Source: Naegleria gruberi
Lineage: Eukaryota
Length of the DNA: 64,000 nt
Direction: 5' to 3' (one strand)
Assembly: GCA_000004985.1 (NCBI GenBank)
Contig: GG738860.1
Position 1 is the first letter of the stretch. Each line of letters starts with the position of its first letter. Shown in pieces: positions 1 to 64,000 of the stretch. The notes beneath the pieces are model-generated. The model saw only the letters and a program-made list of their open reading frames with translations, searched no databases and had not been told where the DNA came from. A program made the translations under genes and the position numbers.

Positions 1-732
1 GTTAGCATTAGATGTGTAAAGCTTCTTCCTGCATCTTATATAAAGATTCAACCTCACAGCAAGACTTTCTATAATATTGAGAATTATAAGCAAGTATTGG
101 AGACCACTTTATCTAGATATTCTTGTGTTGCTGAAGGTCAATCATTGCAAGTATACGATGAAAGTGATAAAATTCACATGATTGAAATTATGGAAACTCA
201 ACCAAGTACTGCTGTATCAGTCCTTGCTGAATCATCAGGTTTCATGGAAGTTGAAATTGATTTTGTTCCTGCTCTTGACTTGTATGATCCAAGTGAACTC
301 ACTGAAATGCAACAACAAGAACAACAAAAGAGATTGCAAAAGAAGGAAAAACAAAAGTTGGATTTCACCAACAAGACTTTGAAAGAAAGAGAAGAAAAGA
401 GACAAAAATTGCAAGAACTTCTTGCTACTATTGGAAAGGACACCAAGACAGTATTATTCAAGATCAAGTTCCCTGATGGAAGCTCAGTTAGTCAAAAATT
501 CCCAGTCACTGCTTCATGCTCAACTCTTTATGACTTTGTTGAATGCATTCAAGAAAAGGATTTGTGGAGACCATTACCATACACAACTAGCTCAGACCTT
601 CAAATAGCCACAACCTATCCAAAGATTGACATTCCTTGCAACCAAACACTCTCTTTCGAATCTGCTCGTATTACTGGACAAGCTGCTGTTGTTGTCACAC
701 AACAAGACAGATTCCCTCCAGAAAATCAGTAA
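1..732 (+). CDS. UFD1: Ufd1 homolog (ubiquitin fusion degradation protein 1), 3' portion. The reading frame is open from window position 1. A C-terminal UBX-like segment follows the Ufd1 domain.
   Basis: Frame 1 is open from nt 1 to TAA at 730-732. The translation ASYIKIQPHSKTFYNIENYKQVLETTLSRYSCVAEGQSLQVYDESDKIHMIEIMETQP aligns nearly position-for-position with the Ufd1 N-domain motif ...[55 protein letters not shown]. The ORF-track start at 97 is a TTG pseudo-start. The C-terminal part (TVLFKIKFPDGSSVSQKFP...TLSFESARITGQAAVVV) looks like a UBX/ubiquitin-like fold. Confidence 0.65.
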   Translation, partial: VSIRCVKLLPASYIKIQPHSKTFYNIENYKQVLETTLSRYSCVAEGQSLQVYDESDKIHMIEIMETQPSTAVSVLAESSGFMEVEIDFVPALDLYDPSELTEMQQQEQQKRLQKKEKQKLDFTNKTLKEREEKRQKLQELLATIGKDTKTVLFKIKFPDGSSVSQKFPVTASCSTLYDFVECIQEKDLWRPLPYTTSSDLQIATTYPKIDIPCNQTLSFESARITGQAAVVVTQQDRFPPENQ

Positions 733-734
733 TT

Positions 735-2486
735 TTATTTTTCATATTTTCTATAGTGTGTAATTCTATTTTCCAAATTTGTTCTAATTTGAGATATTTC
801 TTGTAAATTATGGTCCTCTGTCAACATTTCAATAAATGATAGACAGTTGTTTTCATCTGTTGGATTTGCTAAAAATCTAAAAACAATAGATGAATCTGGA
901 AATATGGATACCATTGCCCTAACACTTGAATGAAATAAGGAGGCAAATTTCTTAGAGTACATTGTATCTTCGTTTGAATTAGTTTGATATTGGAGAATTC
1001 TATTGACCTCATTGCCAATCTCTGTCATTTTTCTGAATGATTCTTCATTAATTAATCTCTTGAAAACAAGGCATGTAAACAAGTCAATTTCATCTCTTCC
1101 CTAATTGATAATGGTCAATTAAGCTATCAAATATATTTGATTTTTAACACTTACAATATGTGGATACCAAGAGAGCTGAACAAAAATATACATGGCATGG
1201 ATAAAACTCTCTCTTGACTCGAGTAGATCAAACAAGCATCCAAGTAAACAGCTATCATCCAGCAAGGAGTTTGTTAACTTTGGAATGTCTACAACGTTAG
1301 CAACAATTTTCACAAGAATAATTCTTCCCTTATCTGCAAGCATATTCCACAAATATCCCAACAACACTTGAAATAGGGCATCTTGTTCAGCATTCATTGA
1401 TTTGGAAAGGTATTTCTGTAAAAGTCCCTTTCTTGATAATTCTAAAAGGCAATACAATGAATATTTTACAATCAATCCTTGCTGATGATAATCACAATCT
1501 TCATCAAGAATATCAACCACTTCTTCTTGTAAATTTCTTGCTAGTTCTTTAGATAACTTGTCGACCTCTTTCAGTAAACGACTGATAATTGCACTAATTG
1601 ACCTTCCACCCAGAAACCAATCGCTCAACATTTTTGTATCCTCACTGATGGTCGCAGCCAATTCAGAATATAATCGAACAATGAATCCATTCACACTCAA
1701 AATGTCATCTAGAATCTTTATGGAACCTTCATTAGGATCCAATGTCAAGTAATCAGCAAGTAAATCCAAAATTCCAAAGTTTACAAAATATCTTGAATAT
1801 TCCTTCACATCTTGGTCCAATAAAACTGATAATGAAAAAACAACATCTCTTATCAGTTTTAAATCAACACAATGTTCATGTGTCTTTAAACATTGAAATT
1901 CTGTTTGCAACTTGTCCACCACAATTTGCAGGTATTTCACTTGTTCACTCATTTCAGTAAATTCAAACATTCCTGAAAGAATTTCTTCCACCTTTCTAAA
2001 TAGAAATCCTTCGTCCTTGTGGTTCATAATCAAATTTGTCTGATTGATAGGGATCAAGTTAGGCAACAGAGCTGGTAGATTAACGCACATTTCCTCAAGC
2101 ATGAGAAAGTACTGATCCTCATACTCTCTATCAAAGTCACTTCTATCCTCTCTATATTCAAATATTGTCCTTAACTGTTTTCTCAATTGATTCGTTACTG
2201 ATTGTTGCTCCTCATCAAGAATGCACAATTTAGAGTGAATAAGTAATGAGTGACATATAGCAATGTCCCTCTCCAATCGATCAGAGTACGTGTTGGAAAT
2301 GATGGATTCTAGGGAAGAATGATCTAAATTACTCTGATCAAACGGATTGCAATCTATTTCTGCATTTTCTGGGGGATTTTCCATGTGATGGAGTTGGGCT
2401 AGTAAGAGATCTTTTGGAGGAAGGCGAGAAACTGCTTCTAGGGCACGTTGCTTTCTTTCATTGAGGATTGTTCGCTTTTCGTTCAT
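735..2486 (-). CDS. Hypothetical helical (armadillo-like?) protein, two exons: 1155..2486 and 735..1100 on the minus strand.
   Basis: ORF 1119..2486 (ATG at 2486) ends PHI, immediately followed on the minus strand by GTAAGT (plus 1149-1154). A 54-nt intron 1101..1154 ends ...CAATTAG. The downstream exon continues in frame as GRDEIDLFTCLVFKR..., which is ORF 735..1082. Phases check: 1332 and 366 nt. No family recognised. Confidence 0.5.
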
Positions 2487-2592
2487 TGTTTTTTTAAGAG
2501 AAAGTTAGTAATCAAAAAGGAAATTTCCTTAATAAACTTTTCTTCTGGTATCTTTATAAGCCATAGTAAGGAATTTAAACTTCAATGGTGTG

Positions 2593-2681
2593 GGGCGGTT
2601 AGCTCAGCGGTAGAGCACCGGATTGCAAAGTTAATTGCAGCAGACATCCGATGGTCACGTGTTCGATCCACGTACCACCCT
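2593..2681 (+). tRNA. Intron-containing tRNA, anticodon GCA (Cys) by position. Intron approx 2629..2645 (17 nt).
   Basis: D-arm GCTC-AGCGGTA-GAGC. Anticodon stem CCGGA/TCCGA, loop TTGCAA|A. T-arm ACGTG-TTCGATC-CACGT is perfect. Acceptor GGGCGGT/ACCACCC has 6 of 7 pairs (C4:A69 mismatch). Discriminator T. The 17-nt insert at the canonical 37/38 position (AGTTAATTGCAGCAGAC) contains TTGCA, which can pair with the anticodon loop. Confidence 0.55.
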
Positions 2682-2779
2682 TCCTTTTCCCTTTTCTTTC
2701 CATCTTAATAATACATTTTTTTTAAATAAACAGGTTTACTTTCCGAAATATTAAATATTATTAATATTTTACAAAAAAA

Positions 2780-3466
2780 ATGTCAAATAGCAACGAAGCA
2801 CAAATTGTTTGGAAACAAGTTGATGATTATTTCGAAGATATGCTGTGTCCAGTAGATCCTATTTTAAAACATGCAGTTGAGGAGAGTGAAAAACATGGTC
2901 TTCCTCCTCATCAAGTTGCTCCCAATCAAGGAAAATTATTGGAAATCTTTTCACACATGATCCAAGCAAGAAAAATTCTTGAAATTGGGACGTTAGGAGC
3001 ATACAGTACCATTCACTTGGCTAGATCTGTCCAGGAGCGAAATGGTAAAGTAATTAGTTTGGAATTCAATCCGAAACATGCCACTGTTGCCAGAGAAAAT
3101 GTTAAATTTGCAAATTTGCAAGAAATTATTGAAATTCGTGAAGGAAAAGCTGCAGAATTAATGCAAGGAATGATTGACAATAACGAAGGACCATTCGATT
3201 TAATTTTCATTGATGCAGATAAGCCAAGTAATCCAATTTATTTGGAGCTTTCCCTTCAATTATCCAAAAGTGGAAGTATTATTATTGGAGATAATGTTGT
3301 GAGAAATGGCCAAGTTGTAAATGATGAATCACAAGATGCCAATGTAATTGGTGTTCGACAATTTATGAAATTAATGAAGGAAAATCCAAAACTGAAAGCA
3401 TGCACAGCATTACAAACAGTTGGCTGTAAAGGATATGATGGATTTAGTATTGCAATTGTAAAATAG
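2780..3466 (+). CDS. Class I SAM-dependent O-methyltransferase, family 3 (caffeoyl-CoA OMT / bacterial YrrM-like). Intronless.
   Basis: 228 aa with ATG at 2780. Motifs ILEIGTLGAYSTIHLA (SAM-binding glycine-rich motif) and FDLIFIDADKPSNPIYLE (acidic motif) are characteristic of cation-dependent CCoAOMT-type methyltransferases. Confidence 0.8.
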   Translation: MSNSNEAQIVWKQVDDYFEDMLCPVDPILKHAVEESEKHGLPPHQVAPNQGKLLEIFSHMIQARKILEIGTLGAYSTIHLARSVQERNGKVISLEFNPKHATVARENVKFANLQEIIEIREGKAAELMQGMIDNNEGPFDLIFIDADKPSNPIYLELSLQLSKSGSIIIGDNVVRNGQVVNDESQDANVIGVRQFMKLMKENPKLKACTALQTVGCKGYDGFSIAIVK

Positions 3467-3870
3467 ATGACCAATCATGCAAATATTGGGATAATCACAC
3501 TAATGAATCAAATAATTTTGCAAAAATACTGACACTTCACATATATGGAAGGTTACCTTTCGTATTCATTACAAAAATATTGAAAATTATAATGGAAGAT
3601 AATCTCGAGATGGATGCCAAATCTACGGCTGATTATTCTTTGTTTTCGAGTGGTGTTCTTTCACCTTTGTCTCGTGATAAGAAATGTTAGTTATTTTCCT
3701 AACCAAATCAGGAAAATGTCCACAACATAGAAGGGTTAAGGTTCCATCATGGAAATTTCGTGATAGAGGGTAAAACACTCAGCGTTGAAGGACCTCTTGT
3801 TTTACATGTTGTTTTTTAATCGCAAACTCTACTAATTCAGTTCGAAAAGAAAAGAGACGAAAGCTCCATA

Positions 3871-4953
3871 ATGTTAATGAATCCAAGTCGAAGAAATTAT
3901 CATCAACCACATCCACAACAACAACATCAGGCAGAACCATGGAACTGCCATGGTTGTATCTCGAGAGAATCAGCACAGCAACAACATGCAACTCTCCCAA
4001 CAATATCTGACCTCTATTCACAGTTGATTTTGTCTGGATTGGAGGGTAATCATTCTGCATGTAGTGATCCTCACTTTCGTCAAGCTGTGCATGATTATAA
4101 AAAGTTCCTCGACTATTATAACAAGATGAAGAGAGTCAGTTTTAGTAGCATGGCGAGTAATAAGAGCACATTGTCAAATTATCCTCAATATTCAAGTCAT
4201 TCAGTTAATAGTGATAATTGTAAATCTAATGTAAATACTAACAATGAACAGAATGTGTTCAGACATGATTGTAAATTAGCACCTTTTAGATATGAAGAGA
4301 ATAGCTCTTGCTGTGAAATGATCAAAATTCCAAGTATTGATCAATTAACCAAACAGCTGATTCCAAATTCATGTACATCTTTGTTGCCAATTGCTGATTC
4401 GAAAGAGAACTCAATGAATGTAGAAAAGAAACGTACAAGAAGATATGAAGAAGATGGATTAACAAAATCAAAGAAAGTTAAACAGAATCCACATTTAATT
4501 CAAATTAGTCCAACAGAGATTCTTCAATCATCAACAAGCACCGTGTACATTTCCAAACAACAAGCCAAATTATTCGATAGTGTGAAAGGAACAACATGCC
4601 ATCAATGTAAACAGAAAACTCTCGATATCAAAACCAATTGCAAGCATTGTTGTAATCTATCATTGAACAATACTACAAATGGAAGAGGTGTATTTTGTTC
4701 CAATTGTCTAAAGAATCGATATGGAGAAGAGGTATGTAACTATTTCATTTTTATCATTTTACCATTTTACTATTAGTTAGAAGAGGTGTTAAAGAATGAA
4801 AAGTGGTCTTGTCCAGTATGTAGAGAAATTTGTAATTGTAGTTCATGTCGAAGAAAAGGAGGTAAAGAACCAATTTCCATCACAACACGAGAAGCACTCA
4901 AAAAAGGATTTAAATCAGTTCATGAAATGTTAGTGGCAAATAATAAACTTTAA
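3871..4953 (+). CDS. CDCA7-like protein with C-terminal zf-4CXXC_R1 domain. Two exons: 3871..4731 and 4777..4953.
   Basis: C-terminus TTCHQCKQKTLDIKTNCKHC...GRGVFCSNCLKNRYGEEV | LEEVLKNEKWSCPVCREICNCSSCRRKGG matches the CDCA7/JPO1 4CXXC zinc-finger signature (CHQCRQKT...FCGPCLRNRYGEEV...WHCPPCRGICNCSFCR). Donor GTATGT at 4732, 45-nt intron, acceptor TATTAG at 4776. Exon lengths 861 and 177 keep frame. N-terminus is Q/N/S-rich. Confidence 0.7.
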
Positions 4954-5036
4954 TTTTGCAATCCTTTTATACAGAAAATCTTTCAAATCCGTTCAATATC
5001 TCAAAATGTGCTTTTTTAATCCCGGCACAACAAGAA

Positions 5037-5987
5037 TTATTCCTTAAGAGCAGCCTTAGACTTATCAATACCAATAATATACTTCTTGAAACCTGGAACA
5101 GCGAGACCAAGACAAACAAATGAAGCAATTGAGAATGCAACAAAATATTTGAGAAGTTCTGAAAATGTAGCACTTCTCTTATATTCTTCTTCACTATATC
5201 TAGATCTAATATTCTTCCACCTATCTTCAAGATTGTATCCAGGATCATAAATACTTTTCATGGCTTCACCTCCACCAAGAATTTCTCCACGAGCTGTATG
5301 ATTAGAAACTGTAGCTTGTTCATTATTAATTTGAGAGACTACACTTTTGATATCCTCCACTCCCTTCAACTTGGCTTCCTTCAAAACTTTGAGGGTTCTT
5401 TGTTGTCCGGATTGTTTCTTCAACTTTTGTTCAACGTTGAAAATAGCTTGAATTGATGATTTCAAATTTTCATCAACTCCTTCCTTTTCCATCATATTCT
5501 TTAACAAACTTCTAGCCTTTTCTTGTTCTTTTTGAATTTCTTCCATGTATTCATTTTCTTCTGGAGACAAATCAGAAGCAGCCAATCCTTTTGATCTTTC
5601 TTCAAGAGCCAATCTTCCTTCTCCTTCAGCAGGAATGTGGAAAATAGCCTTTTTAATACGTTGATTTTCTCTAATATCTTGTAATTTTTCTGCTGTTAAA
5701 GAATTAAAATCAAATCCTTCTTCCGGAATAGAAACAGGTGGAACTATAACACTAAATTGTCCACTATTTAATATATCTTGAACTCTGTTTGATGATCTAA
5801 TATCAATTTCTTGACTTGGTTGTTTTTCATTTTGTTGCAAAGTACTAGTCGAGAATGAACGGGAAGATGATGCACAAGCACAACAAGAACAATTATGATG
5901 ATGATTACCAACAACAATAACAGAGGTGCGAGCAAGTGTTTGCTGTCTTGTAGTAGAAGGAACAGCGCGAACAACTTTCTTCAACAT
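5037..5987 (-). CDS. Hypothetical coiled-coil protein with a mitochondrial-presequence-like N-terminus and a C-terminal transmembrane anchor.
   Basis: ORF of 316 aa, ATG at 5987. N-terminus MLKKVVRAVPSTTRQQTLARTS (basic, hydroxylated, no acidic residues). C-terminal hydrophobic stretch FVAFSIASFVCLGLAVPGF. No family recognised. Confidence 0.45.
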   Translation of the reverse strand: MLKKVVRAVPSTTRQQTLARTSVIVVGNHHHNCSCCACASSSRSFSTSTLQQNEKQPSQEIDIRSSNRVQDILNSGQFSVIVPPVSIPEEGFDFNSLTAEKLQDIRENQRIKKAIFHIPAEGEGRLALEERSKGLAASDLSPEENEYMEEIQKEQEKARSLLKNMMEKEGVDENLKSSIQAIFNVEQKLKKQSGQQRTLKVLKEAKLKGVEDIKSVVSQINNEQATVSNHTARGEILGGGEAMKSIYDPGYNLEDRWKNIRSRYSEEEYKRSATFSELLKYFVAFSIASFVCLGLAVPGFKKYIIGIDKSKAALKE

Positions 5988-6312
5988 ATTTTTTAAAATT
6001 ATTATTTGGGTTTAAAATTGGAAATATTATTTGTTAATTAAATTCAATAATAATTAACTTGAGCAATAAACAAGACAATTAATTCATAAACCACAAGAAG
6101 ATAAAATTCAGAGTTGGGTTGAGACTCAAGTAGTATCAATGAACGATTTTGTTAAGAAAAATATGAAAGTTGGCTGACAAAAGAGGTCGGAAATTGGCAG
6201 AGGGGATATGTCAAATTGATTGCATTACACCTTTGTTAATTGGGAGTTGGGCCGACATTGCCAAGTATAACAAGAGGAAAAACTTGTAGATGCATGCTTA
6301 AAAGAGGGGAGT

Positions 6313-9300
6313 TTATTGTTGCTGATTCCACAACAAGGCCCTCTCGAATCCTTGAGCTAATTTGGCTAAATTGGTGGCTAATAATTCATTTTCCTCAGAG
6401 GAAGAGAAGTGGTTGAGCGATTCGTTAAATTCTGCAGCATCCTTAATATTTTGGAATTTCCATTTCTTTTTAGAGAATCCCTTGCTGAGGTCCTTTGGAA
6501 GTTTGATCTTTCTTCTAATGACCTTGTCGTGAGAATTTGAACCAAGAACCATATTTGAGAAGGAATCAAAGAGAGGTTTACATGATGAGATGTAACCTGT
6601 TTCTAATAAGATTGACTCTATAAATTGTTGACCTGTTGCATCTGTGTTTTGATTTACATTCCAATAGGCAATTGTCATGGAAAGTTTTTGAACAAAGTTT
6701 GAAATTGCACTCTTTCCTTCCAATGTGAGAATATCAAATACAGCAAAAAGCTTATTCATGGATGGTTTTGAAACAATCTTGGCTATTCCCCTAGCAGAGT
6801 CCCAAGAGATGGTCGTCTTTTCATTCAATTGTATTGAAAGATCAAAGCAGTGGAAGGTTTCTTCAAAATCAGACTTGTTTGTTGAAGGTTTGGAACCTTT
6901 CTTTACATTTTCTTGGTAAAGGCTCAATTGTACAGTTAGTTTGGTAAGATTACTTTCCTTTAAGAAATAGGATGTCAAAATTGAAGAACTATCGCCTAGA
7001 GTCTTTACGATTGTATCAATTCCCTTTGGATCGACCTCATTCTCAAATCTCTCAAGTTTACTCTTGAGATTTGATAAATTGTTCAATGAATCAGGATTCT
7101 TAAATATTGGTTCCTCTGTTGCTTGTAAAATTTTGGTGGAGGTGATTGGTTCAAACTTTGCAATCATTACGTGTTTTGGAGAAGTTGTGATCTCAGTCAT
7201 AATGTCCTTAATATCATCTGATGTATCTGCAGATGCCATATTACTGTCAACAGTAAATAATTTAGTTATCATTTCCCTGAAAGATGACTTTCTATGTATC
7301 TTTCCTGCTGTGAGTTTGGTAGAATCTTTTGGATCTAAGCTATTTGGAGAGGAAGAAATAAGGATCGATGGAGAATTGGTTGGTGATGAAACAATGGTCT
7401 CTTCAACTTCTTGTTGTTCGTCAATATTCAGCTTGGAGAGAGCTCTGGATGCCTTTTCAAGGTTCACGCTAATTTCTCTTTCAGTTCTGGCAACCAATAA
7501 TTCCTTAGCGATGAGGGTGAGGTTTTGTAATTCATCAAGCCAATATTCGTACAGAACGGGTACAACCTTTTCAATAAGTTCTAATTGCCCAGAGTTGCGG
7601 GCATTCTCCATTGGAAGTCTATTGTGAGCACTATCTCTTTCTGTTACAAGATCACAAATTGAGTTGTGTTCGAAATATTCCATAACTCCATTAAAATCAC
7701 CATTAGTAAAGCAATCATTCAAATCTAAAAATTCATCATCGAATGGTGATTGGATTTGATTTACAGCACCATTTCCATTCAGTAAGTCCAACATACTTGT
7801 ATTATCTTGTTGTACTTGTGTTGTTACTGCAGCTTCATATACCATCCTATCCTCAGCATAAGTGAAAATCATTTCGGTCTCAGGTTCCTGAACTTGGACA
7901 TAGGCATCTCTTGAACATACTGTAACAACATAGCTGTTTTGATTTGCATTTGGTTTTGGAGGTACAGTAAAACCAATTGAGTGCTTTGATGTGATACCAC
8001 CACTATACGAAAGCTTAGTTCCTCCAAATGTTACAATAAATTTAGCGTCTTGATGTAATTCCTTTGATGAAATAACAGCAACAGGTGTTCCTTCATGGCC
8101 TTCAGTTGGATAAATTTTGTCAAATTTGTAGGAAACAATTTGAATAGATCCAGAGCTAGTATTATGAAGTTGATTGTAAACCTGCAACAACAATTGACTT
8201 TGATGAATGAAATCCTCAAGTAGTGCACTTTTTTGTGGATCCTTCTCATACATTTGATTCAGTATTCTTGCAGAAAGAATTTCTTTCAAATCAGTTACTA
8301 ACTTTGGTGAGATTTGAGGAGTTGCCAATTGTTGTTGTTGTTGATTTTGGGGAGGTGAAGTAAGATGGGTACTATGTGATTCATTGCTACCTTCCTCATC
8401 AGAATGATCTTCTGGAGCCTTTCTCTTTGGTTTACAAATATCTTGTCTCTTTGCACTCTGGAAAGGTTTTGTTTCGATCCAATACAAAAGTGATGGATCT
8501 GATTTTGGTTGAGTTGGGTACTTGTATTTGAGCATTCTCTTAGTGAACTTATTGCTTGGAAGAGCTAAAAACTTTGTGCAGAGAACAACACCCAATCTAA
8601 ATCTATCCTTTTGTGGTTTCTTCTCACCATTATCCAATCTTCCTAAATTTTTATCCAATTGATAGGTATATACATTTGGTTTAATCTTGATTCTGTCATG
8701 TTTCATTAAACAGTAAGAAATGTCCTTATCATCACCATCTTCTCCTCTAATATAAAAATGTGCATAGAGCTCTTTTTTCATATTCTTTACGAAATGATCC
8801 AAAAAAGTTGGAGAAAATTTAACTGTAACTGGTGCAGCTATTTTCTTTGATCCATGTTTGATTAATTCATCAGATCTATTGGCAAGTGAGCCAATAATAT
8901 ACTTGGTATTGTCATCAAAATCTTCTTTCATTGTGAGAGACATGATTGGAGCTTCAAATGAATTAGTATTGACTTGATCAATTAGAACTTTGTTGGTATT
9001 CTTTTGATCCAAAATAAGTTGGAATTTGATTGTAAACTTTGAATATACAGAAGTATCATGTAAATTCAAAACGAAACCCTTTGGTTTAAAGACAGCCTGA
9101 GTACATCCACCAAATTCTTGAGTATAGGATTGAGTAATTAAATCGCTCAATTTAATATTGGTATTGAGTGGAAATTCGGAGAAGGTGAAGATATCATTGC
9201 AACTTGGATCGCTACGTTTAGTTGCAGCAATATGACAACTTAAAAAACATGTGGATTCTTCATCTTTACATTTATCCATTAAACGATCACAATTTACAAT

Positions 9301-9609
9301 TCTCAAAACAATTTCTGGAAGAAGAGGATAGTTTGCTCTTGTTTTCTCAGTACCAACAGCAAAAAATCCCATGCTTTGCGGTAGATCTTTCACCACATGC
9401 ATTAAATTACCACTATTTACCACTGCAGTTGTACCACTCGATAATAAATTATGAATACTAGATAACGATGGCGAAGGAATTACATTGCTAGTTGTAAAAT
9501 TTGATGAAGTCGATGATGTAGAAGGTGATGGAAATTGTTGTTCTCTTCCTCTGCCAATACTATTTACGTTCATTTCAGCCGGAACCTCTTCTTTCTGCTT
9601 GCTAGTCAA
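6313..9609 (-). CDS. Large intronless hypothetical protein, about 1090 aa.
   Basis: Continuous minus-strand ORF with TAA at 6313. The ORF-track start at 9609 is TTG; the first ATG (MNVNSIG...) is at about 9573. Contains a possible IPT/TIG-like beta segment (PTEGHEGTPVAVISSKELHQDAKFIVTFGGTKLSY), a poly-Q tract and Ser-rich linkers. No confident family assignment. Confidence 0.55.
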   Translation of the reverse strand: MTSKQKEEVPAEMNVNSIGRGREQQFPSPSTSSTSSNFTTSNVIPSPSLSSIHNLLSSGTTAVVNSGNLMHVVKDLPQSMGFFAVGTEKTRANYPLLPEIVLRIVNCDRLMDKCKDEESTCFLSCHIAATKRSDPSCNDIFTFSEFPLNTNIKLSDLITQSYTQEFGGCTQAVFKPKGFVLNLHDTSVYSKFTIKFQLILDQKNTNKVLIDQVNTNSFEAPIMSLTMKEDFDDNTKYIIGSLANRSDELIKHGSKKIAAPVTVKFSPTFLDHFVKNMKKELYAHFYIRGEDGDDKDISYCLMKHDRIKIKPNVYTYQLDKNLGRLDNGEKKPQKDRFRLGVVLCTKFLALPSNKFTKRMLKYKYPTQPKSDPSLLYWIETKPFQSAKRQDICKPKRKAPEDHSDEEGSNESHSTHLTSPPQNQQQQQLATPQISPKLVTDLKEILSARILNQMYEKDPQKSALLEDFIHQSQLLLQVYNQLHNTSSGSIQIVSYKFDKIYPTEGHEGTPVAVISSKELHQDAKFIVTFGGTKLSYSGGITSKHSIGFTVPPKPNANQNSYVVTVCSRDAYVQVQEPETEMIFTYAEDRMVYEAAVTTQVQQDNTSMLDLLNGNGAVNQIQSPFDDEFLDLNDCFTNGDFNGVMEYFEHNSICDLVTERDSAHNRLPMENARNSGQLELIEKVVPVLYEYWLDELQNLTLIAKELLVARTEREISVNLEKASRALSKLNIDEQQEVEETIVSSPTNSPSILISSSPNSLDPKDSTKLTAGKIHRKSSFREMITKLFTVDSNMASADTSDDIKDIMTEITTSPKHVMIAKFEPITSTKILQATEEPIFKNPDSLNNLSNLKSKLERFENEVDPKGIDTIVKTLGDSSSILTSYFLKESNLTKLTVQLSLYQENVKKGSKPSTNKSDFEETFHCFDLSIQLNEKTTISWDSARGIAKIVSKPSMNKLFAVFDILTLEGKSAISNFVQKLSMTIAYWNVNQNTDATGQQFIESILLETGYISSCKPLFDSFSNMVLGSNSHDKVIRRKIKLPKDLSKGFSKKKWKFQNIKDAAEFNESLNHFSSSEENELLATNLAKLAQGFERALLWNQQQ

Positions 9610-10425
9610 GTCAATTAGGAGATGGGAGAGGTTAACAAAGGGTATTGCCTTTTTTTTACGGTTATGGTTTCTTCTTGCCGATTACTGTGATTGAAAGCTT
9701 CGGTTTATGTGTCAGTGAAAGTTATTTATTTTCAGATTGTTGGCAACAACATCACTGAAGTATTAAAGAGCTCTCTTGAAAATTGGTGATTGTTTGGGTT
9801 TGTTATGAATTGTCTTATTACCATTTTCTTACTGTCAGTGAAAATGATAATAATCACGTGCATGCATGGTTTGTTTCGTTTGATTATCCAATAATCCATG
9901 ATGATAAAGATCTTTTTAAATTATTAGAAAACCTTCCAACAACCGGAAAGAGTCATTAACAATCCCAATTCAAATAACAATTACTCAAATATAAAACAGA
10001 AAATGAAATAAACAATACCAATATATAACTGTTTAAAATTAAATTTAACAGAATTGACTTTCTGTGCCATATTTTCAGGCAATTATTCCTTTGTTTTAAT
10101 CTAGAACTTTGGCATGGTTTAATCAAATATAAAGGTGGTTCTTCGTTGGTAATGACATGGCCTACAACTATCAATAGACAAAACAAACTCACCGATGTCA
10201 GAATACCTGGTTTGTCTTCCACTAAGGCAACGAAATACTACTACACATATTGTTTGAGCAAGAAATACGATCATCTTACTCGAACTAGCCACTGTTTCTG
10301 ACTGCGTCTACAGTATTCAAATAATACTCCAACCAGTGTTGTCCAACTAATCGCCAACTTCAATCAATTTTAAAACTCCATTTGTTGGATGACAAACGCA
10401 CAAGAGAATCAAATTGTTGAAAAAA

Positions 10426-11615
10426 ATGAGTTGCCCATTCTCTGGAAATGCCTCTGCCGGTATGAAGTGTCCAATAACTGGACAATCCTCTGAAACTACT
10501 ACCACTACTGATGATTCTATTGATGCTTGTCCTGTTATCCATGCTGTCAATGATGAAGAAGTAAAGAGTGTCAAGGAAGAAAAGGCCCAACAAGAAACTA
10601 CCGAAGAAGAAGCACAAGGAGAACAATCTGATAACGCTGTTACTAATGCTTTGGAAGCCTTGATGAAGGAATTTGAAGATAGATCCGATATTCCTAGTAT
10701 TGCCGAATATCAAAAGTTGAGAAGAACCACTGCCATTATCACCGGATTTTATGCTAAAGGTACTGAAGCAAAGAAAGACCAATATGAAAATGTTAAAGAA
10801 AGTTTGAAGAGATTGTATGGTGATGAAGAACAATGTAAGGCTCAAATTGCTGCTCTTCAAAAGTATGAAAAATTCAAAGGTTAGTATTTATCTTCCGATC
10901 ATCTTTTAATCATCAAATAATTTTAATTTATTTACATGATGAATTATTAGGTCACTTGAAGTTTAGAGAATATTTGGAAAATTATCAAGATGAATTGAAG
11001 AATTTGGAATTACAAAAAGCTAAACTTGAAGAAACACAAAAACACTATTATGATTTACACATCTGGTCACAAGAAATTGTTAAAATTTGTCAATGGTTAG
11101 AACAACACTTGGATTACTATGCTTATAAAACTATTGTTGATTTGCCAGTTGATAAAATCTTCAAGGGTGTCGTTCCACAAGCTCCTCCAGAATTAACCGA
11201 AGAAGAAAAGTTCAAATATAGCAAGGGTTTAGATGAAATTTGTCACAATTTGGATGAAAGCAAAGACTTTTTCGAAGCCTCAGTCGATGGCAGACTTAAT
11301 AGATATCAAGAAATTGAACGTGAAATTATCAAGTGTCAATTAGAATCTCTTTCCACATCTCCAGCTGAAGATAATCCACGTCGTGAATATATTGAATCAG
11401 AATTGAGACAAGATTTGGCTCACGTAGAATCTCAATTAAAGGATAGTGAACGTCCAGAAACTCAAAAGCGAAGACATTACATGTTAAAGATGCACAAGGA
11501 ATTTATTGAAGTTTTATCTTTCTTCAGAGAAACTCTTGGTGTATTGAACGATTCTAATGTTCCTAAGAAGTATGACTCTAGATATACAAGCAAGTTTACT
11601 ATTGTCGAAGAATAA
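10426..11615 (+). CDS. Hypothetical coiled-coil protein with N-terminal Cys-Pro motifs. Two exons: 10426..10879 and 10951..11615.
   Basis: ATG at 10426 (MSCPFSGNASAGMKCPITGQ...ACPVIHA). Exon 1 ends ...KYEKFK+G with donor GTTAGT at 10880. A 71-nt intron ends TTATTAG at 10950. Exon 2 continues HLKFREYLENYQDELKNLELQKAKLEE... Phases 454+665=1119 nt. No family recognised. Confidence 0.5.
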
Positions 11616-11720
11616 AATTATTTCAATTTTTCAACATTCAAAATACTGTAACGACAGCTGATTTACAGTTGGCGCCAAAACAAAAGGTGCAGTTACATTA
11701 AAAAAAATAAAACAAAAGGG

Positions 11721-14591
11721 ATGAGCCTCAACAAAATCAGTTCGTCCTTATCAAAGACGGACGCACCCTCCTCAGATGTTCTCTTTGATCAAATGGTACG
11801 TAAATTAAATTTATGAACACTAAAAGGGTTTTTTTTAGCTGAGAGATCCTCAGGTAAGAAGGAAATTGGCTTTGGGCAAACATTTTGAAGCTCTCTCCTT
11901 AACGGAGGAAGAGGAAAAAGCCATCAAAGAAGAATTGATTATGGCTAAAAGATATGAAAACGAAATTAATGAAAAAGTAACAAAGAAGATAGAAAATGAA
12001 GAATTAAAAAAGTTACTTATGGAACATGATGACCACAGAGGATCAAGCTCAAAGATGCAAGCTTACTATAATAAGCTTCATCAATTGCAGATACAAGCAG
12101 AAGCAAAGCTTAAAAAACAAATTAGAGAAGCCGAGGAATATGAAATAACAAAACTTCAAGATGATCAACAAAGATTGCTTGAAAATGAAACAAAAAAGCT
12201 TCTGGAAGGTCGGGAATTGTTTCAACAATCAGAAGAAAAAAGAAAAGTAGTGGAAAAGAGGGAATTGGAAAAAAGAGAAAAATGGAAATCTCCCGATGAT
12301 AACACACTCTTTGAATCCAGCAAATCTTCTCCAAAGAAGAGAGACTTGATTTCCTTACTTCAGTCAAATTCTCAACAAAGTAAGTTGTACTATTGCGCCG
12401 ATTCTTAACACTGCGTAGAAAGAGTTATTCTTTTAATGACAGTCGATATTGGTGATGGAAGGTCTGATACTATTACAGTCAGAGAAGAAGATTCATATGT
12501 AGACTTGGCAAAACAGTTTCAAGACAAACATGGCTTAATTGCTGATGTTATTGAACCTCTTGCTGAGCATATTAAGTTCAATGTCGAAAAGGTATTGAAA
12601 GAAAAAACAATGGACATGATTAAAAGTTCCCAATCTAACGTGTATAGTAGAAGTCCTGTATCAAAGAAAACAGATAAGGTATGTTAAATTTAATTTCATA
12701 TATTTATTAATATAATAAGGTTGACAAATATGACGATTTGCAACAAATTGTGGATACTGTAAAGAGGAGCTCAACACCATCTAGCTCTAAAAACAAAAAG
12801 GTTTTTATTTAAAAATAAAATTTAATTTACTAACCCGATACTCATTTATAGCCGATACACGAAAGATTGCACGAAAGTGCTAAATTCAAGGAAGCAAGAA
12901 TATTAAGGATAAAGATGGAACTTACCAAAACTGAAGATGAAAAGATTCAAGAAACAAAGGTACCAATGAGCGAAACAAGTAAAAAGATTGTGGAAGAGAT
13001 TGAAAGAAGTAGAGCAAAGGAAAGATATCAAAATTATGGAGAATTTTTATATAACGAAGGAAAGGAAAATCAAAAACGTCAACAATTGGAACAGGAAAGA
13101 TTAAAGAGACTCGAGGAGGCTAAGGAGGATGTTTTCTCATTCAAGCCACAAATTAACACAAACTTTAAAGTAATAAGGGGAAGTCATGCAGCAAACTCAT
13201 TCAAGGCAAATGTGATAGCCTATGCTGAAAATGAAGAAAAGAAATGCCCTTTCAAACCAAAAATCAATGCCAAGTCTTCAATGATTGCAATGCAAAAAAG
13301 AAATGAGGAATTTCTTTCTGAAGCAAATCCAAATCCATCCATTACACAAGCTCACGAATCACTGTTCAAGGATGCAGAAAAGAGGAGAATTAGAATTGAA
13401 CATATGCAACAAGAGGCTGCTAGAATGTCCCTACCTCCATCTAAAGGAAGTAAACCAAGTCAAGAACATATAGACAAGCTTGTAAACAGTAAGAAAAATG
13501 TTGAAAAACAAATTTCACAATTAAGAGTTCAATTGAACTCCAACTTTGATCCTGATACTGGAAGAGAATTTTTCAAACCAGTAATTAACAAGAGGCCTAA
13601 ATCAGCAGGTGGTAATAGACAGACCCAAAATGTATATGATGAACTATATCAAAGACAATTTGACACAACAAAGTCACTAATCTCAAAAGAATTTTATAAG
13701 GAAGTGAACAAACTTGCAAATAAGAAGCATACAAATGAATCCAGTAAGAAGATTGCTGAGGTTGCTAAGCTTAAAAAGATTTACAAATTATTTGCTTACC
13801 TTGACCAAGACGGAGATGGTTTCCTAAATATTGAAAAAGATATTCTGTCCTCAAGCGAGGAAAGATTTAATGTTTTGGATAAACCATTGCAAGAAATACT
13901 GCTAGATGTTTTTGAGCTCTTTGATGTGGATAGTGATATTGGATTTGAAGAATTTGCTGCTGCTGTTTTTGAACGAATGGAAAAACCAGATTCTAAATCT
14001 GCAATCCTTTCATCTCAAAAGGGTTCTGTTCACAAAGTAAGTGGAATTGATATTCCTCCTTCAGAATTGCCAGATTCTGAGTGTAGCTTCAAACCTAAGA
14101 CAAATAAGAAGAGTGAAGAGATTGTGGTAGCCAAGCGTGCCAGTGCTACTGATCTTCATGATCTTCTTTATAAGGAGAAGGATAAACGAGAACAAAACTT
14201 GTCAAGATTGAAGCAAGCATATACCGAAGACGAAATGCGAGAATGTTCGTTTAAACCTCAAGTTATTAATCCAAGTGCAGAGCATGGAATTTCAGATGAA
14301 ACTCTTAACAGATTGCTAGCTCCAAAAAAGAGACAATCATACTATGGTCCAAGTGAAGACAAGGAGTTAGAAGAATGCACTTTCCGTCCAAAAACAAACA
14401 CAATGCCTGAAGGTGTTTATCAGCAACAAACTAATAATAATAATACCAGTAAGATAATACGGCCAAACAAGAGCTATTCTGAAATTTTCACAACTGAACA
14501 ACCAATCACACCTAGAAAAATCTCATCCAATAATAATCCCAGCAGTGGAAACAAATCAAGTGGTAAAAACCCTCTAAGTCTCCTAAGATAA
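11721..14591 (+). CDS. Coiled-coil, EF-hand-containing protein (890 aa, 5 exons) with six repeated (C/F)xFKP(K/Q)(I/T)N motifs.
   Basis: Exons 11721..11795, 11839..12379, 12443..12678, 12720..12800, 12852..14591. Donors are GTACGT, GTAAGT, GTATGT, GTTTTT. Introns are 41-63 nt. Phases sum to 2673 nt, which is 891 codons. EF-hand loop YLDQDGDGFLNIEKD. Repeats: SFKPQINTNF, CPFKPKINAK, FFKPVINKRP, CSFKPKTNKK, CSFKPQVINP, CTFRPKTNTM. Confidence 0.55.
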
Positions 14592-14595
14592 TAAA

Positions 14596-16278
14596 TTAAT
14601 CTAAAATATCATCCAGTCTTGCATTATATTCAATACTTGTGTTATAAGCTCCTGAAATAGAGTTTGATTGGGCAATGGGAATCATTCTTATTGATTCTTG
14701 TCTCAAACTGTCATGTGTTGCACTATTTCTATAAGAGTTACTATTATTTTCATTTCCTCTAGAATTATTATTTTGGAAGTATGGTCCACTAAGAATTGAA
14801 CTTGCTTGAGTTTGATGTATTATTCTCATTCCGTGTTGATTACCACTACTTGCCACAGAGGAATATAATGGTGTCTCATTATTGAAATAATTTGGAAGGA
14901 ACGTTCGTGGTGCATTGTCATAGTGAGCAGATTCTTCTTCAGAGCATTCATCATCATCATAGTGATTATCCAAATGATAATAGTAAACAGATTTTGGAAC
15001 AATATTGTCTGCACTTGGTGAATCGAGTGCAATCTTTGGTCTTTCTGTATAAATAACTCCAAACTTGATTTCTTCCTCTTCGTTCATATTCTTATCAGAA
15101 AAATCAGGTGATTTTTGTTTGAGAGGTGTTTCAGAGCTTTCTCCACTAAGAAGGGATGATTTGGAATTGACCTTTTTAACCTTTTTCTTAGAACAGCAAT
15201 AACTCTTATATTTTGAAAAGAAATGATGTCCATAAAGAATCATATTCAAGAATCCTTGAAGTGGATTAGTAATTGCTTGTAATAAATCCAACCAAAAAAT
15301 ACCAGAAATCATGGTAGTACTCGTTGGTGATTGTGCAATAATAATTGATTCTTTACCAAATTAGAAATCACATCAAGTATTTGTAAACTTACCAACAAGA
15401 CGATTAATAAAAGCAGGAATCCATGTAATGAAAAATGCAATCATAATAAGAGAGAAATTGAGTATTGTTCGTTTGCCCAATTGTTGATATCTGTCACTAA
15501 GTGATAATACCTCATATCTATTACTCTTCCTTCTATGCATTCTAAAGCAAATGCAAACTCCCAAGAAAAACACTGCACACATACTCACACAAATGTATAC
15601 AATCAAGAATGTAAAGAATCTAAAGTTAAGAAATTGTGAATGATCATGAGCTAATCCAATCCAACACCACTGTTGTAAATTATCTATTCTATTGAATTTC
15701 TGTGTTAGTGACACAGTTACAGTATATAATAGTGGAACAATCCAACAAATTAAATGGAAAATAACCTCAAGAATTATCTTCCTTCTCCTATGCTTTTCCT
15801 CTGAAAAGTGTGGAGTGACACTCAAAAACAGTTGTAAACAAATGCAAGTACTCCAAAACACAGAACTCAGTTCAAAACAAGTCATTAAAAACCCTTGTAA
15901 GAAACAACACCATTCATATTCTAAACTCAACCCGAATAACGAAATCAAATAACTAAAGCTTGCAACTAGATCGCTAACAGATAAATAAAACACCAACCGA
16001 TGATTCATAGCTGTCATTCTATAATTATTTCTCTTTCTAGATTTCTTGTGTTTTCTCCATGAAAGTATTGTAAACAGTATTGTACTGAATATAATAAATG
16101 AAGATCCGAATATTGACAAGATGGAGCTAACTCCAGTTGTGTACCTGAGTGCATTTTGTTCTATGGACACTGTCGTTTCGTTACTAGGTATCGTAGAATT
16201 GTCTTCAACTATCACATATTGACTCAATATATTCCATGAATATTCCATCAGAGATGATGGTATAATAGATTGTATCAT
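14596..16278 (-). CDS. Seven-transmembrane receptor-like protein (GPCR-like) with a Ser/Asn-rich cytoplasmic tail. Two exons: 15393..16278 and 14596..15350.
   Basis: ATG at 16278. Multiple hydrophobic helices (ILSIFGSSFIIFSTILFTIL, LVFYLSVSDLVASFSYLISLFGL, IFHLICWIVPLLYTVTV, FLIVYICVSMCAVFFLGVCICF, ILNFSLIMIAFFITWIPAFI). Exon 1 ends NRLVG with donor GTAAGT. A 42-nt intron 15351..15392 follows. Exon 2 continues ESIIIAQSPTSTTMISGIFWLDLL... in frame (886+755 nt). Confidence 0.55.
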
Positions 16279-17155
16279 TTTCCGAATATAATATTATAAT
16301 TATTATGATAAATGTTCCGAAAGGCTAAACAATCAAGAAGAATCGATCACAGGTAAAAAGCCAAATTAATACTCTCTATTGTTTTTCTCTCTTGATTATA
16401 ACAAACTTGCAAACTATGCTGTTGTACTCCAACAATAACTGTATTTGTGTTACTATTACTGCTCAAGAGTTTCTCTCAATGAAAACTCGCGAGTTATTGT
16501 TGGTTCAATTTTTTTCAATTCGAAGAGTTTTCAAAACCATGCAATTTGTTGTGATATGAAGAGAGATCGGAGGAAAACAGAATGGAACAACTTTCAAAGA
16601 GTTGATGAGCATATGAGAAGTGGTATTATTTTCCACTGGTCAGAACTATTCGCATCGATTAATTGTACTGGAAAATATTACTGAATTGCAATGCCATGAA
16701 TTGATGAGGGTTTCCAAATGAAAACATTTCTTGACCAGTTTACCGGTGGTCTTTTGTTTATGTGATATCATTTGTTTTTTTAAAGGTCACAATAATTAAT
16801 TGGTCCAATGTGTTAATACAGTTACTTTCCATCTTGAAATTATGTTGCCAAAACATACCAACCCATATCTACAGATAAACGTTTTAACTGCATGCTACTG
16901 TTCCAAAGTGTTCAAGACCTCTGAGGTATTGCTCAAGTTAACCACCCTTAATCTCTACATCCAATTAGGATGAGTTGCTTCAAGTTGTGTTGGAATAAAG
17001 TATTAATAGTAGTGAATGTTATTATTTATCCTCTTCGAAGTCGAGCTAGAGAGAGAGGAACTAGGAACGATTTTAATGACCCTCCAACAACACACAATCT
17101 TGAAGGCACAAATAACTCAAACTACAAATTTCTTCACCTCTAAAAAATCAAAAAA

Positions 17156-17980
17156 ATGGATCTTATTCAACTCAAGTGTGTTGTAGTTGGTGATGGTGCT
17201 GTTGGTAAGGTAGGTTATTAAAAGAGGATTCTATTGTGGTGGCTGATCAAACACATTTAACATAGACATGTATGCTTATTTCCTACGCAGAGGACAAGTT
17301 TTCTGATAAATATACACCAACGGTTTTTGGTAGGTTGTTTAATATTGGTAGAGTTTCTGATGGTCGTTAGAAAATTATTCGGCAAATGTTAGATATAAGG
17401 AAAAGACTATAAATTTAACCTTGTGGGATACTGCAGGACAAGAAGTAAGGTAAATATCTTTGAATTTACTCTTAGTAATCAAACAATACTAGTTGTTTTT
17501 AAATATTATTTGATGATTAACCTCTTATTAAGGATTATGATAAATTACGTCCATTGAGTTATCCTGATACAAATGTAAGTATATCAATACCCTTACACCT
17601 TAACTGATGATGGACGATGTAATTAGGTTTTTATAATAGCCTTCTCTGTAGTTAGTAGAACATCATATGAAAATGCTTCTGGCAAGTGGTATCCAGAAAT
17701 TTCTTTACATGCTCCTCTTGCTCCAGTAGTATTAGTTGGCACCAAAATAGATCTTAGAGACGATATGAAGGAAATTGAAAAACTTAAAAGAGAAGGAACA
17801 GAACCAATAACCCGAAAAGAAGGAGAAGAATTAGCAAAGAAAATTAACGCTTTTGAATTTTGTGAATGTAGTGCTCGAAACAAATCAGGATTGAAGGAAG
17901 TTTTCACTACAGTTATAGAAGCTCATGTAAATCCAAAAAAGAAGATTGATCCAAAACCAAAACCTTGCCTTGTTTTGTAG
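17156..17980 (+). CDS. RAC: Rho-family small GTPase (Rac-like), 5 exons, C-terminal CAAX box CLVL.
   Basis: Exons 17156..17209 (MDLIQLKCVVVGDGAVGK), 17266..17329 (TCMLISYAEDKFSDKYTPTVF), 17371..17444 (ENYSANVRYKEKTINLTLWDTAGQE), 17533..17574 (DYDKLRPLSYPDTN), 17627..17980 (VFIIAFSVVSRTSYENASGKWYPE...TKIDLRDD...CLVL*). Donors GTAGGT, GTAGGT, GTAAGG, GTAAGT. Introns 56, 41, 88 and 52 nt. Total 588 nt, 195 aa. P-loop, switch regions and DTAGQE all present. Confidence 0.85.
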
Positions 17981-18049
17981 GTCAATAATCATTATTAAAA
18001 TCTGTATACATTACTATTTGTATTTTAAATATATTAGTACATTGTTAAA

Positions 18050-18541
18050 TTACTTTTTCTGTATTTTGAATAATACTACAGGCACAGTGTTAATTTCAGC
18101 TGTCACAAATGCATCAATTCCTAATACTGTCAATGCTCCTCTAACAACACCACAAGCAAATACTACATAATCCTTTGCAGCATTATTTGTTTCATCAGGG
18201 TTTGATGTTGCAAATCGCGAAAGAAATAAAAATCTATTATCATTTAGTACATATGTTCCTCTATTATTGGTTTTTAAATTATCTACACCTTTTCTAAAAA
18301 CTTCAGCCCAAAATTCTTTACAAATAAATTTAATAATATCAAGATCATCATTAAATCGGGTTGTTCTATCCTTTGTCAATTTCTCGGCAATTCGTAATCC
18401 TACATTATATCCCATACGTTCAACTATAGAATAGGCTTTTTCTTTAGAATTTTTACACAGATCATTCACTACATATTCGATCATTTCCATGTGCAGAAAT
18501 TCAAAACACGACAATGCTGCCTGCTTTGACTTTTGACTCAT
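18050..18541 (-). CDS. TRAPPC6: TRAPP complex subunit 6 (Trs33 / TRAPPC6), single exon.
   Basis: 163 aa. RFNDDLDIIKFICKEFWAEVFRKGVDNLKTNNRGTYVLNDNRFLFL and CGVVRGALTVLGIDAFVTAEI match the Bet3-family fold and specifically the TRAPPC6 pattern (RFKDELDIMKFICKDFW...DNLRTNHQGIYVLQDNKF...). Confidence 0.75.
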   Translation of the reverse strand: MSQKSKQAALSCFEFLHMEMIEYVVNDLCKNSKEKAYSIVERMGYNVGLRIAEKLTKDRTTRFNDDLDIIKFICKEFWAEVFRKGVDNLKTNNRGTYVLNDNRFLFLSRFATSNPDETNNAAKDYVVFACGVVRGALTVLGIDAFVTAEINTVPVVLFKIQKK

Positions 18542-18727
18542 TTTTTATCTATATTTAAAAGACGTTAATTTGATTTAAACAAATTAATCAATTAATAATA
18601 ATTAAAAATTAAATATTTAATAATTCAATAGTATTATTCAATAATTATCCTGTAAATCTGCTATTTCTTTCACTCTCTTTTTGTTTTCCAATCAATATTT
18701 TCCTTTTAAAACATACAATCATAAAAA

Positions 18728-19163
18728 ATGAGTACTGATAAAGTCCCATCCGAATTATTAAAGGACGAAAAATTGGAACATTGCCTTGAAAACATCCTCC
18801 AAAAGACAACCATTGGTTTGTTGGCCTCTGTTGTCCCTGCTTTTGTTCTTTTGAAGGGTAGAAGATCCGCTGCTTTTGGACTTGGTGCCGGTATTGGTTT
18901 TGGTATGGGTTGGACAGAGTAAGTGTTTAATGTGTTCAAGTGCGGAAATTATTAATCTTGTCATCATCATCACAATATTATATTTAAATTATTATTATTA
19001 ACTAATTGTTGAAACAACTTTAATTGATTATTTAATATTATTACAACAACAATCTTTAAATGATGGAAATTTAATTCTCTTTAGATGTCGTTTGCTCATG
19101 GAAAAGAATATTCACTTTAACAAGAAATTCATCGCTCACGTTGAAGTACCAAAGGATCAATAA
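18728..19163 (+). CDS. MIC10: MICOS subunit Mic10 (MINOS1)-like small mitochondrial membrane protein. Exon 1 is 18728..18918; tentative exon 2 is 19085..19163.
   Basis: Exon 1 carries the hallmark glycine zipper GLGAGIGFGMG after a TM helix (TTIGLLASVVPAFVLLKGRRSAAF). The ORF-track stop TAA at 18920 sits inside a GTAAGTG donor. A downstream exon after CTCTTTAG at 19084 adds ECRLLMEKNIHFNKKFIAHVEVPKDQ* in frame (191+79=270 nt), resembling the short C-tail of Mic10 homologs. Exon 2 is inferred. Confidence 0.55.
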
Positions 19164-19177
19164 ACTCACTAATTTAA

Positions 19178-21004
19178 TTATTTAATGGTTGAAATTCCGA
19201 GCCGAGTTACTTCTTCTTCGAAATATGAGTCTAAGGCTTGTTCACTTGGGGACAAGTATCTGACAAGTGAGTCTGATGAAGCTGACATCATTGATTCTGA
19301 TCCCTCTTGTGGTTTAACTTTTTGTTCTAAAACTTTCTCTCTTCTTGTTTCTCGTTCAAACATCTATTAAATATGTTTAGTATATTCAATCTTTAGAAAC
19401 TTACATCATTGATTGCATTCTTTTCATCAATTACTGTCCTAGGTTGACCATTAAAATAGCCACTTAAATCATCGCTTAATTCAATATAACTAACTCCACC
19501 ATCCTTATCACCTACAGCTATATGTCTTCCATTTGCAGTGCTCACACATTGCAAACTCGAAGTAAGATGCAAATTAACAACTGGCTTAGATTGACTGTGA
19601 AGTACATCCCAAACACTGAATGTGCCATCCACAGCTGATGTGAAAAAGACTCCTGGTCTTGTAGGAGACCAGCAACCATCCGTCAGGTAAGAGTCACAAT
19701 ATTTAGTTTCCATAATCGGTGTTTTCCAGATATCGTCATAGTAAATTCTAGCACTCCAATCTCCAATAGTCAGGAAATATTTTGGATTGAAAGGGCACCT
19801 CTGAATTGCAAATATTGAACTGTGATGTCCAAGAAAAACTCTTTCAATCTTTTCTTTTCCTCCCTTTCTAGCTTTCCTATTCCAAATAATTCCTTGTCCT
19901 CTATCCGATCCAATCAATAATTTAGACGTCTAATATTCCAACTAAGATGACTTTTTGAATAATTGAAATACTTACGCTATATGAAGTGTCGTAATCCATA
20001 CATAAGGCTCCAAATTTTTGAGGCTGATAAATCTTAGATTGTATAATTTCCAAAGTATTCCTCTCGAATGGTTCTGTTAAATTTCTTACATCCCAAAATA
20101 ATACTTGTGCATCACTAGAAATACTAACACACTCTGTTGATTGCTTGCTTTGAATCCACTTTACAGAATAGACAGGATCTTTGTGGCTTGCATGACTTGA
20201 TGTATATTCAACAGGATTTGATCCTCTTCTTGTATCAAAAACATATAAACAACCATTTCTGGCTCCTCCAATTAAGCAAGTAGAATCTTTAGGATTAAAC
20301 TCTAAACAACTCAAAGGTGATGTAGGCGATAAGGCCATTTCAGGAGTATTTGGATTTCTGATATCCCAAATATAAGAATTCTTATCAATTTGCTCCGTCA
20401 ATGATTGTGATTGTGGTACAAAGTATGCAACAGCTAACTTTTTTGAATCACCCATACTCCAAGCAATATGGTTGGCTGTTCTTTTGAATTCAGAAGGATC
20501 TTTCAGAATTGTCAGAACAGTTGCAGTCGGTTTTGATGTTGTTGCTTGTATGAGTTGATCATCGAGAGCTGCCTCGCTCTCATCGGAATCGAAATAATGC
20601 TCATAAACATTCAGAGCAGTATTGAGTGATAAATTTCTCATCATTTCATTGGAAAGTGTTTGTGTTGATCTAATATAATTATCATCCTTTTCTATTTTCT
20701 TTTGATGTCTCTTTTTTGCATCCACGTCCAAAGCATTTACATCTTTAGGCCAACCACCTTCTGTGTGGACCATTCCAGAATTTGAATAATTCTTAGTGAG
20801 TGTATTTACAGCATGTTCACTTAATTCAGGAGCAGCTTGAATTCCGATATGACAAGGGTCTCTTTCTTTATAATTTAATGTTCGGATCTTTTCTTCAGGT
20901 TTGATATTTACTAAAATTATTGGTTCGGAATCCTCAAATTCATAGGGCTGCCCCAGCTCACGAATTTTCTTTTTATAACAATATACAATCTCCATTTCAT
21001 ACAA
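19178..21004 (-). CDS. DNAI2: Axonemal (outer-arm) dynein intermediate chain 2 (DNAI2 / IC69 / ODA6 family), WD-repeat protein, 3 exons.
   Basis: Exons 19976..21004, 19405..19929 and 19178..19363 on the minus strand. Both donors are GTAAGT. Introns are 46 and 41 nt. Total 1740 nt, 579 aa. Matches DNAI2 from N-terminus (MEIVYCYKKKIRELGQ vs MEIVYVYVKKRSEFGK) through the WD repeats (SYIWDIRNPNTPEMALSPTSPLSCLEFNPKD, FWDVRNLTEP, GDWSARIYYDD, AWSPTRPGVFFTS) to the conserved C-terminal MFERETRREKVLE. Confidence 0.85.
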
Positions 21005-21367
21005 ATCCTAGGTGAAGAGGTGGAGAACGTTTGTTGTGAGCAGTTATTGAGGCAATTTTTTTTAGTTAACTTTGCCGCCAAAATTTTGAACGATTTGGAA
21101 TACATCTTAAAGAATACATTTTCCAATACTTTGAGAAGGTCTTATTGATCCATTTACCAACCGAATAATATTCTAGTATTCGAGGTGAAATATTTGATAC
21201 TCTTTCAGCGTTCGATTTAAAACTAGTTTCCTTACTAATAAATGTCTTCTTTTTTAATATTTAATATTTGGCAAATAGGTAATAGAAATAAAAGATATAA
21301 TAATGAGATTAGATCATTGATGATTTGTATGATGAGTGTATTATTATCCATATTTAATACAAAAAAA

Positions 21368-22612
21368 ATGAGTCAAGCACCAAGTACCAATGTTGATCAA
21401 TCAACTCTCCGAGAGGAAATACAATTTGGCTTTGATAATTTGATCGGTTCTGTTCAATGTAAATTACAAAAAGATACAAATACACTCTCCGTGCAATTAA
21501 AGGAAGCTGCTACCGGAAGAATTTGGAAATTAAATATTACACCAGAAGTTGCAAACGAAATTAGTAAACAAGGAACAAAATTAAGCGTAGATGCTATTTA
21601 TCAAATGATTACCAATGCTTTCAAAGGAGAGGAAAAGACCCTTTCTATTGAATTATTTTTCACTCCACAAGCTTATCCTTTGAGCACTCCTGTTGCCGAG
21701 ATGAAGGATGTCACTTCTGCTTTGAGCGAAGTATTAAGTGAAAAATGCTCTCTTGTTGTTGATATTTCGTTGAAGGCTGTTTTCTTGACTGTTAAAGTTG
21801 CTTTTATTCTTGATGAATCAGATAGAAATGAAAAGGTCATGATTGAGGAATTACTTCGTAAAAACTTCTATTTTGGACAAGTTATCCAAAAACTTGAACT
21901 CAAGAACACATTGTTAGAACACAAATACTTGTTACAAAGCAATCAAATCACAGAATTGGAAAATAGAATTACTGAACTTACCCAACTTATTATTCAAACA
22001 TTGCAATTGCAAAAATTGAGAAATTTAGAAGCTCTTGTTGCTGAACAACCAAACATGATTGAAGAAGAATCTAGATCAGAAGAGCCTATGGATCAAATAG
22101 ATCAATTTTGTGAAGCTTGCAACCCTAACTGTCTAATTTCACAAGATAAGAAACATTTGGAAGCAAAAGAGACAGCTTGGGGTACTACCTGCAGATTGAG
22201 TAATTATGTTTCCATACATAATAATTATATTGAATTCAAAATAGAGAAAATGACTGAGGAATGTGTCATGTTCTTTGGTGTTATTACTGAAGAATATGAT
22301 AGTATTATTGCTACTGACAATAATGTAATAGGATCTAGCCAATATGTTGATTCATTTGCTCTATCATTGACTGATAAGAAATTGTACACAGGAGGCAGAT
22401 CTGTTGAAGAATTAGTTGCAGTTGATTGGGAAGTTGGAGATAAGGTAGGCATGTTGGTTGACTTTAAACATGCATCTCTCAATTACTTTAAGAATGGCAA
22501 GTTAATCGCCCAAGCATTCAAGGGATTAATTGATGAAAATAAGAGATGGTACTTTGGTGTGAGTTTGTGTAAACAAGGTGATGCCATTTCAATTGCTCCA
22601 AAGGATGATTAA
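21368..22612 (+). CDS. Coiled-coil protein with C-terminal SPRY/B30.2-like domain.
   Basis: ORF-track start at 21242 reads low-complexity AT-rich sequence. The first ATG with a good purine-rich context is at 21368 (MSQAPSTNV...). The C-terminal region WGTTCRLSNYVSIHNNYIEFKIEK...CVMFFGVITEE...KRWYFGVSLCKQGDAISIAP has SPRY-like spacing. The middle is coiled coil. Confidence 0.5.
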   Translation: MSQAPSTNVDQSTLREEIQFGFDNLIGSVQCKLQKDTNTLSVQLKEAATGRIWKLNITPEVANEISKQGTKLSVDAIYQMITNAFKGEEKTLSIELFFTPQAYPLSTPVAEMKDVTSALSEVLSEKCSLVVDISLKAVFLTVKVAFILDESDRNEKVMIEELLRKNFYFGQVIQKLELKNTLLEHKYLLQSNQITELENRITELTQLIIQTLQLQKLRNLEALVAEQPNMIEEESRSEEPMDQIDQFCEACNPNCLISQDKKHLEAKETAWGTTCRLSNYVSIHNNYIEFKIEKMTEECVMFFGVITEEYDSIIATDNNVIGSSQYVDSFALSLTDKKLYTGGRSVEELVAVDWEVGDKVGMLVDFKHASLNYFKNGKLIAQAFKGLIDENKRWYFGVSLCKQGDAISIAPKDD

Positions 22613-22810
22613 TAAACTCTAGGAAAATAACTGTGAAGCGCTTCCTTAACTATTTTAAAATCGGATCATGATTTGTTGCTAATAAAGGTCCGTTTGCATA
22701 ATTCCGTTTAAAATCAATTAAAAAAAATGTGAGTATTGCATGATTGAAGAACGTTAGCCATTATTCTAACAAGACAATTTAATTGATTTTCATCACCACA
22801 GTTTATAAGA

Positions 22811-23234
22811 ATGACTGAAGTTGATTTATCAAACCAACCAATTCCTGAAGTTGATATTGCTATGGAAGAACTTGCCCAACACAAGGGTGAAAATGATTTA
22901 CCAATCTGGATCGGAGTCAATGGTAAGTTTCATCATCACAAAAACTAACCACAAATTTCATTATCTAATTTTAATTTAATATTTTGTGATTTTAGGTTTG
23001 GTCTTCCAAGTTAACGAAGAAAAGAGACACATGTATCAACCAGGAACTGGATATAGTATTTTTGCTGGAACTGATGCTACTAGAGCTCTTGCCAAGTCAA
23101 GTGTCAATGCTGCTGATCTTGAACCATATGGAAGTTTGGAAGGTTTGACTGAGAAGGAAATGAATACACTCAATCAGTGGATTAGTTTTTACAAGAAGAG
23201 ATATGTCATTGTTGGTAAAATAAAGAAGGATTAA
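22811..23234 (+). CDS. Cytochrome b5-like heme/steroid-binding domain protein (MAPR / PGRMC-like). Two exons: 22811..22922 and 22996..23234.
   Basis: Exon 1 MTEVDLSNQPIPEVDIAMEELAQHKGENDLPIWIGVN+G with donor GTAAGT at 22923. A 73-nt intron ends TTTTAG at 22995. Exon 2 LVFQVNEEKRHMYQPGTGYSIFAGTDATRALAKSS...KKRYVIVGKIKKD*. The GxDATRA motif and surrounding pattern match the MAPR family (YGVFAGRDASRGLA). 351 nt, 116 aa. Confidence 0.65.
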
Positions 23235-25084
23235 AATCTGATGGAATCTTTAATAACCAGTTGACCTTTTTCTAAATATTCTTTAGTATCATCAATGTAG
23301 AAAGTAAGTATTTTTGGTAGGTTGTTAATCTCAATACGTGAATTTTCGTCTAGTTTTAATTTCGAAAGAATGAATTCTCTAAGCTGTGGACAATCAATCA
23401 CACAATTAAGGTGGACACTGGACTGTGAGATGAAAACAAATTTCAAAGCAGGATGTGGTTTGGTTATGAAAATTTTGGAACCTGCTTTCCCATCTGAAAG
23501 AGAAAAGTAATTTAACTGTGGTAGTATGGAGAGGTCGAAATGAACCTGACAAAGTGCTAAACTTAAGGAAGTCAACTTTTCGAATACTGGCACACTATTC
23601 AATTCCATAGAGAAGTAGAATGGTTGGGATGATCTAAAACTCAAATTAGATAATGTTTCAATATTCATATCCGATTTCCTAATCTCATGACTAAAGGCTG
23701 TTGTAAACCTGTTCATCTTAGGTTCGCCGTTCACAAAGCATTCATCATATGATATTGATTTGATATCATATTTTGTACAATCAATGATCATCTCCATTAT
23801 TGGTCTCCAACATTTAATTCTAATGTCTTTACAGTTGATTTTCATGATATAGTCCCATGCTGCTCTTTTCAATTTTCCATCATTCAAAGTAAGAACGACT
23901 TGTTTGATGGTATGAATATGCTCTAAACAAGCAGCATTGGTCTCAACTAACTCAATCTCGTCCACACTGTCTATGTGTATTTTAACTGAGGAAGGTTTTG
24001 GAGGTGGTACTAATTCTTTAACATGTTCTACCCTTACTATTCCATTCGGTACTCTTGCCATTCGGAATGATTCCAATCTGTCGATATCCACATGCACTTC
24101 TTCAATATTATCAAAACCAAGCTCCTCAATAGAATTCCACATATTCCTTTCAATCTTAACACATTGTAAACAACAAAATCTTGCTTTTACAACTCCAGCT
24201 ACAGGAAGGCATTCCAAGAGGGTTGTATCTATATTTTCTATATTCATTTGTTCAATATTGAGCTTGTTATTCCTATAGGTCAATGATTTAACAGATTTCA
24301 AGCTTAAGCTTTTCAGGTTTGGCAAAATTAAATCTGTCATTTCTAAATTTACGCATTCCAATTCCAAACCAGCCAAAACGTCAGATCTAAAAGTATTATT
24401 AATTGATATGGAATCACAATTCCAGGAAATAGAATAAATATGAGTAAATAGTTCAATAGGGATCATATTAGTTGTAGACAAAAATGAAAAGAATTTGAAA
24501 ATTTCCGAATTTCCTCTTATTGATTCATAATTGACGCAGTTAGTGAGCTCAAAGGTTTTAAAGTTCTTATCTTTAAACATTATCAAATCTGTTAGAGAAG
24601 AAAGAGAAAGATTCAAATCAGTAATATTCTCATTATCTAAAACTAGAGAAGCAATGGGTGCCAAATTATCTGAATATATTGAAAGACTGTTTAGCTTGTC
24701 AAATTTTAGACTTCTATTAGAAAGCTCATCGTTTTTAAAATCGTAATCCATCCAAACTAACTTTTCAATATTTTTGAAATCGTTCAAAATTCTTGTTAGC
24801 CAAGACTTTTCTTGACCATTTTCCACATAACTTGTTGGAACTTTTACCATCGTCAATTTCTTAACAACCTGACTTCCACCCATCACTACATTCAACAATT
24901 CCATCATTTCATCATAAGTTTGTGAAAATATTTCCTCATCAAGAATAGTACCAACATTTCGATGGTAAATAGAATCTGATAAATAATCCCATCTCAGATC
25001 AACAAAACATGTTTTCCACAATTCGTAATTTTCCTCTCTTATCACTCTTCTAAATGTTGAACAGGTGTGTAGGAGTGGTAACAT
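23231..25084 (-). CDS. Leucine-rich-repeat protein (FBXL-like), intronless, 617 aa.
   Basis: ATG at 25084. Repeated LxxLxLxxN/C-type LRR units throughout (KLNSLSIYSDNLAPIASLVLDNENITDLNLSLSSLTDL, LPNLKSLSLKSVKSLTYRNNKLNIEQ, and others). Confidence 0.5.
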   Translation of the reverse strand: MLPLLHTCSTFRRVIREENYELWKTCFVDLRWDYLSDSIYHRNVGTILDEEIFSQTYDEMMELLNVVMGGSQVVKKLTMVKVPTSYVENGQEKSWLTRILNDFKNIEKLVWMDYDFKNDELSNRSLKFDKLNSLSIYSDNLAPIASLVLDNENITDLNLSLSSLTDLIMFKDKNFKTFELTNCVNYESIRGNSEIFKFFSFLSTTNMIPIELFTHIYSISWNCDSISINNTFRSDVLAGLELECVNLEMTDLILPNLKSLSLKSVKSLTYRNNKLNIEQMNIENIDTTLLECLPVAGVVKARFCCLQCVKIERNMWNSIEELGFDNIEEVHVDIDRLESFRMARVPNGIVRVEHVKELVPPPKPSSVKIHIDSVDEIELVETNAACLEHIHTIKQVVLTLNDGKLKRAAWDYIMKINCKDIRIKCWRPIMEMIIDCTKYDIKSISYDECFVNGEPKMNRFTTAFSHEIRKSDMNIETLSNLSFRSSQPFYFSMELNSVPVFEKLTSLSLALCQVHFDLSILPQLNYFSLSDGKAGSKIFITKPHPALKFVFISQSSVHLNCVIDCPQLREFILSKLKLDENSRIEINNLPKILTFYIDDTKEYLEKGQLVIKDSIRF

Positions 25085-25376
25085 GTATTTTGCAATTTGT
25101 TCCCAAAGATTTGTGTCATCGAATAGTTTACCTGGAGGGTAAGTCCAAAGTCAATGGTGGTCAATGGGTATGTTGGAGGTTTCGACTTAGTTTGGATCTG
25201 CCAACATCAGACGGTTCCTTCAACAACCAAAGAGAATTCGAACAATCAATGGCTGAGCGGGCCACCAATGGCTGGGCGGGCCACCAACAACATTTCGCCG
25301 CACCAACAACATTTGGCCGCCTAAATTGCTACAGGTGTAGAGGTGGTAGCAGGGTCATTTGTTTAAATTCAAAAAA

Positions 25377-27482
25377 ATGGAAGACACTGATATTCAACGC
25401 TTTTCTGATGAATACTCTCGCAACAAACTTAAACTTCTTCGGGATAAAATTGTTCAGAAATTATTATTAAAGCAAGAATGGAATATGGTATTCGAAGAAC
25501 TTCCAGTGTTGACCAAAAAAAAGAAAACCAGAAAGCAAGCTAAAGATATTCGCACTATTGATCACATCAAAGAGGTACTCCTAAAAAGATTAGGGTATGT
25601 GCCTGTGTATATGTTTTTGAATTTGATGGCAAGTATTTGTGGAACTCCAGAGGGCCCCTATAGAAAATCTGAACTGTATTTAATTATTCTATACATGCTA
25701 GTTAAAAACAAGTCAGCTGATGAGTTGGATTCTTTAGAAATCATTCCATCAACATCCATAAGAAGAGTTGCTGATCAGATTTGGGATGATAATCGAGATG
25801 AACTTAATGTCAAAGTTGACCAATTATTGGCCAAAATGTTTTCCTCACACATTCTCAGAAGTGTAACAGCCAAATTGGAGAATGATAAGGATTTTTTGTT
25901 TGCAACCATGTTCCTTGATGGTCATGACACAAGAATTGAATATAATAACCTGGCCACCTATTCTAGATTTGATTATTGGTCTTTTAAATTCAAAAATTCT
26001 GGTTTAAGAACCCAGGTATTAATGGATGTTAATGAATTTACCTTAGCTGTATCCAAATCAGAAGCATGTAAGGCCAATACAGACATGAAAATGTTTACAA
26101 TTATGGACATACATAATAATGTCGATATGACAAATCATGATGTTGTTTTTTTGGATGGTGGTTACTTTTTAGGAATGAACGATTATGTTGAGAGTTTACA
26201 AGAAAAAGGAGTAGAGTTTGGACTTGACAATTTCCGTACACCTATTAGAAAATCAAGAAATATCCCTTTTGACGACTCAGAGGCTGCTTATAATGAGAAA
26301 TTTGGTGCCTTTCGAGGAACCATAGAGACTCTGTTTTCATTTTTGGCTGAGAAATTTGAATATTTTTCAAACAAAAATCATGCCTCTTGTGTTGCTGAAA
26401 TGGAGCAAAAGTGGAATTTACAGTTCAAAGTGTGTTTGTTATTGGTTAATGTTTTAAAGTTTTGTAAGAAGTTTAATGTTGAGACACAAACCAAGCACAG
26501 ATTGTGGATAAACAAAGAATTTGATTTTGAGTTCAATACTGACAAAAAGTTAATTCCAACACCGGTATTGCAAGAGCAATTACAATATTCCAGAGACTCT
26601 CTTAAAAAACAACAAGATTATTTGGATAGAGTGTTAGAGATGACAGAAGAAGAATTAGAAGAAGAACTTGAGCGTACTTTTAGTCTTTCTGATTTTCCAC
26701 AATTTAACCCCAGCCAAGATATTACAATATCCAAACCAAAATCAAATCCTCAATCAGAAATTCCACCTAGATCTCAAGTAAGATCAGAAACATCACAAAG
26801 ATCTCAATCAAGATTAGAAACACCACCAAGATCTCAATCAAATCCTCAATCAGAAATTCCATCAAGTCCTCAATCAAGAACAGAAATTCCACCAACATCT
26901 CAATCAAGATCAGAAACACCATCAACATCTCGATCAAGCCCTCAATCAGAAACACCACCAAGATCTCAATCAAGATCAGAAACATCACAAAGATCTCAAT
27001 CAAGATTAGAAATTCCACCAACATCTCAATCAAACCCTCAATCAGAAATTCCACCAAAATCTCAATCAAGATCAAAAACACCACCAAAATCTCAATCAAA
27101 ATCAAAAACATCACCAAGATCTCAATCAAGTCCTCAATCAAGATCTGAAACACCACCAAAATCTCAATCAAATCCTCAATCAGAAATTCCACCAAAATCT
27201 CAATCAAAATCAAAAACACCACCAAGATCTCAATCAAGATCAGAAACATCACCAATATCTCAATCAAGTCCTCAATCAGAAACACCACCAAGATCTCAAT
27301 CAAGATTAGAAATTCCACTAAGTCCTCAATCAAAATCCAAACGAAATCATCCAACAAAAAGGAAAGGATATTACTCACCGAATGATGAAGACGCAAAAAG
27401 AGTCACACTTTCAAAAGAATACCAAAAGGGTGTATCAGGTAACAAAAGAAGTAGAAAACCGCCACCCACTTTCGATGCTTAA
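25377..27482 (+). CDS. DDE_Tnp_4 (Harbinger/PIF/HARBI1-like) transposase-domain protein with a C-terminal array of about 15 copies of a 13-aa Ser/Pro/Gln-rich repeat.
   Basis: ATG at 25377; ORF-track start 25359 is TTG. Catalytic-triad context: ATMFLDGHDTRIEY (D1, cf. GVVDCIHVAI / AIDGTHI), VVFLDGGYFLG (D2, cf. LLGDSSF / LGDSGY), GAFRGTIETLFSFLAEKFEYF (E, cf. SVIEKTFRTLCSRFRCL). D1-D2 spacing is about 80 aa and D2-E about 54 aa. The tail consists of degenerate repeats (PRSQSRSETSQRSQSRLETP, PPKSQSKSKTPP, and so on). Confidence 0.6.
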   Translation: MEDTDIQRFSDEYSRNKLKLLRDKIVQKLLLKQEWNMVFEELPVLTKKKKTRKQAKDIRTIDHIKEVLLKRLGYVPVYMFLNLMASICGTPEGPYRKSELYLIILYMLVKNKSADELDSLEIIPSTSIRRVADQIWDDNRDELNVKVDQLLAKMFSSHILRSVTAKLENDKDFLFATMFLDGHDTRIEYNNLATYSRFDYWSFKFKNSGLRTQVLMDVNEFTLAVSKSEACKANTDMKMFTIMDIHNNVDMTNHDVVFLDGGYFLGMNDYVESLQEKGVEFGLDNFRTPIRKSRNIPFDDSEAAYNEKFGAFRGTIETLFSFLAEKFEYFSNKNHASCVAEMEQKWNLQFKVCLLLVNVLKFCKKFNVETQTKHRLWINKEFDFEFNTDKKLIPTPVLQEQLQYSRDSLKKQQDYLDRVLEMTEEELEEELERTFSLSDFPQFNPSQDITISKPKSNPQSEIPPRSQVRSETSQRSQSRLETPPRSQSNPQSEIPSSPQSRTEIPPTSQSRSETPSTSRSSPQSETPPRSQSRSETSQRSQSRLEIPPTSQSNPQSEIPPKSQSRSKTPPKSQSKSKTSPRSQSSPQSRSETPPKSQSNPQSEIPPKSQSKSKTPPRSQSRSETSPISQSSPQSETPPRSQSRLEIPLSPQSKSKRNHPTKRKGYYSPNDEDAKRVTLSKEYQKGVSGNKRSRKPPPTFDA
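26740..27340. repeat. Coding minisatellite, period about 39 nt with about 15 degenerate copies, encoding (S/R)QS(R/K/N)(S/P)(E/Q/K)(T/S)E(T/I)PP(R/K/T).
   Basis: Visible periodicity of TCTCAATCAAGATCAGAAACACCACCAAGA-like units. The reverse strand yields the artifactual ORF 26767..27396 (EILVVFLILIEIL...). Confidence 0.8.
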
Positions 27483-27940
27483 TGGTTTGGTTTGACTAGT
27501 ATTGGCTTTGTTTTGTTGGAGCGGCCAATTAATGTTGGCCCGGGCAAATAGGTTTTGGCGTGGCGGGAAACCATTGGCGTAGCGGGAAACTGTTGGTGTG
27601 GTTGGCTTTTATTTGCCCCACCAGCAACAATTTACAACTACAACAACCAAAAACAGTACCAGAAACCACCTACCACCACCAACACACACCATTTTGGAGT
27701 TACCCTCCTGACGGAAGAAAATAGGAAAAGATGTATGTGAGAATTTCACGAGGGAGGTGATCTAGTTGTTGAGACATTTTTTTTTAATCTATTATTTGGA
27801 AGATTCAACTTGGCATTGTAAAGCTCAACCATTACAAAAAAGTGAGAAGTTGAAATTCGAACAAAATCTGTAAAACACCAAAAAATAGAAATCATCACTT
27901 AGTTGTTATTAAATCCTTAATAAAAACTCATCAAAAAAAA

Positions 27941-29293
27941 ATGAAAAGAAAGAGTGAGAGTGATCACAAGACGGAAAAACTAGAAAAAATTCAGAAACTT
28001 TCCAATGACCACACCTCTCCGAATTTTACTACTAATTTTGAGTACTCGATAGCTTTGGCTGATGATCGTGATGATCAGGAATTTGGAATAACTGTTTCGG
28101 AAAGGGAGGAACAGATTGAAAGTAATTTAATTGTATCGTGCTCAACCTCAACGACTAATAATTATAGTAAAAGCAAAAAAGATGTTAGGAAGGAAAATAG
28201 AGTTTCGGATTTGATGATAATTGGAAAGGAAAATGTAAATATCAGCAATAGAAATATTTTGGAATATTCGGAAAATTTCAATGATTTAAATAATACAAGA
28301 AATTGTGTTTTTGCTAATGATGAATTACATGAAATATTTTCATTCTTACCAGTCGAGTATTTGGTAGACGTGTCACATGTTTGTGGACAATGGAGAGATT
28401 TGATTCATAACGTAAAATTATTTCACCACTGGAAAGATCACATAATTTCCAATGGTATATCTCAGTTCCACAAGAAAATCAGAAAGAAATATTCCAAGAT
28501 TATGCCTGTAAATTATATTGCAGATATTAGATTACAGTTATGTAATCATGCTATTTTTCTACTATTGATTTTAACCACATATGGATGTTATATAGCTAAT
28601 TGGGATTTTACTTATTGCTATATGTGGACTCTTGGAATCATTTTATGGATCCATGTTTCCTTCCATGTGTTTGAGTTAGAGTTTCGATCTCATTTGCAAC
28701 AAGTTAAACATGACATAGATAATCAATTATTATCACTTGATTTTTCAATTGAAATGAATGTCTTACCATGCTTTTTGAAAATAGCCTTGATACAAATCAT
28801 CAGTACACTCTCTATAGTGTCGACAGCACTCATTCTGATGTATTTAATTTGGAAAATAGAACAATTTAATTTCATTGAATTGTTGAATATTCAAGTCAGA
28901 ATTCCACTCCTTCTAATATTTTACGGTTTAACTAGATATCCCTTTTTACTTCTTACCAAAATTCTCCAAAATGGATTAGTTTCAGTTGCCAATTTTATAA
29001 CCACCTCCTTAGTGTTATACTTTGAGTGGATTATTATTCAGAGTCACCTTAATTTTCCAGAAAGATTCCTAATATTTGTGATTGTTACATTAAGATACTA
29101 TCTTTTCTATGATAGATGCGACATTTTGTACCGTTTGGCAAATCATAGAAGTATCCAAATTCATACCATGATGAGATTATCTCTTGTGTCATTCCCTCCT
29201 CTGAGCTCACTACCGATTTTAATTCACTCAAAATATTTTGGCTCTGAAGTTAGTGAATCCTATTTCTCATTCCTAACTGATCATATAATTTGA
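27941..29293 (+). CDS. F-box-like N-terminal domain protein with multiple predicted transmembrane helices.
   Basis: ATG at 27941. F-box-like motif LHEIFSFLPVEYLVDVSHVCGQWRDLI. The C-terminal half has several hydrophobic helices (AIFLLLILTTYGCYIANW, WTLGIILWIHVSFHVF, ALIQIISTLSIVSTALILMYLIW, LLLIFYGLTRYPFLLL, LVSVANFITTSLVLYFEWIII). Confidence 0.45.
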   Translation: MKRKSESDHKTEKLEKIQKLSNDHTSPNFTTNFEYSIALADDRDDQEFGITVSEREEQIESNLIVSCSTSTTNNYSKSKKDVRKENRVSDLMIIGKENVNISNRNILEYSENFNDLNNTRNCVFANDELHEIFSFLPVEYLVDVSHVCGQWRDLIHNVKLFHHWKDHIISNGISQFHKKIRKKYSKIMPVNYIADIRLQLCNHAIFLLLILTTYGCYIANWDFTYCYMWTLGIILWIHVSFHVFELEFRSHLQQVKHDIDNQLLSLDFSIEMNVLPCFLKIALIQIISTLSIVSTALILMYLIWKIEQFNFIELLNIQVRIPLLLIFYGLTRYPFLLLTKILQNGLVSVANFITTSLVLYFEWIIIQSHLNFPERFLIFVIVTLRYYLFYDRCDILYRLANHRSIQIHTMMRLSLVSFPPLSSLPILIHSKYFGSEVSESYFSFLTDHII

Positions 29294-29348
29294 TATCTGT
29301 ATGATCAAAAATCAATCTAGTTTATAACTTTCAAATTATCATTTTTTG

Positions 29349-29997
29349 TTAATTGGTACTATTTTCCAATTCAATATTGTTATATTCAACTAATTCAATA
29401 TTTCCATTTTCAGATATCCTTATTTTCAACCAAGCACAATTAGAAACCTTCCAACGATAACCCTTTGTATAATTAAAAGTATACATGATTGAGTTCAATA
29501 CACCACCGTGTGTAACAACAAGAATTCTGTCTCCATAAAGTTGTTTTTCTGAAACAATTTCTTTCAAATATCCTGTCAATCTTTCATATACTTCATTGTT
29601 TGATTCAATTCCTTCATCCCATCTGTGGTTAAGAAAATCTTCTTTATCTGCAGTTCTATGAGCCATCTCACTACTATTCTCCAATTCGAAAGCTCTCAAT
29701 TCACTCACCAATCTTCCTTCCCAACTTCCCATACCATTTTGAACAATATTCAATCTGTGGATATTTATCTCCAACAATAATTTGAGCAGTTTTGCTTGCA
29801 CGTTTCAAATCGGATGAATAAATTCTAGAAAAATTCAATGATGAAAATATATTATTTAATTCTCTTGCTTGTGATTCTCCCTTTTCATTCAATTCAATAT
29901 CAGTGTGTCCTTGTAATTTTCCCATTAAATTCCAATTTGTTTCTCCATGTCGGGTCAAATACACTTCACAATATGATGAAGAAGTTTCTTGAGCCAT
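29349..29997 (-). CDS. Histidine-phosphatase superfamily protein (phosphoglycerate-mutase/TIGAR-like) with an apparent +1 frameshift near 29770-29800. Either a pseudogene or an assembly indel.
   Basis: ATG at 29997. The N-terminal frame gives MAQETSSSYCEVYLTRHGETNWN (RHGE catalytic motif)...YSSDLKRASKTAQIIVGDKYPQ. It then terminates. The overlapping +1 frame (ORF 29349..29801) continues with RLNIVQNGMGSWEGRLVSELRAFELE...ILVVTHGGVLNSIMY. This matches the TIGAR pattern [23 protein letters not shown] and the conserved second His. No GT..AG intron of length 3n+1 is available at the junction. Confidence 0.55.
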
Positions 29998-30088
29998 TTT
30001 TTTGTAATGAATTTGAACGAAAAGAGATTGTAACCCAATAGACCTATCAAAATTAAAATAATTCAAGTTGTTTAATATATTACAAAGT

Positions 30089-31732
30089 TTATCGTTTTTC
30101 AATTTTATCATCAATAATAAGACCCCAATTACCAGCATGACAAATCCAAGTTAATTTCTTTCCTTCTAAAGCCATTTTGGCATACTTGGTCTTCTTTTCC
30201 TTATTTTGTTCAATATAGACGACGCCATCTACTCTGATATATCTGCATGAACTGTCATTCATTTGAGTTGCAAATGATAAATTATTAATAATCACATGAT
30301 CTTGATTTGGGTCATGAATAGTATTGTGAATCTTTAAAATGTCATCATCTGTTACAATGTAACCATCAGAGAATGATGATGAATCTTGTGGAGCCGTCGA
30401 TGTTGATGCATTTTCATCTTCCATTCTCATAGTTGGCTTAACAACTGTAATTTCACCTGAAGCAGCTCCATCAATATGAGCTTGCATTGTTGGATCATTC
30501 ATATTATGTTCAGTAGCTTCTCTATAAATTAAACCACAGAACATTTCAATTGTCTTTTCAAAATTATCTAATTTGTATGATGTACCACCTGTTTCTTCTG
30601 CAACTAATTTGTAAAATTCATGTCTTGGTTTTTCTAAATTACCACATTTCACTGCATGAATTTTAACATGATTATTATCAAATAAATTCTGTGCTTCAAC
30701 TTTCCAATCAATATTGAAACATTCATCTTGTAAATGAGGGAATGCATCACCAATTACAACTAATGAACGAATTGTATAACTATTCTCAATTGGAACCCAA
30801 GAAAGAGATTGAGCTTCCTTAATAACACATTCATAAAGTTCTGCATAATCATGACCATTTGTCTTATCAAGTGATTGAATAAATGAAACAATTTGTTCAA
30901 TATCAGTTGTGAAATCCAACTTGGACATGACATATGATCCACTATCCTTACATGATTCATAATCACCATGAGCAATTAAAGCAATTTCTAAACCACGAAT
31001 ATCATTCATTAATTGTTGACAAATAGTTTGTAACTTGAATTTCATATTATTAATATAATTTGTCATTGAAATTGTGGTATCAAATGAGAAACAAATTTGT
31101 ACAGATGGAACTCTTTCACTACCAGTTGTATCTAATTTGTGATTGTTACCAGGAATATAATTACAATGTTGTAGGATATTAGAAACTGAAATACCCTTCC
31201 ATGTTTTTGTAGAGTCAATTGAGGAGATTGACCATTTAGAAGCATCATCTGATCCTTTCAAAATATTATTTCCAGGTGTTTTTTCAATTAATTTGTCTCT
31301 GGCTTCAGATATCGAAGTAAAAACTTTAAATTTTGGATTGGAGAAATCATTGTATGGATTAACAGTTTGTACACTCGATGAAGAGGCACTTGATGATGGA
31401 TTTCTAATAGAATTTTTAACGAGCTCCTTCTTTTGTTTAGTAGAACTAGTTGATTGTTTAATTCTCTTCTGTGTGGATTGTGATGTGGAGATTTTTGCTG
31501 TTTGTTTCAATGAGGATGATGATGATCGTGTAGTTTTTGATGGTGAAGGAGATTTAACTGATGTCTTGGCTGGAGATGATTTGGATTTTGATTTGGATGG
31601 AGAGGAATAATTTCTTCTCAGATCAATTTCTCCAACGACATAATCTTCCAAGTAGCTTGGTAATTTGTGTGTTCTGGTTGGCTTGCTCATATTAATGTGT
31701 GTTGATTTTTTTTTGATTGATCTTTTCATCAT
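30089..31732 (-). CDS. vWA-like domain protein with Ser-rich N-terminal region, intronless, 547 aa.
   Basis: ATG at 31732. N-terminal 150 aa is Ser/Thr/Lys-rich. The central region ICFSFDTTISMTNYINNMK...IALIAHGDYESCKD...VVIGDAFPH has the beta-alpha spacing and a DxTxS MIDAS-like motif consistent with a von Willebrand A fold. Family assignment is tentative. Confidence 0.45.
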   Translation of the reverse strand: MMKRSIKKKSTHINMSKPTRTHKLPSYLEDYVVGEIDLRRNYSSPSKSKSKSSPAKTSVKSPSPSKTTRSSSSSLKQTAKISTSQSTQKRIKQSTSSTKQKKELVKNSIRNPSSSASSSSVQTVNPYNDFSNPKFKVFTSISEARDKLIEKTPGNNILKGSDDASKWSISSIDSTKTWKGISVSNILQHCNYIPGNNHKLDTTGSERVPSVQICFSFDTTISMTNYINNMKFKLQTICQQLMNDIRGLEIALIAHGDYESCKDSGSYVMSKLDFTTDIEQIVSFIQSLDKTNGHDYAELYECVIKEAQSLSWVPIENSYTIRSLVVIGDAFPHLQDECFNIDWKVEAQNLFDNNHVKIHAVKCGNLEKPRHEFYKLVAEETGGTSYKLDNFEKTIEMFCGLIYREATEHNMNDPTMQAHIDGAASGEITVVKPTMRMEDENASTSTAPQDSSSFSDGYIVTDDDILKIHNTIHDPNQDHVIINNLSFATQMNDSSCRYIRVDGVVYIEQNKEKKTKYAKMALEGKKLTWICHAGNWGLIIDDKIEKR

Positions 31733-32539
31733 TCAATTTCTGATATTTTATGGAAAATGTGTTCCCGCCAAAAAATAGTGAATTCGTTGATATTTTGGAA
31801 CATCCTGTAATGCATGAAAATACTAGAATTCAATTTCCATCATATGTTGTAACACCTTCCACTGTATTACTATTATTATTAACATTCGTGTTATTTGATT
31901 GTGAAGATGGTGGAGAAAAATCATGTGATATCCAATAATTCCACTCAATATTTCGGTTCACTTTATTCCACTTTCCAACGAAAATTTTCAAATGATGGAA
32001 TGCTTCTTGTTTCAGGAAACAAGGAAATGGATTAATAATATTAAATTAAACAATTATTTTCATGCCTGTTTTTGTAAAGCTAATTCATTTACCCGATTAA
32101 TTGTCCTCTTACAAAAAGCCCTATTCGAAACCTTGCTTCGCATATCCTCTATCCAATTATCTGACCTGCTCATTACAACATGAGGTTTCAAAATTGATTC
32201 CCACAACACAATTCAAACATCATGTTGTCCATCACCACTTAAAACATCTTACTAAAAAATTAAAAGAACCAAGTGGCTTGTTTTTGTGTTATTGGAGAGG
32301 ATGAAATCTATTGTTGAGAATCAGGTGATGAGGATCCGATCATCAACATCATTGACTAGATTTTGTATGTTTTGATAATGTTCTTCTTATTGATGGAGTA
32401 AATTGTTGGTTTTGTGTGGTTTTATTGTGTGATCAAATTGACTTCCGATCGTTACATGTGATGTTGATCAATACTTGTTGTTGTAACAATAATATTATAC
32501 AATAATTGAATTATTGATGATAATTTAAATCATATAGTA

Positions 32540-34928
32540 ATGATGATGATTGTATTGATTGGTTTTATAAATTGTTTTGGAATGATCAGTGCAATTAAAA
32601 TTCCAATGGATGATAATAATTACATGATTGGTTCTGGAATTTATGATATTACAGGACCAGCTGCTGAAGTGGGTTAGTATATTGAATTTATACCAGTTAT
32701 AATATTGTAATAATAATACTTTACAAAAAATAGGTATGATGGGTTATGCTATGGTTGATCAAAGAACAAAGGGTATTCACTTTCGTTTGAGAGCTAGAGC
32801 TTTTGTTATTGCTGAAAGATTAAATCCAAAGAGTAGAATGGTTTTTGTGAGTGCTGACATTTGTTTTGGAACTCAATCAGTTAGATTGGGAGTTGTTCCA
32901 AAATTACAAGAAAAATATGGAGATTTGTACACTTTGGATAATGTTGCTATTAGTGCTATTCACACTCACTCTGGACCTGGTGGATATAGGTTTGTTTCTT
33001 CATTTCAAACTGATTTAATTGATTTGTGAATAGTTTTTATGCAGTTTATGATATGACTACATTTGGATTTGATAATCAAAATTATAAGGCAATTGTGGAA
33101 GGTATCTATCAAGCCATTGTTCATGCCCATGAAAATTTGTCAACTGGTGGACGTATCTATATGAATTCTGATCGTTTATTCTTCAGTAATATTAATCGTT
33201 CCCCAACCAGTTACTTGCTAAATCCACCTGAAGAACGTAAACTCTATGAAATTGATGGAGATACTGACAAGACTATGGTTGTTCTTCGTTTGGAAAATGA
33301 AAATGGAAAGGAAGTTGGTGCCATTGCTTGGTTTGCAGTTCATTGCACTTCCATGAATAATACCAACATGTTTATCAGTGGTGATAATAAGGGTTATGCT
33401 TCTTACATGTTTGAAAAGTATAAGAATGGTAATGATAGCTTCCCTGGGGTTGGTCCATTTATTGCAATCTTTGGTCAATCCAATGAAGGTGATGTTTCTC
33501 CAAACACTGCTGGACCTACTTGTCCTGTAAGTATTGAACATTTCCACAATTATTAACATATGATAATTAGGATGGAATTACACCATGTGCAGCTGATAGT
33601 ACTTGTGAAGGAACTACTCAAAAGTGCACTGGTAAAGGACCTGGTAAGACTGATTATGACTCGACAAAGATTATTGGAAGACAACAATTTGAAAAGGCAT
33701 TGAAATTATATAATGATAAGGCCAATTCAATTGTTTTGAGTGGTCCAATTGACTTTAGACATACTCATCTCAACATGTCTGATATTACTGTTGGTCCAAA
33801 ATATACAAGTACTGGACAAGTTGGAAAGACATGTAAGGGAGCCCTTGGTTATTCATTTGCTGCAGGTACCACCGATGGTCCTGGTGATTTTTCATGTAAG
33901 TTTTTAAAACGATGAGATTATTCTTATATTTTCAAATAGTCAAGCAAGGTGATAACTCAACTAAGGGAAATCCATTCTGGAATTTCGTTTCTAGTTTTAT
34001 TGCTAAACCAACTCCAGAACAAATTTTATGTCAATCTCCAAAACCAATCTTGTTAGATGTAGGATTGGCTCAATTCCCTTATCCATGGGCTGTTGAAATT
34101 AATCCAATTCAAATTATGACTATTGGTCAATTGGTTATTATTCCTGTACCAGGTGAATTTACAACCATGTCTGGAAGAAGGTAAGTTTTTCATTCAATAG
34201 AGCAGAATTGTTTTACACGGCGTTCAAGATTGAGAAATACTGTTTGTAATACATTGACCACTTTAAATCCAAAGAGATTCCCGCCTCAAACAACTCGTTG
34301 TGTCATTGCTGGTTTGTCCAATTCATACACTCAGTATATTGCTACCTATGAAGAATTTCAAGCTCAGAGATATGAAGCTGCTTCCACACTTTATGGACCT
34401 CATACACTCGCAGCTTACCAACAAGAATATGATAAATTGGCCACTGCATTGGCTACAGGTCAACCAATTTCACCAGGACTAAAACCATTGGATCTCTATG
34501 ATAAACAATGGTCCTTCAATATTGGTGTAATAATTGACAGTACTCCTTTTGGTAAAAAGTTTGGAGATTTATATCAAGATGTTGATACTGAAAAAGTTTA
34601 CAAAAATGGAGATGTTATTTCTGCTGAATTCTATGGAGGTCACCCAAAGAATAATTTAATGACTCAAAAGACCTTCTTAACTATTGAAAAATTGAATGAA
34701 AAGAATCAATGGATTTCAATTCTTGTTGATGGTGATTGGGATACTAGATGGCACTGGAGAAGACAATGGTTATCTGAATCTATCTTTACCATTATTTGGT
34801 CAATTGGTGAAACATTCAAAGTTGAACCAGGTATTTATCGTATCCATCATTTTGGTTATTATAAGGATTTGGAACAAAGTGTCTTTCCTTATGATGGAAC
34901 TAGCTCACCATTTAAAGTTGTAGCTTAA
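32540..34928 (+). CDS. ASAH2: Neutral/alkaline ceramidase (ASAH2 family), 6 exons, N-terminal signal peptide, about 715 aa.
   Basis: Exons approx 32540..32672, 32734..32989, 33034..33526, 33571..33895, 33940..34180, 34229..34928. Donors GTTAGT, GTTTGT, GTAAGT x3. Introns 43-61 nt. Phases sum to 2148 nt. Strong matches throughout: GYAMVDQRTKGIHFRLRARAFV; HTHSGPGGY; WFAVHCTSMNNTN; GDVSPN; KTCKGALGYSFAAGTTDGPG; PGEFTTMSGRRLR; YIATYEEFQAQRYEAASTLYGPHTLAAY; GIYRIHHFGY. Signal peptide MMMIVLIGFINCFGMISAIKIP. Confidence 0.85.
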
Positions 34929-35408
34929 AGTGACACTGTTCCAAAAAAATTTAAAAAATAATTTACCACCAATGTAAATATGTAATACCTCACCTTGCAG
35001 CTTAATAAACATGTTTAGAGAATGAGGTTTAACAAAATTATTGTTGAAAATAATCAAATGTTGTAGAAAGTAAGTTCACTCGTTTGATTCAATGAAATTG
35101 AAATGTTCCCTGCTGATCAAACATATCAATCCAACTCTTAAACTTGTTTTAACACTCCTATCATTGTTAATGAATCACTTGTCAGTGGAATAAAGAAATA
35201 TTCAATCCAAATCTATTGCCAAAATCTGAAACCCCAATCGAAGCTGCTTATTAGATGGCACTCTAATGAATTCGAATTATTCTACTATTTTCGAGAAGTG
35301 TTGCCAGAAAAGTTCTTCTTTCAAAAATTTAATTCAATTTGGTTTCAATCATAAACTCATACTGAACATATCATTTGATGGTAATGTACAAAAATTAAAA
35401 TAATTTAT

Positions 35409-37244
35409 TTAATGGAGTGGAAGCTTGTATTCCAAAAGCATGTCATTTTCTGGGGGTATGGCGATCAAAGCACGCAAAATATTTTCAATAGCAGCTCTTT
35501 GCTTGAACAAGGCATTGATAACTGGAGCATTTGGATTGACGAGTGGAGCCTTGAACAAATAGCTCAAAATACTCATAACAGCATCCATCTTACGGAATTC
35601 CTTACAATCAGCAGATGAGAATTCTTGTTCAACAGATGAAATTTCCTTAAAGGTAACTCTTTCCATAAGTTCAGTCAAAACAACCAAGTCGAGCATGAGT
35701 GGAGTGGCCAAAAGTGAGTCTTCACAAGTATTGTGGAGAACAATGGTATTCTTACCACCCATAAAGATTTCAGAAATGTATTCATCCAAAGCACGCTTAC
35801 TGTCACCAACATATGGAACATACTTGATAACAATACAGTGATCTGGAGCATCAGATTGCTTGTTTGGATAGAGGATATCATTGCTCAAAACCATGTCATC
35901 AACGACACTTTGCTTAGAAACTTCCTTAGATCTGAATTGGAGAGGTGAGCTCAAATTCTTACCATCATTGTTACCCAAGTGGTTGTAAGAAGCAATAGAA
36001 GCAAGCTTCAAACCAGCACCAACGAGGAAATCAGCCAAAACAGACTTAATCTTAGTTTGACCACTCTTGAAATCGTCACCACCAATGAAAACACCATGTT
36101 GTTGAGCCAATTCAACAACACCAGGAACGAAAGTGTTTTGTGGTGAACCATTGAGGTATGAACAACCTTCCAAAATAGAAGCAACACAGTACAAAGTACT
36201 TGGTGACACTTCGGATTCGTTATTCTTAATGCTTTCCATCAATTCCTTAGCAGTAGAGTTCAAATTTTCAGAAACCTTACAGAATCTTTCAGTGTTAGCA
36301 GTCCACAAAACAATAACCTTATCCAATTGGTTCTTTTGTTTAAAATCTCTGATATCACTTCTGATTTGTTCCATTTGCTCGAATCTATGAGTAGCCTTAA
36401 CAAGATTGTTGGCTCTATCGTTTTGGTTAGCAGCAATAAAGTCAGCATCATAAATAGCTGGACGTGGCTTGAATTGCTTCAATTCTTCTTCAAGGGACTT
36501 TTGAATTTCAATATCGAGGACCTTAGCTCTTCTACAAGAAGCATAAATATCCAAATCAGAAATATCCCAACCATCTATTCATCATTAGCAATATTATTAA
36601 ATATTTTCATCGTCATCATAACACAAACGTTCAAAAACCCGTGATGGAAATTTAAAAAGCGAATAAAAGTCCAAATTTGTAAAAAATTTCGGGTGCGCAT
36701 TTTTGGCATATTCAAACGTGGTGACAATAAATTCATAGAAATTATTGAATGATACCATTGAAAGATAATTACTTACCAATGAAGAGGTCGTCTGGTGAAA
36801 CCATAGGAACAACATCCTTCAAAGCAGCATAGTGTTGACCACCCATGTGCATTGTGGCAGATTGTGTAATACTTCCGTACCAGTTAGCAGATTGGACACC
36901 TTCCTTTGTTTCCCATTGCAATTTCCTATAATTATTATTAAATGATGACAAGGATTCTAGATAATGAATAATAATGAAAAAACATACTTCTTATTGGCCA
37001 AAATACCAGCAGTGAGTGTGGAACCATTGTTACCACCCCAACCAACAAGCATAGCACCAACTCTACCAATCTTCTTTTCAGTCTTAAATTCGAGATTAAC
37101 AGTCTTTGGTTCAACAACTAATTCAACAGCATCACCAACAGTCTTTGATTCAGTCTTGTTATAACGATAGACATATTTACTTTGGAAAGTTTCTGTGGTT
37201 TCCTTGAGGTTAGATGATTTCACGGTGATCTTCTTGCTTGGCAT
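35409..37244 (-). CDS. INO1: myo-Inositol-1-phosphate synthase (MIPS; INO1/ISYNA1), 3 exons, 523 aa.
   Basis: Exons 36988..37244, 36777..36925, 35409..36574 on the minus strand. Donors GTATGT and GTAAGT. Introns 62 and 202 nt. Total 1572 nt. Near-identity to MIPS blocks: [18 protein letters not shown]; [16 protein letters not shown]; [21 protein letters not shown]; [12 protein letters not shown]; [12 protein letters not shown]; [34 protein letters not shown]; [20 protein letters not shown] 37244 is the 14th codon of the ORF-track entry. Confidence 0.9.
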
Positions 37245-38134
37245 CGTGTATAAATTATATGTGTGTGAGGGTTGTTGAGACAATTCTTTGTGTTTTTCAA
37301 TTATTGCTGATTCATCATTAATGAAAAGGCTTCCGATAGCGACCGATAAAAGTTACAAAAATATTCTTCTTGGACGCGTATGGAAAAATCTTCGCCTCGC
37401 GCCAATGAAACCAATTTGGAACACGCAATTATTGAGGGCAAGACAAAAAAGAGGAACTTGACAATTAAGTGTTCAAACAGGAGGTGGATGGCTATTGAAT
37501 TTAAAAGGGCAATATTGTAAGTGAGGAAATCTTCTTATTGTGTTAGTAAAGATAATCTTTGGTTTAAAAGTTTGGTGGATTTTTCATTTCAGTAATTTTA
37601 AACAAAATGTCTGATTTTAGGGTAGGTTATTTTCGGTTGGTTTAGAATAATTTGAAAATGAAATCTTCTTCTAGTCTTTAAAGCAACATCAACAACAAGA
37701 ACAGTACGAAACTGTTCGTAATGAGGATGAAATTGAACATTCCAAAGTTGATAAATCTCAAACCTCTCAACAACTTCAAGGTTCACAATCCAATCGAAAG
37801 GATTTAGAATCAGAATTGGAGAAATCAAATAAGCCACGAATTGGAGATCCAAATTATCCTTTTGCAAAGTAGTTGATCCTTTGATGTAATTGAAGTGAGC
37901 AATACAATCCCAATTTGATGGAAAAACTCAAATAAATGAAATTAAGAGTTAATAATATTATTGTAAACTATAATTGAAAACGGACTTGTTTGGATTTTTG
38001 CAGAGTGATGAGAGACTTCAATCTCTTCAACAATAAGAAATTTTTGATGTGATAATGGCTACTGTGATTTAAATAATGAAAAAGTAATTTATTGAACAAT
38101 GATTATTAATTTGCAAATTCCCTAATTTTGGTAT

Positions 38135-39310
38135 CTATTCGTCAATTTTTGTTAGTTCCTTTCTAGGAGGTAAATCTTGAGGCATTCTCAAATTCCAAAC
38201 TAATCCCAATTTTTCCATAACCTTGAGAACATTCCATCCAATATCTAGCTCATTGTCCTTAATTGCTAATTTACTACTTCCTGGATAAGCATGATGATTG
38301 TTATGATAACATTCTCCTGCAGTCATAATTTCTTGAATCTTTCTACCCCACAATGATTTCTTTCTCAAGTTGGGCAACGATTCAACATTGTAACCTTGAA
38401 TTGAAGCTCCTTCAACATGATAACTTCTAGATTGTACAGATCCAGAATTGTGAGCATACCATCCAACATAGAAATGTCCAAAAACTGAAATTGAAACTCT
38501 AGCACAAACACCCCAAATCACCCAACCCCATCCACCAATACAATAGAATAAAATAGCATATGGTAATTGTTGAAGCATCCATGTACGTTCCATCCATTGA
38601 ATCACTCTATCCTTTTCAATCTTTTCACCGAGAATTATTTCAGGAGGATGTTTCAAAGTGAGGGAACAACATAGTTGTGAATAGGCATCTTTCCACAAAG
38701 ATTCCTGTTGTCCATAATAAGGATGGCATTGTGATTGACCATTCTTTGGAGCTTGTCTTTGTGCCCAATCTCTCATATCATGTGCTTTCATCATACCAAT
38801 TGGTCCAGCTATTCCCATCAATGTCCCGAGGTGAACCAGAACATATTCCAACCATTTTGGACATTGAAATGAATTGTGTATGAATTTTCTATGCATACCA
38901 AGAGAATGACCAAATAATATGGAAATTCCAGTACTACCAAGAAAAAGACTCAAATTTTCAATCATCAAAGCAGAGTCATACGTGAGAATTGCACCCACAA
39001 GTGCTGACAAGGTCATCCCACCAAACCACAATGCTTTTGAAGGAGTTAGTTTCAACTCACCTTCCAATGCATTACAATCAGGATTGACTGGAATGATTCT
39101 TGGAACTCCAGGTTGATAAGTTGGATGGAACTTGGATTTTTCGCCTTGCACAAATTTTGATTCCAAATTGATTTTGATTGAACTATCATCAGTTGAACTA
39201 TTGATCGAATCAGATAGTACTTGATTGTTATTGATCGAGTAAAATAACCGAGAGAATCTTCCATATGAAAGGAGTTTCTTGGTCTTTATCAACTTGGTCA
39301 ATTGTGACAT
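38135..39310 (-). CDS. Membrane fatty-acid desaturase-like protein (delta-9 acyl-lipid/acyl-CoA desaturase-like His-box family), intronless.
   Basis: ATG at 39310. Hydrophobic helices plus His boxes: GHSLGMHRKFIH (HRxxxH-type first box) and C-terminal HNNHHAYPGSS (the HNNHHAFP third box typical of delta-9 desaturases). The canonical middle HRxHH box is not evident (region MKAHDMRDWAQRQ), so function is uncertain. Confidence 0.5.
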   Translation of the reverse strand: MSQLTKLIKTKKLLSYGRFSRLFYSINNNQVLSDSINSSTDDSSIKINLESKFVQGEKSKFHPTYQPGVPRIIPVNPDCNALEGELKLTPSKALWFGGMTLSALVGAILTYDSALMIENLSLFLGSTGISILFGHSLGMHRKFIHNSFQCPKWLEYVLVHLGTLMGIAGPIGMMKAHDMRDWAQRQAPKNGQSQCHPYYGQQESLWKDAYSQLCCSLTLKHPPEIILGEKIEKDRVIQWMERTWMLQQLPYAILFYCIGGWGWVIWGVCARVSISVFGHFYVGWYAHNSGSVQSRSYHVEGASIQGYNVESLPNLRKKSLWGRKIQEIMTAGECYHNNHHAYPGSSKLAIKDNELDIGWNVLKVMEKLGLVWNLRMPQDLPPRKELTKIDE

Positions 39311-40279
39311 TTTTTTGAAATATTTTGCATGTGGATTATTATTAATGCATCATAATCGCTATTTTTAATAGTGCTTTATTTCACTCGAAATTATCAATAA
39401 AATTCAGTCAATTCAATAAATTTCAGATGTCAAGAATGATTAGAATGATGAGATTTCTTCTTCTTCAGATTTCATATTCAAATATTAAGAAATCTCGCCA
39501 CTTGCAAAACTAAAATTTAGAAATGGAATTCAAGTTTATCCAACATGTTTTAGAATAGAAACTAATCTTTAAGGTACAATGCATCAGATTAGTTTCGTAT
39601 TTTCTTGAAAAACAAATTATCTTATTTAAGAGTCTTTTTCAATATGTTAATTCAAGTAATCTTTCAATTATCATCGTCGAGTTGAACAACAAGATATTTG
39701 ATGATATTTTAGTACACAATCTTTCAATAGTAAAATTACTTTCTAATTAACTTGTTATTAATAGCTAAATGGTTATTGATTGAGGTGAACTCCAATACAA
39801 GTACCAAAATAACCATGGAAACTCCTCAATCTCATCAATTCATTCCTTTTCATTCTCAAAAGCTTCCAATAATTTATTCTGTAGTGTATTATGTATGAAA
39901 CATCATCTTTTCGTAGATGCTCATCCACATTGTAAATATCCTCGATTTTTGAACCCTCACAAATTCTCTCTTTATCGAGGATATTTACAATGTGGATGGG
40001 CGAATACAACGTTGCAACAACTAAAATAGCCAACAATGAATTGAGCGCCAACAATTTTTATCGGCAGAGCCTCACATATCAAAGACAAGACTAAAAAAAA
40101 CCGAATCCTTTTTTCTTCGAAGCGTCATCACATTAAAGGACCTCGACAGAAGTGCAGCAACAACACGGCAACAACTTTCAATAGTCTATTATTGGTTTGG
40201 ATTGCATTTTCATAGAATTGTTTTATTATTTATTATTGAGTGGTGGATTGGATAATTTGTTGTGGAGAAGAGAATTATC

Positions 40280-42110
40280 ATGATGTTATCATTTAAAACG
40301 TGTTGGGGTTTGTTGTGTAGCACCTTGTTGCTATGTATGATGCTTTTAGCATCGGAAAGTTCAATGGTGATGGGAGCCTCATCAAAGAATGTACCATTAG
40401 TGTTTCCAGATCGTTTTGTTGTTAATTTCGATGTAACCAACAGAGATGATGGAGAACATCGATTTGAAGGAACAGCCACTGTCTCTAAGAGGGATGATGG
40501 CCATTCCCATATTAGACTTTCATCAAGCACAATCATCAAGGAGATGGTTAGCTTACTAGGTTCTCCTGAAAAGAGGAAACACGTAGAAAAAACAAAGAAA
40601 TATTATTTTGACTCTACCAAATTTGCATTTAGAGAAGTTGTACATATAGAAGGTTCTTCTCCTTCCTCTAGATTAGTTCCTACATCACCATTCGAGTTTC
40701 ACAAGCTTATAGACACTATTGAAAATGAAAATTATTTAATTCCGGATGACATGCCAATATTTGACATGGCTGTAAACAAGATGTGTCCATCTGTTAGCAA
40801 TTTGAGATTATTAGTATTTTTCGAACATCAACATTATGTTTTATGCTTGCAAAAGTCATCACTCAAAACCATGCCAATCATTTCACATATTATCAATAGT
40901 AATTTTATTGTGAAGATTAATAGATTTATTCCTGTGACTGACGAAAGCCAATTATTATCCCTAAGCGCTGAAGAAGAGCAATTCTTCCCAGTCACACCAC
41001 TTACATTCTCAAAGGATGAAAAGGAAAAGCTCTACTTGACCAAAACCAAAACAGATCCTGAGAAGGCTTACATTTTCGATTCCAAATATTCTTGCTCTCT
41101 GTCTTGGCTTAGAGATGATACTGTTTGTGGATCTTTAAAGAGAGGAGATGTTACTGCCCGTCCAAATAGAACCTGTATCTTTTTACACGGAGTAGGTCAA
41201 TGGCCAAACCAAGCTGGTCCACCAGTGAATGATTTCCCAGATTATTGTAAGTAATCAAGCAAATTGCAACATTTCATTTTAATCATCATTCTCAATTTTC
41301 CAAATAATTATTTCAATAGGGGGTAAAGTTTCTTCCTATACACCACAATGTACTGAGAGATGGTTCATTAGAGAAGAAACCAAATATAGAGGTTGGAATA
41401 ATAGTGAACTTCAACACAGCTATTGCTCATTGTCTTTGTGGAACAATACTGGAACTGTTATTAGAGACAAGATTATTTTCACTCACTCTATGGGTACATT
41501 AATTTTGGCAGCTGGTATTCAAAATGGTATTTGTTCGATTGACAAGGATACTGTATCATGGTATGATGTAATGGGTCCTCTTCGTGGATCTAAGGCTTCA
41601 TTGTTTTTGAAGGAAATTTGTGGTATGTATTTATTCTATTTCAATAATTTATTGAACTGTTAATATTTTACAGTGAGAGCAAACACATGGACAGATCCTA
41701 GTATTTATAAAATTGTAGCTGATGAAGGAGGATATTGCATTGGAGGAAACAGTACTGATGTTTATCCTGCATATGGCACACTAGCTCCTGATTTCCCTGG
41801 AATTCAAGATTTAGTCAATTATACAGCTCCTTATGTAACTGGACAAATGTGTGGCGCTTCTGCATATGGCCTTAATTCTATCTATGCCGTTCCTCTCTTT
41901 TTACTGAGCGAATTGGTTGGTTATGGTCAACCAAATGATGGTATGGTTCCAATTCCATCTTGTCAAATCAGTTCCAATAATTCTCTTCAACCAATCTTTA
42001 ATCAATTGTACTATGAAGTTTCTGCTAACCATGCCGATGGCACATGCAGAGATGGTGATGCTTGGTGGGGAAACTCAAAACCATGCTCTTACTATACCAA
42101 TAAAGTTTAA
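40280..42110 (+). CDS. Secreted alpha/beta-hydrolase-like protein (lipase/esterase-like, GxSxG = HSMG), 3 exons, signal peptide.
   Basis: ATG at 40280; the ORF-track start 40262 is GTG. Signal peptide MMLSFKTCWGLLCSTLLLCMMLLASES. Exons 40280..41246, 41320..41622, 41674..42110. Donors GTAAGT and GTATGT. Introns 73 and 51 nt. Total 1707 nt. Nucleophile-elbow-like IIFTHSMGTLILAAG. Many Cys (likely disulfides). Confidence 0.5.
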
Positions 42111-42533
42111 TGTAAATAATATTAAGTAACAATGTTGAAATCTCTTGTTTTGAGTACTCTAATTCCACTATTGGGCAAACTTGAAATAGGATCTTGGCAT
42201 CAGTAAACATCATCCTCAAATACAACAGATATTGACATGTTCGAATACCATAGTAAGAGAATCACTTACTGTAGATGAAAAATTTGTAGTGCAAGAAAGG
42301 ACGCATTCGCGATTGATATACAGATTACAAAGTCCTATTTTTTCGGCTTTTTTGAGCGCGCAAATAAACAAGGACAATCAAGTCTTTAAATAACATCTAA
42401 CGACGTAATTGAATAAAAATTTCAAAAAAAAAATCTGTAATCGTAACCGTGTGCAACAAACGTTCCTGACCAATAACAGAGATTCTCACACTTCAAAAAA
42501 CAAGAACAATAATATTAAGCTTTTTAACAACAT

Positions 42534-43691
42534 ATGAAAAGAGTAGCAACAGTAGGAGCAAAATTCTGTAAATCCCACAAATTTGTATCATCACCAACAT
42601 CGTCTTTCTCCTCCTTGAGTGATTTGGCTGAACATCATGGCATTATTGAAAGTAGCAATGAAGGCGTCGTGATTCCATCAAGTAACAATGAAAGCTCAAG
42701 CGGATTATCACCTCGTAAATTAAGACACGCAGCAACGTGCGATGATTTATCTAACGTTTTTGAAAATCTATCATTGGAAGATGAAGCAAACACTTCATCA
42801 TCATCAATGGATGATTTGTATAATGATGAAACAATTTCCAGCACTTCCACCTTATCCACAACAACAACCATCACCACCACTACCACTACCAATAACTGTA
42901 CCATAGATTCTAAAGAAGAAGAACAAGTAGAATCAACAATTGCTAGCACTCCAATACCGGTAACTGTTACTCGTTCTAAAAAGACCAGAGTTCAAAAAAA
43001 GAAAGTTACCAAGTCTGTAATACCACCACAATCTGAGGTAAACCAAGGAAAGAAAACTATTGTCCTTGATTTGGATGAAACCCTAATTAAATCATTCTAT
43101 CAAGAGCCTGAAGTTTACGATTTTTCGATTGATATTGAATTCCCTCATATGGGAAATCTTATTCAACAACATGTATATATTAAGAAAAGACCTGGTTTGG
43201 AAAATTTCCTCCAAACTTTAGCTGAGAAATTCGAGTTGATAATGTTTACAGCAGCATTGCCAGTTTATGCTGATGCAATTTTGAAACATATCGATCCTAG
43301 TGCTGAATTATTTTCTCATGTATTATATCGTCACCATTGTAATGGTAGTGGAATGTTCCCAGGAAAAGATTTGAGAATTTTGGGAAGAAATCTTGATCAT
43401 ACTCTCCTCGTTGATGATGGTGTGATGAATTTCCTTCAACCAAAGAATGGTCTTTTAATAAAATCATTCAAGGGAGAAGAAGGTGATAGAATCTTGGCAG
43501 ACATTATTGCTCCATTCCTCCTCCAATTAGATGATCCTGAACTTACTGTTTATGAAATCATTGACAAGTATAGAAAGTTTATTGCAGTAACTGCCACTTT
43601 TGATATGGCAGATGCCATCGAGAGATCCCACTACTCTTACTATCTTAATATTAGCTCAACCTCTAAGACATTGTACTCTGTTAGTTACTAA
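42534..43691 (+). CDS. FCP1/NIF-type (CTD small phosphatase-like) HAD-family protein phosphatase.
   Basis: ATG at 42534. The catalytic DxDxT motif sits in KKTIVLDLDETLIKS. Downstream YIKKRPGLENFLQTLAEKFELIMFTAALPVYADAILKHIDP and RILGRNLDHTLLVDDG match the NIF/Dullard/SCP family. The N-terminus is Ser/Thr-rich. Confidence 0.75.
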   Translation: MKRVATVGAKFCKSHKFVSSPTSSFSSLSDLAEHHGIIESSNEGVVIPSSNNESSSGLSPRKLRHAATCDDLSNVFENLSLEDEANTSSSSMDDLYNDETISSTSTLSTTTTITTTTTTNNCTIDSKEEEQVESTIASTPIPVTVTRSKKTRVQKKKVTKSVIPPQSEVNQGKKTIVLDLDETLIKSFYQEPEVYDFSIDIEFPHMGNLIQQHVYIKKRPGLENFLQTLAEKFELIMFTAALPVYADAILKHIDPSAELFSHVLYRHHCNGSGMFPGKDLRILGRNLDHTLLVDDGVMNFLQPKNGLLIKSFKGEEGDRILADIIAPFLLQLDDPELTVYEIIDKYRKFIAVTATFDMADAIERSHYSYYLNISSTSKTLYSVSY

Positions 43692-43725
43692 TTGAACAAT
43701 AAAACTTGTAACATTAAGAACTTTA

Positions 43726-44307
43726 CTACCGTACATTGTTAATACTCTTCATGAACTCTTCAATAATGGCAAAGAAATTCAGTTTTAAACCACACTCCAA
43801 CTCGTATTTATATTTCTTCTTTTCAAATTCTATAAACTCATAAATAAATTCTTCTTTGATTATTTGGTACTCTGCTAGATTCTGACCTCCTTCTTGAGCA
43901 ATGGAACTTTTCGTTTTAGAGTCAATAAATTCAAGTTCCAAAGACCTGTTGAGAGTTTGGGGATTTTCTATTGGGAGTAGGTTTGTTGGAGTCATATCAA
44001 TACAATTAGTGTATTCTTTTGGATTTTGAGAGGCTATTAAATCCCTTGTTGACAATCTGTTCCTTTTTTTCTTTGGAAATTCAAAAGTTCTTGCCAGATG
44101 ATATTGTACAATGTATTGATGCAACAAGTCAGGATAACTAGCTTCAAAAATTGAGAAGGTTGTCAAGAGCTTGTTATCTAACGATGTTTCGACATTAACC
44201 CTTTCTTTCTTTTGAAATTTCTCAACAATTTTCTTCAGTATGGAAGGTTCTTTTGCTGGTTTCTCCTGTGAGGAACATTCTTTGGTTGGTGATATGATTA
44301 TTCCCAT
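43726..44307 (-). CDS. Hypothetical protein, 193 aa, with an N-terminal MGxxxS myristoylation-type motif.
   Basis: ATG at 44307 (MGIIISPTKE...). Intronless. No recognised domain. Confidence 0.4.
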   Translation of the reverse strand: MGIIISPTKECSSQEKPAKEPSILKKIVEKFQKKERVNVETSLDNKLLTTFSIFEASYPDLLHQYIVQYHLARTFEFPKKKRNRLSTRDLIASQNPKEYTNCIDMTPTNLLPIENPQTLNRSLELEFIDSKTKSSIAQEGGQNLAEYQIIKEEFIYEFIEFEKKKYKYELECGLKLNFFAIIEEFMKSINNVR

Positions 44308-44474
44308 TTTTTTAGTTTGTTATTTCAGTTTCATTTGCAAACATACTTCAATCTAAATATGTGAGTCTAACTTACCAATATTTATTTAACAGAGATTGAC
44401 AATCTTTGAAGGGTTCTTAGGTGAACGAATTGGTCACAAATCCCAATATGTAGAGATAAATCAGATGCTGACAT

Positions 44475-45314
44475 TTATTTCTTCTTGTTGGCACCTTCTC
44501 TGAGTTTTAAAAATAATTCATCAGGATTACTGACATTTTGCTCTTTCATTACATTGTAAAAGTCATCCATTACACCCTCGAATGTTTGGCCAGTTTCGTT
44601 AAGGAAGAATTGTTCCATACCATATTGATTCTTTCTAATGTCAGATAACATACTGTGTTTGAATGTTTCAAATTCTTCCTTTGAGATTGGCTTTGATTTT
44701 GGTGGTTCATGCATTGCTGGCATTGCCATATTTTCCAAATTTTCCAAATTGAAACCTCCAGTCTTGGCAGGGTTAAAATCTTCAGCATTAATTCCCAATT
44801 TAGCAAACACATCATCTGATAAAATCTTATTCATGTATTCTTCCATTTCCTTTCCTTCTTCTCCATCCAACATTTTCATAAATTGTTCAATTTGTTCAGG
44901 AGAATATTCTTCATGAATACCAGATGGTATCGAGAAACCACTTCTCTTTTCAAATTCCTTTTTAATTGAACCAAATTCAGGTGAATCAACAAAGTGAGCA
45001 TTTTCTTTGAAAACCTTTGCCAAATCTTCATATAATTTCTTTTCCTCTCCTGCTGCTTTTGGTTGTTGAACTGTGTCCAGTTTTCCAGTTTGGTCATAGA
45101 CCTTTTTCATTTGTTTATATTTCTTTGCCAATTCCTTTCTCTTTTCTCTAATCTTCTCCTTGATAGCATCAATATCATCACCAGTCAATTCCTTTCCACG
45201 TCTTTTAGCATCAGTCCAAACCATATCCTCATATCCTTCCATTTCTGCAAGATAGGCATTCCAAACAACGTCTTTTTGCATATCCTTCATTAATTCTTCC
45301 TCTTCCTTCGACAT
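44475..45314 (-). CDS. Hypothetical acidic, Lys/Glu-rich coiled-coil protein, 279 aa.
   Basis: ATG at 45314 (MSKEEEELMKDMQKD...). Continuous ORF. No recognised domain. Confidence 0.45.
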   Translation of the reverse strand: MSKEEEELMKDMQKDVVWNAYLAEMEGYEDMVWTDAKRRGKELTGDDIDAIKEKIREKRKELAKKYKQMKKVYDQTGKLDTVQQPKAAGEEKKLYEDLAKVFKENAHFVDSPEFGSIKKEFEKRSGFSIPSGIHEEYSPEQIEQFMKMLDGEEGKEMEEYMNKILSDDVFAKLGINAEDFNPAKTGGFNLENLENMAMPAMHEPPKSKPISKEEFETFKHSMLSDIRKNQYGMEQFFLNETGQTFEGVMDDFYNVMKEQNVSNPDELFLKLREGANKKK

Positions 45315-46288
45315 TTCTATTCAAAAAACAGAACAATTAACATCACACATTATAAAAACCTACTCAAAACATGTTCCGAAACTAAATCTTCATCAATAAA
45401 ACCGTTATTAAACTTCTTATTCTTTGATGAGATGGATCTTTGGAAAAAGGATGTATGGAGAGAAGCTTGCACAGATGATGAATTGCCACTTCTCATCAAC
45501 CCGACAATTTGTTTATTTGAATGGAGGTGTGTGGAGGCTTTGATAATTCTATTCATTTTTTTGAGTCAAGATGATGGAACTATTTGATGATCATTAAATA
45601 TTAAATTCATAAATATAATTGAAAATGTATTATTTGAGGGATATCTTGGATTTTAAATAAATTATTAATTGTATTAAATTATATATTTTAACAAGATTTA
45701 ATTTATTTAATATAAATTCGGGTGATGAAATAGAGTTTGCCAATTAGTATTTCAATCACAACGGAGGAAAGCAAATATGTGTGATGCAACGATTTGATTT
45801 GATTAAAACTATAAGCTGTAATTAAATTACAGTCACCCAGTAGTAATTAAATATTCGGCCTGAACGACTATTGAGGGTTTTACATCAGATGAAACAGTAC
45901 ATCAGATCGGATGTGTATTAAGAGGCATCACGATGTAAGATCATCAGCAATAACTGCCTTTCAATTGATAATAGTTAGTTTTAATGTTGGTTGGAGTTGA
46001 CAACAATCGAAATAGATTTGACGGTTTTACTAAGGTTATTATTAAATACCAAGACAATAACGAAAAAACCGTCAGCCATTAAAAACAAGCTTTATTACGG
46101 TTTGGATCGGTTGGAAGGGCAGCGTTGCCATGTTGAGCTTGTATTGACTTTATTGTAGTGAGGTCCGCTTTTTAAACAACAATCCACTCGACCCAACAAA
46201 AAACACAGAGGAAAAAAAAAGTGATTTCATCAAAGCACACCCCATCATCACGACACCTGTAAATAGCCGACCCTAATAGTTATCAAAT

Positions 46289-46813
46289 ATGCCATCACCT
46301 TCATCCCTTAAAATAATCATTGAGAATGAACAAGGACTTGTCAGTAGATGTATACAACAAGATAGCGACTCTGAAATAATGGAACACACCCTGAATACAG
46401 GTGCTATTTCTCCACATCCTTCCGAATCAAAGTGTAGTGTTGAGAAGGATGAGAAGTTATCCTTACTATTCTCTAGACTCGGTTTGAAGAACAACTCTCC
46501 TTCTCCAATTATTGAAAGATCACCAACATCCTTTCAAACCATATCAACAGATCATTCAAACCATAACCTCCAAGTCAACTCTTCGTTCCCTTTATTATTA
46601 GCTCCTTCAAATAAGAATAGAAAAAGTAGAATGGTCTTTTCAACACCTTCAGAAGAGGGAGAATCAACTGTTAGGGAAATACTTTCAACCCTCTCATCTA
46701 GATTTCACTCAGCAATAGAATCAAAGTCTTCGAGTTGTATCACCAAACAGAAAAAGATGAAATCAAGCTCATCTTCATCACATAGATTTTGTAAATCTTT
46801 TGATTCTTGTTAG
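46289..46813 (+). CDS. Hypothetical Ser-rich small protein, 174 aa.
   Basis: ATG at 46289. Low complexity, so coding status is uncertain. Confidence 0.3.
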   Translation: MPSPSSLKIIIENEQGLVSRCIQQDSDSEIMEHTLNTGAISPHPSESKCSVEKDEKLSLLFSRLGLKNNSPSPIIERSPTSFQTISTDHSNHNLQVNSSFPLLLAPSNKNRKSRMVFSTPSEEGESTVREILSTLSSRFHSAIESKSSSCITKQKKMKSSSSSSHRFCKSFDSC

Positions 46814-47146
46814 AGAATCATGTAATCAGTGAGCTTTTACTATGCTTCTAAAGAGTCTTTTAACATTACCATTAACAAACTAAGTAATACTCTGAACTGT
46901 GGTTGTCTTTGATTCAGAATCTGAATAAACAACTAGGTTTCAACCGCTTTGTAAATTGATTTAACTCACTTTTAACATGTGCTTATTGACACTAATGGCT
47001 GGACTGTATTCTTGTTCACTCAAATAGAGATCTAACATTCCTTAATCACATTCTAATAAGAGCAAGCAGTCAACAGTCAAAGAAATGACGTATGAATAAA
47101 ATTCCTTGTCAAATCTCTTGTCATCAAAACTTTCAAGTTAAAAAAA

Positions 47147-49558
47147 ATGTCTTCATCAAACTGTTTCTTCCACATTTCCAATGTAAAGGCATCTTCAGAG
47201 AAGCCATTCGAAATCAAGGTCGACTCCACTATTGTCTTCTCCTCAACTGAAGATATTGATAAAAAGACAGTCACTCACGACATTCCCATTCCAAAATTTG
47301 CCTCTGTTCACAATGTCTACATGAACATCCTTGCTCCACTCAATGGATTAGATGAATTGGAAAGATACAATCTGTCCAACAAGGGAACTCACTTTATAAT
47401 TGATCCAACCAGATCTTCCAATCCAGTCAAGCAATGTTTCGATGAATCTGTAAGTTTCACTCACAACACACAAATATTTGATCATCATCTTTTTCCGGAC
47501 ATTTTACAAAATCAATTACTACTTCGATCATCAAATGGTTATCATCATTAAATATCATTATAACAACAATTTTAGGGTTCCACTCAATCACCAAGTTTGA
47601 ACACCACTAACACCTCTGGTTCAGCCTCTCCTCGCGCCTTGACTCCCACCAAAAAAACTACGGCCACTTCTACTTCGAGCATTCTCGGCGTGAAATCTAC
47701 AGTAAAATCAAGCCCTACTACTACAACTTCATCAACAGCCTCTTCCTCCTCTCAGGCAACTAATTCACCAAGACAACCAACAACTACCTCAAATATTAGA
47801 GTTCCTGTTTCAAGTGTTAAGCCAACAACTGAAAGTCAATCTACTAGTAGTACAACTCCAAGACAAACTGGTGATTTGAGCGGTAGAGGTGAAGTTAGTT
47901 TTGAAAGTGTTTTTGATGGTGTTGGAAATGCTGAAACAACCCTTACTTTCTGGTTGTATGGTGTTGAAGCATCTGTCAGATATCCATTCAGAATTTTGAT
48001 TGATGGTTTTTGTCTTTTCAGATGTGAACATGATGCTGAGAAAACTAAGGTTCAAATCAAGGTTAAGGAACCAAAATTCTCTCCAGAACACAAGATTAAT
48101 TTGAGTGTTGATATGCCTATGAAGACAGGTGTTACTAATCAAGATGTCAAGAGAATTGTTAACGAAAAGCGTTACAATTTGAGTGCATCTGGAAAATTCT
48201 TCCTGATTGATTTTGCAAAGAAGGAAGATTCAACACAATATGCTAAAGTTATTCAAAGCACAATTGAATCATTCAGTGGTTATGAGCAACCAGAACTTTA
48301 TGAAGAAAACAAATTTGAAAAGAGAAATGATGACTCTACACCAGCAGTTCAAACCACAATTTCATCTACTCCACTTGTTTTTGATGAATATCAAGTTGAT
48401 GCATCAAATTTAACTGCTGAACAAAGAGAAAAATTGTTAAAGGTTCAATCTTTAGAAGATAAGGGAATTTTGGATAAGGCTGAAGCAGATTTTGAAAGAA
48501 AGAATATTATTGGAGACAACAAACTTTTGTCATTCCCAAAGAAAACTCAAACTGTAGATGAAAAACAACCAGAAAAGCAACCAGAACCTGTAAAACAACC
48601 AGAACCAGAAATCCAAAAAGTTAAAACTCCAAGACAAGAAACATCCACTGTAAAACAACCAGAATTCATTGAACTCAAACTCTTCCTCTGTAACATTAAG
48701 GCCTCATCATCCCAACCATTCCAACTCATCTACAAACCTGAAAATGCTGTCATGATTTCACTAACTGAGGACGTTTCTCCTGAAAAGATTATTTGTGTGA
48801 AGGGTGAAATTCCATCTAATCCAAGTGGTGATACTATTGCTCCTCTTGTTATTGACATGCCAAAGGTTGGTGTCAAGCTTGAACACTCTTTGAACTTGAA
48901 GAATGGTAGATTTGCTATGATTGGTGTCAGTGACAATACCGCTGGTAAGGTCGTTTGTAGACAACAAAATGATGAAAACTTTGAAGGTTTCATTCAAGAT
49001 TCTGGACCAAAGGAAGAACCATCCAAGATTTTGGTTCACTTCTCTGGAATTCCAGCCAGCACCGAACAGCCATTCTTAATTTACATCAATGACAAGCAAG
49101 CTTACAAACGTGAAGAACCATTAAAGAAGAGACAAAAGGGATGCATCAATGGAGACATTCCAAAGAATAAGCGTATTAATCCTGACAGTGAGGCAAACCA
49201 CGTCGTTTCAGTTAAGGTTGAAGCACCAATGGTTTCACCAAATGCTAAGGTTGTAGCTGTTGATTTGACAAATAACGGAACTCATGTTTTTGTATCATGC
49301 AACCAAGAAACAAATGAAATTATTATCAAGCAAGGACATGAAGAAAACTCCAAGGAAGAAGATTTGAGAGTTTGTGAAGAAGTTGGAGCAAACAAGTCTA
49401 TCAGCTCAGCACCTCAAACAGAACAACCATCAGCAGGAAAGAAGCTCACAGAGCAAGATATTGAACTCTTGAAGAAATTGGCTGATTTGAAGAATGCTGG
49501 TATTTTAACAGAAACTGAATATGAATTGAAGAAGAAGGATATTTTGTTTGGTAATTAA
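47147..49558 (+). CDS. Thr/Ser/Pro-rich protein, 761 aa, 2 exons, with two SHOCT-like motifs.
   Basis: Exons 47147..47449 and 47576..49558. Donor GTAAGT. 126-nt intron ending TTTTAG. The 5' half is mucin-like (TSGSASPRALTPTKKTTATSTSS...). Motifs REKLLKVQSLEDKGILDKAEADFERKNII and C-terminal IELLKKLADLKNAGILTETEYELKKKDILFGN resemble the bacterial SHOCT short oligomerisation motif. Confidence 0.5.
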
Positions 49559-50009
49559 CCAAATATGTGTTTCAACTTTTGATGAGGAATCTTTCAATAA
49601 AAACAATATCAAGCCTAATTTCTACCAAATATCTCCTCATGTTACCTCCTTCATCTAATAACGTTGCAGTTCATAAAGATTACGTTGAAACAACAGATTC
49701 GATAGAGTTTCATTTGACGAATCTTAAGAGAGACCTCACTCAACAAGGAATCTCATAAAGCAGCCTTAAGTGTTTGCTGCTTACTTCCAATGTTTACTCA
49801 ACAATAAAAAAACAACACAACAACAAATGCAATCCTTAGGTTCTCTTAATGATGTCTACAAAATGACTAAACATGAACGATTTTCTCAACGTAGCCTAGA
49901 AAAAATGATGGAAGATGGCAAACTCTACAACATAAAAAAGGCTGTCTAAAGAATAAAAGATGATGAAGATTATGGTTACATTTCACAAGAAAACCAACCA
50001 CCACAACAG

Positions 50010-50651
50010 ATGCAAAAACAAATCACTACAACAGACGCCCAAATCCTTAATCTTTTATTTTCTTTGAAGAATGATATGGCCAATATTAAACAAGACAATA
50101 ACAAGTTGAAAGAAGATAACAAGAAATTGAAAGAAGATAACAAGAAACTCATCACAAGAGTTGAGGTTTTAGAAAAAGATAGCAAGAAGTTGAAAGAAGA
50201 TAACACGAAGTTGAAAGAGGTTAACAAGAAACTCATCACAAGAGTAGAGGAATTAGAAAAAGATCACAAAAAGTTGAAAGAAGAAAACAAGAAACTCTTC
50301 ACAAGAGTAGAGGAATTAGAAAAAAAGGACTTGTTGAAAGTAAGAGCAAATACTTTGAAGGAGTTGTTCAGATACTTGGCAACCAAAGTTGCATCTCTGG
50401 TTTCTCCAATAGTTGATGCCACAAAACCAAACTGGTTTAATGTAATGCAATCTTATTGTAGTTCCAACATTGTTATTGAACTCCCTATCAGCCTATCTGC
50501 ACTTCAAGAGTTATGGAGCACTTACAAGATCTTAAGGTTTCCTAGAAATTACATTTGTCAAAAGCAGCTAGATGATAATTTGGCCCTTGTTTCTGGTGAT
50601 GAAAAGAAAGCCGTTCAATGGTATTTGGATCAGACTCAAAACAATCACTAA
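50010..50651 (+). CDS. Hypothetical coiled-coil protein with repeated KKLKEDNKKL/ITRVEELEKD units.
   Basis: ATG at 50010. Five tandem repeats of an approximately 21-aa unit (DNKKLKEDNKKLITRVEVLEK...). Confidence 0.45.
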   Translation: MQKQITTTDAQILNLLFSLKNDMANIKQDNNKLKEDNKKLKEDNKKLITRVEVLEKDSKKLKEDNTKLKEVNKKLITRVEELEKDHKKLKEENKKLFTRVEELEKKDLLKVRANTLKELFRYLATKVASLVSPIVDATKPNWFNVMQSYCSSNIVIELPISLSALQELWSTYKILRFPRNYICQKQLDDNLALVSGDEKKAVQWYLDQTQNNH

Positions 50652-50676
50652 CTTTATTGCAATTTTGAATAAAACA

Positions 50677-51892
50677 CTAATAATAATATTGCTCATATTT
50701 TCTTCTGGTGAGAGAATAGATTCCACATTCATCATATTCATCCTGTGTTATCCAAACACTATCAAATGAACTCAAACTTGTCAAAATTGATCCACCAATA
50801 AATGGACAATTATATCTGTACTCAGTGTCACAGGTCTTTATGCCAATATTGAATGAATCTTTAGTGAGAGCTTTCAATTCATCCTCTATTCTTTCTTTAA
50901 ATCCAAAGAATTGACTAGTTCCTCCTGAAATAATAATATTAGAAAAGAGATTTTCTCTTGCATCTTGATCACACGCCAAAATTGCTTTGTGAATTAACTT
51001 GTCAATTCCATCACATTCTCTTCCAATCTTGTTTGGTTGAAATAATATTTCTGGTGCTATAAATCGTTCCATATCCACAACGATTTGATTTCCATCAGGT
51101 AACGTATAATTCATTGAAAATTCATTCTTGTCAATTGTAAAATCTCTCGGTCTCAGAACTCCTTCCATTAATTCCTTGTAATTATCAGCCACAAAACAAC
51201 ATTGCTCCTTCATTACTCTCAAATGTTCCAAATCACTCGATGATTCAGAGTAAAATCCCTTCTCAGACATTAAAACTTTTTGTAATTGTTTTGTAACATC
51301 ATCTCCTCCTAAATGAACCCTCTGAACTGCATTATAAAACGTATAGCCATTATAAATAGGTGTCACTGTTGTCACTTGATGACCAACATCCACAGCAACT
51401 CCTGTATAACTTCCACAACTGGAAGCAATTTTTAATTCACACTCAATTCATCCAAAATTTCCTAACCTACCTATACAAAATCAATCCACCAGAATTCTTT
51501 ACATAAAACTTTGGCACATGAAATGTCTCGAACATGATTCTCATCATTTGTTCGGAATTAAATTTCGGAGAAAGTGCTTGCTCGATCATTAGCACTGGAT
51601 GTTCAGAGGGATTAATCCTCAATTCATCCATCATTAGATAGGACCATACCCTCTCTAGATAATCCCAATTCTGTCCCACTCCATTCCTAATACATGGAGC
51701 AAGATTTAGAAAACATTGATTTTCGTGAGAAATTTGATTTCCCATGTAAAATTCTCTCGACTCGGCTCCGAACATTTCTGGTTTGATTTTCTGTTTGCCG
51801 ACCATTGAAGAAATGACAATGGATGGCTTTTCATCACTGGAAAATCCTGATTTGATAAGAGAGCTGCCGTTATCAATAATAATTGCTGTCAT
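50677..51892 (-). CDS. Divergent actin-related protein (Arp), 2 exons: 51471..51892 and 50677..51418.
   Basis: ATG at 51892 (MTAIIIDNGSSLIKSGF is the actin phosphate-1 loop). Exon 1 ends GGLILY with donor GTAGGT. 52-nt intron 51419..51470. Exon 2 SCGSYTGVAVDVGHQVTTVTPIYNGY parallels actin [25 protein letters not shown]. C-terminus WITQDEYDE parallels actin WISKQEYDE. 1164 nt, 387 aa. Confidence 0.7.
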
Positions 51893-51997
51893 TTTTTTTT
51901 GTAAAGTTTTTAAAAGATTTGATTGGATGTGAATGAGAATGAGGTGGTGAATAATATTATTGAGAAAATGGAGGAGATTTTAATGGAAATGGGTTGG

Positions 51998-53344
51998 TTA
52001 GTTGAAAGAAAGTGGTAGAAGGTCAGTATTTTCATAAATTTCGAATTGGATTTGAATTCTGCCAAGTGCGCTTTCTCTAATGACGAGAAGGGATTGTTCA
52101 TCGAGTGTCATTAAGGTTTGATTGGTTGAATCTATGAATGATATGTTGGAAATAACACAATTAGTTGGGAGATTCCACTGTTCCTTAATTTTTTGTTTGA
52201 AAATTGACATTGACATGAGCTCTTCTTTGGTAAACCCAAATAATCTTTGTTGGTTGTGAAAGTTTAGTTGGATTGGAATGATTTGAGGTCGATTCATTGG
52301 TGGTTGAGGCGTATGAATGATTGGATTCGGATAGGCCAGTTGTTGGTTTGGAATCATTGGACGAATATTGTTATTCGGAAGTTGTTGAGCCAATCCATTA
52401 AAAAGAAATGGAAAGTGAATGTTTGGAAGTTGAACATTCACCCAAGTAAATCCAGTAAATCCATTTCCATTTGAATTCATTGAGAAATGATTAATAGACG
52501 CATTATTGAATTGTTGTAAATGTGGTTGACCAATTAGGGATTGATTTTGGGGATGTCGCACCACTTGACCATTATTAAGCGGTACATGATTCATCACTCT
52601 TTCATTTTGATTACCATTTCTTATAGGATTCATGTTTGCTTGCTGATTAGTTCTAATAACATTTTCATTCTGTGGTTGATTTCTTGGTGGAGTATTATTC
52701 TGTCGTATCTGTCGTGGTGGAGTTACATTCATCCTATTTCGTGGTGGACTATTAGTCTGTATCTGTCGTGGCTGTTGTGGTGCTTGTTGTTGTACATTTT
52801 GATTCCAACCTTCTTGTTGACCTATTGGTGGTTGTTGTTGACCATTCATTTGAGCCTCCTCATTTTCAGAGCCATTCTCTTGTCCATTTTCAATTCCAAA
52901 TCTTTCCTGTAACTCCCTCGCTTTTCTGTTAATTTTCAAATAGAAATTCTCCATCAAGTATGGAACATAATGTTGCCTGCAATGTTTCCAACTTTTTTCC
53001 TGAATATTTTCAATGAACTTCAACAGCAAATTATCAATGAATGGAATGAGCTTGTTCTCGGTAATTAAACGAGGAAGAGAAGGTTCTGAGAAGACTCTAC
53101 GATTCTCCTCAGCAATGAAACATTTTACAATGTGAATTTTCTGGTACAGAGTAATGCGATGGTCGCAGTGGGTATCGTTATAGTGACAGGATGGACATCG
53201 GCTCGAGGAGAGATGAGGTAGGTTGGCTGGTGTGATGTACTCCTCATCTATGCTGTTACTACTTTCCGTATCACTTTCATCATCAATAATAACAGGTTCG
53301 GCAAATGACATTTTTTTTGACGTTTGAAAACTCGAATTTCCCAT
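51998..53344 (-). CDS. Paralog A of an unrecognised family. N-terminal CxxC-x6-CxH zinc-knuckle-like motif with an ENxRI block, a Q/N/P-rich middle and a conserved C-terminal domain of about 80 aa.
   Basis: ATG at 53344; the ORF-track start 53368 is TTG. N-terminus SSSRCPSCHYNDTHCDHRITLYQK...FIAEENRRVFSEPSLP. C-terminus FTKEELMSMSIFKQKIKEQW...LGRIQIQFEIY. Confidence 0.5.
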   Translation of the reverse strand: MGNSSFQTSKKMSFAEPVIIDDESDTESSNSIDEEYITPANLPHLSSSRCPSCHYNDTHCDHRITLYQKIHIVKCFIAEENRRVFSEPSLPRLITENKLIPFIDNLLLKFIENIQEKSWKHCRQHYVPYLMENFYLKINRKARELQERFGIENGQENGSENEEAQMNGQQQPPIGQQEGWNQNVQQQAPQQPRQIQTNSPPRNRMNVTPPRQIRQNNTPPRNQPQNENVIRTNQQANMNPIRNGNQNERVMNHVPLNNGQVVRHPQNQSLIGQPHLQQFNNASINHFSMNSNGNGFTGFTWVNVQLPNIHFPFLFNGLAQQLPNNNIRPMIPNQQLAYPNPIIHTPQPPMNRPQIIPIQLNFHNQQRLFGFTKEELMSMSIFKQKIKEQWNLPTNCVISNISFIDSTNQTLMTLDEQSLLVIRESALGRIQIQFEIYENTDLLPLSFN

Positions 53345-53398
53345 CGTAATTCCAACTTGAAGAACCAAATCAAATACATTGATTTATATTGAGTAAAT

Positions 53399-54520
53399 TT
53401 ACATATAAATATGATGATTAGTAACAGGCAACTCATCCTTTTGAATTCCATCAACTTTGAAAATCAAACAAATGTCATCTTTGAACCATTCATCTCTGGC
53501 AATTGCTAATGCTTTCTTATTGGCCAAGCAGAAATCTCTAGTCTTTGGATTGAGGATTAGAATTTCAGAGATGGTAAAATTATTAGAAACTGGCAACTCT
53601 TGCTTCAAGGCAATTACAAAATCTCTAACACTATCCAAATCAGATTTTGTCAATTTTGCAATGTAATTAACTTGTTTCAACTCAATTTGAACAAGTTTTT
53701 GATCTTCATTTGCTGATCTGACAGATCTTGTGGAGAAGGCGTCAGGAAGCTCAGATTCTGCAATCATTGAACCAATTTGATTACCATGATTTGGGACATT
53801 GACATTTGGCATAACTGGAGCATTTTGGGTTGGGTTGGAATCGTGAGGTTGGAGAATTACAACTTCATCTTCATCTTCCTCTTCAATGATGATTGGAGTT
53901 TCAAAAGTATTTCTTTGAACAGTTCCAAAAAAGGAAGCACATTCGAAATATTGTTGTTGATGAACAATAGAAGCATTGGAAGAATTCATTCGATGTGGAG
54001 GTTTAGTAATCTTGGATGGACTAACCTTCTCCTCCTTCGCTTGTTGTTGATGATTTGACTGATGACTTTGATGGTTGGCCATCACAGAACCATTGGTTGA
54101 AAAGCTTCCAAACAAATCGACAAGTGTTGGAGCATAGAATGTTGGTTTTACCTCCGCAGCACCATGAATAACACGATGAAAATCATCTGGCAATTCTGCT
54201 GTGAATCCATTCTTTGCAAAACGATGAAGTTTCTCATAGAATTCACCCAGTTTCATCTTGTATTCTGCTCTTTTTCTTGAATAATTACGATCTTCGAGAT
54301 GATGAGCAAACTCTTGAACACTAGCAAGAATGAAATCATCAAAAATTTCTCTCTTATTGGCTGGAACAGGAATGTCAGCAATATTTCGATTCTCCTCTGC
54401 ACAAAACATGCGAGGAAGACAACACTTTTGATGGAGAGAAATGCCATGAGTGCACACGATGCCATTGCGTTGACAGATTGGGCACCTGTTGGAATCTGTC
54501 TTTTTTACTCCACTGGACAT
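53399..54520 (-). CDS. Paralog B of the same family.
   Basis: ATG at 54520; the ORF-track start 54589 is TTG. N-terminus DSNRCPICQRNGIVCTHGISLHQK...FCAEENRNIADIPVP. C-terminus KLTKSDLDSVRDFVIALKQEL...ICLIFKVDGIQ. Confidence 0.5.
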   Translation of the reverse strand: MSSGVKKTDSNRCPICQRNGIVCTHGISLHQKCCLPRMFCAEENRNIADIPVPANKREIFDDFILASVQEFAHHLEDRNYSRKRAEYKMKLGEFYEKLHRFAKNGFTAELPDDFHRVIHGAAEVKPTFYAPTLVDLFGSFSTNGSVMANHQSHQSNHQQQAKEEKVSPSKITKPPHRMNSSNASIVHQQQYFECASFFGTVQRNTFETPIIIEEEDEDEVVILQPHDSNPTQNAPVMPNVNVPNHGNQIGSMIAESELPDAFSTRSVRSANEDQKLVQIELKQVNYIAKLTKSDLDSVRDFVIALKQELPVSNNFTISEILILNPKTRDFCLANKKALAIARDEWFKDDICLIFKVDGIQKDELPVTNHHIYM

Positions 54521-54725
54521 AAATATTTTTTTTAATTTAAATTTTTGACCAGATTTATTAAAAAACAAACTTTCTTGTTTTATGGACAACTACGAGTAGC
54601 GAAGCTATAAAGGTTCCTCTGGATAGAATTGGATTTTGTTTATTCTTGTAGGTTTGAATTGGGAATATTTCTAATAGTGTTCTTATTGTTAGAAATCTTT
54701 CGAATAGTATTTCGTTTTCGAAAGA

Positions 54726-55574
54726 TTATTCGGCTTCAACTTTAATTTCCATACATTTAACCTTTCCAAAGAAATCTTCTCTAAATGGCTTTAATGTTTC
54801 TGATCCATAAACTGAACATAACTTGTCGGTATATGCATTCTTAATTCTAATTCTTGTAAATTTTGCATTTTCGTCCAACAATAGATGACGTTTCATGGCA
54901 ATCATCAAATTTTGTAAACTGGCAAAGTCTGTTTCAGTCATCTTTACCAGATTTCTTCTTCCTTGATTTGTTAATGATATTTGGCATGATTGTTCAATTG
55001 GTTTTTTGACTGGTGACGCTTTTTTGATTAATGAATTAGTGACAGTTTTGTGTTGCTTTGAAATTCCATTGCTTGTTGGTCCAGTGACATCTGGTCTGAT
55101 GTTTGGATTTACTGGATTGAGAGGAATTCTTGAAGTATATGATGTGCCAGATGTTGAAGTTCTTCTTTGATCATTGACAGGTTGACCTCTTCCTTGATTT
55201 GTGTTAGCATCAGAAATAACATTCATTTTCTTGGCCTTTACCATTACTACATTATAAAACTCATCGATCAACCTTTTCTTGTAAAGATCTTTAGCTCCAG
55301 AATAATCTCTGTTTCCAACTCTTCTTGTAAAGTTTTCCAATTGTTGGATGATGAATTCATCGAATTCTGCTGAACGATCGGTAGGGATGGGATGAGAGTA
55401 GATTCTGGCATTCTCTGAAGCTATGAGTGGAGATGGTAGGTTGGTTCTTTCAGAGAGTGCTTTGGTGTGTGGACAAGTGACGTTCTTTTTGTGACAGACA
55501 GGACAACGGTTGGATTTGAGAGTCAATTTGGCAAAGTGTTCATCTTTGATAAGAGGAAGATTTGCTTGTTGCAT
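54726..55574 (-). CDS. Paralog C of the same family (shortest, 282 aa).
   Basis: ATG at 55574; the ORF-track start 55619 is TTG. N-terminus KSNRCPVCHKKNVTCPHTKALSER...LIASENARIYSHPIP. C-terminus KMTETDFASLQNLMIAMKRHL...VKCMEIKVEAE. Confidence 0.5.
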   Translation of the reverse strand: MQQANLPLIKDEHFAKLTLKSNRCPVCHKKNVTCPHTKALSERTNLPSPLIASENARIYSHPIPTDRSAEFDEFIIQQLENFTRRVGNRDYSGAKDLYKKRLIDEFYNVVMVKAKKMNVISDANTNQGRGQPVNDQRRTSTSGTSYTSRIPLNPVNPNIRPDVTGPTSNGISKQHKTVTNSLIKKASPVKKPIEQSCQISLTNQGRRNLVKMTETDFASLQNLMIAMKRHLLLDENAKFTRIRIKNAYTDKLCSVYGSETLKPFREDFFGKVKCMEIKVEAE

Positions 55575-56132
55575 TTTTTTATTGTTGAATTCTTTGTTAT
55601 CGAGTGCGAGAGCAAACAAGAATTGCTGTCATGGGAAATTTGACATGTTGACAGCGGCAAACTTTCTTGTTCTTTCAAATTTAGAGAATTGAACACAAAT
55701 GCATCACTAACCATGTCCACCAAGTATTTTTGTTTTCTAATAGTTTTGTATTGTTGTTTCAAATTGTTAAGAAGTGACAGTTGTAACGTAAATGTGTGAA
55801 ATAAAAACTTACCTTTTTCGACTTGAATTGTTGGAGCAATGTAACTCAAATCGTTGATTGCAGATACAGGTAATTAGAGAGTAAGATGTTTCTAATGGGG
55901 AATTATTTCAACCATTGCAGGTTCACGTACAAATGGTAACAAAAAGTTTGCAACCCTCGAGTGTTTTGGGAGGGTTAATTCGAAATCCAATTACAATCAA
56001 AAGATTTTTTCAAAGATGTCATTCTAACAACAACAAATTCCAGATTGAACCTCAACAAGAAATTCAAAATCAAGAAAAACATTAAAAACAAGCGAAAATT
56101 GGAGAATTTTTAAAACCAACAACCAAAAAAAA

Positions 56133-57458
56133 ATGTCGCAACCAAATGCTGAGCACAATTCTTGTGTGGAAGAAGCTTCTTCCGAGAGTGTTGATCATCA
56201 TCACGAGCACGGAAAGGAGGGATTGAAAGCTCCTACTCCTGCCGATTTAACAGTCTCCTCGGAATGGTTTGAATTTATTTTACAAAAGAAGGGTTTATTA
56301 AATCATAATGATGAAAATCATGTGTTGAATGTAGAGATGAAACCTTTGGCTGAGAATAGAGGACTTTGTGCAGTAATGACTCGATTGAGTGTTACTTATT
56401 CTGATCCTGATTGTAAATTACCAAAATCCTTTGTGTTGAAATCAATTCCAAATACTGAAGAAGCTAGAGCTCAATCAAGTACACGTGGACAATTCAGAGA
56501 AGGATTGTTTTATGAAAGTGACTTGTTGGAAAAGTTAGATGCTTCTGAAAATCATGTATTATATGCTCATGGATGTGAAAAAACTGGTGAATATATTATT
56601 TTGATGAATGATTTGAAAAATAGGTAGGTTACTGAGATATTCCACATTCGGACTGACAATATTAGTGATCATGTGGTTGGCGTGAATTTTGTGTTTGGAA
56701 ATCAAGTATGGGGAGTTCCTGAATTCAATGTCAAACTTCCAGAGCCAATTCCTGTTTTGGAACAAATGTACAAGGCATGTGCAAGATTGAATGCCAAGTT
56801 TTGGAAGGATCCATCATTATTGAACCATACCTTTTTGAAATCTTCTGCTTTCTACAGAGGAGAAAGACAAGTTGGATGGGAAACTGGTATGAATACTGCT
56901 AGAAATGCCTGGAAAGTTGCCAAGGAAAGAAATTCAAAGAGTGAATTATTCAAATTCTCTGATAAGTTGATTGAAATTATTGACAAGTCATTAGAGTTGG
57001 CAAGTTGGGAAAATATGCAAAAGGCAATTCTTGAAGAACCATTCACTTTATGTCATGGAGATTTCCATGCCAGTAACATGTTTGTGAATGTTGATACTTT
57101 GGAAGTATCCATGTTTGATTGGTCTGAAGTTGGAGTGTGGAATCCAGTTACTGACTTGGCTCAAACTCTCATCTCTGATGTTAAACCTGAAATTGTTGCA
57201 CAAAATTCAAAACATTTAGTCAAAGTTTATTATGATGAATTGGCCAATTGTGGAGCTGATTTGACTGGATTCTCATTTGAAGATTGTTGGAATGTTTTCT
57301 GTAAGAATGGGCCTGAGAGATGGATTTGGCTATTTGTTGTCTTGTCATCCATGTCTGTTATTCCTGATAAGGCCATCAAATTCTGGCATGATAATTTATT
57401 ATCATTTATTGAATCACATGGCGATTATCCAATTTACAACCTTAAGAGTATTGTTTAG
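56133..57458 (+). CDS. Ecdysteroid-kinase-like / CHK-type kinase-fold protein (EcKL, aminoglycoside-phosphotransferase-like fold), 2 exons.
   Basis: Exons 56133..56623 and 56666..57458. Donor GTAGGT. 42-nt intron. Total 1284 nt, 427 aa. Catalytic loop LCHGDFHASNMFVN matches the APH/ChoK Brenner motif HxDxxxxN. The downstream DWSEVGV has the position of the metal-binding D of the DFG-equivalent. Confidence 0.65.
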
Positions 57459-57638
57459 ATCCTTATAAATATTTAGAGTTGTAATTTTTCAATAATTGTT
57501 TTTCAAATCTAAACACCTTTATTTTTAAATCCTATATCCTTTGGTAAATATCTATGACTTGAAATAATTAACCAACTTGTACAAGGAAGCATATGTGTTA
57601 AGGTAAATATAAATACCATATTTTCATAATGAACGAGA

Positions 57639-57710
57639 TCCCGTGTAGTCCAATGGCTAGGATACCTGGCTTTCACCCAGGAGGTCCGGGTTCAATTCCC
57701 GGCATGGGAG
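57639..57710 (+). tRNA. tRNA-Glu (anticodon TTC), 72 nt, no intron.
   Basis: Acceptor TCCCGTG/CATGGGA (one G-T pair). D-arm GTCC-AATGGCTA-GGAT. Anticodon arm CCTGG-CTTTCAC-CCAGG. T-arm CCGGG-TTCAATT-CCCGG. Discriminator G. Closely resembles eukaryotic cytosolic tRNA-Glu. Confidence 0.9.
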
Positions 57711-58534
57711 GATTGTTTTTGTTTTGCTCAGACAAAATTTTATCCCAGAGGAGCTTATCATTTACTACAAACACAATTGTTGAATCACTATGGCATTGTT
57801 ATTGAAATTAACGAAAAGATATTCGAATAGTAATTCAACTTTGGCTGATGTTGGTTCTTGCAATCAACAAACATAAAAAAATATTCTTCTACTCAAGGAG
57901 GACATGATGATTTTCGGAGTGGTTTTACATCATGAAACCACCAAACTTTCACATCATCTCAACATGATCTAGTAATTTTTATTGGTGGATTATCATCATG
58001 AAATTGGAATTTATTTTTAATGATGGAAAATCATAAGTCGGTGTTCCATCATCGAATCATTCACCAACCATTATCATTATTGTTTTCCATCAATATAATA
58101 ATAGTATTTGTGGAAATTAATTTTTAGTAATGTAATTTTGGTGAAATGTCAAAATTTTCACTAAATTCATCATCACTGCTGGATCTACTGGACAAGTTGG
58201 AAAACTGTCAATGTAGTATTGTTCGGAATGGTCAATAGTAGGTAGGAGAACTTTCTCTTATCAATTTTGGTCAAGTTATGATAGGGTTAGGTACATGTGA
58301 ATTTTGAAAAAGTACATGGACCATAACTCAACATGTACTTCACCAACTTGAATCATGTCTTTTAGTACTACTATTTAAATAGATAATAAACATCATATTT
58401 ATTATCAGATTTTCGTCATGTTGTCAATTTACCAAGTTCCGATATTTGCATGCTACCAGAGTTGATTCCCAAATCAAACAACAATAAAACAACAATTCAT
58501 AATGTTTATTATGTTATTAAATGTATAATTACGA

Positions 58535-58630
58535 NNNNNNNNNNNNNNNNNNNNNNNNNNNNNNNNNNNNNNNNNNNNNNNNNNNNNNNNNNNNNNNNNN
58601 NNNNNNNNNNNNNNNNNNNNNNNNNNNNNN
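58535..58630. other. Assembly gap (run of 96 N).
   Basis: Contiguous N characters. ORF-track entries containing X (58450..58695 and 58474..58707) are artefacts of the gap. Confidence 0.99.
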
Positions 58631-59322
58631 TAACATGTTTTTATTGTTTTTCTCATGATGTGGATATTGACTTCGCACTGAAACATCACGAATAGCATGT
58701 CATTCATCCATTCTCTACCAGATAATTATCTTTTCCTGTAATTTTCACTATTGGATATTTTACTTTTAATATTTGTGATACTTTACTATTATATTCAATG
58801 AATAAGGGATGAGAAACATTCATTAGAAGAAGATAGATTCCCAGTGATATTCTCTCTCTGTACAATTTATTATTTCAATATCTGACAAATTAATTGAGAT
58901 AGAAGGTATTTCATCAGCTCATATCAAAATAGCTGGAGTTGAACTACCTTGAAAACTCTTGCTGGAGAAACTGGGTATCACTCATACTGATGATAATGGT
59001 GAAAATAATAATTATGATATTGTCGAATTAAACCGGTAGTAGTATTTGATCATTGTTTAAAATATTAATATTAATTTATTTTTTAAAAACAAAATGAAAA
59101 TAATATGGTTACACCAGTGCCAACGTAGGCGTGATTTGCGTCCATTATGCGATAATATAAAATAATATTGTTACATGAACAAGTATGATTAACAACAACA
59201 ATAGCTCGGATGAATATAATTAACATCAAATTTTACCAAGTACATTTACTAATGAATTTAATGTCATTTATATCAATTTAGCTAGGATGGTGCACATGTA
59301 TTGGCACTTAATGAAAATATAT

Positions 59323-60176
59323 TTACAATTTATATTTCCAAACCAAATTCATAGATTGATGAGGTTGTGGAACGTGTAGGAATGGCTTTTTGGTTCCTAG
59401 CTTTTCATTCTTAATTTCATAGTCTGCATATACAATTCGATTCTGAATTGAAAATCCATTCTTCTCCAATGCCTTGGTAGAATAATTACTAGAACATTCG
59501 GCAAATGCTTGTTCGAAACCTCGTTCCTTACAATCTTGCAAATGAACCTTACTCAACTCTGACATGACACCATTTCCTTGATAGAAATCAGCCGTGACAC
59601 CAACAAGAAAATGAAGAATCTTTCCAACATTTTGAGGAGTAAACATCTTTTCAGGAGTGTGAATACCAAATTTTTCGTGTTGTGGATGGTTGGCAATGAA
59701 TTCAAAATATTGGGTGTGCAAATCTTCGAATAATTGAAGACCTTCTGGATAGAAATCAATTGTGGAGAAGGAATCGTCGAATACAGATTTAACATGGTCA
59801 CAACTGTAGACAGCTCCAACAATCAATCTGAAATATTTGAAAGTTAATAACTTCATTATTGAAAAATTACTTACCCACTCTTATCAATTGCAACATGACC
59901 TAATCCTTCTTCGACAGCTCTATGAGCTAATATAGATGCAAAATGATAGATGTCTGTTGGTTGGAATTTGTTTCCCATTATTGGTTCATGTTTGCCAAAT
60001 GTCATGGAAGTCAACAATATTGCTTCTTTAACATTTTCCTTTGTTAGAGGTTCAATAGTGAAGGATTTGTGAACACTGTAGCATTTCTTGACATTCACGC
60101 GTGTTGAAATTGAGAAATTGTTAAATCTCTTGAGTGTTGGCACTTGTTTGTTGATCAGCAACTTGAACGATTTCAT
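59323..60176 (-). CDS. GNAT-family N-acetyltransferase-like protein, 2 exons: 59875..60176 and 59323..59827.
   Basis: ATG at 60176. Exon 1 ends ...HVAIDKS+gg with donor GTAAGT. 47-nt intron 59828..59874 ends TTTCAG. Exon 2 continues LIVGAVYSCDHVK...EKNGFSIQNRIVYADYEIK. 807 nt, 268 aa. The acetyl-CoA-binding region is not sharply defined; the assignment rests on overall fold-like pattern. Confidence 0.45.
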
Positions 60177-60700
60177 TCTTTTTGATTGGATTTGTTATTT
60201 TGCAAAATATGAGATGACTTTAATAGTTGTTTGATTCTAATTTGAGTGCAGTCAAAGGTAATAACCTTGGAATTCCGTGTTCGTTCGATGTGGCAGCAAA
60301 CCATGTCCTCGGACTTGGTGTGAGAGTTGCTAAGACAACAATAGGTAACTTTGAAGAAATTCCTCTTGCACAAGAATATTCTCTTGATGAAGAAGATATT
60401 TCACTCACATTGCAATACAATTAACATTTTGGACGCTTATTGTTACTTTCAACGATTATGATGGCCACCTACTCACTACTGTGGCAGTTTTAAACAAAAT
60501 GGCGCCAAAAGAACTGTACTCTGTCATCAAATTTGGCAATACTTTACACAACGGTCTTAGGATCATCTGCAACAGCAAACTCTCCCTCCAAAATTCCACT
60601 CTTACAGGAAAGCAAGTTCATCTACACTATTATTCTGCACGCTTTTTGTTAAGGAGCAAAGCAGCCTTAAATTCTTTCTTAAACGTAGAAAAAAACAAAA

Positions 60701-63700
60701 ATGGGACGAGTCACAACTATTAAGAGTGCCAACATTGTTGGTTTTTCTCTTGCTATTGTGCTGATAATGATGGCCATGGTAGTGATGGTTAAGGGTACAT
60801 CATTAAATCCATACTCTGTCAAGATTAGCACATTTGCTGGTGGAAATGGTGAATTCAAAGATCCACAAAAACTTGCTAGATTATCAAATGGTGATATTCT
60901 GGTCACTGATGCTTTAGGTCATGCTATTAAGAAGATTAACGGAACTGGTGTGATTACTACAATTGCTGGTACTGGTGTTGCTGGTTTTGCTGGTGATAAT
61001 GGACCAGCCATCAATGCTCAAGTTAACAAACCATACGGTATTGCTGTTTCAAGCAATGATGAAATTTATTTCGCTGACTCTATGAATCATAGAATTAGAA
61101 AAATTGACATCACAGGTAATATTACAACAGTGGTTGGTACTGGCGCTAACACTTTCAGTGGTGATGGTGGTTTGGCCACTGATTGTACCATGAATACTCC
61201 AATGGATGTATCATTGAGTGCTTCAGGAGAATTATACATTGCTGATATGTATAATTATAGAATTAGAAAGGTTTTGACCAATGGCACTATTGTCACATTT
61301 GCTGGTAATGGTCAATCAGGTCATATAGGTGATGGTGGTTTGGCAACAAATGCTGCTATGGCTCTTGCTTATGGTGTTAAAGTTTTTTCAAATGGAGAGG
61401 TTTACATTTCAGATAGTTTCAATTTCAAAGTTAGAAAGGTTGATGTTAATGGTAATATTACAACTGTTGCTGGTTCTGGTGCTGGACCATTCAATGGTGA
61501 CAATGTTTTGGCCACTGCTGCCAATTTGAATCATCCAACTGATGTTCTTCGTTTGGATACAGGTGAATTGATAATTGCAGACACTGACAATTACAGAATT
61601 AGACTTGTTATGCCAAATGGTACAATTATTACAACTGCTGGTAATGGTACTGCTTCATTCTCTGATGGTGAAATTGCTGAAGAAAATGGATTATCTCTTC
61701 CAACTGGTTTGTTAATGATTCAAAACGGATTATTAATTGCTGATGCTGGTAATAAGAGAATTAGATTATTGCAAAGTAGAATTTATTCATGCTATGGAAA
61801 GTCATATCTCGATTCAAGTGTTTGTAGTGGTCAAGGTCAATGTGTTGGTAATAATATGTGTCAATGCAATGCTGGATTTGAAGGCCCAACTTGTCTTCCA
61901 TCTAGCTATTATATTACAACTGTTGCAAGAGGTTTGAAGGATCCACAAAAGATTTCCAAATTGTCAAATGGCGACCTTATTGTTTCTGATACAGGCGATC
62001 ACTCTATTAAGAAGATAAGTTACTCAACCGGTGTTGTTACCAGAATTGCCGGTACTGGAGTTGCAGGTTTTTCAGGTGATGGTGGTTTAGCAACTCTGGC
62101 TCAATTCAATAAGCCATATGGTATTGCAGTTACAATTAATGATGAAATTTACATTGCTGACTCTTTAAATCATAGAATTAGATTTATTGATGTTAATGGC
62201 AATATTTCAACTGTTGTTGGTACTTCAATTGGATTCTCTGGTGATGGTGGTTTGGCTACAGCAGCTAAATTGAATGCTCCCATGGATGTTTCATTGAGCG
62301 CTTCAGGTGATTTATATATTGCTGATAGAGATAATTATAGAATTAGAAAGGTTTTGGCCAATGGCACTATTGTCACATTTGCTGGTAATGGTCAATCAGG
62401 TCATATTGGAGATGGTGGTCAAGCAATAAGTGCTGCCTTATCTCAAGCTTATGGTGTTAGAGTTGTTAATGATGAAGTTTACATTTCAGATAGTAATAAT
62501 TTCAAAGTTAGAAAGATTGATGTTAGTGGAGTTATTACAACAATTGCTGGTACTGGTGCTGGACCATTCAATGGTGACAATGTTTTGGCCACTGCTGCCA
62601 ATTTGAATCATCCAACTGATGTTGCATTCCTCTCAAATGGTGAAATGTTGATTGCTGATACTGACAATAACAGAGTCAGAATGGTTTTAACCAATGGTAC
62701 TATTGTTTCAATTGCCGGTAATGGTACTGCCTCTTTCTCTGATGGTAGAATTGCCACCTCAAGAGGATTATCTCTTCCAACTGGTATTTTGGTTGTTTCA
62801 GATGATGAAATTTATATTGCTGATGCTAAAAATGGTAGAATTAGATTACTTTCCTCTAAATTCTTTACTTGTAATGGTATTGATCAAACTGAGACCTCAG
62901 TTTGTAGTGGACATGGTTCATGTGTTTCAAAGGATAACTGTGTTTGTAAACAAGGCTGGTCTGGTGCAAACTGTGACACAACAATTCAAGCTCCACAATG
63001 TGCCAATCAAACATTGGGTATTAATATTCCATGTTCTGGACATGGTACTTGTGCAAATGGTGTTTGTACATGTTCCCCTGATTTCTATGGATCATACTGT
63101 TCACTCTCTGTTATGATAAGTTCTAAAGGATATACTCATCCAATGATGGGTGTTTTCATGATGGCTATTATTAATTCATTGACCCTTGATGGTATTTCAA
63201 ATGTTGATTACAGCTGGTCTCAAATTTCTGGACCAACCATTTCCAATTTGGCATCCATGACCAATTTGAATACTCCAACATTAATAATTCCAGGAAAATT
63301 CAATGCCCTTTCATTCAATAATGGTCTCGTTTCTGGTAGTACATATGGTTTTGCATTGACTGCCAAGATTACCACTGGTGTCATCACAACTACTGTCACA
63401 ACTTCAACCACCGTTTTTGTTCAACAAAATCCTACATTGACTTTCACTTTACATGATGACAGCACCAATCAAGCTGTTACTTCAGGTGTTGCTGGTACAA
63501 CTGTTTTCAGAATTAATATTACAAGAAACTCAAATCCTTACTCTGATTCTAGTTTCAAATATGGATTTGGTTTTTCTGATTCTAGCAGTATTACAATTCT
63601 AACTGATATGAGTGAAGGACCAGCAACATTTAAATTGCCATTCATTTCAGGTCAATCAAGTGTTGATATCTACGTTAGATGTGAAGGAGATCACTCAGAC

Positions 63701-64000
63701 AGTGTTCAAAAATTGACAACTATCTCATTGACAAATCCAGTATCTAATTTGCCTCCAAGCCAAGCCATTTCAACCATTCAAAATCTCTTTACTTCAAATT
63801 CATCTGTTGCTGATTTGTTGGGTGCTGCTTCACTTTTGAACACCATTACAACAACCGATTCTACACAAATCGCAAATAAGCAATCTATCAGAAATTCAAT
63901 CATTACAACAATTTCTAAAGCAATTTCCTCTGGAGATCTTGGCTCTGCAATTAAGGCCCTCTCTACAGTAACATCTGTCACCTCAGAAATCACCAAAACT
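60701..64000 (+). CDS. Giant NHL-repeat / EGF-like-domain membrane protein, 5' partial (runs off the window end), intronless over at least 3.3 kb.
   Basis: ATG at 60701. Signal anchor IVGFSLAIVLIMMAMVVMV. Two tandem modules each carry about six NHL blades (YNYRIRKV, NHRIRKID, NFKVRKVD, DNYRIRLV, GNKRIRLL) followed by a Cys-rich EGF-like unit (CSGQGQCVGNNMCQCNAGFEGPTC; CSGHGSCVSKDNCVCKQGWSGANC...CSGHGTCANGVCTCSPDFYGSYC). Then Ser/Thr-rich PKD/REJ-like sequence. Confidence 0.7.
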   Translation, partial: MGRVTTIKSANIVGFSLAIVLIMMAMVVMVKGTSLNPYSVKISTFAGGNGEFKDPQKLARLSNGDILVTDALGHAIKKINGTGVITTIAGTGVAGFAGDNGPAINAQVNKPYGIAVSSNDEIYFADSMNHRIRKIDITGNITTVVGTGANTFSGDGGLATDCTMNTPMDVSLSASGELYIADMYNYRIRKVLTNGTIVTFAGNGQSGHIGDGGLATNAAMALAYGVKVFSNGEVYISDSFNFKVRKVDVNGNITTVAGSGAGPFNGDNVLATAANLNHPTDVLRLDTGELIIADTDNYRIRLVMPNGTIITTAGNGTASFSDGEIAEENGLSLPTGLLMIQNGLLIADAGNKRIRLLQSRIYSCYGKSYLDSSVCSGQGQCVGNNMCQCNAGFEGPTCLPSSYYITTVARGLKDPQKISKLSNGDLIVSDTGDHSIKKISYSTGVVTRIAGTGVAGFSGDGGLATLAQFNKPYGIAVTINDEIYIADSLNHRIRFIDVNGNISTVVGTSIGFSGDGGLATAAKLNAPMDVSLSASGDLYIADRDNYRIRKVLANGTIVTFAGNGQSGHIGDGGQAISAALSQAYGVRVVNDEVYISDSNNFKVRKIDVSGVITTIAGTGAGPFNGDNVLATAANLNHPTDVAFLSNGEMLIADTDNNRVRMVLTNGTIVSIAGNGTASFSDGRIATSRGLSLPTGILVVSDDEIYIADAKNGRIRLLSSKFFTCNGIDQTETSVCSGHGSCVSKDNCVCKQGWSGANCDTTIQAPQCANQTLGINIPCSGHGTCANGVCTCSPDFYGSYCSLSVMISSKGYTHPMMGVFMMAIINSLTLDGISNVDYSWSQISGPTISNLASMTNLNTPTLIIPGKFNALSFNNGLVSGSTYGFALTAKITTGVITTTVTTSTTVFVQQNPTLTFTLHDDSTNQAVTSGVAGTTVFRINITRNSNPYSDSSFKYGFGFSDSSSITILTDMSEGPATFKLPFISGQSSVDIYVRCEGDHSDSVQKLTTISLTNPVSNLPPSQAISTIQNLFTSNSSVADLLGAASLLNTITTTDSTQIANKQSIRNSIITTISKAISSGDLGSAIKALSTVTSVTSEITKT

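Follow-up and report, generated by a model that had tools for sequence, protein, structure and literature searches.

A probable single-gene PIF/Harbinger-like DNA transposon whose transposase ends in a tandem-repeat tail in Naegleria gruberi

The 701-codon open reading frame (ORF) at 25377-27482 of a 64,000-nt stretch of Naegleria gruberi nuclear DNA (referred to here as the window) encodes a product that is 100% identical to an NCBI entry called 'predicted protein [Naegleria gruberi]', and the locus raises the question of whether this gene belongs to a mobile element, to the remnant of one, or to the host. An earlier note, made from the letters alone, had offered three fates for it: a non-autonomous element, a decaying one, or a domesticated HARBI1-like transposase. 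None of these turned out to be the best reading, as terminal inverted repeats (TIRs, 14 of 15 bases matching), target-site duplication, subterminal arrays, ORF and catalytic triad are all intact. The locus at 25135-27707 is probably a structurally complete, single-gene, PIF/Harbinger-like cut-and-paste DNA transposon of the PHIS superfamily. A lone gene, with a transposase that runs out into a long disordered repeat tail, is uncommon in this superfamily.

Ends of the element and subterminal repeats

An inverted-repeat search returned a pair of 16-nt termini that were 94% complementary. The element boundary was set one base inside this longest complementary stretch and the outermost base was assigned to the target-site duplication, resulting in 15-bp TIRs flanked by a 3-bp duplication. 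The features of the locus are, from left to right:

25132-25134, no strand: left target-site duplication, 3 bp, CTG, read from the sequence
25135-27707, plus strand: whole transposon, 2573 bp, bounded by the TIR pair and the CTG duplication
25135-25149, plus strand: left TIR, 15 bp, GAGGGTAAGTCCAAA, from the inverted-repeat search
25247-25322, plus strand: left subterminal array, four adjoining 19-bp units, two of CAATGGCTGRGCGGGCCAC and then two beginning CAACAACATTTSGCCGC, from TRF
25377-27482, plus strand: single transposase gene, an uninterrupted ORF of 701 aa and a stop
25377-25901, plus strand: all-helical N-terminal domain, aa 1-175, from an AF2 model with mostly high pLDDT
25902-26471, plus strand: DDE catalytic core, aa 176-365, with D181 at 25917-25919, D260 at 26154-26156 and E317 at 26325-26327
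26472-26738, plus strand: conserved post-catalytic segment, aa 366-454, with an H..W...FDF motif and a long helix carrying Q412
26739-27320, plus strand: Ser/Pro/Gln/Arg-rich tandem-repeat tail, aa 455-648, 18 units, from TRF and a parse of the protein
27321-27479, plus strand: basic C-terminal end, aa 649-701 (KSKRNHPTKRKG ... NKRSRKPPP), from the ORF translation
27518-27596, minus strand: right subterminal array, four units of 19-20 bp that mirror the order of the left array, from TRF and flank alignment
27693-27707, minus strand: right TIR, 15 bp (reverse complement GAGGGTAACTCCAAA), matching the left TIR at 14 of 15 positions
27708-27710, no strand: right target-site duplication, 3 bp, CTG, read from the sequence

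At up to three mismatches the two TIRs are the only matches in 64 kb, and a pair at this threshold was found in 7 of 100 shuffled sequences. Because a single copy is in hand, termini and duplication rest on this one TIR pair. The empty site predicted for this insertion is ...TTTACCTGACGG.... Neither the 15-bp TIR nor the CTG duplication had been part of the earlier note; both were identified here.

The element lies between two divergently oriented genes that start at 25084 and 27941, and is thereby placed in a divergent promoter region, 50 bp upstream of the left neighbour's start codon. This neighbour (23231-25084, minus strand) had been called an LRR gene, a label for which no Pfam match was found at E ≤ 1.

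The flanks of the ORF had been described as GC-rich inverted repeats peculiar to the locus, and this description held: all four strings that had been quoted are present, the two flanks are the top two 60-bp GC windows in 64 kb (0.65 and 0.60; the mean is 0.34 and the standard deviation 0.065), and each 19-bp repeat is confined to the element locus within the window, with matches in 0 of 100 shuffles. The left flank and the reverse-complemented right flank align colinearly with a global score of 22, as compared to -8 ± 7 for dinucleotide shuffles, a score that was reached by 0 of 1000 such shuffles. Outside the TIRs the two ends match only loosely. The left array begins 112 bp from the left end and the right array stops 111 bp from the right end, and this mirrored, near-equidistant placement relative to the TIR pair agrees with the previous view of the flank repeats as subterminal repeats of a DNA transposon. 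The 19-bp units are putative transposase-binding sites.

Given the position between divergent genes, the arrays could in principle be promoter or factor-binding arrays of the host neighbours, with an inverted layout that is coincidental. This is scarcely credible: the motifs are absent elsewhere in the 64 kb despite the many other promoters there, their mirrored arrays lie equally far from the two TIRs, and the subterminal repeats of the sister element in N. fowleri, which differ in sequence and share the arrangement, travel with the element to five loci.

The transposase and its C-terminal module

The proposal of a PIF/Harbinger-type (PHIS, DDE_Tnp_4) transposase with three catalytic contexts at family-typical spacing was upheld by the motifs, by the conservation of the triad and by the Pfam matches of relatives. 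FLDGHD (aa 179-184), FLDGGY (aa 258-263) and RGTIETLFSFLAEKF (aa 313-327) are all present, and the triad D181-D260-E317 is spaced by 79 and 57 aa. These three residues are invariant in the alignments of the close family (A3 and A4); among 32 members (A7) this still holds for D181 and D260, with E317 conserved to at least 90%, and among 42 members (A5) each of the three is at least 90% conserved. W377 is nearly invariant in both larger alignments, as is Q412 in the 42-member one.

The full-length protein matched Pfam DDE_Tnp_4 with 21.4 bits (E = 2e-4), spanning profile positions 17-158 of 158, and aa 1-454 on their own scored 22.6 bits (E = 9e-5). Since both scores are just below the curated cut-off of 24.8, family membership rests on the relatives, which align with the 701-aa protein across profile positions 1-430. 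DDE_Tnp_4 matched six of six close relatives (best E 8e-10) and 33 of 42 wider ones (best E 1.6e-12), and all ten metagenomic relatives exceeded the curated cut-off with 30-41 bits. The homologue search was run with trimmed cores from which the low-complexity tails were left out. A tblastn search of the transposase against phage records gave no match.

An AF2 model built from 32 sequences reached a pLDDT of 86.5 (49 for a model from six sequences). In this model D181 lies in strand 178-184, D260 just past strand 257-259 and ahead of helix 267-276, and E317 in helix 300-326, and the post-catalytic segment forms helices 396-421 and 424-435. As modelled, the core is an RNase H-like fold with D, D and E at the expected structural positions.

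The N-terminal region is conserved family-wide over profile positions 1-170. Residues ~97-135 (SELYLIILYMLVKNKSADELDSLEIIPSTSIRRVADQIW) follow an HTH-like pattern as judged by eye; because no Pfam family matched the N-terminal region of seven family members, even at E ≤ 10, the HTH assignment is one of pattern only, and the domain is best described as a putative DNA-binding or HTH-like region.

The tail had been described as about 15 copies of a 13-aa (39-nt) repeat, which had to be revised to ~18 units, most of them 10 or 12 aa long. TRF resolved the array into ~19 copies of a basic 30-nt period, together with higher-order periods (66, 96 and 138 nt). Nine units are 10 aa long (SQSRSETPPR type) and five are 12 aa long (SQSNPQSEIPPK type; four were assigned by the computed parse and the fifth by hand), and the rest have 9, 11 or 14 aa. 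The tail carries 15 [ST]P sites, including six of the form [ST]Px[KR]. Each unit is a whole number of codons long, which preserves the reading frame up to the C-terminus. An open frame by itself shows no selection on the tail: the repeat unit is free of stops in all three sense frames, which leaves the whole-codon unit lengths as the one informative feature. Nearly all differences among units change an amino acid, and the tail sequence is thus without visible purifying selection.

Nor is the tail a one-off acquisition of this locus, as had been suggested, since close relatives with a complete C-terminus also have a low-complexity tail and a basic end. Two of them (P0003 and P0007) are intact single ORFs with such tails and basic ends, and the second ORF of the N. 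fowleri element (ORF2, see below) likewise has a basic end. The amino-acid sequence of the tail is conserved neither between units nor between species. At the equivalent position, after the post-catalytic segment, 14 of the 42 wider relatives carry a chromodomain, and a Pfam search of the Naegleria protein revealed no hidden chromodomain. The tail is an expanded form of a disordered, fast-evolving C-terminal module that sits where distant relatives have a chromodomain. Its role is most likely regulation or tethering rather than catalysis, and the basic end is a putative nuclear localisation signal.

Sister elements, mobility and the missing partner gene

The family was found in Heterolobosea, with relatives in Mucoromycota fungi. 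In N. fowleri a sister element that is laid out like the N. gruberi element is present in at least five copies: four are 99.4-99.7% identical and sit in unrelated gene neighbourhoods, and the fifth is 93.7% identical. The copies share inverted termini beginning GAAGCTCG, followed by four 19-bp repeats, and complete elements measure 2071 bp (L003) and 2318 bp (L025). The three copies that have kept both ends are flanked by 3-bp duplications, TAA, CCA and CAA. The near-identity of the copies argues that the element moved recently in N. fowleri, and together with the unrelated neighbourhoods and the duplications it argues for a family that is mobile and not domesticated.

All N. fowleri copies have in common a 7-nt deletion relative to N. 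gruberi that splits the transposase into ORF1 and ORF2, which implies that an intact long ORF may not be needed for transposition. A programmed frameshift was considered for this split and rejected, as the difference is a 7-nt deletion and a slippery heptamer is absent. A different change, a 7-bp duplication, is present near the site of the N. fowleri split in a metagenomic relative (L005).

Domestication would mean that a HARBI1-like transposase was co-opted by the host and gained its tail for a host function, leaving the flanks as leftovers. The long intact ORF, the unusual C-terminal extension, and the presence of only one annotated N. gruberi protein of the family among all homologue hits are what such a history might produce. 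Domesticated transposase genes normally lose TIRs, duplication and subterminal arrays, all of which are kept here along with the full catalytic triad. Furthermore, the homologues in N. fowleri are mobile elements present in several copies, the tail sequence is unconserved between units and species, and the window has no gene in common with the Willaertia locus or with any of the five N. fowleri loci. Domestication is accordingly a very improbable account of the locus.

The alternative that deserves more weight concerns the partner gene. Apart from an antisense ORF inside the repeat array, no other ORF of at least 60 aa was found in 25135-27707, which confirms that a Myb/SANT-like second ORF is absent, as the earlier note had stated. 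The locus may hence be an immobile or non-autonomous relic, a complete-looking copy that needs a second protein (Myb-like or other) encoded elsewhere or whose master copy is gone. The lack of a second ORF would fit, as would the loosely matching ends beyond the TIRs and an apparently single copy: no second copy of the transposase protein or of the element ends was found in the 64-kb window, and the protein hits agree. Canonical PIF/Harbinger, Pangu and Nuwa elements have two ORFs (PMC4482050), and more distant members of the present family have a linked second ORF within long TIRs. However, the 701-codon ORF is unbroken with all catalytic residues kept, the TIRs differ at one position in 15, and the two copies of the duplication are identical. 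The sister element of 2071 bp holds the split transposase only, without a partner gene, and was nevertheless recently mobile, and tblastn with both types of second ORF from the distant relatives gave no matches in the window or the N. fowleri loci. Single-ORF PHIS elements also exist and are active, as described for Spy (PMC4122938; PMC11304231). A relic is consequently unlikely, and a complete single-gene transposon is the preferred reading. As for the ~550-aa second ORF of the distant relatives, a Rep_trans-like identity was tried and dropped after Pfam and PDB profile searches gave nothing.

Because a Myb/SANT partner is not encoded in the element, the lineage either dispenses with such a partner or uses a host factor.

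Proposed mechanism and comparison with known systems

A transposition cycle can be proposed for the single-gene element. The 701-aa protein would enter the nucleus via its basic C-terminus, and its helical N-terminal domain would bind the four 19-bp subterminal repeats of each end. With the ends paired, the DDE core (D181, D260, E317) would cut at the 15-bp inverted termini, and reinsertion through a 3-bp staggered cut would generate 3-bp duplications of the kind seen (CTG; TAA, CCA and CAA in N. fowleri). The tail may add phosphorylation-dependent control of import or of chromatin contact.

An unannotated 'predicted protein' has thus become part of what is probably a fully delimited transposon, and the suggestion of domestication is corrected. 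Harbinger elements as a rule combine a transposase with a Myb partner, and the findings point to a PHIS lineage that does not follow this pattern. Tentatively, and as a possibility rather than an expectation, this could be an undescribed, self-sufficient lineage of Heterolobosea and Mucoromycota that lacks the Myb-like partner and carries, after the H..W..FDF motif, an exchangeable C-terminal module for tethering or timing transposition. A literature search found no descriptions of Naegleria Harbinger elements or of chromodomain-bearing PHIS transposases. If this proposal were true, the module would take the form of a chromodomain in many members and, in Naegleria, that of a basic, Ser/Pro-rich repeat tail open to phosphorylation, and cut-and-paste transposases bearing either would share the logic of chromovirus integrases. 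The family-wide swap of chromodomain and disordered tail would offer a way to test how the chromatin targets of cut-and-paste transposases are selected. Being small, with a single protein and defined ends, an element of this kind could also be tried as a genetic tool in Naegleria, including the pathogen N. fowleri.

Canonical PIF/Harbinger transposases require a Myb-like partner. Elements of this group have a TWA duplication, a Myb/SANT second ORF and a size of ~4.1 kb (PMC4482050), and the Naegleria elements resemble them in the DDE_Tnp_4 catalytic domain, the helical region before the core, short TIRs that start with G, and a 3-bp duplication. In contrast, the Naegleria elements lack the Myb/SANT ORF, are ~2.1-2.6 kb long, and have four 19-bp subterminal repeats per end and a long C-terminal extension. 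Their duplications are also not limited to TWA: the TWA duplication that had been anticipated for the locus does not describe CTG, and fits one (TAA) of the three N. fowleri copies. The length of 3 bp at four of four complete copies is within the PHIS range (0-3 bp, typically 3 bp).

Spy elements share the single ORF, but are reported to make no duplication and to be restricted to invertebrates, whereas 3-bp duplications flank all four complete Naegleria copies. NuwaI, which has a 3-bp CWG duplication, TIRs starting with G, a Myb/SANT ORF and a size of ~4.5 kb and is known from animals only (PMC4482050), is similar when compared by described features, in that CTG in N. gruberi fits CWG and the TIRs begin with G; it differs in that the Naegleria element lacks the Myb/SANT ORF and the N. 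fowleri duplications are TAA, CCA and CAA. ISL2EU elements are set apart by an AT duplication, THAP and a YqaJ exonuclease ORF, as the Naegleria element has a 3-bp duplication and gave no THAP or YqaJ matches.

Chromoviruses are Ty3/gypsy retrotransposons whose integrase ends in a chromodomain. They differ from the Naegleria element in enzyme family and element class, the Naegleria protein has no chromodomain, and a targeting role of its tail is hypothetical; by analogy, both would have a variable module past the catalytic domain, which is a chromodomain in about a third of the relatives sampled. HARBI1 and ALP1, finally, share the DDE_Tnp_4 domain and the apparently single copy in the N. gruberi genome, but these genes have lost their transposon ends and occupy conserved positions, whereas the Naegleria locus retains its ends and shows no synteny.

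The ends of the element and its surroundings

The candidate transposon is delimited by a pair of terminal inverted repeats (TIRs), which the earlier note had missed and which are additional to the GC-rich repeats it described. The principal features are:

25134-25149 and 27693-27708: TIR GGAGGGTAAGTCCAAA and its complement, matching at 15 of 16 positions
25247-25322: left subterminal array, four contiguous 19-bp units, starting 112 bp from the left terminus
25377-27482 (+): ORF encoding a 701-aa protein
27518-27596: right subterminal array, four contiguous 19-bp units in mirror order to the left, ending 111 bp from the right terminus

The TIR pair gave the sole two matches to the TIR sequence within the window. 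Counting the outermost TIR base as flank places the element at 25135-27707 (2573 bp), with TIRs of 15 bp (14 of 15 positions agreeing) and a direct CTG on either side (25132-25134 and 27708-27710). The arrays contain two unit types (two CAATGG..GCGGG and two CAACA..TTGGCCGC), and each 19-bp repeat is confined to the transposon locus within the window (0 of 100 shuffles matched). Among 60-bp windows of the 64 kb, the two flanks rank as the top two in G+C content (0.65 and 0.60; mean 0.34, sd 0.065), and aligning the left flank with the reverse complement of the right gave a global score of 22 versus -8 +/- 7 for shuffles, none of which reached 22 in 1000 trials. The proposal of GC-rich inverted subterminal repeats at the transposon ends was right. 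The stretch at 25062-25084 (ACAGGTGTGTAGGAGTGGTAACA, plus strand), which covers the first codons of the minus-strand neighbour (ATG at 25084), resembles 25331-25351 (ACAGGTGTAGAGGTGGTAGCA) in the left end of the transposon, and there is a looser inverted echo at 27665-27690; this may be due to chance or to a further subterminal motif.

The window (~34% G+C) is N. gruberi nuclear DNA with ordinary eukaryotic genes, including those for 7TM receptor, WD40, SPRY and F-box proteins, ceramidase, inositol-1-phosphate synthase and fatty-acid desaturase. The right neighbour of the element (27941-29293) is an F-box gene. The left neighbour (23231-25084, minus strand) had been called an LRR gene; its leucine-rich, repetitive character is apparent only by eye, and it had no Pfam match at E<=1. 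Elsewhere, a GC-rich stretch at 2592-2651, beginning GGGGCGGTTAGCTCAGCGGTAGAGCACC, resembles the 5' half of a tRNA that may be intron-containing. It was left uncalled by ARAGORN, whose sole call on the window was a tRNA-Glu at 57639-57710.

The transposase and its C-terminal region

The encoded protein matches, at 100% identity, a sequence listed in NCBI/UniProt as "predicted protein [Naegleria gruberi]" and located on a 537-kb scaffold, and all sequence strings quoted previously were present. The catalytic triad D181 (FLDGHD), D260 (LDGGY) and E317 (IETLF) is invariant in alignments with close homologues. In a 32-member alignment (A7), D181 and D260 remain invariant and E317 is at least 90% conserved, and in a 42-member alignment (A5) each of the three is at least 90% conserved. 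The Pfam DDE_Tnp_4 score of the protein itself (21.4-22.6 bits) is slightly below the curated cut-off of 24.8; the domain was matched by all six close relatives (best E 8e-10), by 33 of 42 wider relatives, and by 10 of 10 metagenomic relatives with scores of 30-41 bits. An exhaustive profile search returned 511 representative proteins at E<=1e-3, with 118 reaching E<=1e-30; the alignments of many span the entire 430-position profile. Named members of this family come from Naegleria fowleri, Willaertia magna, Mortierellomycotina (Linnemannia, Mortierella, Entomortierella) and Mucorales (Rhizomucor, Cunninghamella). Because the triad is conserved, the relatives match DDE_Tnp_4 and a large family aligns along the profile, the assignment as a transposase is sound and the earlier Harbinger/PIF-type call held up, the protein probably representing a divergent branch of the IS5/PIF-Harbinger kind.

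The C-terminal tail is repetitive, with a basic period of 30 nt in ~19 copies plus higher-order periods (TRF). As protein it parses into 18 units (aa 455-648), mostly of 10 or 12 aa, which corrects the previous description of ~15 repeats of 13 aa: nine units have 10 aa (SQSRSETPPR type), five have 12 aa (four of the SQSNPQSEIPPK type, the fifth from a hand parse), and the remaining four have 9, 11 or 14 aa. The tail is composed of S (29%), P (18%), Q (12%) and R (10%), among others; of its 15 [ST]P sites, six fit [ST]Px[KR]. Since every unit length equals whole codons, translation stays in frame as far as a basic C-terminus (KSKRNHPTKRKG ... NKRSRKPPP). Nearly all differences between units alter the amino acid (54, 83 and 8 pairwise differences at codon positions 1, 2 and 3, respectively); what is maintained is composition and frame, not the sequence as such. 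A 209-aa antisense ORF (26767-27396, minus strand; starting LIEILVVFLILIE...) runs through the repeats. By frame arithmetic, the sense codon position 3 that unit variation avoids is position 2 of the antisense frame, a pattern that is most likely a by-product of A-ending codons.

The tail had been regarded as unusual and as possibly acquired by this locus, yet relatives have a comparable region. The related proteins P0003 (517 aa) and P0007 (569 aa) are intact single ORFs in which the conserved H..W..FDF segment is likewise followed by low-complexity sequence and a basic end, and the N. fowleri "ORF2" is the counterpart of the tail region, severed from ORF1 by a 7-nt deletion. In 14 of the 42 wider-family members a chromodomain occupies the tail position (PF00385, best E 7e-15), which also appears as HP1 matches in a PDB profile search and is above cut-off in the relatives' loci L006 (aa 406-452) and L007 (aa 422-468). 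Members ending in a chromodomain include P0162, P0164, P0168, P0174, P0176-P0178 and P0183. Because relatives carry either a low-complexity basic tail or a chromodomain at the same position, the region after the catalytic core is an exchangeable module; among the members seen, its repeat version is longest and most regular in N. gruberi.

Sister elements and the status of the locus

In N. fowleri (GCA_008403515.1) the homologous gene occurs at at least five loci with unrelated gene neighbourhoods. Four copies share 99.4-99.7% DNA identity, and the fifth is 93.7% identical to the reference copy. Identity starts at the same base in every copy (common terminus GAAGCTCGGTTCAG...) and, in the three that retain the right end, stops at the inverted terminus. 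Four 19-bp repeats with a GTTTCAAAG core and exact 19-bp spacing lie ~105 bp inside each end, and the three copies with both ends are flanked by 3-bp duplications (CCA in L003, CAA in L002, TAA in L025). The complete L003 element has 2071 bp, with the transposase reading frames as its only content. The N. gruberi locus shares its plan with a sister-species element that moved recently.

L002 (9751-12115) is a rearranged N. fowleri copy. Its left terminus is the variant usual at the right end, and on the right it carries 484 bp of the normal left end, duplicated in inverted orientation and reaching 236 bp into the ORF; it retains its CAA duplication. In W. magna (L024, JBEGDK010000023.1), the homologue is preceded by a long tandem array that is T-rich and has a 19-bp period (5677-6014), and the conserved coding region is followed by a shorter one with 19-bp spacing (7521-7691), the same period as that of the subterminal repeats in both Naegleria elements.

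The 7-nt deletion relative to N. gruberi is shared by every N. fowleri copy in the alignment, even L025 with its ~6% divergence, and L004 has stop and restart positions identical to the others. The regions compared were:

window, 26393-26530
L001, L003 and L004, near 11030-11095
L025, near 6600-6666

The deletion divides the transposase into ORF1 (350 aa), with the entire DDE core, and ORF2 (~200-260 aa), with the FDF segment, tail and basic end. The copies kept spreading after this split; either the two pieces function on their own, or mobilisation comes from an intact copy not seen here. The metagenomic relative L005 (ENA ERZ4903137 k141_41688), which shares 66% identity with the window protein, carries a 7-bp tandem duplication, GTTGAAG GTTGAAG, at 1312-1325. 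It breaks the frame ~35 nt downstream of the N. fowleri deletion site, so that this short linker has undergone two 7-nt indels independently.

The locus had also been suggested to be decaying or domesticated. None of the 36 larger window ORFs matched in the five N. fowleri loci or the Willaertia locus, therefore there is no orthologous position, which argues against domestication. Catalytic residues and fold, TIRs, mirrored repeat arrays, 3-bp duplications and recent mobility of the sister element are established, and from its sequence the locus is best read as a small Harbinger-related transposon with one gene, present as a complete copy, and not as a decaying or domesticated one. In such an element, the helical N-terminal domain (aa 1-175; HTH-like stretch 97-135) would bind the 19-bp units, the basic C-terminus may act as a nuclear localisation signal, and the tail could modulate import, stability or chromatin contact, perhaps via proline-directed phosphorylation.

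Partner genes and comparison with known groups

A second ORF is absent from the N. gruberi and N. fowleri elements, and the earlier observation that no Myb/SANT-like ORF accompanies the transposase was correct. Distant metagenomic relatives have a linked second gene of one of two types, none of which showed Myb/SANT likeness by Pfam:

Type A: L008 1433-3097 (-); L009 1416-3068 (-); L011 1683-3326 (-); L018 982-2637 (-); L007 40-1599 (+); L016; L014
Type B: L012 3143-4105; L013 2389-3639; L015 3478-5736; L017 3328-4824; L019 1055-2251; L021 90-2030

Type A is a conserved ~550-aa protein (30-73% identity among members; motifs including HDLDITTDC, KVYNKLVQMLES and RLEVTFYG) that had no match in Pfam or in PDB sequences. 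In L008 and L009, it is enclosed together with the transposase by perfect inverted repeats of 127 bp and 100 bp at the contig ends. Type B is Cys-rich and repetitive and had no significant Pfam match; after a Cys/His-rich N-terminus come modules repeated internally, along with acidic stretches. Neither the window nor the N. fowleri loci gave a match to either type.

In full-text literature searches I found neither Harbinger-like elements of Naegleria described nor chromodomain-bearing transposases of the PHIS superfamily, which contains PIF/Harbinger, ISL2EU, Spy, Pangu and Nuwa. I took the group descriptions from published work.

Table. Target-site duplications and gene content of PHIS groups (Han et al. 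2015, PMC4482050; Han et al. 2014, PMC4122938; Kojima 2025, PMC12730594) and of the Naegleria elements (this analysis)
Canonical PIF/Harbinger: TWA; transposase and Myb/SANT ORF
ISL2EU: AT; THAP-domain transposase and YqaJ ORF
Spy: without duplication; single ORF
Pangu: ANT; two ORFs
NuwaI: CWG; transposase and Myb/SANT ORF
NuwaII: TNA; transposase and Myb/SANT ORF
Naegleria elements: 3 bp with no single motif (CTG, TAA, CCA, CAA); single ORF

The combination of an unrestricted 3-bp duplication with a single ORF matches none of the six groups. I class the Naegleria family as a PHIS-superfamily element of an unassigned, possibly undescribed lineage, set apart from these groups by their published descriptions.

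Follow-up and report, generated by a model that had tools for sequence, protein, structure and literature searches.

Three neighbouring minus-strand ORFs (51998-53368, 53399-54589 and 54726-55619) in the 64,000-nt stretch of Naegleria gruberi contig GG738860.1 analysed here (the window) raise the question of whether they form a gene family and what kind of protein such a family would encode. A first-pass annotation, made from the letters alone, had read them as three tandem, locally duplicated paralogs with a Cys/His knuckle and a conserved C-terminal module.

Gene models

All three genes (A, B and C; Table 1) are already deposited as uncharacterised N. gruberi proteins, and we found no paper mentioning their locus tags or accessions. 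The lengths first proposed for B and C (373 and 282 aa) are identical to the deposited ones, but the 448 aa proposed for A are not: that version begins at an in-frame upstream ATG (53344) and has no match in the protein collection by exact look-up, whereas the 437-aa version, starting at the second ATG (53311), is present. The A-rich stretch before this second ATG resembles the contexts preceding the start codons of B and C.

As read from the DNA, the genes are intact, intron-less, on the same strand and separate, as the first-pass annotation had it. We rejected a reading as exons of a single gene, since every ORF contains a complete N-domain, linker and C-domain and each matches a deposited single-exon model. 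They lie in the interval between an actin-family gene and an EcKL-like gene. An allele of gene C is found on an environmental contig (L001) from an independent assembly (98% identical, dN/dS 0.32, with an in-frame 3-bp indel); the frame is kept between the two, and conservation is higher in the coding DNA than in the flank upstream of it.

Table 1. Coordinates of genes A, B and C and their parts in the window
Feature	Position	Strand	Residues	Basis or remark
Gene A, NAEGRDRAFT_48002, XP_002678854	51998..53311	-	437 aa + stop	exact match to deposited protein
A, N-domain (knuckle + helical region)	52889..53212	-	34-141	BLASTP to B E 9e-11, to C E 6e-10
A, putative zinc knuckle	53159..53197	-	C39-P-S-C42-x6-C49-D-H51	five-paralog alignment, codons read
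A, linker	52292..52888	-	199 aa	composition (Q 17%, N 20%, P 13%)
A, degenerate tandem repeat (27 bp x 3.1)	52685-52771	-		encodes TPPR(N/Q)xxQNN units
A, C-domain	52001..52291	-	341-437	most divergent beta-grasp copy; not significant by BLAST
Gene B, NAEGRDRAFT_65926, XP_002678855	53399..54520	-	373 aa + stop	identical to deposited protein
B, N-domain	54179..54499	-	8-114	BLASTP to C E 2e-17 to 4e-17
B, putative zinc knuckle	54446..54484	-	C13-P-I-C16-x6-C23-T-H25	five-paralog alignment, codons read
B, C-domain (beta-grasp module)	53402..53710	-	271-373	BLASTP to C-domain of C, E 1e-6
Gene C, NAEGRDRAFT_65927, XP_002678856	54726..55574	-	282 aa + stop	identical to deposited protein
C, N-domain	55215..55520	-	19-120	AlphaFold2 with family alignment
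C, putative zinc knuckle	55467..55505	-	C24-P-V-C27-x6-C34-P-H36	five-paralog alignment, codons read
C, C-domain (beta-grasp)	54729..54998	-	193-282	order b1 b2 a1 b3 b4 a2 b5; pLDDT ~90

Family membership

The N-terminal similarity is significant in every pair among A, B and C (BLASTP E 6e-10 to 2e-17), and the family is indeed locally duplicated. For the C-terminal part, BLAST is significant for the B-C pair only, and profiles reach further: a profile made from the other four C-domains recovers that of gene A at 30.1 bits (E 2.5e-7), gene B's C-domain gives E 2.9e-12 in a leave-one-out profile, and a profile built from nothing but two paralogs outside the window gives C, B and A the three highest ranks among 237 window ORF segments. 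The C-terminal domain said to be common to all three genes is borne out.

These two paralogs emerged when 1.84 billion (1.84e9) representative proteins were searched with a HMMER profile; the search gave five matches, all from N. gruberi. The list included B and C, gene A only as a 205-aa A-like fragment (P0006), and two new paralogs, P0007 (E 1.5e-14) and P0008 (E 6.9e-12), which lie on other scaffolds and span both domains. The trio first described holds for the window, where tblastn found no further copy, but the family has five members in all; at HMMER sensitivity it has so far been detected only in N. gruberi. All five share one plan, i.e. a basic alpha-helical N-domain of ~105 aa (the charge of B is an exception, see below), a disordered linker of 72-199 aa and a C-domain of ~90 aa.

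As had been anticipated, the family goes unrecognised by sequence. When the five members and the C-domains taken alone were scanned against Pfam, the best matches were at chance level (PAS_13, E 0.03; CDC24 calponin, E 0.03), and sequence-profile searches of the PDB reached no match under E 0.1, whether the profile covered the full length, the N-domain or the C-domain. Word-indexed protein searches, run with the N-domain alignment and with alignments of 3 and 8 sequences, returned no new relatives but also missed known members (one of them missed even the query's own proteins), and we do not count them as evidence of absence. Scans of metagenomes, one using B and another using C, gave no match, and exact-sequence look-ups of P0007, P0008, P0003 and P0006 matched no contig.

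N-domain and linker

The N-terminal blocks listed by the first-pass annotation are all visible in the alignment of A, B and C, namely RCPxC-x6-CxH, A(E/S)EN.R(I/V) and F..(F/I)I...F...Y...(E/N)FY. Across the five paralogs the first element reads CPxC-x5-11-CxH: its C, P, C, C and H columns are invariant, the first ligand pair is CxxC in every member, and the spacing between the pairs is 5, 6 or 11. As N-domain identity among the five is only 24-34%, with 14 invariant columns that include all four metal ligands, the knuckle is indeed conserved, and from the conservation of the ligand positions we infer that it most likely chelates one zinc ion. A SWIM zinc finger (CxCxnCxH) was rejected, its first pair being CxC, and Pfam SWIM had no match at E <= 1. 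A UBZ1/CALCOCO-type finger was also rejected, with no significant match and no Pfam zinc-finger match, and so were the other named zinc-finger classes.

AlphaFold2, run on paralog C with a family alignment of only five distinct sequences, raised pLDDT from 37 (single sequence) to 69 overall and gave an all-alpha N-domain (helices 25-30, 35-44, 52-59, 65-86 and 95-123; mean pLDDT 62-88 per 10-residue block over residues 21-120) and a beta-grasp C-domain. Four of the five N-domains are basic (net charge +4 to +7, pI 8.9-9.5), the exception being paralog B (pI 6.9). Neither Pfam nor the PDB sequences gave a match to the N-domain, which is also absent from the top matches listed in every fold search.

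The linker is of low complexity and variable composition in all five members, and its pLDDT is below 50 in the model with the family alignment. The PPRN-type repeats described earlier for paralog A correspond to the degenerate tandem repeat in Table 1.

We considered whether the genes might be decaying duplicates or over-predicted ORFs in a gene-dense genome. The HMMER search detected no homolog outside N. gruberi and the linkers are of low complexity, as such ORFs might show, but three long ORFs (282-437 aa) have stayed intact at 24-34% identity, so they must have diverged for a long time without acquiring stop codons. The 14 invariant columns, the dN/dS of the environmental allele and the confident C-domain model (see below) also argue against this explanation, and we regard it as highly improbable.

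C-domain

The C-terminal module had been put down as an unknown small fold; it is instead confidently modelled as a beta-grasp of the ubiquitin-like superfold, closest in shape to PB1. In the model it shows the two-helix beta-grasp arrangement (b-b-a-b-b-a-b, ~80 residues) that characterises PB1, and it is structurally alike to many independent UBL domains. The top Foldseek matches are the PB1 domains of PKCzeta, NBR1 and Par6 (TM-score normalised to target 0.68-0.79), with marginal E-values (best 2.3e-3), and PB1 ranks first by both structure methods. The long second helix (residues 258-268 of the gene C model) is a PB1-like feature.

While the modelled fold is like that of PB1 domains (Par6, atypical PKC, NBR1, p62/SQSTM1, Cdc24; PF00564), the sequence shows no detectable similarity to them. 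PF00564 matched no full-length member or isolated C-domain at E <= 1, and when the family's C-domain profile was compared by hhalign with eight PB1 domains (each confirmed by PF00564), the probability was 1.3%. The acidic OPCA motif of type A (YxDEDGD...D.D after beta3) is absent in all five members, where beta3 is followed by a neutral or basic stretch (KNAYTDK, LNPKTRD, IDSTNQT, KYPENGK and KLPGLKR). No basic beta1 residue, including the type-B lysine, is conserved across the five, and the sole invariant C-domain column is a serine. Since sequence similarity, OPCA motif and beta1 lysine are all missing, the PB1 mode of interaction cannot be assumed and head-to-tail pairing is unproven. A library of viral structures yielded no match better than E 0.1, and nothing therefore points to an origin in giant viruses.

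Another reading makes the proteins ubiquitin-system adaptors. The C-domain would be a UBL docking module for the proteasome, deubiquitinases or UBL receptors, and the knuckle would be a zinc finger of the ubiquitin-binding type whose form is related to that of the first CALCOCO2/NDP52 finger. The CALCOCO2 fragment 5aaq ('CPICKADDICDH') is the only zinc-finger entry in the PDB sequence searches, its CPxC-x5-CxH spacing is identical to that of P0008 (one residue shorter than in A, B and C), and four of the five members carry SIM-like hydrophobic-acidic motifs in their disordered regions. However, the 5aaq match is insignificant (E 6.6 for the full-length and 3.1 for the N-domain profile) and spans little beyond the ligands, and CALCOCO2 lacks the conserved ~90-residue helical domain that follows the Naegleria knuckle. 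With no Pfam ubiquitin, UBZ or UBL model matching at E <= 1, and with the PB1-like second helix and PB1 ranking of the modelled C-domain, we consider such a role unlikely.

Ubiquitin-like domains are also found in tubulin cofactors E/B, USP11/15 and Rsa4, where they stand beside other partner domains and show no sequence similarity to the Naegleria family. On a slightly less likely explanation, the beta-grasp would work in the manner of the ubiquitin-like domain in tubulin cofactors B/E or in doublecortin, and the proteins would be cytoskeleton-associated factors linked to Naegleria tubulin and basal-body biology; but the likeness is a generic beta-grasp one and falls below the best PB1 match, the Pfam scans gave no CAP-Gly, LRR or DCX signal, and gene adjacency says little about function in a eukaryote.

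Proposed mode of action

Our preferred reading, to which we give a probability of about one half, is that the proteins are modular adaptors or regulators with a zinc-stabilised head, a disordered linker and a PB1-like tail. Zinc at CPxC-x5-11-CxH would pin two short helices onto a long helical hairpin, and the resulting head would bind a target, possibly nucleic acid or chromatin. The linker is disordered and fast-evolving, and association with other proteins would run through the beta-grasp tail, whether among the paralogs (homo- or heterotypic) or with another partner. The only hints of nucleic-acid binding or a regulatory role are the basic charge of the N-domain in four of the five members and the domain architecture, and what we propose for the role of the N-domain is a guess.

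A bolder version, which we hold to be rather doubtful, is that the N-domain is an undescribed zinc-stabilised helical nucleic-acid-binding fold and that the five proteins are Naegleria-specific regulators of transcription or RNA assembling through a cryptic PB1-like tail. If true, the layout of plant auxin response factors (binding domain, Q-rich region, PB1) would have been reinvented independently. Auxin response factors and Aux/IAA proteins join a DNA-binding domain and a Q-rich middle to a C-terminal PB1, and the likeness to them is architectural only. The Naegleria N-domain has no homology to B3 or any known DNA-binding domain.

Implications for Naegleria

Gene regulation and signalling have hardly been explored in Heterolobosea, and most Naegleria genes restricted to one species still lack an assigned function. 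The core genome makes up only ~25% of the genus pangenome in Naegleria (PMC9928731). Species-specific genes are numerous in Naegleria.

Against this background the lineage-specific family is real but fairly ordinary and would not surprise a specialist. The analysis assigns a domain plan and, as a model, a PB1-like beta-grasp fold to one Naegleria-restricted family, and singles out a compact N-domain of ~105 residues, probably zinc-binding, that has no recognisable relative. The C-domain adds one more case of beta-grasp interaction domains drifting past sequence recognition.

Gene models and surroundings

Each of genes A, B and C, which are adjacent on the minus strand, corresponds to one long ORF in the ORF scan (see the table below), and their products from ATG (437, 373 and 282 aa, respectively) are exactly identical to three consecutive deposited N. 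gruberi proteins, all from one 537-kb scaffold and named only as 'predicted' or 'uncharacterized' protein. The first-pass annotation had given gene A 448 aa by counting from an upstream ATG; that product is absent from the protein collection, and we use the deposited 437-aa model, whose start at 53311 lies in an A-rich context, as do the starts of B and C. A full domain set is found in each ORF, so these are three genes, and the possibility that they are exons of one gene is ruled out. That they are non-functional ORFs is not favoured by the data. Gene C has a 98%-identical allele on an independent environmental contig, with 5 synonymous and 6 non-synonymous differences (dN/dS 0.32) and one in-frame codon insertion, while the upstream flank is far less conserved (335/405 aligned columns); this pattern, in small numbers, is consistent with purifying selection.

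The surroundings (about 34% G+C) look like ordinary gene-dense eukaryotic DNA, with neighbours including a coiled-coil protein, a NIF phosphatase and an inositol-1-phosphate synthase. A divergent actin-family gene with one short intron lies directly downstream of gene A, and the two pieces of an EcKL/APH-type kinase-like gene are probably joined across a short intron. The coiled-coil ORF has no exact counterpart among the collected proteins, so that its deposited model is probably a different one. Two ORFs opposite the low-complexity linkers (middle parts) of A and B appear to be shadow ORFs, produced by biased coding sequence, rather than genes.

Features of the trio, its relatives and its surroundings
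Feature	Coordinates	Strand	Details
Long ORF, gene A	51998-53368	minus	XP_002678854, NAEGRDRAFT_48002
Long ORF, gene B	53399-54589	minus	XP_002678855, 65926
Long ORF, gene C	54726-55619	minus	XP_002678856, 65927
Repeat array, gene A	52685-52771		degenerate, 27-bp x 3.1
SIM-like motif, gene A	53250-53290	minus	residues 7-19, PVIIDDESDTESS
SIM-like motif, gene B	53843-53893	minus	residues 210-226, PIIIEEEDEDEVVIL
SIM-like motif, P0007			residue 165, DDENDEITIV
SIM-like motif, P0008			residues 166-180, DDVVSVDLGAVIDVDDE
Basic motif, gene C linker	about 54999-55034	minus	SLIKKASPVKKP; P0008 counterpart AAIKKASAKKQQ
P0007			432 aa, NAEGRDRAFT_52014; new full-length paralog, other scaffold; E 1.5e-14
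P0008			374 aa, NAEGRDRAFT_49967; new paralog, other scaffold; E 6.9e-12
P0006			205-aa fragment, 81% identity to gene A; on its own 1,151-bp contig in the N. gruberi assembly
Actin-family gene	50677-51892	minus	pieces 51467-51892 and 50677-51393 (Pfam Actin E 7e-32 and 4e-54)
Coiled-coil ORF	50010-50651	plus	213 aa, repeated KKLKEDNKKL...ITRVEELEK units
EcKL/APH-type kinase-like gene	56133-57458	plus	pieces 56133-56627 and 56673-57458 (second piece, Pfam EcKL E 9e-13)
Antisense ORF, opposite A	52541-52912	plus	123 aa
Antisense ORF, opposite B	53777-54058	plus	93 aa

Similarity among the trio and breadth of the family

The similarity among A, B and C is real: BLASTP links every pair of N-terminal parts (E 6e-10 to 2e-17) as well as the C-terminal parts of B and C (E 1e-6), and every motif that the first-pass annotation described as shared is present in the three-protein alignment. 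The repeat it saw in gene A is a degenerate array (see the table). A fourth copy was not found within the 64-kb window. A HMMER profile of the three, run against 1.84 billion representative proteins at E <= 0.001, gave five matches, exclusively from N. gruberi (B, C, P0006, P0007 and P0008; gene A itself is missing from the match list). The local trio thus stands, and the family is not limited to three members, with two more paralogs (P0007 and P0008) on other scaffolds. The fragment P0006 resembles the middle of gene A and ends in an unrelated tail; it represents a divergent haplotype left unplaced or else an incomplete sixth copy.

All pairs among the five members are separated by roughly the same distance (24-34% identity in the N-terminal domain, or N-domain, and 15-24% in the C-terminal domain, or C-domain), which argues that the tandem trio did not arise by a recent triplication. 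The representatives are expected to include proteins of other Naegleria species, and orthologs as close to the query as P0007 and P0008 should score alike; since none is listed, the family probably either does not extend beyond the N. gruberi lineage or evolves very rapidly. Genes present in a single species are frequent in Naegleria, where the core genome makes up about 25% of the pangenome (PMC9928731). A word-indexed protein search overlooked P0002, P0007 and P0008, although its collection contains them, and the N-domain profile missed its own queries, so negatives from that search carry no weight here.

Domain anatomy

The five-paralog alignment and an AlphaFold2 prediction for gene C based on it agree on three parts, i.e. 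N-domain, linker and C-domain. The N-domain (about 105 residues) starts with an invariant S-x-(R/K)-C-P-x-C, followed by 5, 6 or 11 residues and C-x-H; also invariant are a Leu 4 residues past the His, the Asn of the AEEN block noted earlier, and Ile, Phe, Tyr, Leu, Tyr and Ala on two long helices. The gene C model of this domain is all-alpha (helices 25-30, 35-44, 52-59, 65-86 and 95-123), with 10-residue block mean pLDDT of 62-88 over residues 21-120; four of the five members have a basic N-domain (pI 8.9-9.5). The knuckle is probably a structural zinc site, mainly because its four ligands are invariant despite variable loop length and drift to about 28% identity. In line with the first-pass annotation, which could place the knuckle in no zinc-finger family it knew, the N-domain is unmatched: Pfam gave no match at E <= 1 and PDB sequences none below E 0.1, and the 50-60 top matches listed in PDB fold searches were all on the C-domain, judging by descriptions and aligned lengths. 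SWIM (CxC) is excluded by the first pair of the knuckle, which is CxxC. The CALCOCO2/NDP52 fragment 5aaq (CPICKADDICDH), the only zinc-finger entry surfacing in the PDB sequence searches (E 3-7), shares the CPxC-x5-CxH pattern of P0008, a likeness that may serve as a lead, not as evidence.

The linker has 72-199 residues across the family, with pLDDT < 50 in the gene C model and variable composition (Q/N/P-rich in A, S/T/P/K-rich in P0007). All members except gene C have SIM-like motifs in disordered regions, each with a core of 3-4 V/I/L and flanking D/E runs; these motifs might bind a SUMO-like or UBL-like surface, perhaps that of the family's own C-domain. The linkers of gene C and P0008 align only at a short basic motif, IKKAS.(K)K, which might serve in nuclear localisation or phosphorylation, or be due to chance.

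For the C-domain (about 90 residues, pLDDT about 90), AlphaFold2 predicts the element order b1 b2 a1 b3 b4 a2 b5 in gene C. The top Foldseek matches in PDB are PB1 domains (PKCzeta/p62, plant NBR1 and Par6), with target-normalised TM-scores of 0.68-0.79 and a best E of only 2.3e-3. Unlike canonical PB1 domains, the aligned family C-domains contain neither the acidic OPCA motif nor the conserved beta1 lysine; Pfam PF00564 has zero matches in the family sequences, and profile-profile comparison with eight PB1 domains, each confirmed as PF00564, gave a probability of 1.3%. These results do not place the C-domain in the PB1 family; as predicted, it is a recognisable, PB1-like beta-grasp. The conserved C-terminal module of the first-pass annotation is modelled as a known fold. 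A ubiquitin-pathway role of this UBL-like tail is not favoured by the data, and neither is a cytoskeletal role of the family.

Proposed role

The family members are most likely modular adaptors or regulators. The zinc knuckle would staple short N-terminal helices onto a helical hairpin, so that the binding head is compact and mostly basic; the linker, being flexible, would give reach and perhaps short linear motifs; and the PB1-like beta-grasp tail would mediate protein-protein association, with a partner from inside or outside the family. Plant ARF and Aux/IAA proteins have a similar layout (binding domain, Q-rich middle and C-terminal PB1), and by this analogy a nucleic-acid or chromatin target of the head is a reasonable guess. 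The observation in the first-pass annotation is confirmed, and its reading as a lineage-specific regulatory or nucleic-acid-binding family is supported in part: the family is real, unannotated and apparently restricted to the species, with an unrecognised head that probably binds zinc. It is of modest general interest, as a fresh version of a familiar modular protein type.
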